This document shows, piece by piece, positions 1 to 64,000 of a stretch of DNA of 64,000 nucleotides. Source of the stretch: Planctomycetota bacterium (lineage in GTDB: Bacteria > Planctomycetota > SZUA-567 > H5-PLA8); NCBI GenBank assembly GCA_038227875.1, contig JBBRPR010000033.1, positions 1-64,000 on the forward strand, written 5' to 3'. The notes under the pieces were generated by a model that saw only the letters and a list, made by a program, of their open reading frames with translations, was not told where the DNA came from and did not search any database. Within the stretch, counting starts at the first letter, position 1. Each line of letters opens with the position of its first letter. The position numbers and the translations under genes were made by a program.

Positions 1-109
1 CCGCCGCTCCGCCGCTATCGTCGCCGGCCGAGCTGGTGAGTGCGACCGACGCCGATAGCGACGGAGCAGCGGGGCTCGAGGGGAGCCCTGTTTTAGGAAA
101 AACTCTCAT
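1..109 (-). CDS. possible 5' end of a gene running off the left edge (MRVFPKTGLPSSPAAPSLSASVALTSS...)
   Basis: ATG at 109-107 on the minus strand with an open frame to the window edge; no recognisable motif. Confidence 0.3.
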   Translation of the reverse strand, partial: MRVFPKTGLPSSPAAPSLSASVALTSSAGDDSGGAA

Positions 110-306
110 AACGGCTGGTACATAAAACGGGGGCAGGTCACGAATGGGCCATCTATCTGCTCGATCAAGCGGCGGCGAAGGCCAGCTTTACCTACTCAAT
201 TGTGAGCGGTACAGGTGGCAGGCATTACGGCTATCGCATTCGCCTTCTGGTGTCCGCACATAAGAAAGATGCCGCGCAACACGCGTTAAGTAAGTTTTGA
301 AATGAG

Positions 307-341
307 ACGTGGCGTCGGCTGATTGCCGACGCCACGTTTTT
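307..341. terminator. intrinsic terminator-like hairpin
   Basis: 13-bp perfect stem ACGTGGCGTCGGC/GCCGACGCCACGT, 5-nt loop, T-run on the + side; just downstream of the PhyH-family gene. Confidence 0.7.
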
Positions 342-364
342 GACGATTGGATAGGAGGCCGAAC

Positions 365-1192
365 TCAGACCGCGGCGGTTTTCTTGCCAATCGCCGGCAC
401 GGTGAACGCCTTTTTATCCCACACCAGCGGAAAGTGCTCGCCCTGCAATTGAGCGCCGTCGGCGACTTCGACGAATTTCTTCATGCAGTGTCCGCCGCTG
501 GCGACGTAGACGGTTTTTTCGGTCATGTAATGCACAGCCACCGCGCGGCGTGGACGGCCACGGGTGTTGGCGTGCGAGCCGTGCCAGGTCAAGCCGTGAT
601 GGTAGTGGACTTCACCTTTCTTCACCGGGCGCAGGACGATCTCGAGTTTCTTGCCGTCGAAAGTGGCGGGCATGTCTTTGAATTCCTTGAGCGTATGCAG
701 GAATTCGATGTTGTTGCCCCACAGATGCGAGCCGGGAATCATGCTCATGCAACCGTTGCCTTCGTCGACGTCATCGAGCGCGACCCAAGCGCTGACCTGC
801 TCGGTGATCGGTCCGATATTCGGCCAGTACGGCGCATCCTGATGCCACATGTTGACGCCGCCGTCGCCAGCGGGCTTGTATTGAATCTGATCATGCCAGA
901 CGCGCAGTTGCTTGGCGTCGGTCAGTTGCGCGACTTCTTCGACAATGGTCGGATTGGAGAGCAGTTCGCGGAAAGCGTCGCTGGCTTCCCAGATATTAAC
1001 AATCTGCCAGATCGGCGCTTTGGGATTCCAGTTGGAGATGCCGACGGGCTGCGGCACGTTGGGATTGTCCTTGTTCTCCATCACCCGCGTCAGATCGGCG
1101 CGCATCGCGTCGACTTGGGCGTCAGTGAGGACGCGACCGCTTTTTAGATAGCCTTTGGTTTTGAACTCTGCGACCTGTTCTTTCGTCAGCAT
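365..1192 (-). CDS. phytanoyl-CoA dioxygenase (PhyH) family Fe(II)/2-oxoglutarate oxygenase
   Basis: WHQD iron motif, 'VSAWVALDDVDEGNGCMSMIPGSH', distal 'HGSHAN..RPRRA'. Confidence 0.9.
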   Translation of the reverse strand: MLTKEQVAEFKTKGYLKSGRVLTDAQVDAMRADLTRVMENKDNPNVPQPVGISNWNPKAPIWQIVNIWEASDAFRELLSNPTIVEEVAQLTDAKQLRVWHDQIQYKPAGDGGVNMWHQDAPYWPNIGPITEQVSAWVALDDVDEGNGCMSMIPGSHLWGNNIEFLHTLKEFKDMPATFDGKKLEIVLRPVKKGEVHYHHGLTWHGSHANTRGRPRRAVAVHYMTEKTVYVASGGHCMKKFVEVADGAQLQGEHFPLVWDKKAFTVPAIGKKTAAV

Positions 1193-1314
1193 TTTTCAGC
1201 AGTCCTTTTCAAATGGCAGTTTCGCCGCTCAATTCTGAATTAAACTGTACGCACAATACGCGGTCACGAGCGTCAGAAACATGGACGCACCGCTGAAAAA
1301 AGATGGACGAATCG

Positions 1315-1523
1315 TCGGGTGACGACCCTAAGGCCAGCTGGCCTTAGGTCGATTTCTCCCTTAGTGACTGCAGTCACGAAGGGAGAAGTTCGACCCGTCA
1401 CCGAAGGTCATGCAACAAGCATTTGCAGGCGGGACGCCTGCACCACAATTAACAGTGCACACGTTCCTTGTATGGCTCTGCGCTGAGCGGCCTTTCGACG
1501 AAGTCGAACGGCCAGTCGAAGGG
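1315..1523. other. highly structured intergenic element (candidate ncRNA or cis-regulatory RNA)
   Basis: Nested inverted repeats 1315-1324/1396-1404, 22-bp palindrome 1327-1348, long hairpin 1347-1395, hairpin 1424-1442, alternative hairpins 1489-1523. Confidence 0.4.
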
Positions 1524-1658
1524 TTAAATCTCTGCAAATTTTCAGTTTTGCGTCGACTCGGACTGGAAAGACTGCGGATGCCAATTACCTTTAAGCATTC
1601 AACGTGCATTTAGAAAAGTGGGCCGCGTGGCCAATCCTTTTTCTCAGGGGTGACGAAT

Positions 1659-3626
1659 ATGAGTGATAGCGCACAGGTACTGGGTTCGTACGGAACGGAA
1701 GCACAATCGGACAGTTTGCCGAGCCAGCCCTGCGTCATGCTGATTTTCGGCGCGTCCGGCGATTTGACCAAACGGTTGCTCGTGCCGGCGCTCTACAATC
1801 TCGCCTGCGACGGACTGCTGAACGAAAAGTTCGCGCTCCTGGGCACCGCGATGGACCCGCTGACGACCGAATCGTTCCGCGAACGCATGACCGCAGACAT
1901 CAAGAAATTCCACACCCGCAAGGAATTCGATCCGGTCATCTGGGAAAACCTGGTCAGTCGCTTCCACTACATGCAGGGCGGTTTCGCCGATCTGCCGTTC
2001 TTCCAGAATTTGAAAACCCAGGTCGCCAAGCTCGACGCGCAGTACAAGGTCGGCGGCAATGTGCTCTTCTACTTCGCGACCGCGCCGCGCTTCTTCGGGC
2101 TGATCTGCGACAATCTCCACAAGTCCGGCTTCAAAGATGGCGACGGCTGGAAACGCATCATCGTTGAAAAGCCTTTCGGCACCGATTTGAAATCCGCACT
2201 GCAGCTCAACAAGGAAGTGCTGGCCAACTGGAACGAAGATCAGATTTACCGCGTCGACCATTACCTGGGTAAAGAGACCGTCCAGAATCTGCTCGCGTTC
2301 CGCTTCAGCAACGGCATGTTCGAGCCGCTCTGGAACAAGAACTACATCGACAACATCCAGTTCAACGTCTCGGAAGCCGTCGACGTCGAAGGGCGCGGCG
2401 GTTATTACGATAGCTCCGGCGTGCTGCGCGACATGATGCAGAATCATATGTTCCAGATGCTGGCGTACCTCTGCATGGAAACGCCCGGCTCGTTCGAATC
2501 CGACGCGATCCGCAATGAAAAAGCGAAGCTGCTCCAGGCCGTGCGCAATTACACGCCGGAAGAAGTGGCGCGCTACGTCGTCCGCGGCCAGTACGGCCCG
2601 AACAAGAACGAGAGTGGTGAAGTGGTCAAGCCCGGCTACCGTCAGGAAAAGGACGTCAATCCGGAATCGAAGACCGAAACCTACGCGGCGGCGCGGTATC
2701 ACATCGACAACTGGCGCTGGGAAGGCGTGCCGATCTACCTGCGGTCCGGCAAGGCGCTCTCCAAGCGGGGTACGGAAATCATCGTGGAATTCAAGAAGGC
2801 TCCGGCGGTCATCTTCCGCGGCACGCCGGTCCGGCAGCTCAATCCCAACCGGCTGATTTTCCACATCCAGCCCTTCCAGGGCATCGAAGTGCAATTCCAC
2901 GCGAAGGTGCCGGGTCCGACACTGCAGCTCCAGCCGGTCAACATGCGCTTCAGCTACGGCGATGCGTTCAAGGCGTCGCGCTACACGGGCTACGAAGTGA
3001 TGGTCTATTCCTGTTCGCACGGCGACGCGACGCTCTTCTCGCGCGGCGACCTGGTGGAGGCGGCGTGGAAGGTCGCGCAGCCGATCATGGATTACTGGAC
3101 CGCCACGCCGGCCGATTTCCCGAACTACGCGCGCGGCAGCTGGGGCCCGAAGGTCGCGGCCGATCTGATCGAACGCGACGGGCGGCGCTGGTTTGAACTG
3201 ATCAGCGAAGAAGTGCTCAAGCGCGTGGACCTGTTCAAGGACGCCGATCCGCTGCTGCTCTCGCAGACGATCATGGCGCTGCGCCCGAGAATGGTCGGTG
3301 TGGGCGACGTGCTGATCAAGAAGGGCGATGTCGGCCGCGAGATGTACATGATCGCGCGTGGCGAAGTCGAAGTTGTCGACGATTACGGCTCGGTGTTGAA
3401 GACGCTGAAGGACGGCGATTTCTTCGGCGAAATCGGCATCTTGATGTCCAAGCCGCGCACGGCGACGGTGCGGGCGAAAACGACGTGCGATCTGTTCGTG
3501 CTGGACAAGGCGGATTTCAGCCGCATCCTGCGCGACCACCCGCACTTCGCCGCTCACGTGTTGGAAGTCGCCAAGCAGCGCTACGATTCGAGCATCAAGC
3601 CGGAACAGTTGCTCGCGTCGAAGTAA
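1659..3626 (+). CDS. zwf: glucose-6-phosphate 1-dehydrogenase with C-terminal cyclic-nucleotide-binding domain
   Basis: GASGDL, EKPFG, RVDHYLGKE and RDMMQNH motifs; C-terminal 'GDFFGEIGILMSKPRTATVRA' cNMP cassette; ATG 1659 has an AGGGG RBS (GTG 1650 is an alternative start). Confidence 0.95.
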   Translation: MSDSAQVLGSYGTEAQSDSLPSQPCVMLIFGASGDLTKRLLVPALYNLACDGLLNEKFALLGTAMDPLTTESFRERMTADIKKFHTRKEFDPVIWENLVSRFHYMQGGFADLPFFQNLKTQVAKLDAQYKVGGNVLFYFATAPRFFGLICDNLHKSGFKDGDGWKRIIVEKPFGTDLKSALQLNKEVLANWNEDQIYRVDHYLGKETVQNLLAFRFSNGMFEPLWNKNYIDNIQFNVSEAVDVEGRGGYYDSSGVLRDMMQNHMFQMLAYLCMETPGSFESDAIRNEKAKLLQAVRNYTPEEVARYVVRGQYGPNKNESGEVVKPGYRQEKDVNPESKTETYAAARYHIDNWRWEGVPIYLRSGKALSKRGTEIIVEFKKAPAVIFRGTPVRQLNPNRLIFHIQPFQGIEVQFHAKVPGPTLQLQPVNMRFSYGDAFKASRYTGYEVMVYSCSHGDATLFSRGDLVEAAWKVAQPIMDYWTATPADFPNYARGSWGPKVAADLIERDGRRWFELISEEVLKRVDLFKDADPLLLSQTIMALRPRMVGVGDVLIKKGDVGREMYMIARGEVEVVDDYGSVLKTLKDGDFFGEIGILMSKPRTATVRAKTTCDLFVLDKADFSRILRDHPHFAAHVLEVAKQRYDSSIKPEQLLASK

Positions 3627-3653
3627 ATCGAGAACGCGTGAATCCAACCAAAG

Positions 3654-3684
3654 CGGGAGGCGCAATGCGCCTCCCGGTTTTTTT
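3654..3684 (+). terminator. rho-independent terminator
   Basis: CGGGAGGCGC-AAT-GCGCCTCCCG followed by GTTTTTTT, after zwf. Confidence 0.85.
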
Positions 3685-3743
3685 CGCGTCATGTTCGAAG
3701 TGTTGATCTTTAACCATCAGGCCAATTGGCCTGAAGGTCCGCG

Positions 3744-5975
3744 CTACTTTGCAGAGCGCTCGACTTTGCCATCGGCGGTGATGCGGTATTCAATGGGCTT
3801 CTCTCCGCCGCTGACGGTGACGCTCTGAATCTTTCCGGCGTCGTCGGCTTTGACTTCCGCGGTGAGCTTGAACGCGGGCGCGCCGGTGGTGGGCTTCGGA
3901 GCCAACTCCACAAGCGTCACGGTGTAATGGACGGGCGTTTTCGAAACGGCGTGAAGGCCGGTGAGCGGGAAGTTGGTGTTGTACCATTTCGGGCCGTACT
4001 CACCGGGCACCTGCGTCGCGGTCTGGCCGCCGGGCAGGATCACGCGAATCCGCGACGCCAGCGCCGGTCCGCGAAAGTAGACGGCTTCGGCCTTCTCAGT
4101 ATCGATCTCAGCCGTGACGACTTTTGCCGCGTCGCCTTCCCACGGTTTCTTTGACTTCACGCCTTCGTTCTCGCGGCCGGTGACGCTGCCGTTGCCCCAC
4201 CAGCAGAGTTTCACGCGGCGGGCGTCGTTGAGGCGATCGACGATCAGGATGCAGGAATCGCCGGGCACGATGACCGTCCGGCGGTGCGCGGGCGTGGTCA
4301 TTTCCAGCACGCGGAATTCGCCGAGATCGTCCTTCACGGATTCCGCGCGCGAGAGGCGGTCGTGCGGACCGTACTCCTTGAAGACCGGCAGCACAAATTT
4401 GCCGCTGTCGCCCGGTTCTTCGACACAGAGCGTGTTGCGGTGCTCCCAACCGGTGAACGTATCGTTGACGGATTTGTTGGCGAAGCCTTTCGGACCGTAC
4501 GCAGGATCGACGAGCACGACTTCGCCGTCGCGGTAGGCGACGACTTCGCCGTTGTCGGAGTGCGTGTGCCCGCTGAGCGACGGCGTGCCGTCTTTCTCCA
4601 GCGGCGTTTCGAAATTTTTGGCGAAGACGGAGAGCGCTTTTTCGTTCTCGCCGGAAGTTCGCGCGACGCCGATGCCATCGTGCTTGATGCCCGCAATCAG
4701 CGGCAACGGCGGCGGCGCTTTGCCGTCGTTGAGTTCATCCAGAATGGGATGCGCCAGGAGCAATGAATGCGAGCGGATTTCGTTGCGCTTGACCGAGGCA
4801 ATCATCTCCGCGCGATCGGCGTCGGGATACTTGATCCACGCCGCCGCAAGCATGACGGGGACGGAATATTCATCGGGGTAAGTCCACGTATCATCGACGG
4901 GCACGCACGTCCACTCGGCCACCTTGTCTTTTCGTCCGGTCGGCGCGCACCAGATTGTGTGCGCGCGGCAGAAGCGCGAAATGGGGCCGCCGTCTTTCAG
5001 CAGGTTGAGCGGATCGTTGGGAAACGCGCGCGACCAGGCCACGCCAAACGCCAGACCGTACTCCACCCAGTAGCGCAGGTAGTGCGGGCCTTCGTAGTAA
5101 TTGCAGAATGCGCCGTCGCCGCGTGCCGGGCCGCCCCAGCCGTTAAGGTACTTCGGGAACAGATCGCGTAGCGCTTTCAGGCCATCAAGGTAGTCGTTGG
5201 ATCGGGGCGAGAATTGAGGTTCCTTTTCATACTGATCACGCAGCGACAGCAGGGCCAGACCGACGCCGGAGAATTCGCGCGAGTTCCAATTGTTGCCGAT
5301 TGGACCGGTGGCGTCTTTCCAGCCCTGATAGCTGCGGAGATGATTGACCAAAAGCCGCACCACGCCGTTGGAGAGCTTGTTGTAAAACAGCGCGAGATCC
5401 TCGTCCTTCAAACCCGCCGCGCGGACTTCCGGCGTCGCGAGCAGGTCGTAGGCGATGGCGTAATTCCACAACGAGACGCTGGCTTCGAGATAACGGTTCC
5501 ACTGGCCGGGTTTATTCGGCTCACCTTTGTCCGTGAGGAAATCGTACTTCATCAGTTCAGGCTCGGTGATCGCGCCGATAGCGCTGCGGATGGAATCGAT
5601 ATAGGTGGTCTTCTTCTCTTTCGGCGCGTGCGGGTATTCGCCGCTGGGATCAAGCCATGTAAGGATGGCGAGCTTCATCACCAGGTCGCTGCGTCGCTCT
5701 TCGTTGCTCTTGACCAGGCTTTCTTCGGCGCGGAATTCAAAGCGGTAATTGGCGAGCAGATTTTTGACCGGATCGGTGCTGTTCTTGTCTTCCGCGGTGG
5801 GCGTGAAGCTTGGTTTTCCCGGGGCGACCCGCTTGAGAATCGCGGTGCGATCCTCAGGGTTGTAAGTCAGCACGGGCCGCGCGAGCGAACCTTCCGGCGC
5901 TTCGCCGTCCTGAGCCGCGAGCGATGACCAGATTAAGCTCAACAGTATGGAAGTGTAGAAAATGCGGATCAGCAC
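3744..5975 (-). CDS. secreted heparinase II/III-like polysaccharide lyase
   Basis: Signal peptide; 'GNNWN', 'YYEGPHYLRY', 'GHTHSDNG...LVDPAYG', 'HRNTL' resemble Hepar_II_III/oligoalginate lyase motifs. Confidence 0.7.
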   Translation of the reverse strand: MLIRIFYTSILLSLIWSSLAAQDGEAPEGSLARPVLTYNPEDRTAILKRVAPGKPSFTPTAEDKNSTDPVKNLLANYRFEFRAEESLVKSNEERRSDLVMKLAILTWLDPSGEYPHAPKEKKTTYIDSIRSAIGAITEPELMKYDFLTDKGEPNKPGQWNRYLEASVSLWNYAIAYDLLATPEVRAAGLKDEDLALFYNKLSNGVVRLLVNHLRSYQGWKDATGPIGNNWNSREFSGVGLALLSLRDQYEKEPQFSPRSNDYLDGLKALRDLFPKYLNGWGGPARGDGAFCNYYEGPHYLRYWVEYGLAFGVAWSRAFPNDPLNLLKDGGPISRFCRAHTIWCAPTGRKDKVAEWTCVPVDDTWTYPDEYSVPVMLAAAWIKYPDADRAEMIASVKRNEIRSHSLLLAHPILDELNDGKAPPPLPLIAGIKHDGIGVARTSGENEKALSVFAKNFETPLEKDGTPSLSGHTHSDNGEVVAYRDGEVVLVDPAYGPKGFANKSVNDTFTGWEHRNTLCVEEPGDSGKFVLPVFKEYGPHDRLSRAESVKDDLGEFRVLEMTTPAHRRTVIVPGDSCILIVDRLNDARRVKLCWWGNGSVTGRENEGVKSKKPWEGDAAKVVTAEIDTEKAEAVYFRGPALASRIRVILPGGQTATQVPGEYGPKWYNTNFPLTGLHAVSKTPVHYTVTLVELAPKPTTGAPAFKLTAEVKADDAGKIQSVTVSGGEKPIEYRITADGKVERSAK

Positions 5976-6032
5976 GGGTGAGAAAACTCCTCTTTATGGT
6001 TGTGAGCTGAGTACACCGCGAAGCGCGCGCGT

Positions 6033-7301
6033 TCAGGAATTGCCATCGGCAAGAATTTGAGGCGCGCGCACCTTCGGCGTGGGTGTGGTCGTTGCGCCAA
6101 CACTGCCGTGTTCTGCGCGCGGCAGGAGCAGTCGCCGCGTCTTGCAGAACGTGACCAGCGCGAGCTGAATGCAGAGCGTCACGGCGAGAATCGCGGGCAA
6201 CACGAAGAACGGCATCTTCAGCGCGGCGATCGTCTCCATGCCGGAATCTTTGGCGTGCTGCACCGCCAGACCGGCGAACCACGGCAGCACCTGCGCGAAG
6301 CCGACGAATCCTTCGTGAATGGTCGTGGCATTGCGCCGCGAGGTGAACCATTCGGTCGCCGCAAGGATGGCTGATTGAAAGCCCGTCGCGGTGACGACGC
6401 CGGCAACCAGCATGGCCGCGGTGAGGATCGCCAGGTTGGTCGTCAGCCCGAACGCCAGCGACGTGGCGATCAGCGCGCCGCTCATCAGCGCGTACATGCG
6501 GCGGCTGCCGAGGAAGCGTTCGTACACCGCGCCGAAGAGGAATGCGGTGAGTTGCCCGCCTAGCGCCACGGCGCAGAACAGGCCCATGCGGCTGGCGTCG
6601 AAGTTCAGCGCTTTGTTCAGCTCGGGATAGTTGAAACTGATCATCACGCGCGTGCCCAGCGCGGTGACGTTGGCGATAATGCCGGCCAGGAGAATCGGAA
6701 AGCCGATCGGATCGCGCGTGGACGCTGCCGGAACCGGAGCATCGTCGGAGATTTTTAAATGGGAGCGCGGACCGGGCGTCAGCAGCGGACCGATGCACGA
6801 CAATGCCGTCACCGCGACGCTGATGAAAAACGTATACGCGCGAAATCCTTCCGAACAGAGCACCCCGGCCAGATACATGCCCAGCGCCGCGCCGCTGGTC
6901 CAGCCGGCGTTGTAAACTCGCAGCAGGCGCGTGCGGGGGATGTTGTCGTTTTCGAGCATCCACGCGGCGGTGAAGGGCCAGAAAGCGCCGAGCGCGATGC
7001 CATAAACAAACTGTGAGAGCACCAGCGGCCAGAGCGTGTGGAACGTCGCGATGCCAAGTACCGCCGCGACGCTGACGACGGTGCCGGCGAGCATCACGCG
7101 CTTGCCGCAGACGTTGTGAAAGAGCTGGCCCAATCCGATGCAACCGACGGCGTAGCCAAACGGCTGCGCGGCGGTCAACATGCCGATCTGGTCGCTGGTC
7201 ATGTGGTAGAAAAGCGCGGTCTGAGGCAGCGCGACGACGACGATGCCACTTCCCACGGAGAACGCAAACGTGGCGGAGGCCAGTTGATAGGCATGTTTCA
7301 T
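6033..7301 (-). CDS. MFS transporter
   Basis: About 12 hydrophobic helices in two halves; 'CGKRVMLAG' and 'LGSRRMY' loop motifs; probable start MKHAYQ at 7301. Confidence 0.8.
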   Translation of the reverse strand: MKHAYQLASATFAFSVGSGIVVVALPQTALFYHMTSDQIGMLTAAQPFGYAVGCIGLGQLFHNVCGKRVMLAGTVVSVAAVLGIATFHTLWPLVLSQFVYGIALGAFWPFTAAWMLENDNIPRTRLLRVYNAGWTSGAALGMYLAGVLCSEGFRAYTFFISVAVTALSCIGPLLTPGPRSHLKISDDAPVPAASTRDPIGFPILLAGIIANVTALGTRVMISFNYPELNKALNFDASRMGLFCAVALGGQLTAFLFGAVYERFLGSRRMYALMSGALIATSLAFGLTTNLAILTAAMLVAGVVTATGFQSAILAATEWFTSRRNATTIHEGFVGFAQVLPWFAGLAVQHAKDSGMETIAALKMPFFVLPAILAVTLCIQLALVTFCKTRRLLLPRAEHGSVGATTTPTPKVRAPQILADGNS

Positions 7302-7554
7302 TCGGACGGAAAGCTCACTGGAGGATGCATTGCAGACTGCACATTCTATCTCGCCCTGTGGGAACACCAACGGAATTCCGCGCAAGGAGCGGTCTGGAAA
7401 TCCGTTTGCTTGACAGATCTATGGAGACGAGGAAAAATCAATCGCAGCAAGGAGATGGGAATGGAGTCTATGAATTAAAGGTAAGAACACGTCACACGAT
7501 GTACATCTTATTGTCTCTATAGTGGACAAACAGAGCGGGGGAGTGGAGAGCGGC

Positions 7555-8778
7555 ATGTACGACGGCAGAAGGACTAAAAAGTATTGGAGTGTACTTTTCG
7601 TGGCGCTGGCGCTGCTCGCATCACGCACGTGGTGCGATGACAAAGTTCAAGACGACGCTCAGCAGTTGCGCGACGAAGCCACGGAAATTTTGAAGCACAA
7701 CGCCACCAAACCGGTATCACCAAACGAATTCGCGATGGCGATTTACCGCCTGGAAAAAGCGCAGGCGATCCTTGAAGCGGCCAAAGACAACGATTGTCCG
7801 CTGGCTCAGGAAGTCTGCTCCGCATTGTTCTGGGCGCGAAAGTGTTCCAACGTGATCATCATGAAGGAACTCGACAAAATTCACGCCGCCAATCCCGCGC
7901 TGAAACTGGCCTCGCAGGATCCCAAGCCCAAGACCACCGTCGAAAAAGTCGACAAGAAGGCCGATGCCGATGGCCTGCCGGAGGTGGATTCCCAGGCCGA
8001 AATCAAAACCGCGTTCGCCGCGGTGGAAGAATTCGCCAAAGCACACCAGGGCGACGATTACGTCATCTCGATGCGCTACTTTCAATTCGTGAACGAATAC
8101 CCCGGCAACGATTACGCGCTGAAGGCCGTGATGCTCGCCAACGAAGCGCAGATGCGCTTTGCCGTGAAAAACGGGGTTGGGCCCAAAGAAGAGCTCGTCG
8201 ACGGCCCGGAAGCGAAGCTGATCGCTGAAGGCGACAAGCTCGCGCTGGACAAGAAATTCGAAGCCGCGATTGCCAAGTACAAGGATTCGCTGCGCGCCAA
8301 GGACACGCTGACCGGCCACCGCAAACTCGGCCACGCCTATTATCAGCGTGCGCAGCAGCGCAAAGAAGAGATCAACAAGGAGTTCGAAGACTTCCTGCCG
8401 AAGTACCAGGAAGCGTACAAGGCGTCCTTCTTTCGCGAAGGCACCAGCAAAAACAATCCGCCCCGCTTCAACCCGCTCACGCCGATCTGGCAGGCCGCGA
8501 AAAAGCGCCACGGCGAAATTCTGGCAGAAGCCGAACACGTCTGGACGATCTACGTCTACGGCCAGTGGGAGTTTGAAAAGATCCTGAAGATGGCGCCCGA
8601 GCACAAGGATTTCGACGCCGCCGCCTACGAAGGCATCACGCTCAGCGCCCGCGTGGAAGACAAGAGCAAGGCCGTCGCGTACCTGTCAAAGTTCCTGAAA
8701 GAGTATGAGCCGGCCAACGACATGCAGAAGTTCGTCTACGAATATTGCAAGACAGAGTTGGACCGGATCTCGCACTGA
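7555..8778 (+). CDS. secreted all-helical/TPR-like hypothetical protein
   Basis: Signal peptide, host-like codon bias, TPR-like 'FEAAIAKYKDSL...LGHAYYQR'. Confidence 0.75.
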   Translation: MYDGRRTKKYWSVLFVALALLASRTWCDDKVQDDAQQLRDEATEILKHNATKPVSPNEFAMAIYRLEKAQAILEAAKDNDCPLAQEVCSALFWARKCSNVIIMKELDKIHAANPALKLASQDPKPKTTVEKVDKKADADGLPEVDSQAEIKTAFAAVEEFAKAHQGDDYVISMRYFQFVNEYPGNDYALKAVMLANEAQMRFAVKNGVGPKEELVDGPEAKLIAEGDKLALDKKFEAAIAKYKDSLRAKDTLTGHRKLGHAYYQRAQQRKEEINKEFEDFLPKYQEAYKASFFREGTSKNNPPRFNPLTPIWQAAKKRHGEILAEAEHVWTIYVYGQWEFEKILKMAPEHKDFDAAAYEGITLSARVEDKSKAVAYLSKFLKEYEPANDMQKFVYEYCKTELDRISH

Positions 8779-8852
8779 GGCTTGGTCGGCGAGTTTTTAA
8801 ATCTCACGCAAAGCCGCAAAGACGCCAAGAACTGCTTATTAAAAATTGGCGT

Positions 8853-10046
8853 TCAAGCGTGTACGGGCGTTTGCGCGAGGACTTTGCGATAGACGGCTTC
8901 GGTTTGTTCGGCAATGGCGTGGGCTGCGAAATGACTTAGTGCGCGTTGACGTCCGGCCTGGCCCATCGTTTTGGCGCGCGCGGGATCGCGGAGCAGCGTC
9001 AGCACGGCGTCGGCCAGGGCGGGGACGTCGCCGGGTGGGACGATCAATCCGGTCTCGCCGGCGGCGACGACTTCGCGTGTGCCACCCACATCCGTCGCCA
9101 CCACCGGTTTGCCCAGCGAGGCAGCCTGCTTGAGCACCGTGGAGCTTGCTTCGCGCGTCACGGACGGCAGCACCAGCAGATCGTAGCTGGCCATCACGTT
9201 CAAAATGTCTTTGCGGAAGCCGAGTAGATGGAAGCGGTCGCTTAAGTTCAAGCGCTCCACCTCCTCGCGGGTCGCGGCTTCGAGCGGGCCGTGGCCGGCC
9301 ATCGCGAAATGGACATTCGGCATCGCACTGGCGATGCGAGCGGCCATGGCGGCGAAGTTGAGTGGTGCTTTGTCGGCGTGGAAATTCGCCGCGAAGCCGA
9401 TCAGCGGGACGTCGTCAGCGAGTTTCAGTTCATTGCGCACGACACGTGGGACTTCGCCGGCTTCGACGAATTCCTGCGGCAACGGCGAATGGATCGTGTG
9501 GAGCTGCTCGGGCTTCAGCAGTCCCGTGTCGGTGAAGAAGCGCGCCTGGTCGCCGAAGATCGTAATGACCTGCGCGGTCATCGTGCGGAAAATCCAGCGG
9601 TTGAAGATGTGGTTCTTCACCGGATAGATGTTGTGCCGCGTGCGCACGATTTTTGGCGGCGAGGACATGCCGGAGATTGCGCTCGCGCCGATCCAATGGT
9701 CCTGCGAACCGTGGCAGTGGTAGATCTGGACGCCGTTGCCGCGCAGAAATTCGCGCAGCTGGCGGACGTCGCGGTAGAACTTCAGTGGACGAAATCCGCG
9801 CACAAACCGGCAGCCGGTGAACGTCTCGACCTTGGCCTCAACGGCGCGTTTGGCCAGTTCGCTGCCTGGCGGCGCGACGATCAGCGCGCGGTGGCCGCGG
9901 AAGTTCAGCGACTTGGCCAGCGAGAGCACCACTTCGGCCTGCCCGCCCCAGAGCTGATGAAAATTCGCCTGCGCGATGGTGAGGCGTTCGTTGGATGGAA
10001 CCGATTGCATCGCGGGGATGTTAGCGGAAATTTTCCGCGCCGCCAA
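8853..10046 (-). CDS. glycosyltransferase family 4 (GT-B)
   Basis: 'WGGQAE', 'DLLVLPSVTREASS...AASLGKPVVATDVGGTREVV...TGLIVPPGD'; true start may be near 10010-10020. Confidence 0.9.
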   Translation of the reverse strand: MAARKISANIPAMQSVPSNERLTIAQANFHQLWGGQAEVVLSLAKSLNFRGHRALIVAPPGSELAKRAVEAKVETFTGCRFVRGFRPLKFYRDVRQLREFLRGNGVQIYHCHGSQDHWIGASAISGMSSPPKIVRTRHNIYPVKNHIFNRWIFRTMTAQVITIFGDQARFFTDTGLLKPEQLHTIHSPLPQEFVEAGEVPRVVRNELKLADDVPLIGFAANFHADKAPLNFAAMAARIASAMPNVHFAMAGHGPLEAATREEVERLNLSDRFHLLGFRKDILNVMASYDLLVLPSVTREASSTVLKQAASLGKPVVATDVGGTREVVAAGETGLIVPPGDVPALADAVLTLLRDPARAKTMGQAGRQRALSHFAAHAIAEQTEAVYRKVLAQTPVHA

Positions 10047-10238
10047 CGCGGGTCCTTAAGTCAGTCGCCAGAAGACAGTCAGCATTCGCTCTCTGAATGG
10101 CTCGTCGCGGCACAGGTGCTCATCTTTTTTCTGTTCGAACGTTCAAAATTTACCACTGGAATGGAACCCGCGATGGTCGCGCAGCTACGTGGTGTATTCT
10201 CGGACGGATGCCATCGGGCCACATCACGGAGAAAAGTA

Positions 10239-12773
10239 ATGCGCACACTACCTCGCTCACTGCATATGCCAGGTCAACTGCTCTGCATGCTGATGGTTGC
10301 CGCGTCCCTTCGCGCCGCTGAATTTCCGGCGTCGACCAGTCCCTGGACACAGTGGGGCGGCCCCGCAGGTTCGGGGACGGCACTCAACGCCGGCAAACTG
10401 GTCTGGCCGCTCGACTGGATGCCGACGCGGTGGCAGACACCAGTAGGGGCGGGGGGTGCGGAGTCCTCCGGCGTGGCGGCGCTCGATGGCCGCGTCTACA
10501 CACTCGGTGCCGACGAGAAAGGCGTTGAAGCCGTCGTCGCTCTGAAAGCGCTGGGCGGCGCGGTGCTGTGGAAGAAAGCGCTGCCGGCCACGGCCTGGAA
10601 AGACGCCGCGATCACGGCCGATGCGCGCGTCATCTGTCCGGCGGCCACGACCACTGCGGTGTTCGTGGTTGGGCGCCGCGGCAGTCTCGTGGCGCTGAAA
10701 CCCGACGATGGCGCGACGATCTGGAGCAAAGACCTCGCCGCCGAATGGAAGCTCGCCGCGTCTGGAAATGCGTTTGCGCTTTCGCCGATGGTCATCGGCA
10801 GCGCCGTCATCGTCGGCAATGCGGCCTTTGACGCGGCGGACGGTAAGCCGCTCTGGGACCTCGGCGGCCGGCACCTCGAGGCCACACCGCCCGCACTGTG
10901 CCCGCCGGCGGCGAAATCGAGCGTGGCACTCGTGCCGCAATCCAATCTCGTGCTGGTGGATGTGGGCAGCGGGAAAGTCACCGCGTCGGCAGACCTCGCC
11001 GCCGATCTGGGACTCACTGAAAAAGATCACGTCTGGACCGTGACTACCGACGGCGGAATTCTGGCCGTCGCCAATACCAAAGCGGTCTTCTACAGCGCCG
11101 ACGCCGGAAAACTGGCGCGCGGTGCCGTGGTGGATTTGCCATCGCCCGTTGCACAACAGCCTGTGACGTGGAAAGGCCGGGCGCTGCTGCCGTTGGCCAA
11201 TTCCGGTTCGGTTGCCGGCGGCGTGGTCTGTGTCGATGTGAAATCTGGCAAGACGCTGTGGAAGTCTGAGACGGCTACGGGTTCGGCGCTGGTGGCCGGC
11301 GACAAACTGGTGCTATGGACTTCTCAGGGCGAGCTTCTCACCTATTCCTTGTCCGACCTGGGCGCTGAAGAACGTTCGCGCACGCTAATGGTGGAATTGA
11401 AGAAAGAGGAAGCCATTTCTCCGGCGCCGTTGGCGTTGGCCCACGGCCGGTTGTATCTGCGTGCGAAGGATCAGCTCACGTGCTTCTACCTGCGTCCGGA
11501 ATGGAACGGCTGGCGCGGCAACAAGCGTAACTTTGTCTCAGAGGAAGAGGGCATCGCGTGGAGCACCAAGGCGCCCAAACAGGCGTGGAAGATTCTCGGC
11601 AGTGAAATGCCGCTGGATTCCTGGAGCAGCATGGCCTGCAGCGAAGGGAAGCTGTTCACGGGGCGCTCCAATCCGGCGAGCAAACACGTGGAAATTGTCT
11701 GCCTGGACGCTGCCACTGGGAAGCAGATCTGGGCCGCACCGTTTCCAAACCGTGAACCGCAGACGAACTATACGCAATGGACCACGTTCTCATCGCCTGC
11801 GCTGGACGATCTTGCCGTCTATCTCGCCGACACCGAATGCCACGTGCTGAAATGCAACCGCGAGACCGGCGCGATTCTGTGGATGACTGATTTGAAGCCC
11901 GATTACATCAAGACATTGCAGTACGGTCTGGCATCCTCCCCGCTGCTGCTGGGAAAGACCGTGATCGTTTCCGATATCGGCCTGGACCGCGAAACAGGCA
12001 AAGTGCTCTGGAATCACCTGCCGACGCCCGAGGGTCGCCTGAGTTCCGTCTCGCTGGGGAAAGTGGGCGCGCGCGAGGTCGCGCTCTCGCTGGCCGACAA
12101 GGCGATCATCGATTTTGTCAGCGCCGACGGCGAGAAAGTCCGCTCGCTCGATCATTCGACGGGAGGCCGGTGCATGGACGTCACTACCGTACCGACGGCG
12201 TTTCATCACAATCAATTTGTCATGACCACCGTGCAGTGGGCCGACCGCAATCTGTGGGATGTCAACGGCGGCGGCAAAAATTGGGAGCGGATTCCCTTTG
12301 GCGTCGTGACGCCGTTTCACAATGGCTATGTCATTCTCAGTTCGTCAAACGCCTTCAAGGATCCCGCCAGCAACGACAAGGGCGGCGAGAATTCCACCGC
12401 TGGCACGACCAGCGCCACGCGCCTGGAATACAAAGGTGGCGACTGGAAGGTTACGCCCATCTGGAGCACGGAAGGCAAGAACGGCATCCGTCACAACATT
12501 GTCGTCGGCGACAAGGTCGTGATGGTTTCGAAGAACACCGACATCATGCTCGCCGATCTCAACGAACCGCAATACAAGGAAATCTGGAAGCTGGAGAACG
12601 CCTGCGAATCGTTCGCGCTGGGCGAACGGCCGCTGGCCAACTGCCCGATTTATTGTGACGGCAAGGTCTACCTGCATCACTATTCAAACATGAATACGAA
12701 GCTGCCGGTCAAGGCGACTCTGGTGTGTTATGACCTGACGGAAGACGGCAAAGGCGTGCCGGAAACAAAATAA
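10239..12773 (+). CDS. secreted protein with two PQQ-like (BamB-type) beta-propeller domains
   Basis: GGAG RBS before ATG 10239, signal peptide, two 'W..W.G' domain starts (WTQWGG, WNGWRG), repeated 'D..tGk..W' blades. Confidence 0.85.
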   Translation: MRTLPRSLHMPGQLLCMLMVAASLRAAEFPASTSPWTQWGGPAGSGTALNAGKLVWPLDWMPTRWQTPVGAGGAESSGVAALDGRVYTLGADEKGVEAVVALKALGGAVLWKKALPATAWKDAAITADARVICPAATTTAVFVVGRRGSLVALKPDDGATIWSKDLAAEWKLAASGNAFALSPMVIGSAVIVGNAAFDAADGKPLWDLGGRHLEATPPALCPPAAKSSVALVPQSNLVLVDVGSGKVTASADLAADLGLTEKDHVWTVTTDGGILAVANTKAVFYSADAGKLARGAVVDLPSPVAQQPVTWKGRALLPLANSGSVAGGVVCVDVKSGKTLWKSETATGSALVAGDKLVLWTSQGELLTYSLSDLGAEERSRTLMVELKKEEAISPAPLALAHGRLYLRAKDQLTCFYLRPEWNGWRGNKRNFVSEEEGIAWSTKAPKQAWKILGSEMPLDSWSSMACSEGKLFTGRSNPASKHVEIVCLDAATGKQIWAAPFPNREPQTNYTQWTTFSSPALDDLAVYLADTECHVLKCNRETGAILWMTDLKPDYIKTLQYGLASSPLLLGKTVIVSDIGLDRETGKVLWNHLPTPEGRLSSVSLGKVGAREVALSLADKAIIDFVSADGEKVRSLDHSTGGRCMDVTTVPTAFHHNQFVMTTVQWADRNLWDVNGGGKNWERIPFGVVTPFHNGYVILSSSNAFKDPASNDKGGENSTAGTTSATRLEYKGGDWKVTPIWSTEGKNGIRHNIVVGDKVVMVSKNTDIMLADLNEPQYKEIWKLENACESFALGERPLANCPIYCDGKVYLHHYSNMNTKLPVKATLVCYDLTEDGKGVPETK

Positions 12774-12815
12774 GCGCTTGAGGATTGTAACTCCCGCGCC
12801 GCCAACGCGTCTGCG

Positions 12816-13295
12816 CTACTGGCTCTCCGGCCGTTGCGCGTTGAGCCGCCAGATCGACGCGTTCAGGATCGTGGCGAAGGCCACCCACAATCCATAGGGA
12901 ATAAAAAGCGCAGCTGCGACGGTGTTCACTCGCCACACCACCGCCACGTAACTCCAAATTGTAATCAGCAGTAAAACCACATCGACCAGCGCCCACGCGG
13001 GACGGCGCAGATAGAAAAAGAGTAACGACCAGAGCAGATTCAGCGCGAGTTGCGTGGCAAAAATCGTCAGCGCCAACGAACGCTGCGCGGAGGTTGCTGG
13101 CGCATCCATCATCAGCCATCCTGAAAACGCCATTAATGTGTAGAGCAGAGTCCACACGGGTCCAAAGACCTTGTCCGGCGGATTGAAGGCCGGTTTGCGC
13201 AGCGTCGCCAGCCAGGGCAATCCGGGTGTGGTTAATTTCGCGCCCAGGCCAGCCACGCCGTAACACGAGATCAGAAAGACGATGAGCGTACCCAT
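12816..13295 (-). CDS. tspO: TspO/MBR tryptophan-rich sensory protein
   Basis: 'W..L.KP.FNPP..VFGPVWT.LY.LM', 'QL.LN..WS.LFF', 'PY.LWVAFAT.LN'. Confidence 0.92.
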   Translation of the reverse strand: MGTLIVFLISCYGVAGLGAKLTTPGLPWLATLRKPAFNPPDKVFGPVWTLLYTLMAFSGWLMMDAPATSAQRSLALTIFATQLALNLLWSLLFFYLRRPAWALVDVVLLLITIWSYVAVVWRVNTVAAALFIPYGLWVAFATILNASIWRLNAQRPESQ

Positions 13296-13368
13296 GGGCC
13301 GCACTTTATCCCGATTCCGTTTCCAATCGCGGAAAGAATCCGTGCGCCGTGATTCAAAGAAGCGATTT

Positions 13369-16275
13369 CTACATGCCGCCAAAACAGACCAGCTGGCCGT
13401 CATTCGTGGTTAGATACAAGTGTCCGCCGGCGCTGGAGAGACCATCGTAAACCGGACTTCCTTCGAGCGTGATGGTTTGCAACCGCTTGCCATCGGAACC
13501 CGAGAGCACCCACAGTTCGCTCTTCTCCTTGGGGTCCTGCGAGGTGGGCATCCCCGCCATGTAAGCGGTGTCACCGGCCAGGACAACGGCGATCATCTGT
13601 TGTGTGATGTGATCGTCGAGCAGCCAGAGGTTTTTGCCCGCGGCGGCGCCGTAGATGTAATGCTGGCCTTCTTTATCCTTCTTCTTCATTTCGGCCGGCA
13701 TGTGGTAGCAGTACCGGTAAGCCGCCACGCCCAATGTATCGGTGAAGGCGAGGTTCTCGCCCCTGACCCAGCCCTCGGTTAACGAGTTATGCTTTTGATT
13801 GGACAAGGCCGGCTCGACGGAGGCCATGTAGTCGGCAAAGGCGATTTCGCTACCATACTTGGTCGTTTGTAGCACGCCTTTCAGATTCATATTCCCAAAC
13901 GCTTTGCAGTCCTTCAATCCATAGCGCATGCCGGTCAGGAAAAGGTCCTTGCCATCGCTCGAGAACAGATCCCCGGTCGAACCGGCGCGCGTCCGCCAGC
14001 GAATTTTCCCGGACGTGGCATCGACGGCAAACAGCCAGAGTCCTTCGGGGACGGCCGACCTTCCGCAGGTAAAGTAAATCGTGCCATCCAGCGGCATCAC
14101 TCCGCCGATGACAGGCCAGGCAGACGCAAACTGGGATTCTTCGGCAAGATATTTTTGAGCCGGCGCCGCGCGTAATCGCCAGACTTCTTTGCCGCTCGCG
14201 GCGTCCAGGCAGTAAACCGATCCACCATCGGTGCCAAAGAGACACATTCCTTTGTGCAGGGCCGGAGGATATTCAACCCGCCCGTCAGCAACGAAGGACC
14301 AGCGCTCCTTGCCCGTGCTCGCGTCCCGGGCGAAAACCCGGTGACTCTTCGGCTCGGCGGTGCAGACCACGCCATACGCGATGGTCGACTGCACCAGCCG
14401 GCTCTCTCCGAGCTTCTCAGACCACAATGGCTTGAGTTTTTCCGGCAGTTTTGCGGCCGTGGCATTGGAGCGGCGCATATCCCTGCGGTACATGGGCCAA
14501 TCGTCGGGCTTTTCCGCGACCGCCGCGGGCGCTCCGCCACTGGAATAGAGCGGCGTGGCGCCCTCTTTGGCCTCATCGGTGAACCATTTCTTGATTCCCG
14601 CTTTGGCCATCGCCAGAAAACCGCGCAACGAGACGCCGCAGTTGCAGTGATGGGGCAGATAATAGGTCAGTCCATTGGCCGGGCACTGTCCCAGTTGACA
14701 GGGTGTGCGGACGGTCTTCGAGCAGGACGCCGTCCCGGAAACCATATCGAGATACCAGGAATTGCTGTACAGCAGGTAGTTGCCGGAGCCTTTGCTTGGG
14801 TTGCAGTGGTCCGGCACTTTGCCCTTGGCGGAGACCTCCTTGCTCACATTTCCGGTGTGCGCATCCAGCACAGAGGCAGAAACACTGTCTGCTCTGCCCT
14901 GTTCTTTGCTTAGCAGCCAGAGCTCGTTCTTGAACGGAAAGATCCCGTAGTTGGAGGACGCGCTTTCCTTTTTCCAGAGCAACGTGCCGTTTTTGGCATC
15001 GTAGGCGGCAAGATAGCCGACTGGTTTGTAGGGTGGGGAATAGCTCAGGTACACGATCCCATTTTTGCAAAAGTCGTGGACGATGGAGTTCGCCGGAATG
15101 GGCTCCGTTTTTGTTTTCCAGAGCGACGCACCACTGTCCAGGCTCACGGCTTCCAGATCTGTCTTGGTCAGCACATAGGCCACGCCGTCGGCAGTGGCCG
15201 GATGAACAACACAGGGGTGCGTCCACTGGATCTTGCCCGAGTCCTTGAGCATTGCCGCCGCCGTCCCCTTCTTACTGCTGGCCACCAGCGACGGTCCAAT
15301 GGACGTCACGGTGTCCGCAACAAATCCGGGTGCGTAGTCATGCAGTTTCTTTCCGGTGACTCCATCCCGGGCCACGAGCCCCGTGTCTTCTACGATAAAA
15401 ACCTTGCGCTCATCGCAGGTCAATGACGTGTCGGACCAGATATAGTTCTGCGTCCAGACCGTACCGCAGGGCAGGCGCCAGAGCTCAAATCCGTTGTAGG
15501 CGTCGCGAGCAATCAGAAAAGATTGCGTTCCGCCCAAGGCTGCCCGGTTCTCCTTGTAGTAGATGCGGCCTCCGGCGGTTACCACGCCGCCGTAGGAGGT
15601 ATACAGAGCGCCCCAACGGGGATCGCCGATCCAGCGTACTTCTTCGAATGGCGCGACAGCCTTGTCGTTGTTCACGCAACTCATGTCAGCGCTGCCGGTC
15701 AGGTGCGTCCAACTGTCGAAATCGGGATTGACGGGTTTACTGAACTGAATCCAGCCCTTGCGGGAAAGCGCTTTGATATCCTTGGCGCCCGCCTGCTTAA
15801 GCTTCGCCTCAAGTCCGTTAATGGCGGCGGGATTGGCATCGTTGCCGATGAATGCATAACCCTCTGGCGCAAGCACGCGCAAAATTTCCGCCGGTTCGAT
15901 TGGGTGGCTGCCCCAGGCGGGCGAAACAACGAGATTGATCAGGTTGTCCGCATAGGGGAGTCCTTCGGCTTCATTCCAGATGAGCGAGGCCCGGTCCGCC
16001 ACTTTGGCTGAAACGATTGTCTCGCGTCCGGCTTGAATGCCCTTCGCGTCCCAGTCGCAACCCTGCACGCACAGACGACTGGCCTTGGCCAAAGCCGAGA
16101 CGAGTTTGCCATCGGTTTCACCTATCACCAGGCACAGGCCCTGATTGAAGCCCGCGGCTTTTACCGTCATCGCGGCGACGTCATCCGGTTCAGCAGCGGT
16201 GGCTGATCGAAAAAGTAATGGTGCAGCCAACGCCATGAAGAGGCAAAACGACGCATGGATTTTCATGAGCAGCAT
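13369..16275 (-). CDS. secreted methyltransferase-fold + tandem PQQ-like beta-propeller protein
   Basis: Signal peptide; 'LPYADNLINLVV...EILRVLAPEG' MTase-like N-terminus; PQQ blades; 'DWPMYRRD' second domain. Confidence 0.85.
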   Translation of the reverse strand: MLLMKIHASFCLFMALAAPLLFRSATAAEPDDVAAMTVKAAGFNQGLCLVIGETDGKLVSALAKASRLCVQGCDWDAKGIQAGRETIVSAKVADRASLIWNEAEGLPYADNLINLVVSPAWGSHPIEPAEILRVLAPEGYAFIGNDANPAAINGLEAKLKQAGAKDIKALSRKGWIQFSKPVNPDFDSWTHLTGSADMSCVNNDKAVAPFEEVRWIGDPRWGALYTSYGGVVTAGGRIYYKENRAALGGTQSFLIARDAYNGFELWRLPCGTVWTQNYIWSDTSLTCDERKVFIVEDTGLVARDGVTGKKLHDYAPGFVADTVTSIGPSLVASSKKGTAAAMLKDSGKIQWTHPCVVHPATADGVAYVLTKTDLEAVSLDSGASLWKTKTEPIPANSIVHDFCKNGIVYLSYSPPYKPVGYLAAYDAKNGTLLWKKESASSNYGIFPFKNELWLLSKEQGRADSVSASVLDAHTGNVSKEVSAKGKVPDHCNPSKGSGNYLLYSNSWYLDMVSGTASCSKTVRTPCQLGQCPANGLTYYLPHHCNCGVSLRGFLAMAKAGIKKWFTDEAKEGATPLYSSGGAPAAVAEKPDDWPMYRRDMRRSNATAAKLPEKLKPLWSEKLGESRLVQSTIAYGVVCTAEPKSHRVFARDASTGKERWSFVADGRVEYPPALHKGMCLFGTDGGSVYCLDAASGKEVWRLRAAPAQKYLAEESQFASAWPVIGGVMPLDGTIYFTCGRSAVPEGLWLFAVDATSGKIRWRTRAGSTGDLFSSDGKDLFLTGMRYGLKDCKAFGNMNLKGVLQTTKYGSEIAFADYMASVEPALSNQKHNSLTEGWVRGENLAFTDTLGVAAYRYCYHMPAEMKKKDKEGQHYIYGAAAGKNLWLLDDHITQQMIAVVLAGDTAYMAGMPTSQDPKEKSELWVLSGSDGKRLQTITLEGSPVYDGLSSAGGHLYLTTNDGQLVCFGGM

Positions 16276-16340
16276 GCTCCCAAATCAATCGATTCCAATC
16301 GCCCGAACGGAAATCCGCACCGGTCTTGAAGCAGGACAAT

Positions 16341-17435
16341 TCACGTTGGTTGCCAGAGTCGAACCGGCACCTGATGACAGACCGGGGGTCGCTTGGGATC
16401 CGCGTAGCGCAGGGGCAGCGCCGACATCGCCACTTCGGCCATGTCCGCGGCGTTCCAGACCACCGCCGGCGGCACGTTCCCCTCCTCAAACAAGGGAAAA
16501 TAACCTTCCTGCATCGCTTCTTCATTAATCCAACCCACGACGTGAAGGTCCGAACCGCTTTTCAATCCCAGCCGCTGCGCGGCCTTGGCAATCGCAAATG
16601 TCATGGGGCGCCACAACGCGAGAATGCCATCGGGCCGGTCGGCTCGGGACAGCAGTTCCATGGCTGCTTGCAATAGACCGGCATCATCGATTTTGAGAAA
16701 GCGTTCCGATGCAAATGTTTTGCCTGCGGCAGTGATGACCGTGCGGGAACCGCTGTAGCGCAATTGGCCGTGATAGTGATGGAGCGTAAGTCCAAACCAG
16801 GCAATGCGGCGGCACCCCTTATTCAAAAGATGTCTCACCGCCAATTGTCCGCCCGCAAAATTATCCTGAACCACCACGTCGCAATTCAAATCCTCCCGCC
16901 AATCGTCGATGACAACCGCGGGCAGCGAATTGCTCTCAGCCCATTTCAGTAATTTCAAATTCGGATTGTCAATCACCAGGCCGGAAAGAGAGTTGTTCTT
17001 GAGATGATTGAGAATGCCGTGCTCCTCTCCGGCATTCATCAGCAGCTTGACCACGTACGACTGTTTACGAATTGCCTGTTGCTCGAAGCACGTCAATAAA
17101 TTGCGGTAAAGAAGATCCCATCCGCCGAAGACATTCTCCCGCGACATGACATATGCGATTGGTTTGATGCCGGGAATTCCATTGCCAACCACTCGGAAAC
17201 CTTTACGCGGCTCCGCCTCGACATAGCCCTGCCGCGCCAGCGCTTTCAGCGCGCGCCACGCGGTGTTGTGTGCGACCGAGTGCGTTTCGCTGAGCTGCCG
17301 AACAGTCGGCAAAAACGAGCCCGGTTCAATTTGCCCGTGCCGTATCGAATCGATAATGGAGGACGCTAGCTGAGCCGAATCGCCTACTGTATTCACTGTG
17401 TATCCCTCTGTATTACTGCCAGTTCTGTGTAGCAT
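16341..17435 (-). CDS. GntR-family HTH fused to LacI-type ligand-binding domain (AraR-like regulator)
   Basis: 'PGSFLPTVRQLS...TAWRALKAL...PRKG' wHTH plus 'DNFAGGQLAVRHLL.KGCRRIA'; start uncertain. Confidence 0.85.
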   Translation of the reverse strand: MLHRTGSNTEGYTVNTVGDSAQLASSIIDSIRHGQIEPGSFLPTVRQLSETHSVAHNTAWRALKALARQGYVEAEPRKGFRVVGNGIPGIKPIAYVMSRENVFGGWDLLYRNLLTCFEQQAIRKQSYVVKLLMNAGEEHGILNHLKNNSLSGLVIDNPNLKLLKWAESNSLPAVVIDDWREDLNCDVVVQDNFAGGQLAVRHLLNKGCRRIAWFGLTLHHYHGQLRYSGSRTVITAAGKTFASERFLKIDDAGLLQAAMELLSRADRPDGILALWRPMTFAIAKAAQRLGLKSGSDLHVVGWINEEAMQEGYFPLFEEGNVPPAVVWNAADMAEVAMSALPLRYADPKRPPVCHQVPVRLWQPT

Positions 17436-17716
17436 ACACTACGACAAATGAGCCGGAAGTAGGTAATTTCAGAAAACATCAAAGGGTTAGTTCTGTATTA
17501 TGATTTGTATCCTAATTAAATATTAATGTTTGCGCAATCCGTAGCGTCTGTTTGGCGTTCAGCGTCGACCGAAAATGAAATCCCGCCGACATCATGAAGG
17601 GGCGGTTCGTTGCGACATGTACGACCTTCGCACCCGTGCAGATTAATCAGATTTCGGCAGTTTTTCGCACCCCTTGCCAGACATAGCACCACTGTCATGT
17701 GGAGCGGAGGTCGGGT

Positions 17717-19057
17717 ATGCGCAGACGAGGTTCGGCGTGGCGTTGTCTGAGTCTGGCGGCGGTGCTGCTGATTGCGGCTACGGCGCGTTGCGCCGACGAA
17801 ATTGAATTCCTGACCGGCGAAAAAATGCAGGGCACCGTCATCAGCGAGACGGTCGATTCCATCGTCTTCAACAGCGGCGGCGCGCAACTCAAACTCGCAC
17901 TCAAGCAGATTCGCGCGATCACCGTTAAAGGTCAGCGCCGCGTGCTCGATTCCGGTTCACCGGTTACGGCGGTGAAAGCGCCTTCGAATGCGTCCGCACC
18001 ACCACCCGCGGTTGCCTCGAAAACTCCGGCTGCACCCGCGGCCGCAAATGCGACCGGAGCGGGCGTCACCCGCACCAAAGCAGAAATCGAAGCGCTCATC
18101 GCCAAGGAAGGCGCCTCGCCGCCGTCGTGGTGGGAATCGGTTCCGCTGAACGTGCCCACCGGGCTGGACCTCACCTGGCAGACGCCACCCAAGGGCTCGG
18201 GCTGGGATGCGAGCAAATGGCTTGGGCAGTATATGTGGAGCACCATCAACGAAAATCCGGCCAAGTGGAAAGATGGCGTGCGGCTGCTCCATCACGTGCT
18301 GACCGTCAACGAGAAGGATCCCGCCAAGCTCAAGCAGACCATGAACGCGTTAGCCACCGCGTACGCTGAACTTCTCGACGACTGGGCGCGCGCGGCATTC
18401 TGGTGGCGCAAGGGCGGCGGCGGAGGCCATGCCGGCTACAGCAACCAGGTCGCGCTCGCGCGCTGCTACTGGAAATTGGGCAACCGCGACATGGCCGTGG
18501 AGATGCTCGCGACCGACAAGAACGTCAACCCGGACCTGATTCGCTGCTGGGGCGATCTGGGCGAAACCGACAAGGCGCTGCAGATGGCCGAGCCCATGGT
18601 GAAATCGAATTTCATGGTCGCGCAAGCCGCCGGAGACGTCTGCCGCATCTCCGGCCTGAATCCCAAGGCGCTCGACTACTACCAGAAAGCGCTCGCCGGC
18701 ATGCCCGCGAGCATCAATCAAATGGTGAAGGACCGCCTGCAGGGCAGCATCGACGCGATTAAAGCCGCCGACGTCTTAAGCCATCTCGACAAGATCGCCG
18801 ATGGCACCTACGTCGGCTCGTCGATCGGCTACGTCGGACCCGTGGAAGTCACGGTGAAGATGAAAGGCGGCAAGATCGAATCGTGTTCCGTCACGCAGCA
18901 TCACGAAAAACAATACTACTCCTCCATCGCCGAAGTCCCCGCGCGCATTATCCAGAAGCAGGGCATCAAAGGCGTCGACACGACCACCGGCGCGACGCTG
19001 ACATCCGAAGCGATTATCAATGCCAGTGCGAAGGCGATTGTCGGAGCAGCGAAGTAA
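17717..19057 (+). CDS. secreted TPR-like protein with C-terminal FMN-binding (flavinylation) domain
   Basis: Signal peptide; 'DGTYVGSSIGYVGPVEVTV...GVDTTTGATLTSEAIINA'. Confidence 0.85.
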   Translation: MRRRGSAWRCLSLAAVLLIAATARCADEIEFLTGEKMQGTVISETVDSIVFNSGGAQLKLALKQIRAITVKGQRRVLDSGSPVTAVKAPSNASAPPPAVASKTPAAPAAANATGAGVTRTKAEIEALIAKEGASPPSWWESVPLNVPTGLDLTWQTPPKGSGWDASKWLGQYMWSTINENPAKWKDGVRLLHHVLTVNEKDPAKLKQTMNALATAYAELLDDWARAAFWWRKGGGGGHAGYSNQVALARCYWKLGNRDMAVEMLATDKNVNPDLIRCWGDLGETDKALQMAEPMVKSNFMVAQAAGDVCRISGLNPKALDYYQKALAGMPASINQMVKDRLQGSIDAIKAADVLSHLDKIADGTYVGSSIGYVGPVEVTVKMKGGKIESCSVTQHHEKQYYSSIAEVPARIIQKQGIKGVDTTTGATLTSEAIINASAKAIVGAAK

Positions 19058-19292
19058 ACGGCACGCCCAGCGCACGGCAACTTACGCGATACAATCCGCC
19101 CAAAATACAGCATCGTGATCACAATTTGCGAGCTCGCATTTTGCATCATTTCACACGTGCATGCAAAATGTGCATAAAGCCGCTTTTCGCCTAGTATTAT
19201 TCGTGACAACGCAGTCTCTAAGTGTATAGCAGAACGGATAGCAGCCGCGGCACTTTTGCCGCGTCGGTTCTGGCCAACGAACAGGTGGTTTC

Positions 19293-21641
19293 ATGAGCCT
19301 ATTGACGGATGGTTTTCCGCCTCTTTTCGAGGCGCCTGCGCGCAAATCGCTTTCATCGCATGTGGTTTTACTGGCCTGGTTCGGGTTGACGATCCAGGCC
19401 AGTTTGTTTGCTGCTGCTGCGCCCAGCGTATCTGGCACAGCCACGCCCCAGACGACGAACGCTGAAACCGAAGAATCCAACGACGCGCCGGTGATCGAAG
19501 GCGATTCGATCGCGCCGACAACCATTCCTGATGAACTGCCCGTGGGCGCGATGACCGACCATCTCTTCAAACAGATCCAGACGCAAAGCTGCAGCGATTG
19601 CTGGCAGGCCGTCAATCGCCTCGTCCGCCTCGGGCGCACGCACGGCGCGATTGTCACCGATCGTCTGGAGAAGGAACTGCAGTCGGCGGATTTCAAGGTG
19701 CGGCTGGCGTCAGCCCGCGCGCTGTGCCAGCTGAGCATGACCGACCGCGCCGTGGGCGTGCTGACCACGATGGTCGCCAGCGGCGAAACTCCTGAATCCC
19801 GGCGCCTGGCCGCCAACGCGATCGGATTGACCACGACGCTTTATGGAGACACCGCGGCCGGCGAAGCGCTTTCGGCGGCGCTGGCCAACGAGAAGGACGA
19901 CCTGACCCGCATCAGCATCGCCCGCAGCCTCTGGCGCATCGCCGCGCGCGGCGAAGGCAAGGACGCGCTGATGCAGATCCTCAACCAGTCCGCCGACAAG
20001 ACCGCCAAGGACGAAGCGGCGCTGGTGCTGGCCGAAAATGGTTTCATGAAGACGCCCGACGTCCGCCTGCGGCTGCTGAACCTCTACACCGAACCCACGC
20101 CCAACGGCGAACGCGCCTTCAACATCCTGCGCAACGCGGAGGAGAATACTTCCCGCGCCAGCGACGTGAAGACGGCGCAGGGCGAACAGCTGATGCGCGA
20201 ACTGCTTCGCACCATTCGCGCAGCCTACCCCGATGAATCGAAAGTCGACGTCGATCGCCTCTTTGAAGAAGCCGCCAAGGGCATGATCTCGGCGCTCGAT
20301 CCGTTCTCGCAGTACATGGACCGCGAAGAAGTGAAGGCGACGCAGGAGATGCTGCAGCAGGACTACGGCGGCATCGGCGCGTACGTGGTGCTGCGCAATA
20401 GCAACTTCGTGGTAGTGAGCCCCATCTACGGATCGCCCGCCGACAAGGCCGGGCTGCGCGCGCAGGACATCATCCAGGAAGTCGACGGCGTGAAGGCCAA
20501 CGAGCTGATGGACAAGGGCGGCATGAACACCGTGATCGCGCGGCTGAAAGGCCCGCCGGGCACGCCGGTGCGCGTGAAGTACTGGCGCCGCGGTTTCCTC
20601 AAGCCGGTGGAACTGACGATCATCCGCGAGACCATTCGCGTCGACAGCGTCTCCTACGCGATGCTCCCCGGGCAGATCGGTTACATCAAGCTCACGCGCT
20701 TTGGCGAACACAGCGCCGACGAAATTCAGGCCGCGCTGGACAAGCTCTTCAAGGAAGATCACGCGCGCGGATTGGTCTTCGACCTGCGCGACAATCCGGG
20801 TGGCCTGCTGCGCGCCGGCGTGGATATCGCCGACAAATTCCTCGCCGGCGACAAGCTGATTGTGTACTCGGAAGGCAACAAGGAATTCGCGCCGCGCAAG
20901 CCGTACATGTCGACGGGCGGACACGACGACGAATCGTACCCGATGGTGGTGCTGGTCGGCGGCGGTTCGGCCTCGGCCAGCGAGATCGTCGCCGGCGCGA
21001 TGCAGGATCACAAACGCGCGCAGCTGGTGGGCGAACGGACGTTCGGCAAGGGTTCCGTGCAGCAGATTATGCCCGTGAAGGCCACCGACCGTCAGACGCA
21101 GCTGCGCCTGACGATTGCCAAGTACTACCTGCCCTCCGGCCGCTGCATCCACGAAAAGGGCATCGATCCGGACATCGAAGTCAAGACGCCGGAGCTGTCC
21201 AGCTGGGCGATCGAGAACATCCTCGAGCTGCGCAAGCAGAATGTCTTCGACGATTACATCCGCAATGGCTGGGACGCGCACAAGGACGAGTTCAACAAAC
21301 TGGCGCTCAACGACGAGAAAAATCCGGCGCTCTGGCCGGGCTTCGATGACCTTTACGCCGGCTTGAAGACGAAGCTGGAGCCCGCCGACATCCGCAACGA
21401 GCTGCGCATGGCCGCCCGCCGCCGCGTGCAGGACGAACAGAAACACGAGATCGTCACCGATCTGGAAGAAGACGACGTGCTGCAGCGCGGCACGCTGGAG
21501 ATCGTCAAGCAGCTCAAGCTCGACCCCGCGCAGATCGCCGACTACAAAAACCTGCCGGAGAAATTCAAAGACACCAAGAAGAAGGACGAGGCCGGCGCGC
21601 AGGGCGCGATGCTGCCGGACAGCGCGCCGAAGCTGCCGTGA
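19293..21641 (+). CDS. S41 carboxy-terminal processing protease with N-terminal HEAT-like repeats and PDZ domain
   Basis: 'LDPFSQY', 'GGIG' PDZ, 'DLRDNPGG', 'SASASEI' (catalytic Ser), 'TFGKGSVQ' (catalytic Lys). Confidence 0.93.
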   Translation: MSLLTDGFPPLFEAPARKSLSSHVVLLAWFGLTIQASLFAAAAPSVSGTATPQTTNAETEESNDAPVIEGDSIAPTTIPDELPVGAMTDHLFKQIQTQSCSDCWQAVNRLVRLGRTHGAIVTDRLEKELQSADFKVRLASARALCQLSMTDRAVGVLTTMVASGETPESRRLAANAIGLTTTLYGDTAAGEALSAALANEKDDLTRISIARSLWRIAARGEGKDALMQILNQSADKTAKDEAALVLAENGFMKTPDVRLRLLNLYTEPTPNGERAFNILRNAEENTSRASDVKTAQGEQLMRELLRTIRAAYPDESKVDVDRLFEEAAKGMISALDPFSQYMDREEVKATQEMLQQDYGGIGAYVVLRNSNFVVVSPIYGSPADKAGLRAQDIIQEVDGVKANELMDKGGMNTVIARLKGPPGTPVRVKYWRRGFLKPVELTIIRETIRVDSVSYAMLPGQIGYIKLTRFGEHSADEIQAALDKLFKEDHARGLVFDLRDNPGGLLRAGVDIADKFLAGDKLIVYSEGNKEFAPRKPYMSTGGHDDESYPMVVLVGGGSASASEIVAGAMQDHKRAQLVGERTFGKGSVQQIMPVKATDRQTQLRLTIAKYYLPSGRCIHEKGIDPDIEVKTPELSSWAIENILELRKQNVFDDYIRNGWDAHKDEFNKLALNDEKNPALWPGFDDLYAGLKTKLEPADIRNELRMAARRRVQDEQKHEIVTDLEEDDVLQRGTLEIVKQLKLDPAQIADYKNLPEKFKDTKKKDEAGAQGAMLPDSAPKLP

Positions 21642-21728
21642 ACGTCTAACGACGACGGGTCGGAATGTCGAATGTTGAAAAATGCGCCGCATGCAAGGGC
21701 GCTTTTTCCATTGGCGTGACTGAATTAT

Positions 21729-21915
21729 CCGCGAGGGGTGGCCCGGCCCCTCGGGCCGGGTTGCGTTAGCAACAAGAAGCTCTAGGACGGAACCACCCAT
21801 TCGCAATAGACAGCCGACTTCGGATCGCTCGCGGACGATCGTTTCCACTCCTCGAAGTAACCATTGTCTGGAGCTGTTGCGAAGCGACCCGCCCAGTTGG
21901 GACCACCCCTCGCGG
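21729..21915. mobile_element. MITE/REPIN-like element, family A (~190 bp, non-coding)
   Basis: Ends CCGCGAGGGGTGG/CCACCCCTCGCGG are perfect 13-bp inverted repeats extending imperfectly to about 50 bp; related to 32441 and 34127; lies between convergent genes. Confidence 0.7.
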
Positions 21916-21927
21916 GACTAAGGCTAC

Positions 21928-24390
21928 TTACTTGTAGCGGAAGACTTCGCTCTGAATCAGGGCGTTGATCAGCGCGCGGGCACCGTATCCGTCGGCTGCG
22001 GATTTCTTCACGATTTCGTCGACGGCTTTCTCGTCGAGCGGCCCGGCGGGCGTTCCCGTCGCGTAGGTCAGCAGGTGGTGGACAAGGCCGCGCGCCAGCG
22101 GTTCGGGATTGGCGCTGAGCTGCTGGCGTAGTTCGAAGAGATTCGCGAAGGCTTTGCCGTCCGGTGTTTTTCCGCTGCAATCGACGGGCAGGCCGTCCTT
22201 CCACGTCTGCTTTCCAGCGCGCTCGTGCTGAGGCAGTGCCAGGACTTCAGCGTTGGCTTCGCGGTAGAACTTCCGGAAATCGCCGCGCACGTCAAAACTC
22301 TCCAACGCGAATCCAAACGGATCGAAGCGCGCGTGGCAGCTGGTGCATGATCCACCGCTGCTGTGCAACGCGAGTTGCTCGCGCAGCGTCTTTGCGCCGC
22401 GCGTGTCAGGTTCCAGCGGCTTGATGTTCGGCGGTGGCGGCGGGATGTTGTTGCCCAGCAGGCGCTTGGCCACCCAGACGCCGCGCTTGACCGGCGAGGT
22501 GTTTGTGCCGTTGGCGGTCACCTTCATCACGGCCGATTGCGACCAGAGTCCACCGAAGGGCGAGCCGTCGGGCAGCTTCACTTTCTGCAAGGGCTGTCCG
22601 GCCACCTCCGGCAGGCCGTAGTGAACGGAGAGCTCGTGATTGGCCAGCACCCACGGCGATTCGACGACGAACTTCGCGCCCAGGTTTTCGTCCACCATCG
22701 CGCGGAAGTAGGCCTTGGTCTCCAGCACGCTGGAATACTTGAGCAGATCGCCGTAGCCGGGATAGAGATTGCCGTCCGGCGACGTGTCGTTGATCGCGTA
22801 CAGGCCCAGCCACTGGCTGGCAAAGTCGTCGGTGAAGCGCGATGACTTCGGATCCTTCAGCATCCGCTCCGTTTCAGCCTGGAGAACTTTGGGATCCTTA
22901 AGCTTCCCGGCGCGGGCGAGTTCGAACAGTTTTTCGTCGGGCCTGGAATTCCATAGGAAGTAGGACAGCCGCGACGCCAGCGCGAAATCATTGAGCGGAC
23001 CGGGCTGTTCGATGACGCAGAAAAAGTCCGGCGACGTCAGCAGGTCGACGATCATCGCGTTAAAGACCGGACCCAGCGACGTTCCGGCATCGAGCTGGCG
23101 GCCGGCTTCGGTCATGCTCAGATTGACTTCGTCGGGCGTCAGTTCGCGTCGGAAGAGCCGCGGTCCGACGCGCTTCAGCGTCGCCTGCAGGATGCCCAGG
23201 AACGCGGCGCGGTTGGTGGACTTGGAATTCTTAATCTTGATGTTGCCGTACGTCGCGCGGATTTCATCCGAGACAGCCTTGGGAAAATCGGCGGTCAGCC
23301 AGTGATCGGCCAGCAGCGGCTGCTCGGGCTCCACATCTTCCAGCCACTGCACGGCCAGACCCGGCGCGCGGCAGGCGCTGGCCTGATTGTTCTTCGGCAC
23401 CGGCACGCCGAGTCCGAAAGGAATCAGCCGCATGCCCACGCCGGCGTTCAAATACAGTTCCGTCTCCACCACCGCGGCCTTGCCCGGCGGCGCTTCCAGC
23501 ACCCTTACCAGCTCCAGCGATTGCGGATACGCCCACGTATTTCCGGCGTAGATGCCAAACGGAAGCGGCTTGTCCGTCTGGTAGCCGTACACAGAGACGC
23601 GAACTTTGTGGATGCCCGGCACTTTGCTGCCAGGATACTTCACCGGCCCCGACGTGTTGTCCGTGTTGAAGGAGACCATCGTGCCATCGGGCAGTTCGAG
23701 AATGTGTCCCTTGGATTGTTCGCTCGGCCGAGCTTCGGCATGAACGGTCCGGCTTGCTTCGCCTGTCGGCGCTGGCGCGGGCGCACCGGCCGGCGGTGCC
23801 GGCGGCTTGGGTTGCGGTCGCAGCACCCATTTGTTCAGCAGTTCGTCGGCGTTGGTCAGGTAGCCGAGCGAGCCGTCGGCCGAGAGCGGCACGGCGGCGC
23901 TGATCCGGTCGTAGCCTTCCACCCGCATGTCCGTGGGCAGATTGTCGACGTTCGGCCGGAAGCCAAAGAGATCTTCAAACGTGTTGGCGTATTCGTTGCG
24001 GCTCAAGCGCCGCAGCCGTGCGCGGCCTTCCTTCTTATGCTGGTTGTCGGCCATCAGATCGGTGAAGTCGCCGCGAATCCACTGGATGATCGCCTGCCGC
24101 TCGACCGGCGTGGGATGTTTTTCGGCATCTTCCGGCGGCATCGTGCCCGCTTCGAGCTGATCGAGCACCTGGTACCAGAGCGTGCGATCGGCGGTCAGCT
24201 TCTCGAGCGTGCGCGAGCCATCGAGATTGATCTTCGCCTTCTGCTTCGCCGCGCCGTGGCATTCGGTGCAATTGGCCTTGAGCAGCGGCAGCACCTGCGC
24301 TTGGAAGGAGGCGGCTGCGTCCTGCGCTCCACACGACGATCGAAGCGCGAGTGCGCCGCAAATCAGCGCTGCAACGTGAATCAGTTTCAT
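21928..24390 (-). CDS. DUF1592/DUF1588-type (PSD/PSCyt) cytochrome c-containing protein
   Basis: CTECH and CTSCH heme motifs, 'LRRLSRNEY.NT', 'LASRLSYFLWNS.PD', 'TSPVKRGVWV', 'DPFGFALESFD'. Confidence 0.92.
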   Translation of the reverse strand: MKLIHVAALICGALALRSSCGAQDAAASFQAQVLPLLKANCTECHGAAKQKAKINLDGSRTLEKLTADRTLWYQVLDQLEAGTMPPEDAEKHPTPVERQAIIQWIRGDFTDLMADNQHKKEGRARLRRLSRNEYANTFEDLFGFRPNVDNLPTDMRVEGYDRISAAVPLSADGSLGYLTNADELLNKWVLRPQPKPPAPPAGAPAPAPTGEASRTVHAEARPSEQSKGHILELPDGTMVSFNTDNTSGPVKYPGSKVPGIHKVRVSVYGYQTDKPLPFGIYAGNTWAYPQSLELVRVLEAPPGKAAVVETELYLNAGVGMRLIPFGLGVPVPKNNQASACRAPGLAVQWLEDVEPEQPLLADHWLTADFPKAVSDEIRATYGNIKIKNSKSTNRAAFLGILQATLKRVGPRLFRRELTPDEVNLSMTEAGRQLDAGTSLGPVFNAMIVDLLTSPDFFCVIEQPGPLNDFALASRLSYFLWNSRPDEKLFELARAGKLKDPKVLQAETERMLKDPKSSRFTDDFASQWLGLYAINDTSPDGNLYPGYGDLLKYSSVLETKAYFRAMVDENLGAKFVVESPWVLANHELSVHYGLPEVAGQPLQKVKLPDGSPFGGLWSQSAVMKVTANGTNTSPVKRGVWVAKRLLGNNIPPPPPNIKPLEPDTRGAKTLREQLALHSSGGSCTSCHARFDPFGFALESFDVRGDFRKFYREANAEVLALPQHERAGKQTWKDGLPVDCSGKTPDGKAFANLFELRQQLSANPEPLARGLVHHLLTYATGTPAGPLDEKAVDEIVKKSAADGYGARALINALIQSEVFRYK

Positions 24391-24412
24391 AGCAATCCTC
24401 GGCGTGAATTTT

Positions 24413-25684
24413 TTACGCGAGTCCATTGATGGTGCCCGACCCGCTGCCAAACGTGTCGGTCTCGAGGCCAAATTTCTGCAGCATGCTGACATAGAGCTTG
24501 CACAGCGGCGTGTTGTTCTTGGGATCGCCGGCGATGTGCTGGCCGTGCTTGAAACCGCCGCCGGCCAGGAGAATCGGCAGATTACTGGTGCCGTGTCCGC
24601 TGGCGTCGCCGAGATTGCTGCCGATCAGCACCTGCGTCTGATCCAGCAGCGTGGATGCGCCTTCTTTGATCTCGCGAAGCGAAACCAGGAAATCGCGGTA
24701 GGCCGACATCTCCGTGCGTTCGACCAGGCGGAGTTCTTCGATCTTGGCGGGGTTGCGGCCGTGGTGGCTCAAGCCGTGATGGTCCTGCGTCACGCCCGGA
24801 ATCGGTGGCTTCAAATCCATGCCACGGATAAAGAGCGTCGCCACGCGCGTGGAATCGGTCTGGAGCGCCAGCTTGATCAGGTTGAACATCAGCCGCGCGC
24901 GGCCGATGAAGTCGCTCTTGTCGGCGCTGTCCTTGGGCGCCTGCTCGGCGACGACCGGCTTGGGTCGCGTGACCCATTCTTCGTTGGCGTGGAGCTGCTT
25001 TTCCATGTCGCGTACGGCTTCGGTGTAATCGGCCAGTTGCTGCTGATCGTTGCTGCCAAGCTTGTTTTTGAGTGCGGTGAGCCGGTCGCTCATGCGGTCC
25101 ATGATGCTCTGCCCGCGCTTAAGCCGCGCCATTTCGTTGTCGACATCCTTGGCATTTCCGGCCAGAAACATGCGCGCGAAAATATCGGACGGCCGGTTGA
25201 GTCCCTGCACGCCTGCACCGCTGATGGTGTGCGTCAACGGGAAAGCGTCGTCGGTTCCCAGCGAGAGCAACGGAAAGCGCGTCGCGTTGCCCACGTGCTT
25301 TGCGGCGAGGTAGTCCATCGAGACGCTGTTGCGAAAGTTGCTGCCCGTGGGCCGCTTGGCGCTGGTGAGGAAGCATGCTTCCGAGGCATGATCGCCGCCG
25401 ATCTCTGGATGCGAGATGCCGGAGAAAACCGTGAACTGGTCGCGCAGATCGCCGAGGACCTGCAGGTATTCGCTCGCGTCGTAGTCGCGCCCCGCCTTCG
25501 TGGGAAAGAAGGAGGGACCGTAAAGACCGAACGCCGTGCAGACGCAGACCATGCGGCGCGGCGGCGCTTTCTCATCCGCGCGCGCGATGCTTTCAAACCA
25601 CGGCAGCGCAAAAAGCACCGCGCTGGTCTTGATGAAATTCCGCCGCGAGACGGGCCTGATCGTGGGTGTGGTGGGCAAGGTCAT
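24413..25684 (-). CDS. DUF1552 (HXXSHH) protein, Tat-exported
   Basis: Tat motif SRRNFIK, 'HHGLSHH', 'NLPILLAGG', 'PLCKLYVSMLQ'; the usual partner of DUF1592. Confidence 0.92.
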   Translation of the reverse strand: MTLPTTPTIRPVSRRNFIKTSAVLFALPWFESIARADEKAPPRRMVCVCTAFGLYGPSFFPTKAGRDYDASEYLQVLGDLRDQFTVFSGISHPEIGGDHASEACFLTSAKRPTGSNFRNSVSMDYLAAKHVGNATRFPLLSLGTDDAFPLTHTISGAGVQGLNRPSDIFARMFLAGNAKDVDNEMARLKRGQSIMDRMSDRLTALKNKLGSNDQQQLADYTEAVRDMEKQLHANEEWVTRPKPVVAEQAPKDSADKSDFIGRARLMFNLIKLALQTDSTRVATLFIRGMDLKPPIPGVTQDHHGLSHHGRNPAKIEELRLVERTEMSAYRDFLVSLREIKEGASTLLDQTQVLIGSNLGDASGHGTSNLPILLAGGGFKHGQHIAGDPKNNTPLCKLYVSMLQKFGLETDTFGSGSGTINGLA

Positions 25685-25720
25685 GGCGATCTCCTGCACG
25701 ACTGTCAGTCGGGAGACGTG

Positions 25721-26785
25721 CTATTTCGACGCGTGCGCCGCAGCGGCGCAACTGGATTCGCGGATCTTCAAGGTTACCGGCAATTTCTCACCACCCGGCT
25801 TGAGCGGACCGTCGCTTTCGCTGAGCAGCGTGATGGCGCGCGTGCCCAACTCATCGCGGGAGAACGTGATCGTGGTCAGCAGCGGCCGCAGCGCGTACTG
25901 CGTCGAGATGTCGCCGTAACCGGTGACGCTGACGTCTTCGGGTATACGAATGCCGCATTCCTGCAGTTGTCGCATCGCGCCCATTCCGAGCATGTCGTTG
26001 TACGCCACCAGCGCGGTGAACGACGGCGCGCCGGTCTTCTGAAAAGAGGCATCCCGGCTGAGCAGCTGCTTCATCGCCGCGGCGCCAGCGTCCAGGGTCT
26101 GGCTGACCACCGTCGCCTCGATCAGGTTTTCACTGAATGGAATCGAGGCCGCCTTGAGTGCGCTCTTGTACGCGGTCAGGCGCTCATTACCGTTCTTGTC
26201 TTTCGCGTCGTGGCCCACGTAGGCGAAGCGGCGATGCCCCAGATCGACGAGATGTTTCACGGTCAGCGCGATGCCGGCGCGGTCATCGGGACAGATCCAG
26301 CGCGCGCCGGGCGTTTGGCGGCCGAGATTGACCACGGGCAGTTCGAAGGCGTTGAGCATCTTCATCGTTTCCGGCGTCGTGGAGATGCAGGCCACGCCGT
26401 CGACGTACTGACTTTGAATCATGCGCGGCAATTGACCTTTGCGCGTGCGACAGAGCAACACGTCGAGACTGCGGCGGTCGGCTTCGCGTTCGATGCCGTC
26501 GAGGATCTGCGAAAAGTTGGGAATGTCGCGCAGGGGAACTTCGAATTCGGGCGGCAGCAGAATCGCCACGATGCCGGTGCGCACGCGCCGGCCGTAGCGC
26601 TTGGCAATCAGGGCGCGGGCATCGCGATTGGCAAACGCGTCGTACCCGAGCCGTTCGGCGGCGGTGAGGACGCGCTGCCGAGTCTCCGCGGAAACGCCCG
26701 GATGGTTGCTCAACGCAAACCCGACGAGTTGTCGCGAGATGCCCAGTTCAGCGGCGATGGATTTCTGCGTAGCGCCCATTTTCAC
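25721..26785 (-). CDS. LacI-family transcriptional regulator
   Basis: 'TQKSIAAELGISRQLVGFALS..PGVSAETRQRV', 'LGHRRFAYVG', 'IPEDVSVTGYGD'. Confidence 0.93.
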   Translation of the reverse strand: MKMGATQKSIAAELGISRQLVGFALSNHPGVSAETRQRVLTAAERLGYDAFANRDARALIAKRYGRRVRTGIVAILLPPEFEVPLRDIPNFSQILDGIEREADRRSLDVLLCRTRKGQLPRMIQSQYVDGVACISTTPETMKMLNAFELPVVNLGRQTPGARWICPDDRAGIALTVKHLVDLGHRRFAYVGHDAKDKNGNERLTAYKSALKAASIPFSENLIEATVVSQTLDAGAAAMKQLLSRDASFQKTGAPSFTALVAYNDMLGMGAMRQLQECGIRIPEDVSVTGYGDISTQYALRPLLTTITFSRDELGTRAITLLSESDGPLKPGGEKLPVTLKIRESSCAAAAHASK

Positions 26786-26868
26786 TCCGGCTTAGCACGT
26801 GCTAAATACACCGGCCGAGAGAGGAATGGAAGTAAAATATTTGGAAAATCGTGAGCGTCCGTCGCGGC

Positions 26869-28779
26869 CTACTTCTTCTCGTCGCTTTCGTACGTCCGGC
26901 CCTGCGGCGTAATAATGTGGGCTTCGACGATGATCATCAGATTCCGCCGGCGATAGTTCTTGCTCGTGGATTTGAAGAGCGTGCCCAGGTACGGAATCTT
27001 CGAGAGGCCCGGCACCTTGCGGTCGCGGACTTCTTCGAACTTCTGCACCAGCCCGCCGATCACGACGTAGCCGTTGTCTTCGATGGTCACGTCAGTCTCG
27101 CACTTGGTTTTGTCGACGGTGGGCTTGGGGAACGAGAGCACAGGGTTGGTGACCGAATTGTCGAACTTCACGTTCTGAAAATCCTGGACCTGCTGACCTT
27201 GCGAGAGCGAATCGATCAGCGGCGCCAGATGCAGGTTGATGTGCTTGAGATCGCGGCCGATCGACGGCGTGACGGCGAGCTTGAAGCCGACATCCAGCGG
27301 CAGAAAGCGCGGCGTGTAGCCGGTCTGCTGGTTGACCACCGACCCGATTCCCGCGGGGACCGTCTGCGTGATCGGCTCCAGCGTGTCGACGTATTGAAAT
27401 TCCGTCGAGATGTCGATCGTCGATTCCTTGTTGTTGATTGCCAGGATCTGCGGCTGCGAGAGCACCTTGGTCTTGCGGTCGTTCAAGAGCGCCGTGAGCG
27501 TGACCTGGAATTGCGGATCGGTGCGGCGGCCGATGAAGGAGAACGCCGTTCCCGGGCCTAGCGCCCCGGGCAGAAATCCCGGAACGCCTTTCCCCAGGCC
27601 GTTCAGGTTAATCGCCTGAAACGGATTGCGGCCGTTGTCCGTGCGCGTGGCCAGACTGTCGACGTTCAATCCCAGCGCATGCTCGAGTTCATCGGAGACA
27701 TCGAGAAAGCGCGTCTGGATCAGCACCTGGATCGCCGGCTGATCGAAATGATCGAGCACGTCGAGGATATGCTGATGCCCGGTCGGCGTGGTGTAGACGA
27801 TGATCTGATTGGACTGGCGGTCGACCAGGTAGCTGGAGCCCGGCGGAAAAACATCGGCGTCCTGATTGGTCTTGTACCACTCCAGCACCGACTCGAGGTA
27901 ACTGCCCTTGTCGTCACCGTCGGTCTTGGAAGAAGAGCCGCCCGTCGTCGGCGGCTTTGCCGACCCGCCTCCAGCCCGCGACGCCGGGGCGCGGCCGCCG
28001 TTCGACGCGGAACTCCCCGGCTTGCTCGTCGCATCCATGCCGCCGCCGCTCTTCATCGACAGCAGTCCGAACTGCAATGGGTAGATGCGCGAGAACATCA
28101 GCTTCTTCATCGTCGTTTCGTCGGTGGCCGTGATCCAGATGCTGCCTTTCTTCACGGAGTACTGGATGCCGTCGTTGTTGCGGACGATGAAATCGAGCAC
28201 GTCTTCCAGCGGCATTTCGTTGATGTGCAGGGTCAGCTTCTTGTCCCCGAACGCGCCGGGATCGGCAACGATGTTCACGCCCGTGGTGAGAAAGAGGATT
28301 TTGAACACCTCGTCGAGCGTCGCGTTTCTAAAGTCGGCGCTTACCGGTTGCTTTAAAATCACGCCGGCCGACTTGTACTGCTCAATCTCCGCCGCCGCAT
28401 CGCGCCGGGGAAGGTACGGACGCTCGACGGGCGCCAGTTCTCCCGGCGGCGTCGCATCCTTGTCGACGCCGATCAGGGCCTGGGCGTCACGGTCGACGGC
28501 GATGGCATTGGTGGCGCGCGACGCGGCGGCGTTCTTTCGATCGGCGGCGGTGGCGAGAATCCCGGCCGCTTCCGCACAGGTCGGATTCTCTTTCAAAACG
28601 CCCGCACAAATGTCGATGGCGCGCTGGTACTCGCGGGCTTTCAGCGCCGCGCGCGCGTCCTGGATCTCCGCGCGATACGCCGTCGCGCAGTTCGGCAGCG
28701 GAACTTCCTCGGCCGACACGCCGATACTCCATGCCATCGTCGCAGCGATCAGCACCCAACCATTTCGCTTTGTCCGCAT
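26869..28779 (-). CDS. secretin (GspD/PilQ family) with STN-like N-domain
   Basis: 'QVLIQTRFLDV', 'KVLSQPQILAINNKESTI', 'VVIGGL...KVPGLSKIPYLGTLFKS...NLMIIV'. Confidence 0.9.
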   Translation of the reverse strand: MRTKRNGWVLIAATMAWSIGVSAEEVPLPNCATAYRAEIQDARAALKAREYQRAIDICAGVLKENPTCAEAAGILATAADRKNAAASRATNAIAVDRDAQALIGVDKDATPPGELAPVERPYLPRRDAAAEIEQYKSAGVILKQPVSADFRNATLDEVFKILFLTTGVNIVADPGAFGDKKLTLHINEMPLEDVLDFIVRNNDGIQYSVKKGSIWITATDETTMKKLMFSRIYPLQFGLLSMKSGGGMDATSKPGSSASNGGRAPASRAGGGSAKPPTTGGSSSKTDGDDKGSYLESVLEWYKTNQDADVFPPGSSYLVDRQSNQIIVYTTPTGHQHILDVLDHFDQPAIQVLIQTRFLDVSDELEHALGLNVDSLATRTDNGRNPFQAINLNGLGKGVPGFLPGALGPGTAFSFIGRRTDPQFQVTLTALLNDRKTKVLSQPQILAINNKESTIDISTEFQYVDTLEPITQTVPAGIGSVVNQQTGYTPRFLPLDVGFKLAVTPSIGRDLKHINLHLAPLIDSLSQGQQVQDFQNVKFDNSVTNPVLSFPKPTVDKTKCETDVTIEDNGYVVIGGLVQKFEEVRDRKVPGLSKIPYLGTLFKSTSKNYRRRNLMIIVEAHIITPQGRTYESDEKK

Positions 28780-29002
28780 CCGTGTTCGTCCCCGCGTGAT
28801 CGGGTCGCGTGATTGCTTCCCTGTTTTGCGGTTACCACGAAATCGCGAAGTCAGTCACAAATTGACGGATGTGACTTTTCACGGCGTCGCACGGTTTCAA
28901 CGCGCCGTTTGAAAAAAATCCGAGGCTGTGCGATGTCGCTTTTGTAATTTCGAAATTGCGTTGAATAGATTCGCGCTTGGAATCGTCGAAGAAACTATTT
29001 TT

Positions 29003-29482
29003 CTAGCGCTGTTGCTGCGAACGCCCGCTGATGCGGCGGTTGTTCGTCGTCTTGGGCATCGGGATCGTGTTCGGAGGCTCGTCTTGCACCGCCGGCGAAA
29101 TCATCGTGCCGGTCGTGGTGAAGCGCGGGCAGGACGTGACCAATTGAAAGAGCCGTGTGGGGTCGAAGGGCTTGACGATCGAAATACGCACGCCCAATTT
29201 GCGCGCGACGACGGCGGTGTCGGGGCGCGCCGACATGAAGATCATGTCCGGATGCGGTTCCAGCGAACGGGCGTGCGCGATGAAGTCCGTGACTGTCGGC
29301 CCGAACGTGGCGTCGTCGAAGAGCACAATATCCGGAAAGAGTTCCAGCACATCGAACGCGGCATCCGGATCGCCGACCACGTACGCCTGATAACCTTCCG
29401 CGTTGAGCGTGATTTCCAGCAGCGTGCGCGTGCGCTGGTCACTGTCGACGGCGAGGATGGTGCGGCTGTTCGTCTGGCGCAT
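29003..29482 (-). CDS. single-domain response regulator (possibly atypical receiver)
   Basis: 'ILAVDSD', 'PDIVLFD', 'IFMSA', 'IVKPFD'. Confidence 0.8.
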   Translation of the reverse strand: MRQTNSRTILAVDSDQRTRTLLEITLNAEGYQAYVVGDPDAAFDVLELFPDIVLFDDATFGPTVTDFIAHARSLEPHPDMIFMSARPDTAVVARKLGVRISIVKPFDPTRLFQLVTSCPRFTTTGTMISPAVQDEPPNTIPMPKTTNNRRISGRSQQQR

Positions 29483-29670
29483 GGCGACTCTCACCCGAAA
29501 GGGCCGTCGGTCTTTGGCGAACTAGAAACTAGCTGCAAGCTATTGATAAAGTATGAAATAATTATTTTGTTTCAATATGAAAATGCAAGAAGGCGCAATT
29601 GCACACGTGAAGTCGTTAAATGATGGTGTTCCACGTGTAAATAGTTCTGTGTTCTTGCGTCTTAATACAA

Positions 29671-29698
29671 AGCGCCGAGTGGTCTCCCACTCGGCGCT
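29671..29698 (-). terminator. rho-independent terminator
   Basis: 12-bp stem AGCGCCGAGTGG/CCACTCGGCGCT with a TTTGTATT tail on the minus strand, after the Thr-rich gene. Confidence 0.75.
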
Positions 29699-29726
29699 CG
29701 CGATCCTTCGCTTTGTTTTCTACTGT

Positions 29727-30935
29727 TTATCCGCGGCGGCGGTGATGGAGGGCAGCGCGTTCGCGTTCGCCTTTTTCGAACTTCTCAAACTCTTCGCGCG
29801 CCGGTTCCGCACCTTTGTTGTCCTTGCTGAACTTTTCGCGGAAATCCTTCCACTTCGCCTGGCGTTCGGCGGACAGCTCGCTCGACCAGTGCTTGCCGCC
29901 TTCGCCGCGCAGAGCCGCGAGGCCCGAACCTGCTCCTGCACCGGCCCCAGATCCCGCCGTGGACCGCGCATGCGAGGCCGCCGTGCTGGAACCCGACCCG
30001 GAAGTGCCGGTGCTGTTCGGTTTGGTCACCGAGCGTTCAGTATTGCCGCTATAATCCCACTTACCGTTGGATTCCTTGGTCAGCTCGCCAGTGCGGTCGA
30101 TTGTTTCCGTCTTGCCGTTGGCGAACGTCTTGGTCACCTGCTCGTCGACCGTCTTCGTGCCGTTGCCGTTGTTGACGACTTCGGTATCGCGGTTGGTGGT
30201 CCAGGTGGATTCTTTGCCGTTGGGACCTTTCGCATCGCCGGTCGTCGTGCTGGTGCGGTCGAAGCCGTTGCTCGTCCGCGTTTGTTCGCCGGTGGTGTTG
30301 CGGGTGATCTCGGCGCCGTTGCTCACGTTCGTGTCGCTGCTGCGCGTGAAGTCATAGCCGTCGGCGGTCTTCTGCGTCGTGCCGTTGCGGTTGGTGGTCC
30401 AATCGGTTTCCTTCCCGGCGGCGTTCTTGTGTTCGCCAGTCGTCGTCGAATTCCACGTCCCGTCGCCCTGTCCATCGCGGTGCGACGCGCCGGTGGTCTG
30501 TGTCTGCGACGATCCGCCGTTGGAGTTCGTGGTGTTCGATTCGCGCGTCCAGTCGTGTCCATCGCTGGTCTTGGTCACCGTGCCCGAACTGTCGGTCGTC
30601 CACGTCTTGCCGGTCTGATTATTCGTCGCCGTCGTCGTGCCGCTCCAGGTGTGGCCGTCGGGCGTTTTCTGAACGGTGCCGCTGCTGTCGGCCGACCACG
30701 AATGTCCGTTGTTCTCGTTGGTCGTGGTGCTGGTCGCCTGCCAGGATTTGGTGCCATCGGGATTGGTGATCCACTGTCCGCTGGCGGTGGTGTTGAATTC
30801 TGTCGTCGTCGTGGTCGATCCATCGGAGCTGTCGGCCGCGCGCGCACTCGTGAGCAGCGATGCGAACGCCACGGCAAGCGCTGCCGAGGTGATGCGTTTA
30901 ATCCAGCGTTGGAGTTTTGAGTTCTGTGGTTTCAT
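29727..30935 (-). CDS. secreted Thr/Ser/Gly/Asn-rich beta-hairpin repeat protein
   Basis: AAGGAGAGG RBS, signal peptide ending 'ARAA', recurring strand-turn units (DG/NG turns, periodic Trp). Confidence 0.85.
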   Translation of the reverse strand: MKPQNSKLQRWIKRITSAALAVAFASLLTSARAADSSDGSTTTTTEFNTTASGQWITNPDGTKSWQATSTTTNENNGHSWSADSSGTVQKTPDGHTWSGTTTATNNQTGKTWTTDSSGTVTKTSDGHDWTRESNTTNSNGGSSQTQTTGASHRDGQGDGTWNSTTTGEHKNAAGKETDWTTNRNGTTQKTADGYDFTRSSDTNVSNGAEITRNTTGEQTRTSNGFDRTSTTTGDAKGPNGKESTWTTNRDTEVVNNGNGTKTVDEQVTKTFANGKTETIDRTGELTKESNGKWDYSGNTERSVTKPNSTGTSGSGSSTAASHARSTAGSGAGAGAGSGLAALRGEGGKHWSSELSAERQAKWKDFREKFSKDNKGAEPAREEFEKFEKGERERAALHHRRRG

Positions 30936-31314
30936 CGGTTTAACCCTCTCCTTGGTGCGGTCTTTTAAGACACGTTTCGGACTGCGGTTAACTAAATGGC
31001 AAGCGCGGGACCAGCGCGCCTCAAGGTCAAAATTTTCCGCCACTACCGGCGCCCACGATTTGCATAAAGTATTGAAGCAGTAGGTACTTCCACTCGCCTA
31101 AGCCCCACACTATTTTTCTTCACCACCGTGCCACAAAGTTCATGCATTCCATTGCCGGGCGTCATTTTGTGGAATTGTCCTACGACGTGCGGCGACCTGC
31201 GGCGACGTGCGGCAGTGCGCGCGAGTGCATCAAACCACACGCGATTTTTCTCAGAGGTCGCCGGGCTTCGCCTTGTATAGTTGCCTCAAGATTTCCGAAT
31301 TGTGGGAGAACTCG

Positions 31315-32418
31315 ATGACCACCGCGCTGCGCATACTGCTCGCGACCGCCTGCCTCTGTTCGCTTCGCACATTTTCTGGCGAGGCCGACGGGTCGCTCAA
31401 ACAAAAGGGAGAACGCGTCGAAGAATTGCTCAGCGCGTTTGTTCCCGCGAGTGGACCTGGCGCGGCGATTCTGGTGATTCAGGACGGGAAGAAGATTTAC
31501 GAGAAGTGCCACGGCGACGCCAACATCGCCGAGAAAATTCCGATCACGCCGGAGACCAACTTCGAACTCGCCTCCGATTCCAAACAGTTCACCGCGATGG
31601 CGATCATGATGCTGAAAGAGGAGGGAAAGCTGGAGTACTCCGATCACCTCTCGAAATTCCTTCCCGAATTCAAAGACGTCGGCCGTGAAATCACCATCGC
31701 GCATCTGCTTCATCACACCGCGGGGCTGAAGGATTACTTCGACGTCTGGGACAAACACGGCAAGGGCGAGATCACCGCGCGGCGCGTGATGGAACTGCTG
31801 GCCAAACAAGACAAGCTGCGCTTCGCGCCCGGTGAAAAGTACGAGTACAGCAACTCCGGCTACATGGTCCTGGCGCAGGTGATCGAAAAAGTCTCCGGCA
31901 AACGCTACGCGGAGTTCCTGCGTGAGAAAATTTTCGCGCCGCTGAAAATGGAGGACTCCGAAGTCTTCGACGAGACGCACCCGAAGATCAAACACGGCGC
32001 CGCCTGCTACAAACACACGCGCGAAGGCTGGGAGAAAATCAAGCACGACGATTGGGACAACGTCTACGGCGACGGCAGCATCCGCTCCACGCTCAACGAT
32101 CTGTATAAATGGGACCAGGCGCTCTACACCGAGAAACTGATCAAAGCCAGCACGCTGGAAACAGCCTTCACGTCCGGAAAGCTGAACGATGGCTCCGACA
32201 CCGGTTACGGTTTCGGCTGGGAGATCGACACGTACCATCGCGCCACTGTTGTTTCGCACAGCGGCGAGTGGCTCGGCTACGAGAATTTCATCTACCGCAT
32301 CCCCGAATGGAATTTCACCGTGATCTTTCTATCCAACGGCAGCTTCGCGAAGCAATCCGACAAGTTGATCGGCGAAGTAGTGCGCGTATTTTATCCAAAA
32401 GGAAAGGGGAAAGAGTGA
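31315..32418 (+). CDS. serine hydrolase, beta-lactamase class C/PBP-like family, secreted
   Basis: SxxK (SDSK), 'LLHHTAG', YSN, HSG motifs; GGAG RBS. Confidence 0.92.
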   Translation: MTTALRILLATACLCSLRTFSGEADGSLKQKGERVEELLSAFVPASGPGAAILVIQDGKKIYEKCHGDANIAEKIPITPETNFELASDSKQFTAMAIMMLKEEGKLEYSDHLSKFLPEFKDVGREITIAHLLHHTAGLKDYFDVWDKHGKGEITARRVMELLAKQDKLRFAPGEKYEYSNSGYMVLAQVIEKVSGKRYAEFLREKIFAPLKMEDSEVFDETHPKIKHGAACYKHTREGWEKIKHDDWDNVYGDGSIRSTLNDLYKWDQALYTEKLIKASTLETAFTSGKLNDGSDTGYGFGWEIDTYHRATVVSHSGEWLGYENFIYRIPEWNFTVIFLSNGSFAKQSDKLIGEVVRVFYPKGKGKE

Positions 32419-32440
32419 TGCCGAATGCCGAATGCCGAAT
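32418..32440 (+). repeat. heptamer tandem repeat (ATGCCGA)x3
   Basis: ATGCCGAATGCCGAATGCCGAAT directly before the family A repeat. Confidence 0.8.
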
Positions 32441-32822
32441 AACCCGCAAGGGGTGGCCCGGCCCAGAGCGGAGCGACGGGCCGGGTTGCGTGAGCAACAA
32501 GAAGGTGCAGGACAGACACACCCCTGCCGAAAATTCATCAGACTTCGAAGCGTGCCGGACGTGCACGGGAATGCGATCGGGTTGAGCGCGGTCGAGAGAG
32601 AATTCAGAATTCAGATTGATGAATCCGTGAGCGGGAATCGAGGCTCGCCTCTCAAGTCATCGCCAAAATCCGCGAGGGGTGAGCAACGCGAACAAGAACC
32701 TCGTCGGTGCGATGGATCAGTCCAAGACGGTCCCGAGAACATGGAAGGTTGCTTCGCTCACTCCGTGCGTAGCCAGTGCCGAGCGAAGCGCAGCACATCT
32801 AGCCCAACGCTATCGGCGACAA

Positions 32823-32893
32823 AGCCCAGGGTTGCGCCGCAGCGCTACCCTGGGTCACGATTCACCCTGCGCGGAGCAACTCTGAAGGAGTTG
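32823..32893. repeat. REP-like palindromic unit, family C
   Basis: CCCAGGGT-TGCGCCGCAGCGCT-ACCCTGGG hairpin followed by a CAACTC-TGAAG-GAGTTG hairpin; single copy here. Confidence 0.55.
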
Positions 32894-33136
32894 TGGCTTC
32901 CAAGTCGATGGCGCGACCCATAACCCTGAGAATCCTTCGCGATTAAATCCAATTCCAATAAAATAATCCCAACTTTTCGTCGTCCATAACTCATTCACTC
33001 TCAATATCTAACGACACACACCCAATATCAGATTAGGAATCTATTCGGTTTTGTCTTGATCTTCGGTCTATTCATGATGTATACTCCAATTGTCAGGTTC
33101 TCAACCGGAGGACCTATTTATAAGGAGTAGGTTGCC

Positions 33137-34054
33137 ATGCAACCCCTTCACGAAACTGCGGCTCAGTCCGCGAACAACAGCAACACCGGGGCTCCCGCCG
33201 AATCAGCCCCTCAGACACAACCGGTCTTGGAAAACGGACCGGCATTACCGATCCACGCCTCGGCGGCGATTTTCCCGCCGATGCGCGAGTCGGAGTTCGA
33301 CGCCCTCGTCGCCGACATCCGCGAAAAGGGCCAGTTGGAGGCCGTCTGGCTCTGGCAAGGTCAGGTCATCGACGGACGCCATCGAGTTCTGGCGTGCCAG
33401 AAACTCGGTCTGACGCCGAAGACGCGCGAGTGGGACGGCCAGGGTTCGCTGCTCGAATTCATCGTCTCCGCGAACCTGCGGCGGCGGCACCTGAAAGAGA
33501 ATCAGCGGGCAATGATTGGTGCGCGGATGTTGCCGCAGTTCGAAGAAGAGGCACTGTTGCGGAAGAAGTCGGGAGGTGTGGTGGATTTTAACCATCCCGC
33601 AAATTTGCGGTATGGTACAGCCGCCCACCAAGTGGCTCTTCTACTTTCTGTGTCAGAAAGAAGTATTACATCCGCGAAGAAACTTCGTGAACACGGAATT
33701 CCTTCACTGATCTCTCGTGTTGACGAAGGCAAACTCGCGGTCTCGACGGCGGCGAAGATCGCGGAGTTTCCTCCGGAGGAGCAGCAGCAGTTGCTGAAAC
33801 TGAGCAAGCCGGAGCTTGGCAAAATTGTGCGGCCGAAAGAAAAGGTGTTGGTGAAACCTCCGCTCCCGAAGGAAGCGGTGACGACGGGCGCACCCGCGTA
33901 CCGGTCGTTCTCCGGAGAACTATCGTACACACCGGAGAATGGCTACCGGCTGAAATTGTCGCGCGACCGGTACAAGCGGCAGTTCCGCGAAGCCGCGCGC
34001 AACGACGCGTTCATCGAAAAGCTGGTGCACGGCATGTTCGTGTATGTCGAGTGA
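33137..34054 (+). CDS. ParB/Srx-like N-terminal-domain protein (phage/MGE type)
   Basis: 'IFPPM...FDALVADIREKGQLEAV...IDGRHR..AC..LG...SANLRRRHL..NQRAMI'; HTH-like middle; TAAGGAG RBS. Confidence 0.85.
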   Translation: MQPLHETAAQSANNSNTGAPAESAPQTQPVLENGPALPIHASAAIFPPMRESEFDALVADIREKGQLEAVWLWQGQVIDGRHRVLACQKLGLTPKTREWDGQGSLLEFIVSANLRRRHLKENQRAMIGARMLPQFEEEALLRKKSGGVVDFNHPANLRYGTAAHQVALLLSVSERSITSAKKLREHGIPSLISRVDEGKLAVSTAAKIAEFPPEEQQQLLKLSKPELGKIVRPKEKVLVKPPLPKEAVTTGAPAYRSFSGELSYTPENGYRLKLSRDRYKRQFREAARNDAFIEKLVHGMFVYVE

Positions 34055-34072
34055 TGGCGCTGTAACGTCCGG

Positions 34073-34115
34073 GCGGCTCGCGGAAAATGGCGAATCAATA
34101 TTTTCCGCGAGCCGC
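34073..34115 (+). terminator. 16-bp hairpin after the ParB-like gene
   Basis: GCGGCTCGCGGAAAAT/ATTTTCCGCGAGCCGC; no U-tail, so it may belong to the repeat instead. Confidence 0.5.
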
Positions 34116-34259
34116 AGTCCTTGAGCGCCCGTCGCTCCGCTCTGGGCCGGTCCACCCCTCGCGGGTTGATCCCCGCTCCCCGGATTCATCATTCATCAAT
34201 CATCGTTCTGAATTTGTCCTCATCATCACTCTGAATTCTGAATTTCTTGGGCAGCGCGC

Positions 34260-35144
34260 TCAGTAGCTCTCAGGCTGATTGGCCGTGGCAATGCCGACCG
34301 CGATGCCTACAAGCACGGCGATGAAAATTAACCGCACCACCGCAATCTGCCACGGTTTGAGCCGCTTCACGAACGGCAATTCGGCGATCCAGGCCGCAAA
34401 CGCGGCGGCGGTGAGCAGCACGGCACAGCTGAGCGGGACGTCGGTGAGAAAATGGCCAAGTACTACATAGAGAAACCCGAGCGGCGCAACAACCATCGAC
34501 ATGCCGCGCGCGAGAGGAAATTTGGGGAACAAGAGCGAACCCACGAATATCGCGCCCGCGATCGCGGTCAGCGTGCCGCACAGCATTGCATATTTCGCGC
34601 CGCCGGAAAGCGAGATGACTCTGCTGGTTCCTACGACCACCACAAAGACCGCCGCCGCCGTATCGAAGCTCCGGTTGCGCCGCGCGATTGCGGCCCACGA
34701 TTCCCATTGCAGCAACAGCGCCGCGGAGATCGCGGGGACGAACGTCCAGACGTTCTCGGGTTGATTGCGGCGGATCGGCGTCAGCACCAGCCAGACGGCA
34801 ACGGCCGATATCACCGCGCGGAGCAGAAAAAGCGAAAAGCTGAATTTCGCGGCCGTCTTGTCGCTCCGCGCAGACATCGCATCCAGCGCCGCGATCAGGC
34901 CGAACGGCAACGCGAGATAGAACAGCCAGTGCGCCGCATCAATCGGCGGAAATTTAGGCAGCGTATCCTGGCCCCATTGTCCGGCCATGTACGCCAGCAT
35001 GCAGCCGAGGCCCGCTCCGAAGCTCATGCGCGCGGACAGGTCCTGCGTGTTGATCGTCTTGCGGTCCGTGAGCCAAAACGGCAACAACACCGCCACTACA
35101 ATGGCGCACGGAATTCCAACGACGTAGGCAATGAGTTGAATCAT
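34260..35144 (-). CDS. integral membrane hypothetical protein (~9-10 TM)
   Basis: Continuous hydrophobic helices; co-oriented downstream of yceI. Confidence 0.75.
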   Translation of the reverse strand: MIQLIAYVVGIPCAIVVAVLLPFWLTDRKTINTQDLSARMSFGAGLGCMLAYMAGQWGQDTLPKFPPIDAAHWLFYLALPFGLIAALDAMSARSDKTAAKFSFSLFLLRAVISAVAVWLVLTPIRRNQPENVWTFVPAISAALLLQWESWAAIARRNRSFDTAAAVFVVVVGTSRVISLSGGAKYAMLCGTLTAIAGAIFVGSLLFPKFPLARGMSMVVAPLGFLYVVLGHFLTDVPLSCAVLLTAAAFAAWIAELPFVKRLKPWQIAVVRLIFIAVLVGIAVGIATANQPESY

Positions 35145-35370
35145 ATATTTTTAGAACGACGCCGAATGCCAGTGAGGATTAAGCCCAAGCGAAACCGCAT
35201 CGCTCTCGATGAGTGGCCCGGCACGGATAATTTTGAATTGCTTCGGTGACAACAATTCAAAATTAAGAATTCAAAATTATCCGTGCCAGCCTCCGCCGTA
35301 TTCAACACGCATCGAACGTACTCAACGCGTGCTCAATTTCGACATTCGACATTCCTCTCTCGACATTCCA

Positions 35371-35940
35371 CTACTTGACCGCTTCCACCGCGACGGTCAG
35401 CTGCACATCGTCGCCGATCATGGCGGGCATGAAGTTCATGCCGTAATCGGAGCGCTTGATCGTGAACGTGCCTTCGTAGCCGATGTGCGTGCCCATCTTC
35501 GGGTCCGACATCGCGCCGGTCTTCACGAACGTCACCTTGATCGACTTGGTCACGCCGTGGAGCGTCAGGTCGCCGGTGATATCGAGAGCGCCTTCTTCCT
35601 TGCCTTTCTCGACGGTCTTGCTCTTAAAGGTGATCGTCGGGAACTGGACGGCGTCGAAAAAGTCGGCTTTCTTCAGATGCTGGTCGCGCTTGGGCTCGTG
35701 CGTGTCGACGTTGTCGGACTTCAATTCGACTTCCACCGAACTGCCCGCCGGATTGGCATCGTCGACGACGATCGTGCCGGTCGGTTCGTTGAAGCGGCCA
35801 TAGGTGTTGCTGGTGTTCATATGCTTGATCTTGAAGATCACAAACGAATGAACGGGGTCGAGCTTGTACGTGTCGGCGGCATGAACCAGCGGGATGCCCG
35901 CGAGCAGAACAGTGGCCAGCAGCCAGGTCTTCGTCTTCAT
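35371..35940 (-). CDS. yceI: YceI family polyisoprenoid-binding protein
   Basis: 'YKLDPVHS...F.IKH', 'RDQHLK..DFFD..QFPTITFKS', 'GDLTLHGVTK', 'IKRSDYG'; GGAGG RBS. Confidence 0.93.
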   Translation of the reverse strand: MKTKTWLLATVLLAGIPLVHAADTYKLDPVHSFVIFKIKHMNTSNTYGRFNEPTGTIVVDDANPAGSSVEVELKSDNVDTHEPKRDQHLKKADFFDAVQFPTITFKSKTVEKGKEEGALDITGDLTLHGVTKSIKVTFVKTGAMSDPKMGTHIGYEGTFTIKRSDYGMNFMPAMIGDDVQLTVAVEAVK

Positions 35941-35995
35941 GTTGACAGTGCCTCCAGTAAGTGCGTCCGTGCGCCCTGAAGCGCGCGGACTTGGG

Positions 35996-38212
35996 TTATT
36001 TCTTCTCAGTACTCGATCCACTCAGGATCGCTTTCAACTCCGCCGCACCCGCGGCGGTCTTGATACCTGCCGAAGTCTCCACACTGACGCTGACGGAGTG
36101 CTTCTCATTCGATTCATGGTGGACGGTGACCACTTTCCACGGCGCGTAGAGCTGCGCGGCGGTCTCCACCAGTTCGCGCACCGGAGCGGATTTGGATTCG
36201 CCGGTGATTGTAACTACTGTCACCCCGTTTTGCAGTGCATCCGCGACGGATGTCAGCGTCGCGGCGTAAGGCCCCAGCTTCGGCATTCCGGCGGCGAAGG
36301 CTTCGACCGTGGCTTCGGCGCGATCGTGGTACATCAGATTTCCCGTCAGCGCGTACAGCCGCATGCAACCCTGAGCGATCAGCCCGTTGGCCGGCGGTTC
36401 GGCGGTGTCCATGTACGCTTTCTGCGTCCACGGCAGACTGGTCAGCGGTTCGGCGTTCACGCCGGCGATGCGGTCGAAGTGGCCGCCGTCGACAGGGTCC
36501 CAGAAATTCTGATTCAAGCGCTTGTAGCTGGCCTCCGCCTGTTCGCGGAAGTAGACCTCGCCAGTGACTTCAAACGCGACCGTGCATGCCGCGAAAACCG
36601 CCGCTTCATCCTGCGCCAGGCCCACGCCACCATCGGTATTCGCAGCGCCGGGCACACGGCGGCCGAGCAGCACGTGAACCATGCGGCTGCCATTGGCGCC
36701 GGCACCGGCCTGGATGCCGTGGGTCAGGATTTCCTTGAGTACCTTCGTTCCGGTCTCGACCCAGTCGGGATGATTGAGCGCGCGTCCGCATTCCAGTTGC
36801 GCGGCGGCCATCAGGGCGTTGGCGTCGACGTAGAGATTTTCGTCCACCGGCGGAGCGGGTCGGGCATTGCGCGCTTTGAGTAACTGCTCGTGAATTTTCG
36901 GCAGGCGCTTGAGCGCTTCGGCTTCGTCTATGCCCGCGGCTTTCGCGGCGGCGCTCAGCGGCAGGGCTTCGAAGAGCACGTTCCGGTCCGGCGCGGTCTG
37001 CGGGGCGTCGCCGAGTTCGGCGATGTCGTAGAGCGCGCAGGCGAGTTTGCAATCGGTGTTGTCGCGCAACGCGTTCTCGACTTCCTTGATCGTCCACGTG
37101 TAGTAATCGCCTTCGTCGACGCTGCTGACGTCGGCCGACTGCGAACCGCACCACCCGGCAGCACCGTTGCGCGGGTTGTCCGGATTATTCCAGAGCGGCG
37201 GGGAATTCCAGCAGCGCACGGTCTTCTCGATCGCTTCCTTATAGGTGGGATTGCCGGTTGCCTACCAGGCGTGGAGCAGCACCGGCAGCATCTCGGCGTT
37301 GAGCGTCAGCATTTTTTCGAAGCGCGGCGCGCGCCAGAAGCGGTCGACGCAGTAGCGGTGAAAGCCGCCGCCGAGCCGGTCGAAAATCGCGCCGCGGAGC
37401 ATGGCGTCGAGCGTGACGGTGACGACTTTGAGGCTGTCGGCGTTTTTCGTTCGGCCAAAATTAAGCAGGCAGGCATCCAGCCCGCGCGGGGCGGGGAAGC
37501 GGTTGGGTTCAAGCTTCGAGCCGCCGAAACGTTCATCGAGCGTCGCCTGCATGCCGCTGGTGAGCTGCAAAATCGCCTGCGGCGGCAGCGGCCCGGCGGT
37601 CTTCTCGTTCTCCTGCGTTTTTTTGAAGAGCAGATCGACGGTGTCGGCGCGTTCGTAGACTTTCGGCTGCGCTTCCATCCACAGCGCCGCAACCCAGCGC
37701 AGCGTGGCGCGCAGGCCGGGCTTTTCGTTCTGGAAATCGTCGTCGGCGGTGTACGACGTGCCGCCGAAAAATACTTTCCCGCCGGGCGTGAGGCAGACGG
37801 TCAGCGGCCAGCCGCGCACGTTGGAGATCACCTGCACGGCCTGTTGCAGGCGCAGGTCCACGTCGGGTCGCTCATCGCGGTTGAGTTTGACGGGGATGAA
37901 GTAATCGTTGATCAGCGTGGCGACGCCGGCTTCGGCGAAGGCGGTGCGTTCCATTACGCGTCCGGCGTGGCACCACGGTGCGGTGACGAAAAGGAGAATC
38001 GGTTTGTTCACTTTCGACGCTTCGGCGAACGATTCGTTCCACGTGCGCCACTTGACGGTGCCGGTGCCCTTCTCGACGCCCGGATCGTTCTCGTTGCGCG
38101 GCGTGAAGGCGCGCGGATTCCACGGCGGCGTGGCCGGCGCGGTTTCCTGCGCGGCGAGCGCGGTGAATGAGGCCATGAAGAGTGCAACAACGAGTTGGGA
38201 GGTGGAACGCAT
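35996..38212 (-). pseudogene. YyaL/SSP411 (DUF255 thioredoxin + six-hairpin glycosidase-like) gene with one in-frame TAG at 37262-37264
   Basis: ORFs 37262-38263 and 35996-37219 share a frame: ...LLHAW*ATGNPTYKEAIEKTV...; motifs 'DERPDVD', 'GWPLTV.LTP', 'GGGFHRY.VD..W..P.FEKML', 'EGDYYTWT'. Confidence 0.8.
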
Positions 38213-38301
38213 GGGACTAATGTACTGTGCGGTAGGCAAGAGTCTAACGGAGTGGCGGGGCAAAATTAAAAATTCAAAGTAAAAAACGCACGCGGAAGAA
38301 G

Positions 38302-38444
38302 TGGTGCCATGGATGCATAAATTTCTGAGCGTAGCGAAGAAAACTATTCATCCGTGCAATGCGTATTTCCCAAGTGAGGACGCGCAACGCACGGATGAAC
38401 GGACACTTTCGCTACGCTCAAGTGTCCGCGCATCCGTGGCACCA
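38302..38444. repeat. REP doublet (REPIN-like), family B
   Basis: TGGTGCCA(T/C)GGATG...CATCCGTG hairpin units in inverted orientation; second copy at 47585-47828. Confidence 0.85.
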
Positions 38445-38479
38445 ATACTATCGGCGCGCGTTCTAAATTTTGAATTCAG

Positions 38480-39037
38480 CTAGCCGCCCTCGGGAATCGG
38501 GCCGTCGGTGTCCGCCCATTCGATCTCGTCGCGCTGGTGGGAGTCGAGGTTCAGGCTGTCGCCGATTTCGTAGGTCAGGCGGGTGCCTTTCATGCTGGCA
38601 CCTAAGAAGGAGCACATTTCAAAAATGGAGATGCGCAGGTCGGCGCCGTCGAGAATGGCGTGTTTGAAGCTGCATTGCTTGTAGACCGAGCCGCGCAGGT
38701 CAGCGTGATTTAGCAGCGCGTGGGCAAAATCGCAGTCGTGGAAGTTGTTCCAGCAGAAGACGGCAGACTTCAAATCGCTGCGGTAGAAATTCACGTTCTG
38801 CAGCGTGGAACGGCAGATACCGAGCGTATCGAGCGTGAGTTTGCACAAATTATGGTCTTCAACCTCGGTGCGAAAAAACGAGATCCGTTCGCTTTCCGGA
38901 TCGAAGCGAGAGGTATAGGTCTTCGGATCGAACGCGCCGGAGTCTTGTTGTTTGGGCGTGATGAAAGCGCCCAGTTTGGTCAGGTATTTCCACGAGTCCT
39001 GCTGACTTTTGCGACGGTGCTCAGACATGATGTCCAT
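38480..39037 (-). CDS. pentapeptide repeat protein
   Basis: 'SDLKS AVFCW NNFHD CDFAH ALLNH ADLRG...AILDG ADLRI'; AAAGGAG RBS near 39040-39048. Confidence 0.88.
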   Translation of the reverse strand: MDIMSEHRRKSQQDSWKYLTKLGAFITPKQQDSGAFDPKTYTSRFDPESERISFFRTEVEDHNLCKLTLDTLGICRSTLQNVNFYRSDLKSAVFCWNNFHDCDFAHALLNHADLRGSVYKQCSFKHAILDGADLRISIFEMCSFLGASMKGTRLTYEIGDSLNLDSHQRDEIEWADTDGPIPEGG

Positions 39038-39141
39038 CGTGCTCCTTTTGATTTGCTTTCCTCATTTTTACCGTGTTGGAATTGAGAGTCTATTAGAATG
39101 TAGGGCCACTCCAGTAACTCAGATTGAGGGGCATTCCGGCG

Positions 39142-40617
39142 ATGAACTCCACACCGCACTACGATCTCGGCACACCCTGTTGGCGCGAGATCTGGGTGGA
39201 TCCTGTTTCGGGCGATGATTCCGCCGACGGCACGGTCCGCGATTGCGCGCTGCGCACGATTCAGGCCGCGTGGAATCGCGTGCCCGAACGGACCGCACCT
39301 GGTGACGAGGGCTTTCGCATCCAGTTGTGTCCAGGCGCGTACGCGGTCGATGCGGATGGACATCTCAATTTGAACGGCCGCTACGCCTGCGCGGCTGCGC
39401 CGATTTTGTTTCAGCCGGCAGACGGCGCGCAGTCGGTGAAACTGCCGCCGATCGACATGGATCATTGCAGCTATGTTTATCTGCAGGATCTGACCTTCTT
39501 ATCGCCGACGCTGCCGATTCAAAGCAGCTACGACAACGTGATCCACTTCGCCGATTGTGATCATATTCTTTTGCGGCGCGTGGTTGGGGTGGGCGAGGAC
39601 GCGCCGGCGTTGCCGCGGATCGTGCTGAAGGCCAATCAGTGCACGCATCTGTACATTGAAGACTGCGAATTTTCCGGCGCGACGGCGTACGTGTTTGCGT
39701 ACGTCGCTGTGTTTTACGGCCATATTGTGCGAAGCCGCTTCCGCCGCTCGAACTTCGCGGGGTTGTGCGTGAAAGGCGGTTCAGCCTATCACCTCATTGC
39801 CGCGAATGAGGTCGATGATTGCCGTATCGTCGGCATTGAAGCGGGCGAAGGCACCGGTTTTCCGTACCTGGTGCCGCCGTGGCTTCACTACGAAGCGTAC
39901 GAGATCAAGATGGTCAACAATGTCGTGCGCGACTGCGGCAGCGGATGCTGCGTGGGCGGCGGCTACAACATCGTGATTGCGTTCAACACCTGTGTGCGCG
40001 TCGGTTCAAACCGCGACGCGATGCTGGTGACGCTGGGCGCGCATGTCTGGGTCAAAGAAGCTGCGGAGGTCTGTGAGCGCTACTACAAACTGGGCGGCTG
40101 GTGTCCGCCAGACGGTGAAACGTTCATTCCCAACCGCAACATTCAGATCTGCAACAACGTGGTCTTCAATCCCGACGGCTTCGAATCGAAATTCGCGCAT
40201 TTTGGGATTTCCGGTCCCATGCCCTCGAAGCCGCTGAGCAATGTGCCCGATCCCATCGGCGTGACGGAGATTCGGATCGAGGGCAATGTGATCTGGAATG
40301 GCGGACCGGATAAGCCGGTCCTTGATGATGTGGAGAACGAGTGGGGCCTGGCCGCCAAATCGATTCTTAAGGTGGAAGATCTGCGCCCGGTCAATCACTT
40401 CAACACGCTGCGACCGGAATTTCGCGGGGCGGAGCAGGGCGATTTTCGTCCGCTGCCAGGCGGCAAGCTCAGCGCGGTCAAGCCGGTGAGCCTGCTGCCG
40501 TTCTCCAGTGACGATCCGCGCCGGCCACCCGTTCCAGCCGGCGATCCCGATAATTCTGTTCCGACGGACAAAGAAGGCAAAGACCGGAGCGCCGGAACAA
40601 TCGGCGCGTTCGCGTAG
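39142..40617 (+). CDS. right-handed parallel beta-helix (pectin lyase-like fold) protein
   Basis: 'WVDPVSGDDSADGT...LRTIQAAW' N-cap; repeats such as 'IEDCEF', 'LIAANEV', 'MVNNVV', 'IAFNTC', 'ICNNVV'. Confidence 0.8.
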   Translation: MNSTPHYDLGTPCWREIWVDPVSGDDSADGTVRDCALRTIQAAWNRVPERTAPGDEGFRIQLCPGAYAVDADGHLNLNGRYACAAAPILFQPADGAQSVKLPPIDMDHCSYVYLQDLTFLSPTLPIQSSYDNVIHFADCDHILLRRVVGVGEDAPALPRIVLKANQCTHLYIEDCEFSGATAYVFAYVAVFYGHIVRSRFRRSNFAGLCVKGGSAYHLIAANEVDDCRIVGIEAGEGTGFPYLVPPWLHYEAYEIKMVNNVVRDCGSGCCVGGGYNIVIAFNTCVRVGSNRDAMLVTLGAHVWVKEAAEVCERYYKLGGWCPPDGETFIPNRNIQICNNVVFNPDGFESKFAHFGISGPMPSKPLSNVPDPIGVTEIRIEGNVIWNGGPDKPVLDDVENEWGLAAKSILKVEDLRPVNHFNTLRPEFRGAEQGDFRPLPGGKLSAVKPVSLLPFSSDDPRRPPVPAGDPDNSVPTDKEGKDRSAGTIGAFA

Positions 40618-40627
40618 CGACCGATTT

Positions 40628-43393
40628 TTATTGCTGCGTCTTCTGCGCGAGAAGTTTCTGCGCGGCCGCGCGCCATTCGCGGGTGCGCGCGATGGCCTGT
40701 TTCATGTCAACGATGCCGCCGATTTCGTAGGCTTCATTGATCAGGTTTGTGGCCGCGCGGCCTTGCTCGGCCGGCGCGGTGGCGACGAACTGGTCCAGCG
40801 CGCGTGCGTAGCGGAAATCGTCGATGCCTTCGCGGATGCGCTCCCAGCGCGCGGTGGTGACAAACGTGCCATCGCGGCGCGGCGGGGCCATCATGCGATC
40901 GTCTTCGCGGCCGTCGAGATCGTAGTAGATGTCGATGTGATTGCCCGTGTACGCGTAGGTGATGCAGCCGTCGGTCGCGCGTTCGTGCATCGCGCGCCAT
41001 TCGCGCAGACCGTACGCGGCGCGGTTCTCGCCGACGTTGCAATTCAACAGGAACTTGCCGGCGGCTTTCGCTTTCTTGAAGTCGTCGACTTTGCAGAACG
41101 CTTTGAAATCCTGAACGTCGAGCGTCTTGAGCAGCTCATAACTTTCGGGCGATTCGACGTGGTAGGCGATGCCCATCCACGCATCGGGCGCGGCGGCGTG
41201 GACGGCCTTGTTGATGGCGGTGAGCTTGTTGAGCGTCTCGGGAACATTGGGTTCGTCGCCGTAGCAGAAGAAGGGTTTGGGCCAGCCGTGGGCCTGGTAG
41301 GCGCGGGTCAGTTCGGCGTGCCAGCCTTCGATGAATTTCTCGCGCGGCAGGCCGTTAACAGGTGCACCGGAAGCGAGTTGATCGAGCGTGCAGCCGCTGG
41401 GCGCGTAGACCGGTCCCATTTCGAAGCCGAGTTTCTTGCGCAGCGCGATCTCCGCATCGATGGCGTCGGCATTCTTGATCACTGCTTTGCCGTCCTTCAG
41501 GCTCGCATCGACGCTCAGTTCGCGGATGAAATTGATACCGTGTGCGCGCAGATCCTTGTACAGCGCTTGAATCTGCCGCGGCCGATCGGCTTTCATCTCC
41601 GGAAAGTACGCGGGCGGCATCAGCTCGATGCCGTAGAGGCTGAACAGGTGGCCGGGTGCTGGCAGCGTGACCGGCAGCACGTTAATCGTGAAGGGGACGG
41701 CGCGCTCGCCGCCTTTTTCGCCTTTGACCGCGATCGTTCCGCTGTACGTTCCGGCGGCAGTGCCGTCGGGCACGGTGACGTTGATCCAGAAGCGACGGGC
41801 CATGCCGTTGTCGACGCGCAAGACGTCGGCCTCGGTGCGATTGAACGGACGCAGCTCGCGCTCCGTCACTGCGTAGAGTCCCGTTTGTGCGCCGTGATAG
41901 CGGGAGAATCGGTAGCGCCCGACCCAAACCGCGACATTTTCGGCGGCGAGTTCCGCACCGGCGGCGCTTTTCAGCGCGGAGACTTTGACGTCGACCTTGC
42001 CCAGCGGCTTGGCCGGTCGCAGGCCGAAGCAGATGGGCGTGGTTTCGCCCGCGCACGCAGTCAGCTCGAGCTTCGCAATCAATTCGGCGTCAACGGGCGT
42101 GTGATCGTACGGGTATTCGATGTACGTGGATTCGGCAGAGTCATCGCTGGAAACGGTGTAGAGCGCAAAGCCATCGCGGGAGGCTTCTGTCGCGGCCGCG
42201 CCGGCGAATTTCGCTTCGGTCGCGGGCTTGGAGACGGGCTTCCAGCGCTGCGACCAATCGAAGCGGCGCAGTTCCTTGACGTAGCTGAGGAACTGCTTGC
42301 CCGCGTCCGCCTGTTCGACGGGGTAGATCACCACGGCCGAAAGTGTGTTGCCGTACGTGTCCTGCGATTTGAAGGCGAGATTGAGCTGGCCGTCGGCGAC
42401 ATCGACATCGAACGTGTGCCAAGGGAATCGCGGCTCGACGTACTTATCGAACGGATCTTCGCCGGGTGCGTCCTCGGCGTCCTGGTTCAAAAAGTAGCGG
42501 CGGGTGAATTCAGCGCCGTCCATCTTCTCACTGATCACGTCCTTGCCTTCCGCGAGCACATGGCGTTCGTGGTAGTTCTGCATGAATTCCCAGTAGCCGG
42601 GGTCTTCGAGCTGCAGATGGACGCGGTACTTTCCATTGGGCAGATCGACGGCCAGTTCCGCGTCGCAGGCGGAAATGTACGAGCGGAAGAGATTGTCGGG
42701 ATGGAGGCGATCGTCCATGCGGCCGAACTGCGACTTGAGCCAACCGAAGCCCTTGTCCTTCGCGTACTGATCTTTATCTGACACTTTGGTGAAGCCGGGA
42801 AAGCCGGGGCTCTTGGCCGGACCGAATTTGAATGCTTTCAGTCCGGGCACGATGACTTTCGGTACTTGGAATGCTTCGAGCCGGACGTGGTCGAGGAAGG
42901 CCTCGTGGTCGGCGATGATGGTCAGCACGGTGATGTTCTTGGGATTGAGATCGCCGGGGATGTCGTTGCGCAGCACTTCGCCGCGCCAGAGATCGCTGAC
43001 GGGAATCTGAATCGTGTTGGCTCCCGGAGCGAGCGCGATGTAGCGGTTGTGCCAGGTCCAGTAGCCCTTATCGAGCGGATCGCGGATCTGGACGGTGACC
43101 TGTGCGTTGTCGGTGCCGGCGTTAAAGCATTCGAATTTCAAAACATCGTACTTCGACCAGTCGGTGGGCATGCCGCTCTGTGGCGTGGCGCGGACCCACT
43201 GGCCGGCCTTGAGCTTCAGCGCTTTCTGGCCATGGGCGGCGTGTTCGGCGACGACCTCCGTCGCCGGACCTTCGGAGCGTTCGAACGGAGCCGCGCCGTC
43301 CTCGAAGTCCGCGATGATCAGCGGCGCTTCCGCGGCGTGGAGTGTGAACGTGGCAAGCAGCAGGGCCAGCAGCGAGAAACGGGGCAGATTCAT
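40628..43393 (-). CDS. secreted glycoside hydrolase-like protein (CBM-like N-terminus; GH123/DUF4091-like C-terminus)
   Basis: Signal peptide; 'IADFE...DWSKYDVLKF' CBM-like; 'FWINVTVPDGTAAGTYSGTI'; 'GDEP'; 'RWERIREGIDD'. Confidence 0.7.
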   Translation of the reverse strand: MNLPRFSLLALLLATFTLHAAEAPLIIADFEDGAAPFERSEGPATEVVAEHAAHGQKALKLKAGQWVRATPQSGMPTDWSKYDVLKFECFNAGTDNAQVTVQIRDPLDKGYWTWHNRYIALAPGANTIQIPVSDLWRGEVLRNDIPGDLNPKNITVLTIIADHEAFLDHVRLEAFQVPKVIVPGLKAFKFGPAKSPGFPGFTKVSDKDQYAKDKGFGWLKSQFGRMDDRLHPDNLFRSYISACDAELAVDLPNGKYRVHLQLEDPGYWEFMQNYHERHVLAEGKDVISEKMDGAEFTRRYFLNQDAEDAPGEDPFDKYVEPRFPWHTFDVDVADGQLNLAFKSQDTYGNTLSAVVIYPVEQADAGKQFLSYVKELRRFDWSQRWKPVSKPATEAKFAGAAATEASRDGFALYTVSSDDSAESTYIEYPYDHTPVDAELIAKLELTACAGETTPICFGLRPAKPLGKVDVKVSALKSAAGAELAAENVAVWVGRYRFSRYHGAQTGLYAVTERELRPFNRTEADVLRVDNGMARRFWINVTVPDGTAAGTYSGTIAVKGEKGGERAVPFTINVLPVTLPAPGHLFSLYGIELMPPAYFPEMKADRPRQIQALYKDLRAHGINFIRELSVDASLKDGKAVIKNADAIDAEIALRKKLGFEMGPVYAPSGCTLDQLASGAPVNGLPREKFIEGWHAELTRAYQAHGWPKPFFCYGDEPNVPETLNKLTAINKAVHAAAPDAWMGIAYHVESPESYELLKTLDVQDFKAFCKVDDFKKAKAAGKFLLNCNVGENRAAYGLREWRAMHERATDGCITYAYTGNHIDIYYDLDGREDDRMMAPPRRDGTFVTTARWERIREGIDDFRYARALDQFVATAPAEQGRAATNLINEAYEIGGIVDMKQAIARTREWRAAAQKLLAQKTQQ

Positions 43394-43411
43394 GTACGGT
43401 CCTCCCTAATT

Positions 43412-44530
43412 TTAGTGTTCGCGCGGCAGATCGGTGCTGGCGCGGGCTACAAATTCAGTCGGAAAGAGCAGTTCAACCGGCGGCGCGTCGGGATGATCGA
43501 GGCGCGCGCGCAAGACGGCGGCGGCCTTGCGGCCGATTTCCTCCACGGGAATGCGGACGGACGTGAGCGCCGGCTGGCTGAAGTAACCCAGGTCGCCGAA
43601 GCCCGCGATGCTGACATCGTGCGGTACCCGCAGGCCCTGATCCTTGACGGCGTTGATTGCGCCGATGGCCGTCTCGTCGGTCGCGCAGAAAATCGCGGTT
43701 GGCGGTTGCGGTTCGCGCAATATGCGCCGCACCGCGGCGTACGCTGCCGAACCATTGCAATCCGCACGCACGATCGATTCTGGTGATGCGGCGATGCCGC
43801 GACTGGCCAACGCGCGCGTAAAACCGGCTTCGCGTTCCAGCGCCGCGGGAGTGGGGCCGAAGCTGAGCATGGTGATGCGGCGATGTCCGAGTTCGAGCAG
43901 ATGCAGTGTGGACTGGAAGGCACCGTCTTCGCTGGAGTGCGTGATGTGGTCGAGCGGCTTTGCGCCAGGCGGCTGCGTGCTGTCGACGAGGACGACCGGC
44001 AACCCCTGGCCGGTGAGCGCGAGCAGAATTTCCGGATCGACGATGCCAAGGATCATCAGCGCATCGAGCTTGGCCTCGCGAACCAGTGATGCGGCGAATT
44101 CGGGGTAGGGCGGGGTGACTCGGCGGTGGACCAGCGAGAGCCGCTGCTCGAAGGTGACGGACTGAAAGCCTTCGAGGATGCGGTAGTAGAAGAAACTCTG
44201 GCGCAGCTCCGTGGCTCCCAACGGCGAGACCACGCCGACCTGCGCGATGCTGGACTGCGCTGGCGTTTTTGCGGTGGGACGCTTTTGAGCGACGAACGTG
44301 CCGCGTCCGCGGACGCGGTAGAGCAGGCCGTCGTCGGTGAGCGTCATGATCGCGCGGCGCACCGTCATGCGGCTGAGCTTGAGGCGCTTGGCGAGCACGC
44401 GTTCGTCGGGAATCTGCGCGTTCTCGGTGATGCGCCCAGCGGCAATTTCGGCGCGCAGCCAGTCTTCGATCTGGCGGTAGAAGGGGAGGTGGCTGGTTTT
44501 GTTGAGCTCTATCATCACACTCAAGTACAC
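43412..44530 (-). CDS. GntR-family HTH + LacI-type ligand-binding regulator
   Basis: 'PFYRQI...IPDERVLA....SRMTVRRA...GRGTFV'; 'LGHRRI', 'VPHDVSIAGFGD'. Confidence 0.92.
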   Translation of the reverse strand: MYLSVMIELNKTSHLPFYRQIEDWLRAEIAAGRITENAQIPDERVLAKRLKLSRMTVRRAIMTLTDDGLLYRVRGRGTFVAQKRPTAKTPAQSSIAQVGVVSPLGATELRQSFFYYRILEGFQSVTFEQRLSLVHRRVTPPYPEFAASLVREAKLDALMILGIVDPEILLALTGQGLPVVLVDSTQPPGAKPLDHITHSSEDGAFQSTLHLLELGHRRITMLSFGPTPAALEREAGFTRALASRGIAASPESIVRADCNGSAAYAAVRRILREPQPPTAIFCATDETAIGAINAVKDQGLRVPHDVSIAGFGDLGYFSQPALTSVRIPVEEIGRKAAAVLRARLDHPDAPPVELLFPTEFVARASTDLPREH

Positions 44531-44535
44531 CGCAG

Positions 44536-44552
44536 GTATAGTCTATGTATAC
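44536..44552. promoter_or_regulatory. possible GntR-type operator
   Basis: GTATAGTCTATGTATAC in AT-rich DNA just upstream of the regulator; resembles GT-N-TA-N-AC GntR/HutC boxes. Confidence 0.35.
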
Positions 44553-44617
44553 TCTAAATTAAAATATCTCACCGGAGTCATAAGTATATTTAATTATTAA
44601 TAGATGTGAATTTAGGA

Positions 44618-45136
44618 TTAGTTGCCGGACGCGTCGAGGCCGAAGATCTTAGCCCACTCTTCGACTTCGCGGGCGGAGAGGCCGTTGTACTTGCGCGGGT
44701 CTTCTCCCTTTAAGGGGTCTTCGGCGCGGTGGGCGCTGGCGCGGAGCTTCCGCAAGAACGATGCGCAACTGAGCGTGTGGCCGCCGGCTTTCTGGACGTG
44801 GCGGATGATGAACTTGTCGTTGCTGACGACCGTGAATTCGCCGGGGCGCGACGCATCTTCGACCATCTCGATGATGTAATTGTCCGCGTCGGTGCGCGGG
44901 TCGGCGTAGATCAGCACGACTTTGCCGGCGGCTTCGCGCTGGCGGCGGGGGCGGTGCGCGCCCTTTTCGGAGCCATCGAAGACGGCGGTGACTTCTTCCA
45001 GATCTTCGTTGTGCGCGAACGTGGAGAGCATGCGGACGAGCATAGATCGGGCCGATTGAAATCCATGCCGCTCCAGAGTTTCTTCCAGAGGGTTGTGCAT
45101 GAAGATCAGGTTGCAGGCATCGACCACGTATTTCAT
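44618..45136 (-). CDS. NYN domain (YacP/Rae1-like) ribonuclease
   Basis: 'YVVDACNLI', 'AVFDG', 'ADNYI', 'VVSND' acidic PIN-like motifs. Confidence 0.85.
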
Positions 45137-45237
45137 GGCCGCAGTTTAGCGGCGGGAAGGCGTATTGCTGGCGAAAAATGTTCACTTCTGTAGAGTACAC
45201 TCTTTGCAACCACTCCAAACGCGAGGCACATTTTTCA

Positions 45238-45963
45238 ATGGCGCAGCTCGGTGTAAATATTGACCACGTGGCGACGGTGCGGCAGGCGCGGCGGACGTAC
45301 GAACCGGATCCTGTGTGGGCGGCGGCGGAAGCGGAACTCGGCGGCGCGGACCAGATCACCGTTCATCTGCGTGAAGACCGCCGGCATATTCAGGAACGCG
45401 ATGTCGAAGTGCTGCTGAAGACCGTGCAGACTCGCGTGAATCTGGAGATGGCCGTGGCGTCGGATGTGACGCGGCTGGCGCTGAAGTGGAAGCCGCACTG
45501 CGCGTGCCTGGTTCCCGAGAAGCGGGAGGAAGTGACGACCGAAGGCGGGCTCGACGTCGCCGGGTCGCTCAAGCGTGTAAAAGAAACCGTGAAGCGCCTA
45601 TCTGGCGCGGGGATCATCGTCAGCTTATTTATCGACCCGGATCGGCTGCAGATCGAAGCGGCCGCGAAAACCGGCGCGCCATTCATCGAGATGCACACGG
45701 GTTCCTACGCCGAAGCGCGCGGCGACGATGCGATTCAGTCGGAGCTGTGCAAGCTGGTCGACGGTGCGCGCGTGGCGCACAATCTGGGCATTCGCGTCAA
45801 CGCGGGCCATGGTTTGAACTATCGCAACACGAAGGCTGTCGCGGAAATTTCGGGCATGGAAGAATTGAACATCGGCCACGCGATTGTGGCGCGGTCGATT
45901 TTTGTCGGTTTCCGCGAGGCCGTCCGGGAAATGAAGCGGATTGTGACGTCGGGCGCATCTTAA
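45238..45963 (+). CDS. pdxJ: pyridoxine 5'-phosphate synthase
   Basis: '[15 protein letters not shown]', '[12 protein letters not shown]', 'TTEGGLDV', 'NAGHGL', 'ELNIGHAI'. Confidence 0.98.
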
Positions 45964-45979
45964 AATTCTGGAAACGAAC

Positions 45980-46972
45980 ATGGCCACGATTGAAGCCCAG
46001 ACCAAACAGTTCTCCGAGAGTCTCGCGACGCTTCGCGCGGAGATCGGGAAGGTCATCGTCGGACAGGAGGCGATTCTAGAAGGCGTGGTGACGGCGATTC
46101 TCGCCGGGGGCCACGTGTTGCTGGAAGGACTTCCCGGCCTCGGCAAGACGCAGTTAGTCAAGACGCTGGCCGATGCGATGGATCTCTCGTTCTCGCGCAT
46201 CCAGTGCACGCCGGATTTAATGCCGGCCGACATTCTCGGCACGACGATTCTCAGTGAAGACGAGAACGGGAAGCGCCGCTTTGAATTCCAGCACGGACCG
46301 ATTTTCGGCAACATCGTGCTGGTGGACGAAATCAATCGCGCGACACCCAAGACGCAGTCGGCGCTGCTCCAGGCGATGCAGGAAGCGGCGGTGACGTCCG
46401 GGTCGACGACGTATCCGCTGCAACAACCGTTTTTTCTGCTCGCGACGCAGAATCCGATCGAGCTGGAAGGCACCTACCCGCTGCCGGAAGCGCAGTTGGA
46501 TCGCTTCATGTTGAAGCTGCTGGTGCCGCAGAACAATCTCGAAGCGCTGGTCAAAATTCTCGAACGGACCACGGCGGGCGCGCCCACGCGCGCGGCGAAG
46601 GTGCTTTCGCGCGAGGACCTGCTCACGGCGCGGACGCTGGCGTCGAGCGTTCCGGCGGCGACGGCGGTGCTTAATTACGCGGCCCGCGTGGTACTGGCAA
46701 CGCATCCGGATCTGGCCGGCGCGCCGCGGAGCGTGAAGTCGTACGTGAAGTACGGCTCGTCCCCGCGCGGAGCTCAGGCGATCGTGCTCTGCGCGAAAGT
46801 GCGCGCGCTTTCCAGCGGCCGCTTCAATGTGGCGATGAGCGATATTACGTGGGCGGCGCGGCCGGCGCTGCGCCACCGCCTGATTTTGAATTTCGAAGGC
46901 GAAGCGGCGGGCATTCGCAGCGACGCGATCATTGACGAGATCCTGTCGTCGGTGAAAGAAGAGGGCCCGTGA
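45980..46972 (+). CDS. MoxR-family AAA+ ATPase
   Basis: 'GHVLLEGLPGLGKT', 'RIQCTPDLMPAD', 'DEINRA.PKTQSALL', 'ATQNPIE.EGTYPLPEAQLDRF'. Confidence 0.96.
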   Translation: MATIEAQTKQFSESLATLRAEIGKVIVGQEAILEGVVTAILAGGHVLLEGLPGLGKTQLVKTLADAMDLSFSRIQCTPDLMPADILGTTILSEDENGKRRFEFQHGPIFGNIVLVDEINRATPKTQSALLQAMQEAAVTSGSTTYPLQQPFFLLATQNPIELEGTYPLPEAQLDRFMLKLLVPQNNLEALVKILERTTAGAPTRAAKVLSREDLLTARTLASSVPAATAVLNYAARVVLATHPDLAGAPRSVKSYVKYGSSPRGAQAIVLCAKVRALSSGRFNVAMSDITWAARPALRHRLILNFEGEAAGIRSDAIIDEILSSVKEEGP

Positions 46973-47544
46973 GTTCCGCTCCGAAGAAGAAGACGGCGCG
47001 CACGATCAAGCCGTTGATCGGGCGCACGCGCATCCAGAGCCGGCTGCGCCAGATGGCGCGCGAGATCTGCCGCGTGGTCAAACCCAAAGAGCGGCCGCTG
47101 GCGGTGATCGTGCTGCAGGGCGCGTTTATTTTCGGCGCGGATCTCGTGCGCTTGTTTCCGGAAGAGTACCCGCTCGACGTCGCCTTCCTGCGTTGCCAGT
47201 CGTACGGCGGCCGGACGTTTTCCAGCGGACATGTGCTCTTGATGCAGGACATCGAGCCGAGCATCGATCTGCGCGGCCGGACGGTGCTGCTGATCGACGA
47301 TATTCTCGATTCCGGATTGACGACGCGGTTTCTGATCAATCATCTGAAACAACGCGGCGCGGCGCGCGTGCGGCTGTGCGTGTTGCTGCATCGCAAGGCC
47401 GGCGAACGCGGCGCGAAAGACGATCGGCCGGCGCCGGACTTCGCGGGGTTTCCGGTGGGACCGCACTTCATTGTCGGTTATGGGTTAGATTTTGATGGGA
47501 AGTACAGGCATTTGCCGGATTTGGTCGCGCTGACGGATAGTTGA
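46969..47544 (+). CDS. hpt: hypoxanthine phosphoribosyltransferase
   Basis: 'VLLIDDILDSGLT' PRPP motif, 'FIVGYGLD...YRHLP'; 4-nt overlap with moxR. Confidence 0.9.
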   Translation: MSSAPKKKTARTIKPLIGRTRIQSRLRQMAREICRVVKPKERPLAVIVLQGAFIFGADLVRLFPEEYPLDVAFLRCQSYGGRTFSSGHVLLMQDIEPSIDLRGRTVLLIDDILDSGLTTRFLINHLKQRGAARVRLCVLLHRKAGERGAKDDRPAPDFAGFPVGPHFIVGYGLDFDGKYRHLPDLVALTDS

Positions 47545-47584
47545 ATATTCAAAATTAGAGATTCAAAAACGTACGCGGTGGATA

Positions 47585-47828
47585 TGGTGCCACGGATGCG
47601 CGGACACTTGAGCGTAGCGAAAGTGTTCGTTCATCCGTGCGTTGCGCTCGTCTTTTTGAAGAGTACGGTTAGCTGGAATCTCAATTCCGACCGCTTGCGC
47701 GAAATTCGTGAGCGTCAAAGCAAGGAGCAAGCATACGGCCGCTTGCTCCTTGACACCTAAACACGCGCGTAACGCACGGATGAATAAGTTTCTTCGCTGC
47801 GCTTAGAAACTTATGCATCCGTGGCACC
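47585..47828. repeat. REP doublet (REPIN-like), family B, longer spacer
   Basis: The same two units as 38302-38444 in the opposite orientation; between convergent hpt and ppk2. Confidence 0.85.
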
Positions 47829-47831
47829 CGA

Positions 47832-48638
47832 TTACTTCAGGTCTTTCAGTACGTCTGAATCGAACTTCGCTTTCGGCATTTTCAGATCGAGTTTTTCAAG
47901 CGTCTGGACCAGGGCGTTGGCGACGACGTAGTTGCGGTACCACTTCTTGTTGGCGGGGACGACGTACCAGGGCGCCCAGGGCGTGCTGCATTTCTGGATC
48001 GCGTCTTCGTAGGCTTCCTGGTAGTCGCTCCAGAATTTGCGCTCCTTCAAATCCGCGTCGGTGAATTTCCAACGCTTCTCCGGATCTTCGATGCGGAATT
48101 TAATGCGCTCGAGCTGCTCGTCCTTGCTGATGTTCAGAAAGAATTTGACGATGACGGTGCCTTCGTTGGCGAGGCGCTCTTCGAAATTGTTAATGGCCTC
48201 GTAGCGTTTCTTCCAGACGGACTTTTCCACCAGATCGTGGACGCGGACGACGAGCACGTCCTCATAATGGGAGCGATTGAAGATGCCGACGGTGCCGCGT
48301 TCGGGGAGGGCCTTGCTGATGCGCCAGAGAAAATCGTGGCTCAGGTCTTCCTCGTTGGGCTTTTTGAAGCTGGTGACGCGGCAGCCCTGCGGATTGACGC
48401 CGGAGAAGACGTGCTTGATTGTGCCGTCCTTGCCGCCGGTGTCCATGGCCTGCAGGACGACGAGCATGGAGAAGCGTTTGTCGACGTAGAGCTTCTCGTG
48501 GAGCAGGCGAAGCTTCTCGATGTCGGACTTGAGCTTTGCTTCAGCCTCTTCCCGCGACGTGAATTTTCCCGTGTCGCCGGGATCGGTCTGGGAAAGTTTA
48601 AACTTCGATCCGTCTTCGATGCGATGGCGTTGGCTCAT
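47832..48638 (-). CDS. ppk2: polyphosphate kinase 2 family (polyP:nucleotide phosphotransferase)
   Basis: 'LQAMDTGGKDGTI', 'HDFLWR', 'IFNRSHYEDVLVVRV', 'KRWKF'. Confidence 0.95.
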   Translation of the reverse strand: MSQRHRIEDGSKFKLSQTDPGDTGKFTSREEAEAKLKSDIEKLRLLHEKLYVDKRFSMLVVLQAMDTGGKDGTIKHVFSGVNPQGCRVTSFKKPNEEDLSHDFLWRISKALPERGTVGIFNRSHYEDVLVVRVHDLVEKSVWKKRYEAINNFEERLANEGTVIVKFFLNISKDEQLERIKFRIEDPEKRWKFTDADLKERKFWSDYQEAYEDAIQKCSTPWAPWYVVPANKKWYRNYVVANALVQTLEKLDLKMPKAKFDSDVLKDLK

Positions 48639-48686
48639 ACGGGAATTATACCTCGTCCCGCGCGCGTGCCTACGCGGAAATTCTGG

Positions 48687-50228
48687 TCACGGCTTTTCCG
48701 CGACGCAGTAGAGGTTCTGCTCGCCGCGGATGTAGATGCGATTGCCTTCGAAGATGGGTGAGGCTTCGGTCTGTTCGTGGTGCGGGCCCATCCAGTGCTT
48801 TTCTTCCCAGCCTTCGGGCACGATTTCGTCGATGTTGTTTTTGGCGATGAGTTTGAATTCGCGGCCGGGTTCCACCACAAGCATGCAACCGGCGGAGTCG
48901 ATCATGTAAATGTACTTGCCCGCCATCGCGGGACTGGCGCCAATGCCCATGCCGACAGATTTGCGGCTGTACGGGTTCTTGAAATCGAAGGGCGGGAACA
49001 TGCTGTAGACGATCGAGTCGGCCTGTTTGGTTTTCGTTGTGTCGACGACGGTCAGAATGCCGAAGTTGCCGACGCAATAGAGCAGGTTGTTGTGGTAGAG
49101 CGGGGAAGCGGTGTAGAAACCGGAGATGGTGGGATCGACCTTCAGCGCTTTGCTGTCGCCGCTGGGCATATTGACGCGGTTGTACTCCTCGGTGATCAAG
49201 GGCTTTACCGTGAGTTCATTATCGGCCTTGGGCAGCACCTGCATAAAGCTGGCGCGGTTCTGGGTGTAATAGACCATGTCTCCATTGGTTACCACCATGC
49301 AGCCGGGCATATCGCCGACGCGCGGGACGACAATCTTGCCGTCCTTGGCGCGCACATAATTTCCGGCGCTGATGACAAAGTCGGTGCCACCGACGTTGAC
49401 TTTCACCAAGGCGTATGGATTCCCGCAGAAGGCCGCGGCGCGCCAGATTTCCTTGCCGGTGGCTTTGTCGAAGGCGGCGAGATTTGTGGTGACGGCGATG
49501 AGCTTGTCGTCGGCAATCACGGGGGAGGGCGATTGGCCGTGCTCGCCCCAGCCGCCCGCGATGGATTCGTATCTCGCCCACTTCAGCTTACCGGCCAGGT
49601 CGTAGCTGGCGGTGATGCCGTTGCCGGAGGAGATGAAGACGTCCTTGCCATCGGAGCAGGGCGTCGCGCCGGTGTAACCGCACCAGCTTTCCACGTACAT
49701 GTCGGGCGGCAGGGCGTATTTGCGGTCGGCTTTGAAGGTCAGGTCGTTGATCCTTTTCTGGAGGTCGTGCTTCTGCTTGTAGAGTTCCTTCGACCAGCCC
49801 TTCTCGACAAACGCGTCGTTGAGTTTCTGCAGCTCAGCGATGAGGGGTTCGATTTCAGCGAAGGCGGGATTGGCCTTCTTCTCCTCGGCGGTCACGGTGA
49901 TGTAGGCCGGATGGGAGCGGATCCAGAGCAGTTTTCCGGTCAATTTGTTCAGGCAGATCAAGTCGTAGGGTTCGGAGCGCGTGAAAACTTTGTCGCCGAC
50001 AATGATCGGCGTCGACCACGTGTAGCAGGGGAGCTTGGTCTCCCAGAGGATGTTTTTCTTCTCGCCTTTTTCATTGCGGGACCAGGTGGTGGGTGGTGTG
50101 GCGTCGGGATAATGGCCGGTGCCATCGCCGCGCCATCCGACGACCTTGTCCGGTTCGGCCGCAAAGGCCTGGAGCGCGCAGCATGCCAGAAGTGCGATCA
50201 ACGTTGTCGAGATGGGTCGAATCGTCAT
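48687..50228 (-). CDS. secreted PQQ-like beta-propeller protein
   Basis: Signal peptide; 'GWRGDGTG', 'NILWETKLP...STPIIVGDKVF', 'ASPIFEGNRIYIRG..NLYCV'; GGAG RBS. Confidence 0.88.
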   Translation of the reverse strand: MTIRPISTTLIALLACCALQAFAAEPDKVVGWRGDGTGHYPDATPPTTWSRNEKGEKKNILWETKLPCYTWSTPIIVGDKVFTRSEPYDLICLNKLTGKLLWIRSHPAYITVTAEEKKANPAFAEIEPLIAELQKLNDAFVEKGWSKELYKQKHDLQKRINDLTFKADRKYALPPDMYVESWCGYTGATPCSDGKDVFISSGNGITASYDLAGKLKWARYESIAGGWGEHGQSPSPVIADDKLIAVTTNLAAFDKATGKEIWRAAAFCGNPYALVKVNVGGTDFVISAGNYVRAKDGKIVVPRVGDMPGCMVVTNGDMVYYTQNRASFMQVLPKADNELTVKPLITEEYNRVNMPSGDSKALKVDPTISGFYTASPLYHNNLLYCVGNFGILTVVDTTKTKQADSIVYSMFPPFDFKNPYSRKSVGMGIGASPAMAGKYIYMIDSAGCMLVVEPGREFKLIAKNNIDEIVPEGWEEKHWMGPHHEQTEASPIFEGNRIYIRGEQNLYCVAEKP

Positions 50229-50438
50229 GCGTGGTCTCCAGTTGCGGACAGGGCACCCACTTCCAGCCACCGGACACTATACGAAGACGTAGCAGTGTTA
50301 GGGGTGGTATTTTGCGCAATGACTTTGTTGTTTTGCGCAAAGCGGAGCAGTTTTCGTTAAGAGTTGAAAACAGATACATGTGGCGTCCAGTATGTGGCAA
50401 TGATAGCTTGGGTTCAATAGGCAGCGGGAAATGAAGCG

Positions 50439-51329
50439 TTGAAAATTATAGCATTCCTAGCGGTGATTGTGCTCGCGGTCGCGCTGGCGGTCCTGGTTTT
50501 CAGGCGCGCACCAGTGAGCTCCATTCCATCCGCGCCGCCTGCTCCATCTGCTCCAACTGCGTCAGTTGCGCCGGAACAAATATCGAAGCTCTCGTTTGTG
50601 ACGTACAACGTTTACGACCATGTCGAGGAGATGGCCAAGCGCGGGCCGGCGCTGTTGAAGGAGATCGGCGACGCGAACGCGGATGTGATTGCGCTGCAGG
50701 AGATCACGCCGGAGTTTTTGAAGCTTCTCGTGAATTGTGAATGGTCCGGGCGCTACAAGGGACTGACGGAAAAGGGAGAACCCGTCGCCCAGAATGAACT
50801 GTGCATTCTCTCAAAATATCCGGTGGTGGACATTCAATACGTCGAATTGCCCAGCCGCCTGAACCGGGCGGTGTTGATTGCGAAAATCGTGGTGAACGGG
50901 CGCACGCTGGCGGTGGCGACAACGCATCTCGACAGCTTTCTCGAAGATGGGCCAGCGCGCGCGAAACAGTTGGATCAGATTTTTCCGCTGCTCAGGCGCG
51001 CTGACGACGCGGTGTTGATGGGTGATTTTAATTTCGGCGACGGTGAGCAGCCGGATACCGCGCATCTCGATGCCGGCTACACGGATTCGTGGACGGCGCT
51101 GCACGCGGGCGAGGCTGGCTACACGTGGAATATTGAGGTGAGCGAGATGGCGCGGCGAGGCTCGTTCGAAACGGAGACCAGCCGGCGCCTCGATCGCATT
51201 CTGGTGCGATCATCGGTGTGGAAGCCGGCGGCGTCGAAGATCATCGGCGACAAACCGGTTGAAGCGGGCAAGCTGAATTTATTTCCGTCCGATCACTTCG
51301 GACTCGTCGCAGAGATGAAAAAATTGTAA
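50439..51329 (+). CDS. endonuclease/exonuclease/phosphatase (EEP), TDP2-like, N-terminal membrane anchor
   Basis: 'TYNV', 'ALQE', 'TTHLDS', 'GDFN', 'RLDRI', 'PSDHFG'. Confidence 0.9.
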   Translation: MKIIAFLAVIVLAVALAVLVFRRAPVSSIPSAPPAPSAPTASVAPEQISKLSFVTYNVYDHVEEMAKRGPALLKEIGDANADVIALQEITPEFLKLLVNCEWSGRYKGLTEKGEPVAQNELCILSKYPVVDIQYVELPSRLNRAVLIAKIVVNGRTLAVATTHLDSFLEDGPARAKQLDQIFPLLRRADDAVLMGDFNFGDGEQPDTAHLDAGYTDSWTALHAGEAGYTWNIEVSEMARRGSFETETSRRLDRILVRSSVWKPAASKIIGDKPVEAGKLNLFPSDHFGLVAEMKKL

Positions 51330-51437
51330 AGACCGCGTCAAATTGTGGAATATTGCGCTGGTCTATTTTTTGCACTTAGTGCTCTTCGCGACGCCAAATG
51401 CAACAACGATGCGACACCGCGAGCGGAGAGAAAAATC

Positions 51438-51620
51438 ATGGGCGACACTGCGATTATTTCCGATGCCAAACGAAAATGCAGAAGTTGCTTCTGGTTTATT
51501 TCCACTCATGGCTGTACGTGTGCTCAATCGGAGCTGCGCGGAAACCGTGATGCGGAAAAATCGTGTGTGAAATGGGCTGCTGACCGTCCGTCTGGCAGGC
51601 ATATTCCGATTCCGCGCTAG
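51438..51620 (+). CDS. small Cys-rich protein (60 aa)
   Basis: GGAGAG RBS 7 nt before ATG; CRSC...CTC...C pattern; lies in otherwise empty intergenic DNA. Confidence 0.45.
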   Translation: MGDTAIISDAKRKCRSCFWFISTHGCTCAQSELRGNRDAEKSCVKWAADRPSGRHIPIPR

Positions 51621-51712
51621 CTAAATGAGTAGTCGGGTTCTGCATCACCACACATGTAACGTCACCTGTTCCTGCCGCACCACAATTTTCCAAGCGTTGT
51701 AGTTCAATAAAA

Positions 51713-51740
51713 ATGGGCGGACGATTGATCGTCCGCCCAT
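51713..51740 (-). terminator. rho-independent terminator
   Basis: ATGGGCGGACGAT/ATCGTCCGCCCAT stem followed by a T-rich tail on the minus strand, after the DUF5107 gene. Confidence 0.85.
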
Positions 51741-51769
51741 CTGCTTCCGTGACCATATTATCGTCGAGT

Positions 51770-54700
51770 TTACCAGACGAAACCGTCGAGCCCGCAGCGG
51801 AACGCCTTGTCGCGTTCGCGTTGCGCTCCGGATTCATCTCCGGCGGCTTCGAGCAGGACGCTCTTCAGATACAACCAATGGCTGTGATCGTCGAACTTGA
51901 GCGACAGGCGCAAGTCGATCAGATTTTCGATGCGCTTGAGCGTCCGCTGCCCGGCGGGTTTGTCCAGGCCGGACTTGATCAGGCCGATCGACTGCCAGAT
52001 CCGCAGGTAGGAACCGAGGTCGTGGAACTCGTGCGCGGCCTTGGTGTACCATTCCTTCGCTTTGGCGGCGTGGCCTTCGGCGGCTTCGATGTCGCCGAAA
52101 AGACAGAACACCTCCGCGAGGATGTGCAGCACCTGCGAGTCTTCGCTGAAGTTGTGCTGAATCACCATCGCTTCCTTCAGTTCCTTGCGCGCTTCGGCGT
52201 AGCGTTCTTCCTTGATATGCCGTCGCGCGCGGGCCACGCGGCAACGGATATGACAGGCGGTGAGCTTGTGGCCGCCATGCGTCGCGGGGTGTTTGGTGTT
52301 GAGCATAAAGTCGAGCGCTTCGTCGAAACGGCTGTGCGCGGTCAGTTCGCAGACGTAGCGGCGGGTCATGTAGTCGCTGCAATCCGGACGTTGCAGGTGT
52401 TCGCTGTACTCTTTAAGCAACCGGTCGCGGCGGCCGGAATGCTGCAGTACGCCGAAGTAATAGCTGTCGATGCGGTTGTCGTGAATCTTTTCGACAATCG
52501 CGGCGAGGCGGTTGATCTCCCCGTCCGTGCACTTCTGCGGCTCGGACTGGACCAGCGCGATCGAAAGATGGAGTGCCGGCCAATCGCCGCCGTGATGGAC
52601 GGCATGTTTCCAGGCCGCGCCGGCCTCATCCGAACGCCCGCAGCGCTGGAGCAGGTTGCCCCAGAGGTAATGCAGCCGCGCGTCGCTGGGGTGAGACTGC
52701 AGCGCTTTGGGCAGCGCGTCGAAGTAGGCGTCCTGCCACGGCCGGTCGGCGAGGGGATCGAACTCGACCTTCTTCTCCATGAACGTCGCGGGCACGCCGG
52801 CCAGACCGGCGCAGTGATCGGCCAGCACCAGATCGCTGACTTGCCAGCTCTTGCGGAACGACGTTTTCGCTTCCACCGCCAGGAGCGCCAGCGAGGGATC
52901 GCCGTACTTCAAATAAATGTCGGCCACGGTGATGGCGACATCCGCATCAGAGGCGAGCAGTTTCTCGAACGAGCCATCGTGCCGCTCGAAACTCAAGACC
53001 GGATCGGTGGGGTACGCGGCGCTCAGGGATTTCAACAGCGCACTGTCGGCGTGACCCGACAACCGACGCGCGACCACGGTGGCGACGCCGAGGTCGCGGT
53101 TGCGGATCAGAGTCGGGAGCGCTTCGTGCTTAGTCATTTTCGCCGCGGCGCCAAAGTCGCGGTTGCGCAGATGCGCCAGCACGGTGGCGAGCTTCCGCTC
53201 TTCGCCGTGCAGGCCGGTGATCATGCGCTCTTCCAGATCGCGGTCGCCGGCCGCCAGCGCGATGCGTAGCAGACCCCACACGAGCGGCTTGCTGTGGCCA
53301 CCGCTTTCGTAGACGTCGAGGAGCAGTTTGCGGGCTTCGGCGTATTCGTGGCGGTAGAGGCGGAAGAGTCCGACTTCCTCTTTCAGCGCATTGTCTTTCG
53401 GCGCGAGCTTCAGCGCAGCTTCGTACCAGAGCCAGGCGTCCTTCCAGTTGAAGACCTGGACGGCGTTCTTGGCGTTGATGCGGAAGTTTTTCGCGCTGAC
53501 TTCGGATGGATCGTGCATCTCTTCGCGCGTCTTCGGCGGCGTGCCGTAGTCGTAGAGCTCAAAGTCGCAGGTCGTCAGCTTCATCTCGGCCTGGCCGGGA
53601 TCGACGTCGAGCTTGATGGGGCCCTTGACGTCGAGCTTTTTGGTGTAGACCTTGTCGGGAGCGAGATCGGCCTCCCAGGTTTCGATTTCGCCCTTGTCGG
53701 TGTAGGCACGGAATTTCACACCGCTGAGCGGTTCGACCGATTGCGCGCGCACGATTGCCTTGCCTTTTTCCTGGCCGACGAAAACGGTGAGCAGTTCATT
53801 GGCGTCCGTGATACCACCGAGGCCGTCGATGGGCTGCCAGCGTTCGTGAAAGGCGATGGTTTGGTGCGGTTCGAGGACGCTCCAGAATTCCTGGTCGTTG
53901 CGAGTGCCGGACTGCAGTTCGACGTAATCGCGCAGATTTTCCGAGAGCAGCTTGCCCCAGCGTTCGCCCGCCGGTCCATTGCCCCACGCGAAGTACTTCT
54001 TGCCGGGCAGCGTCTTGGGATCGGCGGTGTGGACGACGCCGAATTTCTGTTTCTCGTAATAGCCGCCGAAGAAGCGCTTGTCGCCGGTATCGCCGAACGC
54101 GCTGATCGGTTGCTTGCAGGCTTTCCAGTAGGAAAGATCGCAATCGTTGTCGTACGGCCACTTGAAGAGCTTGCCGCCGTGGTGTTCGCAGTATTTGTAC
54201 GGGTAGTAAAGGCGCAGGCTGTCGTCGGTCGTGATACCGCAGTTGCCCCAGTAACAGTACGGATGTTCGAGGTCGGTGGGATTGTGCAGCCAGCCGTCGA
54301 TTTCAAGGACGCGTTTGCCGGGCGCGAGACGAATGGTCATCTGCCACTGCACGCCAAAGAGCTTGTCGGTCGCGCCGAATTTGCTCCACGCCGCGCCATT
54401 TTCGTCGACGCCGTGCGCTTCGTTGATCTTCTGAATCGTCAGCAGCGAATGCGTGACGGGGAAGTTGAATTCGATGCCCGTGGCGATCCACGGTCCGCCG
54501 ACGGCCAGGTCCTGATGCTTGATCGCGTCGGTGCGGTGAAACATTTCGCGTCCGGACACCAGGTCCTTCGCGCCCCAGACGTGTCCGCCGAGATCGGGAA
54601 GAATGTCGACTTCGATGAATTCGTTAGCCAGCCGGACGACGCGCATGGGGTACTGCTCGCTCTTGGCCGTCTGGCTTTCGCTGTGATTGTACGGAAAAAT

Positions 54701-54868
54701 ATTGCGCGGGTAGCCTTTCGAAAACAGGCTCGGCAGCGGCACTTCAGGCCGGACGGGATAACGTTTCATCTTGACGGTGAGCTGCGTGGCCGTCGCGTGT
54801 TTCGCGGAAGCGGATGATTTTTTTGGTTTGGATTTGGAAGCGGTAGAACGACCGGATTTCGCGGACAT
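51770..54868 (-). CDS. DUF5107 domain + TPR repeat protein
   Basis: 'L.NEFIEV.ILPDLGG...A.D', 'GPWIATGIEFNFP', 'PGKK.F.WG...G..W...L....YVELQSG'; C-terminal TPRs; GGAG RBS. Confidence 0.88.
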   Translation of the reverse strand: MSAKSGRSTASKSKPKKSSASAKHATATQLTVKMKRYPVRPEVPLPSLFSKGYPRNIFPYNHSESQTAKSEQYPMRVVRLANEFIEVDILPDLGGHVWGAKDLVSGREMFHRTDAIKHQDLAVGGPWIATGIEFNFPVTHSLLTIQKINEAHGVDENGAAWSKFGATDKLFGVQWQMTIRLAPGKRVLEIDGWLHNPTDLEHPYCYWGNCGITTDDSLRLYYPYKYCEHHGGKLFKWPYDNDCDLSYWKACKQPISAFGDTGDKRFFGGYYEKQKFGVVHTADPKTLPGKKYFAWGNGPAGERWGKLLSENLRDYVELQSGTRNDQEFWSVLEPHQTIAFHERWQPIDGLGGITDANELLTVFVGQEKGKAIVRAQSVEPLSGVKFRAYTDKGEIETWEADLAPDKVYTKKLDVKGPIKLDVDPGQAEMKLTTCDFELYDYGTPPKTREEMHDPSEVSAKNFRINAKNAVQVFNWKDAWLWYEAALKLAPKDNALKEEVGLFRLYRHEYAEARKLLLDVYESGGHSKPLVWGLLRIALAAGDRDLEERMITGLHGEERKLATVLAHLRNRDFGAAAKMTKHEALPTLIRNRDLGVATVVARRLSGHADSALLKSLSAAYPTDPVLSFERHDGSFEKLLASDADVAITVADIYLKYGDPSLALLAVEAKTSFRKSWQVSDLVLADHCAGLAGVPATFMEKKVEFDPLADRPWQDAYFDALPKALQSHPSDARLHYLWGNLLQRCGRSDEAGAAWKHAVHHGGDWPALHLSIALVQSEPQKCTDGEINRLAAIVEKIHDNRIDSYYFGVLQHSGRRDRLLKEYSEHLQRPDCSDYMTRRYVCELTAHSRFDEALDFMLNTKHPATHGGHKLTACHIRCRVARARRHIKEERYAEARKELKEAMVIQHNFSEDSQVLHILAEVFCLFGDIEAAEGHAAKAKEWYTKAAHEFHDLGSYLRIWQSIGLIKSGLDKPAGQRTLKRIENLIDLRLSLKFDDHSHWLYLKSVLLEAAGDESGAQRERDKAFRCGLDGFVW

Positions 54869-55116
54869 CGAGAATTCTCCAATGGGAAAAGTAGAAAACT
54901 TCGCCACTGGAGGCACCAGAGTATCACTGGTGGTCAATGAGTCCAGTTAAATAGTACAAGTCTAATCCAGTTTTGACCGTAAGATTTTATGCTATCAGGA
55001 ATTATGCTTACATTAATTTGGCAAATTGAGAGTTATAGGAAAAGTTGCAACACAGGTGAAAACTGTGGTGTATAACAATCAGTACAAGTTCCGCCACAGT
55101 GCCGGGATGAGCGCGA

Positions 55117-56274
55117 ATGACTGAACTACACACCGAAAAGAAGACGCGCCTGCACCTCGTGATCCGCGACCGGATTCTCAACATGCTGATCAAGAGCGGT
55201 TGCCGCCGCGGCGATCCGCTCCCTTCTTATCGCGACATGACCGACCGCTTTCACGTCTCGCTGGTCACGATTCAGCGCGCGATGGATGAACTGATTAAAG
55301 ACGGCATCGTCCGCGGCTGGCCGGGGCGTGGTACTTTTCTCGACCGTGAAGTCACGCAGTCCGGACGTCGGCTGACGCAGGTGGGGCTGGTGATCAACTG
55401 CGCGCGCAAAACGTTCTTCTCTTCGACCTATCTGATGGAAATTTTCCAGGGCGTGATGCTGCAGTGCGAGGAGCTGAACGTCGACACGCGGTTGTTCTCG
55501 ATCAAAAACGAAGGCACGCTGACGCCCCGCCAGATCGCCGAGAGCGGCGTCGATGGCGTGCTGTTGCTGGCGGTGAATCACGACGCGTATATCCAGGAGC
55601 TGGTGCAGGAATTTTCCCCGGTCGTGGTGCTCGATCACAGCACGGAAAAAGTGGCGACCGATTTTCTCGTCTGCGACACGCAACCGGCGATGGACGGCAT
55701 CGTCGCGCATCTGGTGAAACTGGGTCATCGGCGCATGGCGTTCGTCGCGAACTGGACGACCGACACCATCGCGGGGTTGCAGGGCTTGAATCCGGACATC
55801 GAAAGTCCCATCAGCATCGAGCGGCGCAACGCGTTCATGCAGGCAATGTGCGCCGCGGGTTTAAGCGATAGTGCGTCGGTCTACGAACTTCCGGCCGCGC
55901 CGCTCCAGACTCTTACTCATGTAGTCGATGGGTGGACGAAGCAGGCCGTGCGCCCGACGGCGATTATCCTCAACAGCGCCGGCGATGTCGGAATCCTGGA
56001 TGCCGAATTCGCTGCGCGTGGCGTGCGTGTTCCGCACGACATTTCGCTGGCGGCGGTGGCAGGGACGGGCAGCGAAGGCATTTCTGGTGGAAAAGTGGTG
56101 ACGTACCAGCGCGTTCATTTCATCGAAATGGGGCGGCAGGCAGTCTCGATTCTTTCCGAGCGCTGCGCCGAGCTGCGGCCGATGAGTTCCAAATTGTGGC
56201 GGATTGGGGCAGATTTTATCGAAGGCGGAACCACAGGCGCGTGCCGGGTGCCGCGCGACACAGGAGACATGTAG
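55117..56274 (+). CDS. GntR-family HTH + LacI-type ligand-binding regulator
   Basis: 'GDPLPSYRDM...F.VSLVTIQRAM..L...GRGTF'; 'LGHRRMAFV', 'VPHDISL'. Confidence 0.9.
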   Translation: MTELHTEKKTRLHLVIRDRILNMLIKSGCRRGDPLPSYRDMTDRFHVSLVTIQRAMDELIKDGIVRGWPGRGTFLDREVTQSGRRLTQVGLVINCARKTFFSSTYLMEIFQGVMLQCEELNVDTRLFSIKNEGTLTPRQIAESGVDGVLLLAVNHDAYIQELVQEFSPVVVLDHSTEKVATDFLVCDTQPAMDGIVAHLVKLGHRRMAFVANWTTDTIAGLQGLNPDIESPISIERRNAFMQAMCAAGLSDSASVYELPAAPLQTLTHVVDGWTKQAVRPTAIILNSAGDVGILDAEFAARGVRVPHDISLAAVAGTGSEGISGGKVVTYQRVHFIEMGRQAVSILSERCAELRPMSSKLWRIGADFIEGGTTGACRVPRDTGDM

Positions 56275-56276
56275 CC

Positions 56277-57140
56277 ATGAGCAACAGTCGAATCGGAAAA
56301 ATGAACGCTGCAGTGTGCCTGGCTTTGATGCTGACGGGCCTCTCGTTGCCTGTGTGCGCGGCGGAGCCGGCGCTGCAGGCCTCGAAGGAAAGCTACGACT
56401 ACGCCGCGGCCATGAAGGACGTCGCGAAAAAATTCAAAGGCACGCCGGGCGTTGTCGTGCTGCTGGGTGATTCGATCACCTACGCCAATCAGAACACGGC
56501 GTGGGCGCTGCATGGAGAAGGCCAGTCGCCGGAAGTGAAAGCGTTCTTGAAGTGGACGCATGTCGGCGACGGCGGAAATGTAGACGGCTGGACGGCGGCG
56601 AAAACCGATGTCGAAGGCGGTCGCAGCCACACGGCATCCAGCGGCGTGACGACTGGCGAGTATCTCGCTGGCGGCAAGCATGGTCTGCCGCCGCTCTCGG
56701 AGATCATCAAGAAGTACAATCCGCAGCTGGCGCTGTACATGCTCGGCACCAACGACATGAACCAGGGTGCTGCGCCGGCCGCTGCAGTCGCGAACGTTGA
56801 GAAGGCGCTCGACATGCTGATGGCTAACGGCACCGTGCCGGTGCTCTCCACGATTCCGCCGATGAAGGGCAAGATTCCACAGGTGGAAGCGTACAACGCG
56901 GAACTCAAGAAACTCGCCGAGAAGAAAAAGGTTCCGCTGCTCGATCTGTTTGGCGAGATGAAGGCACTCGATGCGGACATGATGTGCTTCCTGACCGGAG
57001 ACGGCGTCCACCTTTCATTCGACAACGCGGCGGGTGCGCCGACGGTCGAGAATTTCAAGAAGGCCGGCTACCTCTGCCGTTGCTACTTTAACGTGCAGAA
57101 ATTGATGGAGGTAAAGGGCAAGGTCATCGATGCAAAGTGA
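56277..57140 (+). CDS. secreted SGNH/GDSL hydrolase (esterase)
   Basis: 'LGDSIT', 'LGTND', 'DGVHL'; AGGAG RBS and signal peptide. Confidence 0.92.
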   Translation: MSNSRIGKMNAAVCLALMLTGLSLPVCAAEPALQASKESYDYAAAMKDVAKKFKGTPGVVVLLGDSITYANQNTAWALHGEGQSPEVKAFLKWTHVGDGGNVDGWTAAKTDVEGGRSHTASSGVTTGEYLAGGKHGLPPLSEIIKKYNPQLALYMLGTNDMNQGAAPAAAVANVEKALDMLMANGTVPVLSTIPPMKGKIPQVEAYNAELKKLAEKKKVPLLDLFGEMKALDADMMCFLTGDGVHLSFDNAAGAPTVENFKKAGYLCRCYFNVQKLMEVKGKVIDAK

Positions 57141-57174
57141 CAAAATCCGGGTGTGACATTTTGTGCGACGTAAA

Positions 57175-57200
57175 ACACACGGGCGACCACGCCCGTGTGT
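57175..57200. terminator. 11-bp hairpin (terminator- or REP-like)
   Basis: ACACACGGGCG-ACCA-CGCCCGTGTGT after the SGNH gene. Confidence 0.45.
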
Positions 57201-57343
57201 GGCATGGATGATTTTGATTGCTGGCGCAAAATTGTCCGGGAGTTTAGCCTGTGAAAGTCGCACCCACTAAACGATTGCCCAAGTGCGAGACTGTGCTGAA
57301 AATTCACAGTGCAGCCGTGCGCGCAGGCCTGAGAAAAGGCGAA

Positions 57344-60052
57344 ATGAGTTCACCCCAGAGTTACTTCTCCTCCCGCCGCGTCATGGCGGACATTAAGGCA
57401 ATCGTCGGACACACGCGGTGGATGACCTCTCCGGAAATCAGCCGGGCGGCACATTACATCAAAGATCAACTAAATGCCGTGGAAGGGCTGACCGGCGTTG
57501 AGCTGATCGAATTTCTCTCCGATGGCCGCACGTCGTTTGGCGGCTGGGTAATGCCGAAGTGCTGGGACGTCCGCGCGGCAACGTTGACCGTGCCCGCCGC
57601 GAAGGGCCGCAAGGAACTGCTGCTGGCCGATTACCATGCAAATCCGTTTTCATTGATGATGTGGAGCCCGGCGACGCCGCCGGAAGGTCTCGAAGCGCCG
57701 GTCGCGATCGTTGAAGAGCCATTCAAGAACGGCCGCACATTGAAGGGTAAATTTGCGCTGATGACCTTGCCGCAGCTGGGTGTGCCGCTGCTGCAATGGG
57801 CCGCGGAGCACGGCGCCGTCGGTGTGATCAGCGACACGGTGATCGAGCGCAAAGGCATCAAGGAGGGCAAGTACCTCGAAGACGCCATTCAGTATTGGAA
57901 CTACACCAACCCGCAATGGGACGGCCCGCAGCGGCTGCCCGCGTTTGGATTGACGCCAAAATTGGGCCGAAAGCTGCGCAGTCTGCTGGCCGCCAATCCC
58001 AAGTTAACCGTGCAGGCCCGCGTCGACGCTCAACTTTACGACGGCACGCTTCCGCTGGTCACGGCGCGACTCCCTGGACGCGGGCCCGGCGAATTCGTGC
58101 TCACGGCGCACATGGACGAACCCGGCGCATCGGACAATACCTCCGGAACCGCGATGGCGATGGAGACGATGCGCTGCCTGGCCGAGCATGCGCAGAAGTC
58201 CGGCGAACTTCCCGCCGTCGGCGTGCGCTTTTTCGCCTCGGTGGAATCGCGTGGACTGCAGGCGTATCTGAACACGCGGCCCGTTCCACGGCACGGTTAC
58301 AGCGGCGGATTGAATCTCGACATGATCGGCTACGATCAGACCGACGGGCGGCGCGGCATGGATCTGATCTCCGCGCAGCCGTCCGCACCATCGGCACTGG
58401 CCGAATATCTTCGCGAACGCAGCGCGCTGGAGACTGGCCGCGCACCGGCGTTCACTTTTAAAGAGTCGCGCGCCGTGGTGATCAACGATTGCCAGTTTGC
58501 CGGTGCGCCGTTCCATGCGCCGATGGTGCTGGTGGAGCAGGCGCCCGACAAGACCTATCACAGTTCGCTCGACACGATTGAGAACCTTTCGCCGGCGCAT
58601 CTCAAGCGCATGGGTGGCCTGGTGCTCGATACCGTGACGTTTGCGACGTCGGCAAACTTCAAGGATATCGCTGCATTCGGTGAACGCTTGTATGCGCAGT
58701 ACGCCACCGCGCTCGCCCAGCCCGATGCCCCGGCGCAGCGAATTCTGCGCGACGCGAAAACCGTGTACGCCCAGCTGATCGACACGTTCCCGCAGGATCA
58801 GCCGGTCGGGGAACAGGAGCTCGAACACTTAAGGCAGAACAATCAACTGATAAAGGGATACCTTTTCGAAAAGTACGCCTTCGAAGAAAAAGCGATTGCG
58901 TGGCTGGCGGAACTCAAGCGCCTCGCCGCGAACTCGCACGCCAAGCCGGAAATCTCGCCGCTCGAAAATCTTGCGCCGAATCTGGTGAAGCTCGCGCGCG
59001 CTCAGGTTCCAGTGAAGTTGTTTGCGGGATATCTTGCGTTTGAAGATTGTACGAAGGCGGAACTCGCCAGGCTAAAAGAAGTGTGCGGCATCGAGCGGGG
59101 CTGGGGGGCGCCGGCCTGGCTGCAGTTCGCGCTGGATCTGTCGACGGGCAAACGCTCACTGCTGGATATCTACGCCGTCGTCGCGGCGGAGCTTCCGGTC
59201 GACCTGCAGCAACTGATCAACGCGATGGAATTCCTGCGCGGTCGCGGGCTCGTGAAGATCTGCACGGCACTGACGAAAGCGGATGTCGCGGCCGCGGTGC
59301 GCAGCGTGGGCATCCGGGCCGGCGACATTGTGATGGCGCACACGGCGCTCTCCGACTTCGGCTATCTGGAAGGCGGCGCCAACGCGCTGATCGATTGTCT
59401 ACTCGAGATTGTCGGACCCAAGGGCACCGTTTGCGTGCCGACACATTCGCTGAACTGGGTCGGCAAAGCGCCCTATGATCCGAAGACGTCTCCGTCGTTC
59501 ACGGGTGCGGTGCCGACGGCATTTCTGAAGCGTCCGGACGCGCAGCGCAGTCTCCATCCCACGCATTCGGTGGCCGCGATCGGACCGCGTGCGAAGGAAC
59601 TGATCGCCGGTCACGATCACACCGTCGAGCCGCAGGCCCGCGAAGGTTTTTGGGGCAAATTTGTGGAAGCGCGCGGCAAGGTGTTGATGCTCTGCCGCCT
59701 CCAATCCAACACGCTGCTGCACAGCGGCGAGTTATGGGGAGGCATTCCCATGCCGTCTTGCGTGGCCCATTACTCCCGCGACGGCGAGCGCAAGGAACTG
59801 GTAATCTCCGGGATGCCGTGGCACGTTCACGCCTTCGATCTGGTCCATGCCGAACTGAACGCGCGCGGCCATCTGTATACGGCGCCGCTGGGGCAGTCGA
59901 AGATCTACGCCATGGATGCGAAGGAAGCCGTCGAGACGATGCAGGGCTTTATCGAGCGGGATCCATTCGTGGCACTGCGCGAACGCTGCGATTGTTTTTA
60001 CTGCGCGTACGCTCGCCCGCGGCTGATGGCAAAACAGGTGGTGAGCCGCTAA
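57344..60052 (+). CDS. M28/DUF4910-like peptidase-fold + winged HTH + AAC(3)-family N-acetyltransferase fusion
   Basis: 'AHMDEPGASDNTSG', 'NLDMIG', 'YHSSLD'; 'LDLSTGKRSLLDI'; C-terminal 'GDIVMAHTALSDFG', 'RSLHPTHSVAAIG', 'NTLLHSGE'. Confidence 0.85.
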   Translation: MSSPQSYFSSRRVMADIKAIVGHTRWMTSPEISRAAHYIKDQLNAVEGLTGVELIEFLSDGRTSFGGWVMPKCWDVRAATLTVPAAKGRKELLLADYHANPFSLMMWSPATPPEGLEAPVAIVEEPFKNGRTLKGKFALMTLPQLGVPLLQWAAEHGAVGVISDTVIERKGIKEGKYLEDAIQYWNYTNPQWDGPQRLPAFGLTPKLGRKLRSLLAANPKLTVQARVDAQLYDGTLPLVTARLPGRGPGEFVLTAHMDEPGASDNTSGTAMAMETMRCLAEHAQKSGELPAVGVRFFASVESRGLQAYLNTRPVPRHGYSGGLNLDMIGYDQTDGRRGMDLISAQPSAPSALAEYLRERSALETGRAPAFTFKESRAVVINDCQFAGAPFHAPMVLVEQAPDKTYHSSLDTIENLSPAHLKRMGGLVLDTVTFATSANFKDIAAFGERLYAQYATALAQPDAPAQRILRDAKTVYAQLIDTFPQDQPVGEQELEHLRQNNQLIKGYLFEKYAFEEKAIAWLAELKRLAANSHAKPEISPLENLAPNLVKLARAQVPVKLFAGYLAFEDCTKAELARLKEVCGIERGWGAPAWLQFALDLSTGKRSLLDIYAVVAAELPVDLQQLINAMEFLRGRGLVKICTALTKADVAAAVRSVGIRAGDIVMAHTALSDFGYLEGGANALIDCLLEIVGPKGTVCVPTHSLNWVGKAPYDPKTSPSFTGAVPTAFLKRPDAQRSLHPTHSVAAIGPRAKELIAGHDHTVEPQAREGFWGKFVEARGKVLMLCRLQSNTLLHSGELWGGIPMPSCVAHYSRDGERKELVISGMPWHVHAFDLVHAELNARGHLYTAPLGQSKIYAMDAKEAVETMQGFIERDPFVALRERCDCFYCAYARPRLMAKQVVSR

Positions 60053-61326
60053 CGCTTTTCGAGCGGCCGGTAGTCGATCGACAGGATTCGCACCACGCCA
60101 TCGCGATAGTTAAACTGAATCCGCCCGCGACGGGGAGATCCGCTGTTTTCGATCTCCAGCGCGGATCCGTCCAGCTTGGCGGAGTATTTGTCGCCGGAGC
60201 AGACGAACACAATCTCGTGCTCCTTGCCTGCCAGTGGATCAAGCCTGGGCCGGTAGAGATGCACGCCGACAATGCCGTCGCCGCCCTGGTGGGGCGCGAA
60301 GAAGAAGGTACTGGCGCCCTTCGTCGGAATGAAGCGGATTCGGAATTCGCCGTCACCATAATCCACGGCGGATTGACCCGCGTCAGCGACGCCCGGCTTG
60401 AGTTCCAGGCCGCCTTCGTTGACCATCCAATGCTCGCGACAGGCCGCATTCACACCGTCCATGTGATTGGGGCCGATCACTGTTTTCCAATCGCCGGTAC
60501 CGCCCGCCAATTCCACGTTGGTATTGGGCGTGCCGCCGGGTCCAGCTGCCGGTGCAGCAGCAGGCGCAGGGGCAGGGCGATCGGGAACTTTCAGATTTGC
60601 CAGCAGGGCTTGCGCTTCCTTGCCCGCGGGTGTGGAGCGGAACGTACTGGCGACGGCTTCGAGTTTTTCCTTGTACGTCCACGGATCCGGCGGCGTGGCA
60701 TTGGCGAACTGTTTGGCATCGCGCAATTTCGCGGCGGCCAGATCGTTGCGAATGTCTTCCATCTCGTTGGAGTTTTCACGCGTGTTGGGAATCTGAACCG
60801 CGGCGACGGGCTTGGGCGGCTCTTCAGGAAGCGGCGCCGGCTTTGGCGCGGGAATCATGGCGAGCTTGTCCTGCGGTTTCTCGAGAGTGTCGGGCAGAGT
60901 CTTTTTCGCTGCGTCGGGTGGCTTCGCAGATGGACCGGAAAATACCAGGATGGCGATGGCGATCAGCGTCACCACGACAGATCCGCCGATCATCACCATC
61001 GGCATGTTGGAAGTCTTGGAGCGGGAATCGCCGCGGCCTTCGCGGGCGTCGGCGCGCATCGTCGCTTCCATGCCGGCGCTGGTTTTACGCGCGGGCATCT
61101 GCTTGGTGATGCGCTGCGGACGGGCGAGCGTGGGCGAAGAGGATGTCGCCGGTCGCGTGCCGGATGCCGGGACAGCCGGCACCGGAGCAGAGGGCGGCGG
61201 AGGGGCCGCTGCAAATTGGCAGTCGGCGCAGAGGTACTGATTTTCGTCGACGAGTTTTGCCTTACCGGATTTGACCTCGGCTTCGTTGATGCGCTTACCG
61301 CACTCTTTACAAAATACGATCAGCAT
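60049..61326 (-). CDS. bitopic membrane protein: N-terminal Zn-finger (CxxC..CxxC), Pro-rich linkers, one TM, extracytoplasmic domain
   Basis: 'FCKECGKRI...YLCADC'; TM 'VMIGGSVVVTLIAIAILVF'. Confidence 0.8.
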   Translation of the reverse strand: MLIVFCKECGKRINEAEVKSGKAKLVDENQYLCADCQFAAAPPPPSAPVPAVPASGTRPATSSSPTLARPQRITKQMPARKTSAGMEATMRADAREGRGDSRSKTSNMPMVMIGGSVVVTLIAIAILVFSGPSAKPPDAAKKTLPDTLEKPQDKLAMIPAPKPAPLPEEPPKPVAAVQIPNTRENSNEMEDIRNDLAAAKLRDAKQFANATPPDPWTYKEKLEAVASTFRSTPAGKEAQALLANLKVPDRPAPAPAAAPAAGPGGTPNTNVELAGGTGDWKTVIGPNHMDGVNAACREHWMVNEGGLELKPGVADAGQSAVDYGDGEFRIRFIPTKGASTFFFAPHQGGDGIVGVHLYRPRLDPLAGKEHEIVFVCSGDKYSAKLDGSALEIENSGSPRRGRIQFNYRDGVVRILSIDYRPLEKR

Positions 61327-61654
61327 AGATCCGCCTTGCACGTGGGCGTCAGCGCGCGCCACTCAATCTGAAAACGTACCTAATACTACACTGTTTACGA
61401 GTGAACCGTAGGCAAAAAAGCATCCTAATCTACAAGACGCACGTTGTGTTGATTCGTCGCCATGATTTTCAAAGATTTGGCCGACTCAGGCCACGTGGTC
61501 TGAGTCCTCGCCTGTTTTGGGCGGGGACGAATTCGTCCCCAGCTCAATAAGGATGTTCGGTAAAATATCGGTGCTGATTTTACGAAAATATTGGTAACTC
61601 CGACGCTGCACGATAGTTTCAGTAAGGGACTGCCCGGCCCGAGGACCTATTGCT

Positions 61655-63589
61655 ATGACCACGATGGCACTGACCAGCAATAACGAATTCGTCTCCGGAC
61701 GCGAACGGCTCCGCCGTTATGTCGACCGCGCGTTGATCCGATTGCGCGCTCAGGAAGCGCTGCGCAGCTTGACCGTTGTCGTTAATCTATCGGCTTGTCT
61801 GCTCGCAGTGGCCATCTTCGCCGACCGTCTCTTCTCGCTGGACCGGCTGGGCATCAACGTCTGGATCATCTGGTCGGCGCTGACAGCGCTGGGCATTCCA
61901 TACATTATCTGGCGCACATACTCCCCCCGCATTCATGCCAATCTCGCCGCGGTGCTGGCCGACGATCGCCTCCGCCTGCATGCACGTTTGAGCAGCGCGC
62001 TCACTCTCGATTTCAGCGATCCGGCCAATCAAGCCTTCGGCGAAGCGTTTTTCGAAGAAGCGCTGAGCAAGCTCAACGCTCTGAAAGTCGAGCAGGCGTT
62101 TCCGGTGAGTCTGCCGAAGTCGATGGGTTTCTCATTCGTTCCGCTGGGAATATCGGCGCTGCTGTATTTCTTCATGCCGCCGCAGGATGTCCTGGGCATC
62201 GTCGCGGGCGTGCAGAAAAAACGTATGGCCGAACTGGTTCAGAAGAAGGCCGCCGCCGGACTGGAAAGCAAGCTTGAAGACATGAAGAACAAGAAGCCCG
62301 ATCTGCCGGTGGACGAGCATTCGGGGCAGTTCAAAGTCAGCCAATTGATGCAGAAAGCCGATTCGATCGCCAAAGAAATGAAGAATGGTGAACGGACCAG
62401 CGACGAAGCGCTCGCCGCCCTTTCGCAATTGAAGCGCGACGTGGAAGCGGAGAAGGAGAAACTGGGCCAGGGCAAGGATTTCCTCGACCGCCTGGAGAAG
62501 CTGCAGGCCAAGGATCTCAATCTGGAAGAGAGCGCGATCACCAAGGAAATCTCCGAAGCGCTGAAGCAGGCCGATCCCGCGGAAGCCGCGCGGCAGATGC
62601 GCAAGCTCGCGCAGAAAGTCAAGGACGACATTCTCGACGATCCGAACAAGAGCGACGAACAGAAGAAGCAGGAGCTCGACAAACTGCAGCGCGAAGTTGA
62701 GAAGCTGTCCGAGGCGCTCAATTCCGACGAGCAGCTGAGCAAGGATCTGAAGGACATTTCCAATACGATGTCGAAATCCGACTATCAGAAATTCCAGGAC
62801 GAGATCAACAAGTTCAAATCAAAGGACCAGAAGAACAACGCCAAAAAGAAGCTCGGCGACGACCTTGAGAAGCAGATCAACGACGCCGCTGATGAACTGG
62901 AGCGCCTCGACGAAGACAACGACCAGAAGCTGGACGAGGAAGACAGCAAGGAAATGGAGCAGCTCGAAAACGTCGAAGAAGCCACTGACGACGCGATGGA
63001 GCAGCTGAACGGCGACGACTCCTCCGAAGGCAAGGAAGCCCAGCAGGGCCAGCAAGGTCAGCAGGGTCAGCAGGGCAAGACCGGCAAGATGAAGTCCAAG
63101 CAGGGCAAGGCCGGTAACTCGGGCAAGAACGGCAAGGCGATGCGGGCCAAGGGACAGCAGCAAGGCCAACAGGGCCAGCAAGGTCAACAGGGGCAGCAAG
63201 GCCAGCAGGGGCAGGGACAACAGGGCCAGGGTGAAGGCAAACAAGGCAACAAACCGGGCAATGGTCTGGGCAGCGGGCAGGGCATGGGTCACCGTCCGTA
63301 TCACGACGGCGATGCCGAGTTCCAGTCGCAGAAAGCCAAGGGTCAGCTCCAGGCCGGCGCAATCACGGGGCTGTCACACTTCCGCGGACAGGGCGCGAAG
63401 GGCGATGCGCCGCAGGAGTTCATCAGCGCGATGACGGCCGCCGATCAGGAGCGCGCCAGCTCGCTGGAACTCGAACGCATCCCCGTCGACGCGCGTGATA
63501 CGGTTAAGGATTACTTCCGGGGTGTGAAGGAAGCAGCCGGCCTGCCGAACGCGCCGGAACCGGCGCCTGCACCCGCGAAGGACAAGTAG
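61655..63589 (+). CDS. membrane-anchored coiled-coil protein with QQG low-complexity tail
   Basis: Three N-terminal TM segments, 'RLSSAL', long K/E/Q coiled coil, C-terminal 'IP.D.RD.VKDYF'. Confidence 0.85.
   Translation: MTTMALTSNNEFVSGRERLRRYVDRALIRLRAQEALRSLTVVVNLSACLLAVAIFADRLFSLDRLGINVWIIWSALTALGIPYIIWRTYSPRIHANLAAVLADDRLRLHARLSSALTLDFSDPANQAFGEAFFEEALSKLNALKVEQAFPVSLPKSMGFSFVPLGISALLYFFMPPQDVLGIVAGVQKKRMAELVQKKAAAGLESKLEDMKNKKPDLPVDEHSGQFKVSQLMQKADSIAKEMKNGERTSDEALAALSQLKRDVEAEKEKLGQGKDFLDRLEKLQAKDLNLEESAITKEISEALKQADPAEAARQMRKLAQKVKDDILDDPNKSDEQKKQELDKLQREVEKLSEALNSDEQLSKDLKDISNTMSKSDYQKFQDEINKFKSKDQKNNAKKKLGDDLEKQINDAADELERLDEDNDQKLDEEDSKEMEQLENVEEATDDAMEQLNGDDSSEGKEAQQGQQGQQGQQGKTGKMKSKQGKAGNSGKNGKAMRAKGQQQGQQGQQGQQGQQGQQGQGQQGQGEGKQGNKPGNGLGSGQGMGHRPYHDGDAEFQSQKAKGQLQAGAITGLSHFRGQGAKGDAPQEFISAMTAADQERASSLELERIPVDARDTVKDYFRGVKEAAGLPNAPEPAPAPAKDK
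63041..63230 (+). repeat. coding (QQG)n tandem repeats
   Basis: CAGCAGGGC/CAACAGGGT-type 9-mers in two blocks with synonymous variation. Confidence 0.85.
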
Positions 63590-63590
63590 T

Positions 63591-64000
63591 TCAGTCACCG
63601 TCCAGCACGGCGCGAATCGCGCGTGCAAAGGCGGAAGGGCTGTACGGCTTTTGAATAAAGTTGACGCCTTCTTTCAGCACGCCGTGATGAACGATGGCGT
63701 TCTCGGTGTACCCTGAGGCAAACAGCACTTTGACTTCGGGGTATTTGGCCTTGATCTGCGTGGCCAGTTCCCGGCCACCCATCTTGGGCATCACCACATC
63801 CGTCACGAGCAGCTGAATCGGACGCCCGATTTCGGCCGCGACTCGCAAGGCGTCCACGCCATCGGTGGCCAGCAGTACGTCGTAGCCGCGGTCCGTGAGC
63901 ACAGCCATCGCGCATTCGCGGATGAGCAGATCGTCCTCAACAACAAGAATGGTTTCTGTTCCGCCGTATGCGGCAGTGGAGTGGCTTGCGGGTCCGTCTT
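63591..64000 (-). CDS. C-terminal receiver domain of a hybrid sensor kinase (partial)
   Basis: 'GGTETILVVEDD', 'LLVTDVVMPKMGG', 'FASGY', 'FIQKPY'; frame open to the right edge. Confidence 0.9.
   Translation of the reverse strand, partial: DGPASHSTAAYGGTETILVVEDDLLIRECAMAVLTDRGYDVLLATDGVDALRVAAEIGRPIQLLVTDVVMPKMGGRELATQIKAKYPEVKVLFASGYTENAIVHHGVLKEGVNFIQKPYSPSAFARAIRAVLDGD

Follow-up and report, generated by a model that had tools for sequence, protein, structure and literature searches.

In composite or MITE-bounded cargo transposons and in cargo elements derived from IS200/IS605, a small repeat lies inverted at both ends of a gene and no transposase is encoded inside; Y1 transposition, as in IS200/IS605, yields no target duplication, and IS elements targeting REP sequences exist as well. 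REPINs, as described together with RAYTs in PMC3116915 and PMC3337134, are short, extragenic and hairpin-forming, occur as single arms and inverted doublets in dozens of copies at gene ends, and lack target duplications. Orphan proteins of the ParB/ParB-CTPase fold, as portrayed in PMC12704722, combine a ParB-N-like domain with an HTH domain in absence of a ParA partner; their relatives are often phage-borne or located on other mobile elements, in some cases as fusions to DNA methyltransferases. ParB-fold proteins with no partition role are represented by KorB/OB of RK2 and BisD-bisS of ICEclc (PMC11790492, PMC12409273).

The window analyzed here (64,000 nucleotides of contig JBBRPR010000033.1 from a Planctomycetota bacterium, assembly GCA_038227875.1) harbours a segment (32441–34167, here termed the cassette) in which inverted REP-like repeats surround a ParB-like gene. 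In the preliminary description it was taken for a cargo-loaded, REP-bounded gene-mobilising unit. By contrast, the reading favoured here with moderate confidence distinguishes two objects, i.e., an old ParB-like module and small repeats added later. Region 32419–34262 is a spacer which separates two convergent housekeeping-type genes and holds these two separate kinds of object (Table 1).

Table 1. Features at the ParB-like locus and the related short element of the window (positions within the window; strand)
Feature	Position	Strand	Remarks
Complete REP-A doublet (REPIN-like), 187 bp	21729..21915	.	no cargo; between two genes
Serine hydrolase gene, upstream flank	31207..32418	+	Pfam Beta-lactamase family PF00144, E 1.9e-63; converges on cassette
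Heptamer array, ATGCCGA x3.3	32418..32440	+	immediately 3' of hydrolase stop codon
REP-A arm 1	32441..32560	+	nhmmer 32442-32551, E 3.4e-20; first 41 nt = left inverted repeat
Second REP-A-like arm	32596..32750	+	orientation of arm 1; core CCGCGAGGGGTG; heptamer-like outer flank; hairpin deleted
REP-B unit	32781..32899	+	repeat family unrelated to REP-A, 17 copies
Conserved AT-rich module leader	32947..33136	+	distal box ATCCAATTCCAATAAAATAATCC, promoter-like site, 5'-UTR hairpin, AGGAG RBS
Orphan ParB-fold gene, 305 aa	33137..34054	+	no parA
26-nt near-palindrome ACCATCCCGCAAATTTGCGGTATGGT	33591..33616	.	in linker codons; putative cognate site of the protein
Module terminal hairpin	34073..34115	+	perfect 16-bp stem, loop of 11 nt, T run absent
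REP-A arm 3, inverted	34127..34215	-	terminal 41 nt (34127-34167) = right inverted repeat
Heptamer-like arrays	34184..34245	-	3' tail of convergent membrane-protein gene
Membrane-protein gene, 294 aa, downstream flank	34260..35144	-	without Pfam family; converges on cassette

Genes neighbouring the cassette encode the beta-lactamase-family hydrolase, the membrane protein, YceI and a DUF255 thioredoxin-like protein. Neither ParA nor a transposase, integrase or invertase is found among the neighbour genes, confirming the reported absence of parA and transposase near the ParB-like gene. The membrane-protein gene has distant matches only (26–32 % identity), which come from two of the 16 genomes of the family and gave no orthologous site for comparison. 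Contigs of four runs over 30800–35800 break at the repeats, and none joins across 32441–34167 or 32947–34116; an empty site was not found. The only Rfam match over 32300–34400 (snoU54, E 0.59, far below threshold) was taken as chance. Heptamer repeats were said to border the cassette on both outer sides and are present directly upstream as well as downstream (34184–34208 and 34230–34244). Strict arrays of three or more GAATNNN units number 79 genome-wide versus 0.26 expected, with many of the listed (GAATNNN)x3 arrays being located directly 3' of stop codons; the heptamer array is a gene-tail feature throughout the genome and lies outside any mobile unit.

The 41-nt repeats at both ends (32441–32481 and 34127–34167) are 95 % complementary (39 of 41 positions) and 1645 nt apart, as originally noted. 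At up to three mismatches the 41-mer occurs twice in the window and in none of 100 shuffles, and the genome search retrieved the full 41-mer from two places only in the 9.34-Mb assembly, both bounding the cassette. This inverted repeat simply corresponds to the outer ends of two REP-A arms (1 and 3); both belong to the family of the 187-bp element, are inverted to each other and face outwards, just as had been recognized. The REP-A hairpin (GGCCCGGCCC..GGGCCGGG) is readable directly in the sequence, with the loop of arm 1 being a private 13-nt variant. Since this variant (AGAGCGGAGCGAC), of which the genome holds three copies (arms 1 and 3 and a degenerate single arm on contig C6), is common to both, arms 1 and 3 are sisters. 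The second REP-like unit is also real: positions 32618–32681 resemble the outer flank of the REPIN on contig C3 at 88 % (C3:102103–102039), with the core starting from 32670. Arm 3 is truncated within the hairpin stem, 11 nt past the module hairpin, and thereby lacks half of the stem, while its outer flank is typical and extends to ~34215 (34144–34214 match contig C19 at 90 %). The right arm is short by about 35–70 nt, and arms 1 and 3 do not form one clean split REPIN. No target-site duplication was seen at the cassette, in agreement with the earlier observation.

According to iterated nhmmer searches, REP-A is a REPIN-like foldback family of 38 arms at 29 loci, including ten inverted doublets of about 187–220 nt each. 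The doublet at 21729–21915, which had been described as a short non-coding relative with the same ends and further shared sequence, aligns to 32444–32561 (71 % over 119 nt) and has the same termini. REP-A doublets adjoin terminator hairpins, a heptamer array is located within 150 nt at 13 of the 29 REP-A loci, and none of the four doublets with located termini has a target duplication. REP-A thus shares the above traits of REPINs (PMC3116915, PMC3337134), its doublets measuring about 190 nt, but differs from the elements described there by its long arms (about 100 nt) and, at the present locus, by arms which stand 1.6 kb apart and enclose a gene plus further repeats.

REP-A elements are enriched beside ParB-like modules, far above the genome-wide expectation: at 6 of the 19 ParB-like loci a REP-A locus is found at a distance of at most 800 nt, and 8 of 48 REP-A core motifs (≤1 mismatch) are located within 1.5 kb of ParB-like loci as compared to 0.36 expected (9 of 361 versus 2.7 expected at ≤2 mismatches). 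Many copies with no enrichment at ParB-like genes were to count against the preliminary description; REP-A is, in fact, enriched there. Contigs C107, C19 and C3 have an identical arrangement of REPIN, 25-nt linker and module junction, and the junction homology in C107 begins at the outer terminus of the REPIN. This common junction indicates that REPIN and module were copied together at least twice. REP-A terminal motifs moreover occur within 130 nt 3' of the stop in 3 of the 12 3' flanks examined (C33, C107 and C88). A shared gene-end niche can explain part of the association, though perhaps not all of it; in view of the enrichment and the junction common to three loci, some coupling of REP and module would remain. 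REP-B lies 48 nt upstream of the module edge here and 15 nt upstream in the contig of a relative. A general attraction of REPs to ParB sites was considered and rejected: outside ParB-like genes, the 54 perfect palindrome sites examined have only one REP-B arm and no REP-A arm at a distance of up to 1.5 kb.

Two independent REP-A insertions, inverted at a distance of 1.7 kb by chance and bearing no link to the gene, would be compatible with the 29 loci of the family, with its preference for gene ends and with the fact that each arm adjoins a gene end or hairpin. Since, however, two of the three genomic copies of the 13-nt loop variant are these very arms, and REP-A is enriched at ParB-like loci, such a coincidence is quite unlikely.

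Five outward-facing pairs within 8 kb exist among the 48 REP-A core motifs (≤1 mismatch), i.e., short elements of 26 and 186 nt, two pairs corresponding to the cassette and a doubtful one of 5352 nt on contig C65. The genome contains eight Y1 transposase (PF01797) matches, with intact genes on contigs C72, C9, C79 and C3, none of which is flanked by REP-A on both sides; a RAYT enclosed by the repeat of the cassette, which the preliminary description had envisaged, was therefore not found in this assembly (88 % complete), at variance with the REPIN-RAYT systems portrayed in PMC3116915 and PMC3337134. The Y1 gene on contig C72 is 376 nt from a REP-A arm, which lies outside the different 91-nt inverted repeats of this gene. 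In case of REP-B, an inverted pair flanks a frameshifted Y1/RAYT gene (C43:8018–8358), which corresponds to the classical RAYT arrangement.

The whole 1727-nt segment has no second match in the genome, BLAST yielding partial matches only. This bears on the possibility that the inverted REP-A arms are the ends of a transposase-free composite, the ParB-like cargo of which is moved in trans by a Y1/RAYT protein. The termini are indeed inverted, outward-facing, of one family and share the private loop variant; the missing target duplication is what Y1 transposition would give; eight PF01797 matches are at hand; REP-A is enriched at ParB-like loci; and REPIN plus module were copied in one piece in C107, C19 and C3, with C107 having the REPIN terminus as left edge and a REP-like palindrome behind the gene, too. 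However, the putative composite occurs once, it contains two interior repeat units found in no other copy, the right arm is devoid of half its hairpin stem, and three of seven leader-bearing module copies (C11, C15 and C51) have unique sequence up to the module edge. Moreover, the closest paralog is at a dS of 0.48–0.69, no REP-A-flanked RAYT was detected and the C72 gene possesses its own, different 91-nt inverted repeats. REPINs that carry kilobase cargo are not known to us, and none turned up among the papers listed by a literature search on REPIN/RAYT cargo. Mobilisation in trans is therefore considered quite unlikely. As in composite or MITE-bounded cargo transposons, small repeats of the same family stand inverted at both ends of a gene, with neither transposase nor target duplication; unlike in these, the whole unit does not recur at other loci with different flanks. 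The idea of a cargo-loaded mobilising unit is thus not sustained, since the segment is unique, its interior holds unrelated repeats and paralog homology starts well inside, at 32947. Likewise, no other ParB paralog is bounded by the 41-mer, contrary to the expectation that paralogs are repeatedly enclosed by these repeats.

The unit shared with other loci is a self-contained module of 1.17 kb (32947–34116) composed of promoter leader, ParB-fold gene and terminal hairpin. The AT-rich promoter-like stretch and strong RBS noted earlier are present, with the promoter-like site (TTGATC-18-TATACT) at 33056–33085. The 16-bp hairpin behind the gene could also be verified (stem arms 34073–34088 and 34100–34115), and its stem is kept in the module copies on contigs C43, C32 and, in degraded form, C88. 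An integron cassette was ruled out, since the hairpin does not have the core sites of attC (consensus of GTTRRRY/RYYYAAC type) and the module has its own promoter. For the module, terminal inverted repeats of its own were likewise discounted, since its 5' box does not recur in inverted form 3' of the gene.

ParB-like modules are present in 15–19 dispersed copies (tblastn: protein on 17 contigs, leader on two further contig ends), and a profile search of the genome for more distant paralogs, as a possible source of the many palindrome variants, added none. The only gene that the surroundings of the 19 loci have in common is the ParB-like one. The leader is found at seven genomic places, each representing a ParB-like 5' end, and paralog homology begins at ATCCAATTCC in all seven leader-bearing copies. 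At the present locus this onset is 506 nt inside the left inverted repeat, and the upstream repeat is missing in C11, C15 and C51. Across 21 paralog pairs, dS is 0.34–1.69 and dN/dS 0.03–0.34; the paralogs are old and under purifying selection. Within the C33/C11/C107/C15 group, leader identity is 77–91 % as compared to 47–73 % identity at synonymous sites, such that the sharp module edge marks the end of constraint. With the nearest paralog at a dS of 0.48–0.69 while the arms differ at 2 of 41 positions, there is no recent sister copy. Scanning metagenomes for the 5' box of the module retrieved a single locus, on contig L104 of a relative, which has the same module edge as the leader-bearing copies of the genome. 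In 40 relatives, 0–2 distant matches to the ParB-like family were obtained per genome, and among the papers listed by a literature search on ParB-like paralogs in Planctomycetes none dealt with this family. These orphan ParB-fold proteins have expanded specifically in this lineage. Where multiple copies occur in other genomes, they reside within repeats of 4–6.5 kb or more, as opposed to the 1.17-kb unit here.

Alternatively, the ParB-like module may itself be mobile, by an unknown route or by means of its own protein, inserting beside or into REP-type hairpins at gene ends, and may here have landed in a REP-A doublet, thereby splitting it. Unrelated flanks at 19 loci fit this notion, as does the location of the module 15–48 nt from the end of a REP unit (of two unrelated families) at C33, L104, C107, C19 and C3, the right REP-A arm being cut 11 nt behind the module hairpin, and the fact that C24:99022 of the genome and contig L104 of the relative differ in presence/absence of the module next to an orthologous gene (89 % nt identity); IS elements targeting REP sequences would provide a precedent. 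On the other hand, the paralogs are old (dS of 0.34 or more) and selection explains the sharp edges. Neither terminal inverted repeats nor target duplication nor recombinase were found, the two REP-A pieces do not make a complete doublet, the C107, C19 and C3 copies may represent a single event, and the L104 comparison covers one side only. On balance, insertion of a mobile module is regarded as unlikely.

An inversion substrate, flipping the gene segment by site-specific or homologous recombination in the manner of a DNA switch, could in principle be formed by inverted repeats which are 95 % alike and 1.6 kb apart, and contigs of run X1 indeed contain joints of opposite strands (32624/34180 and 32629/34179). 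These joints, however, reproduce another locus, namely the C19 REPIN flank, and no invertase is encoded nearby. Since the promoter resides inside the segment, inversion would change nothing obvious. A switch is therefore hardly credible.

The 305-aa protein comprises a disordered N-terminus, a ParB-N-like domain (DGRHR, NLRRRHL), an HTH domain and a small C-terminal domain. Its assignment as a ParB/Srx-domain protein holds with respect to fold, but not to Pfam, where no family matched. Neither Pfam nor NCBIfam provided a match even at E=10, and PADLOC matched no family, whereas ParB-like PHROG families match at 9e-11 and a profile search against PDB sequences reached ParB at E 0.003. The AlphaFold (AF2) model (pLDDT 82.7) has ParB, Spo0J, Noc, pNOB8 ParB and KorB as top Foldseek matches (E 1e-5 to 3e-3). 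The DGRHRxxA motif aligns with GERRWRA of Caulobacter ParB, and D79, G80, R81, R83, N113, R116, R117, Q123 and R124 are invariant in 51 sequences. The genome contains three other genes with PF02195 (ParB_N), none of them belonging to this ParB-like family. Among 83 database relatives, three carry PF02195; relatives of the protein often belong to phages or further mobile elements, some are fusions with DNA methyltransferases, and PF05063, PF01555 and PF05869 are among the hits. We infer a DNA-binding protein of the ParB/KorB/Noc type which has no ParA partner, in contrast to the ParABS partition system with its adjacent ParA ATPase. It shares the ParB-N-like domain, the HTH domain and the lack of a ParA partner with the orphan proteins treated in PMC12704722, yet differs from those described there in falling below Pfam ParB_N detection and in forming 15–19 solo chromosomal copies in one lineage.

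A different palindrome occupies the same linker codons in 8 of the 11 paralogs examined; none was reported for C36 and C10, and the linker was not located in C107. The inner palindrome CCGCAAATTTGCGG has seven perfect copies in the genome (about 0.04 expected from base composition), with extended ACC..GGT arms and one copy being inside the gene. The palindrome pattern class occurs 40 times in the genome versus none in 38 of 40 relatives. The site class comprises 235 members in 54 inner variants genome-wide, and several of the putative sites lie just upstream of genes. The protein may read the 26-nt palindrome in its own linker and the six other perfect copies of the 14-nt core; the number of inner variants as opposed to about ten intact paralogs speaks against this. 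Such putative sites, scattered and with one in the own gene, would be reminiscent of KorB/OB and BisD-bisS as presented in PMC11790492 and PMC12409273. The dispersed palindrome as such is present here, as in KorB/Noc-like systems, the site of the protein being putative. Differences from KorB and BisD as described in these reports are the large number of paralogs, with palindrome variants that differ between them, and the size of the site class; binding, CTP dependence and regulation are putative here.

Taken together, the inverted repeats frame, rather than carry, a gene of an old, many-copy family, and the cassette therefore probably represents a pile-up of small repeats and not a new gene-moving element. 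In the proposed course of events, one member of the stand-alone ParB-fold family (32947–34116) would have been present first, and at least four small non-coding repeat units would have arrived later, i.e., two direct REP-A arms, one REP-B and one truncated inverted REP-A behind the gene hairpin. While anatomy, copy numbers, ages, selection and enrichment are observed, this order of arrival is inferred, as are a passive role of the repeats and binding of the protein to the palindrome. Arms 1 and 3 could then be derived from one REPIN-type doublet with disrupted interior, or one arm may be a local copy of the other. The pile-up is attributed to REP-type units settling at gene ends beside terminator-like hairpins and heptamer tails; in addition, these units seem to be attracted to some extent by ParB-like module edges. 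A mechanistic coupling of ParB-like modules and REP-type foldback elements, via transduction or an integration hotspot, is given a slim chance. Under the first form, a ParB-like module with no transposase inside may now and then be transduced by paired REP-A arms; under the second, the protein, once loaded at the palindrome within its gene, may give rise to, or catalyse, a hotspot for REP-A and REP-B integration.

A REP-bounded gene mover would add a new class to the mobile DNA of bacteria; for such a claim the present evidence is insufficient. Two inverted REP arms around a gene do not suffice, which advises caution for similar calls based on inverted repeats alone; the proper test is whether the whole unit recurs and how old the cargo is in comparison with the arms. 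What stands out is the occurrence of REP units of two unrelated families within 15–48 nt of module 5' edges, seen at several loci here and also in another organism. Should the coupling be true, for which the prospects are poor, this site would capture a momentary state of a novel, transposase-free mode of moving genes in Planctomycetota. If the proteins indeed read the palindromes, the family would amount to a KorB/Noc-like network with many channels for DNA marking or regulation on the chromosome.

The 41-nt inverted repeat bounding the cassette at 32441-34167 is real: its arms are 95 % complementary and separated by 1645 nt, and a search for the 41-mer with up to 3 mismatches returned 2 matches in the window versus 0 in each of 100 shuffles. 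Throughout the assembly (9.34 Mb, 176 contigs, 59.6 % G+C; the window is contig C33), it is present at just these two positions. All features named in the preliminary description were found again in the sequence, including a second REP-like unit, i.e., a REP-A-like arm, and a 187-bp element with the same termini as the cassette and 71 % identity to its left arm across 119 nt. The locus is best read as a nest, in which an old, selected, stand-alone ParB-fold gene occupies the spacer between convergent genes and REP-type units came to lie around it later. The 41-nt repeat itself is the paired termini of two sister arms of the REP-A family.

Positions and properties of features in the window, and of module copies and linker palindromes on other contigs (C-numbers)
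Feature	Position	Properties
Inverted repeat, left arm	32441-32481	
Inverted repeat, right arm	34127-34167	
Heptamer arrays	32418-32440; 34184-34245; near 21660-21680	
Short element	21729-21915	187 bp
Remainder of REP-A arm 1	to about 32560	
Second REP-A-like arm	32596-32750	orientation as arm 1; heptamer-like outer flank typical; hairpin lost
REP-B unit	32781-32899	family unrelated to REP-A; 17 genomic copies
Gene leader	32947-33136	190 nt
Promoter-like site	33056-33085	TTGATC-18-TATACT
AGGAG site		present, with the 305-aa ORF
ORF	33137-34054	305 aa
Terminal hairpin	34073-34115	16 bp
Palindrome class sites	33591-33616; about 3713-3738	
Full-length copies	C33, C11, C107, C15, C31, C14	n=6
Truncated or stop-codon copies	C10, C3, C39, C27, C38	n=5
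Copies at contig ends		n=8
Linker palindrome	C33 (window gene)	14 nt, CCGCAAATTTGCGG; 7 perfect genomic copies
Linker palindrome	C36	16 nt; 10 perfect genomic copies
Linker palindrome	C15	18 nt; 11 perfect genomic copies
Linker palindrome	C31	16 nt; 15 perfect genomic copies

The heptamer arrays reported at both outer edges of the cassette are present, but not as marks of an element; (GAATGTC)n-type tandem heptamers are a genome-wide feature (79 strict arrays versus 0.26 expected from base composition). Among the arrays listed, many start directly or a few bases after a stop codon. Those at the cassette belong, as tails, to the convergent genes on either side, and the arrays as a whole look like a lineage-specific 3'-tail element.

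Iterated nhmmer searches with the left arm as query retrieved 38 REP-A arms at 29 loci, 10 of which are inverted doublets of ~190-220 nt. Judged from its anatomy, REP-A is a REPIN-like foldback element; its hairpin, GGCCCGGCCC-CTC-GGGCCGGG, is rich in G+C, and its termini are close to CCGCGAGGGGTGG in sequence. Most often it lies beside terminator hairpins at gene ends, and it shows no target duplication. Both cassette arms carry a 13-nt loop variant found elsewhere only in a degenerate solitary arm on C6 and are therefore considered sisters. Of the two, the right one is truncated: 11 nt past the terminal hairpin of the gene, homology breaks off within the REP-A hairpin stem, in its 5' half.

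The 506 nt from the left terminus to the gene leader are not unique DNA, containing the remainder of the first REP-A arm, the second arm and a REP-B unit. In case of REP-B, an inverted pair surrounds a frameshifted Y1-transposase (RAYT-like) gene (C43:8018-8358, within C43:7870-8571, locus L021), which is the classical arrangement of RAYT systems. A RAYT flanked by the cassette repeat was searched for among the genome's 8 PF01797 matches, none of which is flanked by REP-A; at the RAYT on C72, a REP-A arm lies 376 nt off, but beyond the 91-nt inverted repeats of that gene, which are of a different kind. The latter gene (C72:35985-36715, locus L016) is intact and its repeats represent a third REP type, similar repeats flanking RAYT-like genes on C9 and C3.

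The protein was matched on 17 contigs (tblastn) and the leader alone at 2 further contig ends; module copies total 15-19. All ORFs lying up to 6 kb from the 19 loci were clustered, and no gene besides this one proved to be common to them. Similarity starts abruptly at ATCCAATTCCAATAAAATAATCC (32947 in the window) in all seven copies with conserved leader, three of which (C11, C15, C51) have unique sequence up to the module edge, and stops after the terminal hairpin at the 3' side. These edges define the recurring unit as 32947-34116, well within the inverted repeats. The preliminary description had proposed the cassette as a possible gene-mobilising unit. This reading is improbable; of the evidence that would define it, neither a second occurrence of the unit nor an empty site nor a cognate transposase was found. 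The assembly contains no recent copy of the composite, and the two arms (2 differences in 41 nt) resemble each other far more closely than the gene resembles any of its sister copies.

Across 21 paralog pairs (90-codon core), dN/dS ranges from 0.03 to 0.34 and dS from 0.34 to 1.69, the window copy differing from its nearest relatives by a dS of 0.48-0.69. In the C33/C11/C107/C15 group, the leader is 77-91 % identical versus 47-73 % at synonymous sites and is thus under selection. Within it lie a 5'-UTR hairpin, the stem of which varies by subfamily, and, ~110 nt upstream of the -35 hexamer, a distal AT-rich box that is conserved. The sharp 5' edge is the end of constraint, beyond which a co-duplicated neutral flank would have decayed, and is by itself no proof of a transposon end. 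Since 40 relatives contain only 0-2 distant matches each (identity ≤42 %), the expansion is lineage-specific among the genomes searched. Several paralogs (C33, C11, C36, C27, C4/C32) and locus L104, on a metagenome contig from a relative, are mosaics, suggesting that copies may have recombined: the window copy combines a C11-type N-terminal half with a C36-type linker and HTH and a C-terminus in common with C43/C88, while L104 has a C11/C15-type distal leader and a C36-type promoter and start. The C15 (40521-41645) and C14 (65917-66984) paralogs, as opposed to the others, carry tandem ACPEPVEG/ACPEPAEG-type peptide repeats in a disordered N-terminus.

The 305-aa protein has no match in Pfam or NCBIfam; in PHROGs it matches an unnamed family (5e-21) and ParB-like families (9e-11). 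An AlphaFold model (51-sequence alignment, pLDDT 82.7) matches ParB, Spo0J, Noc, pNOB8 ParB and KorB, and a profile comparison with PDB sequences aligned DGRHRxxA with GERRWRA of Caulobacter ParB. A few of 83 database relatives have PF02195 or a fusion to DNA methyltransferase domains. The canonical parB of the genome is a separate gene. Orphan ParB-fold proteins without ParA are described as common and often located on mobile elements (PMC12704722). Multicopy relatives in other genomes lie within repeats of 4-6.5 kb or more, whereas the copied unit here is a single gene.

REP-A is enriched near the ParB-like loci. A REP-A locus lies within 800 nt of 6 of the 19, and 8 of 48 REP-A core motifs (≤1 mismatch) fall within 1.5 kb of such loci versus 0.36 expected (with ≤2 mismatches, mostly chance matches, 9 of 361 versus 2.7). 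In C107, C19 and C3, the module follows a REPIN (inverted REP doublet) at one common junction, the right end of the REPIN being truncated alike in all and a 25-nt linker separating the two; in C107, homology begins at the outer terminus of the REPIN. Of 12 3' flanks examined, 3 have REP-A-type terminal motifs no more than 130 nt behind the gene. In L104 (1130-1575), REP-B is located 15 nt upstream of the module, behind a gene 89 % identical (nt) to C24:98333-99022, while unrelated AT-rich sequence follows in the present assembly (C24:99022 onward). This is a presence/absence difference directly after an orthologous gene, seen from one side, as the L104 contig ends before the other. Heptamer arrays are near 13 of 29 REP-A and 9 of 19 ParB-like loci (984 loci under a loose array definition); such a shared niche accounts for part of the association, not demonstrably for the whole. 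A general attraction of REPs to palindromic sites was not found. Beside the modules, another short palindrome (CCCCCC-TTTTCAA-GGGGGG and variants) is found repeatedly, namely in the 3' flanks of the copies on C43, C4 and C31 and in the linker of C107/C19/C3.

In 8 of 11 paralogs, a script identified a palindrome within the gene, each time in the same codons of the linker; none was reported for C36 and C10, and the C107 linker was not located. By eye, GCCGCCAATTGGCGGC was recognized at this position in C36. The sequence varies from paralog to paralog, and each listed version recurs in the genome, e.g., ~0.04 copies of CCGCAAATTTGCGG being expected from base composition versus 7 seen. Copies have extended ACC..GGT arms and often a neighbouring box, which inside the gene encodes GVVKSQH or GVVDFNH. 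The corresponding 26-nt class, ACC-N5-GC-(AAATTT or CAATTG)-GC-N5-GGT, comprises 235 sites with 54 inner variants (other 6-nt centres, 0-27), 46 of them within 70 nt of another member with a box like GGTCAAAAGCCAACAT in between. One version of the pattern, present 40 times in this genome, is absent from 38 of 40 relatives and has 1-2 occurrences in the remaining two. Among 49 perfect 14-nt palindromes with at least 4 copies, 6 are the in-gene sites of paralogs. Since variants outnumber paralogs and a profile search of the genome found no further paralogs, a reading of one protein per site is not established. Together with the association between REP elements and the module, these paralog-specific palindromes are the parts deserving more work.
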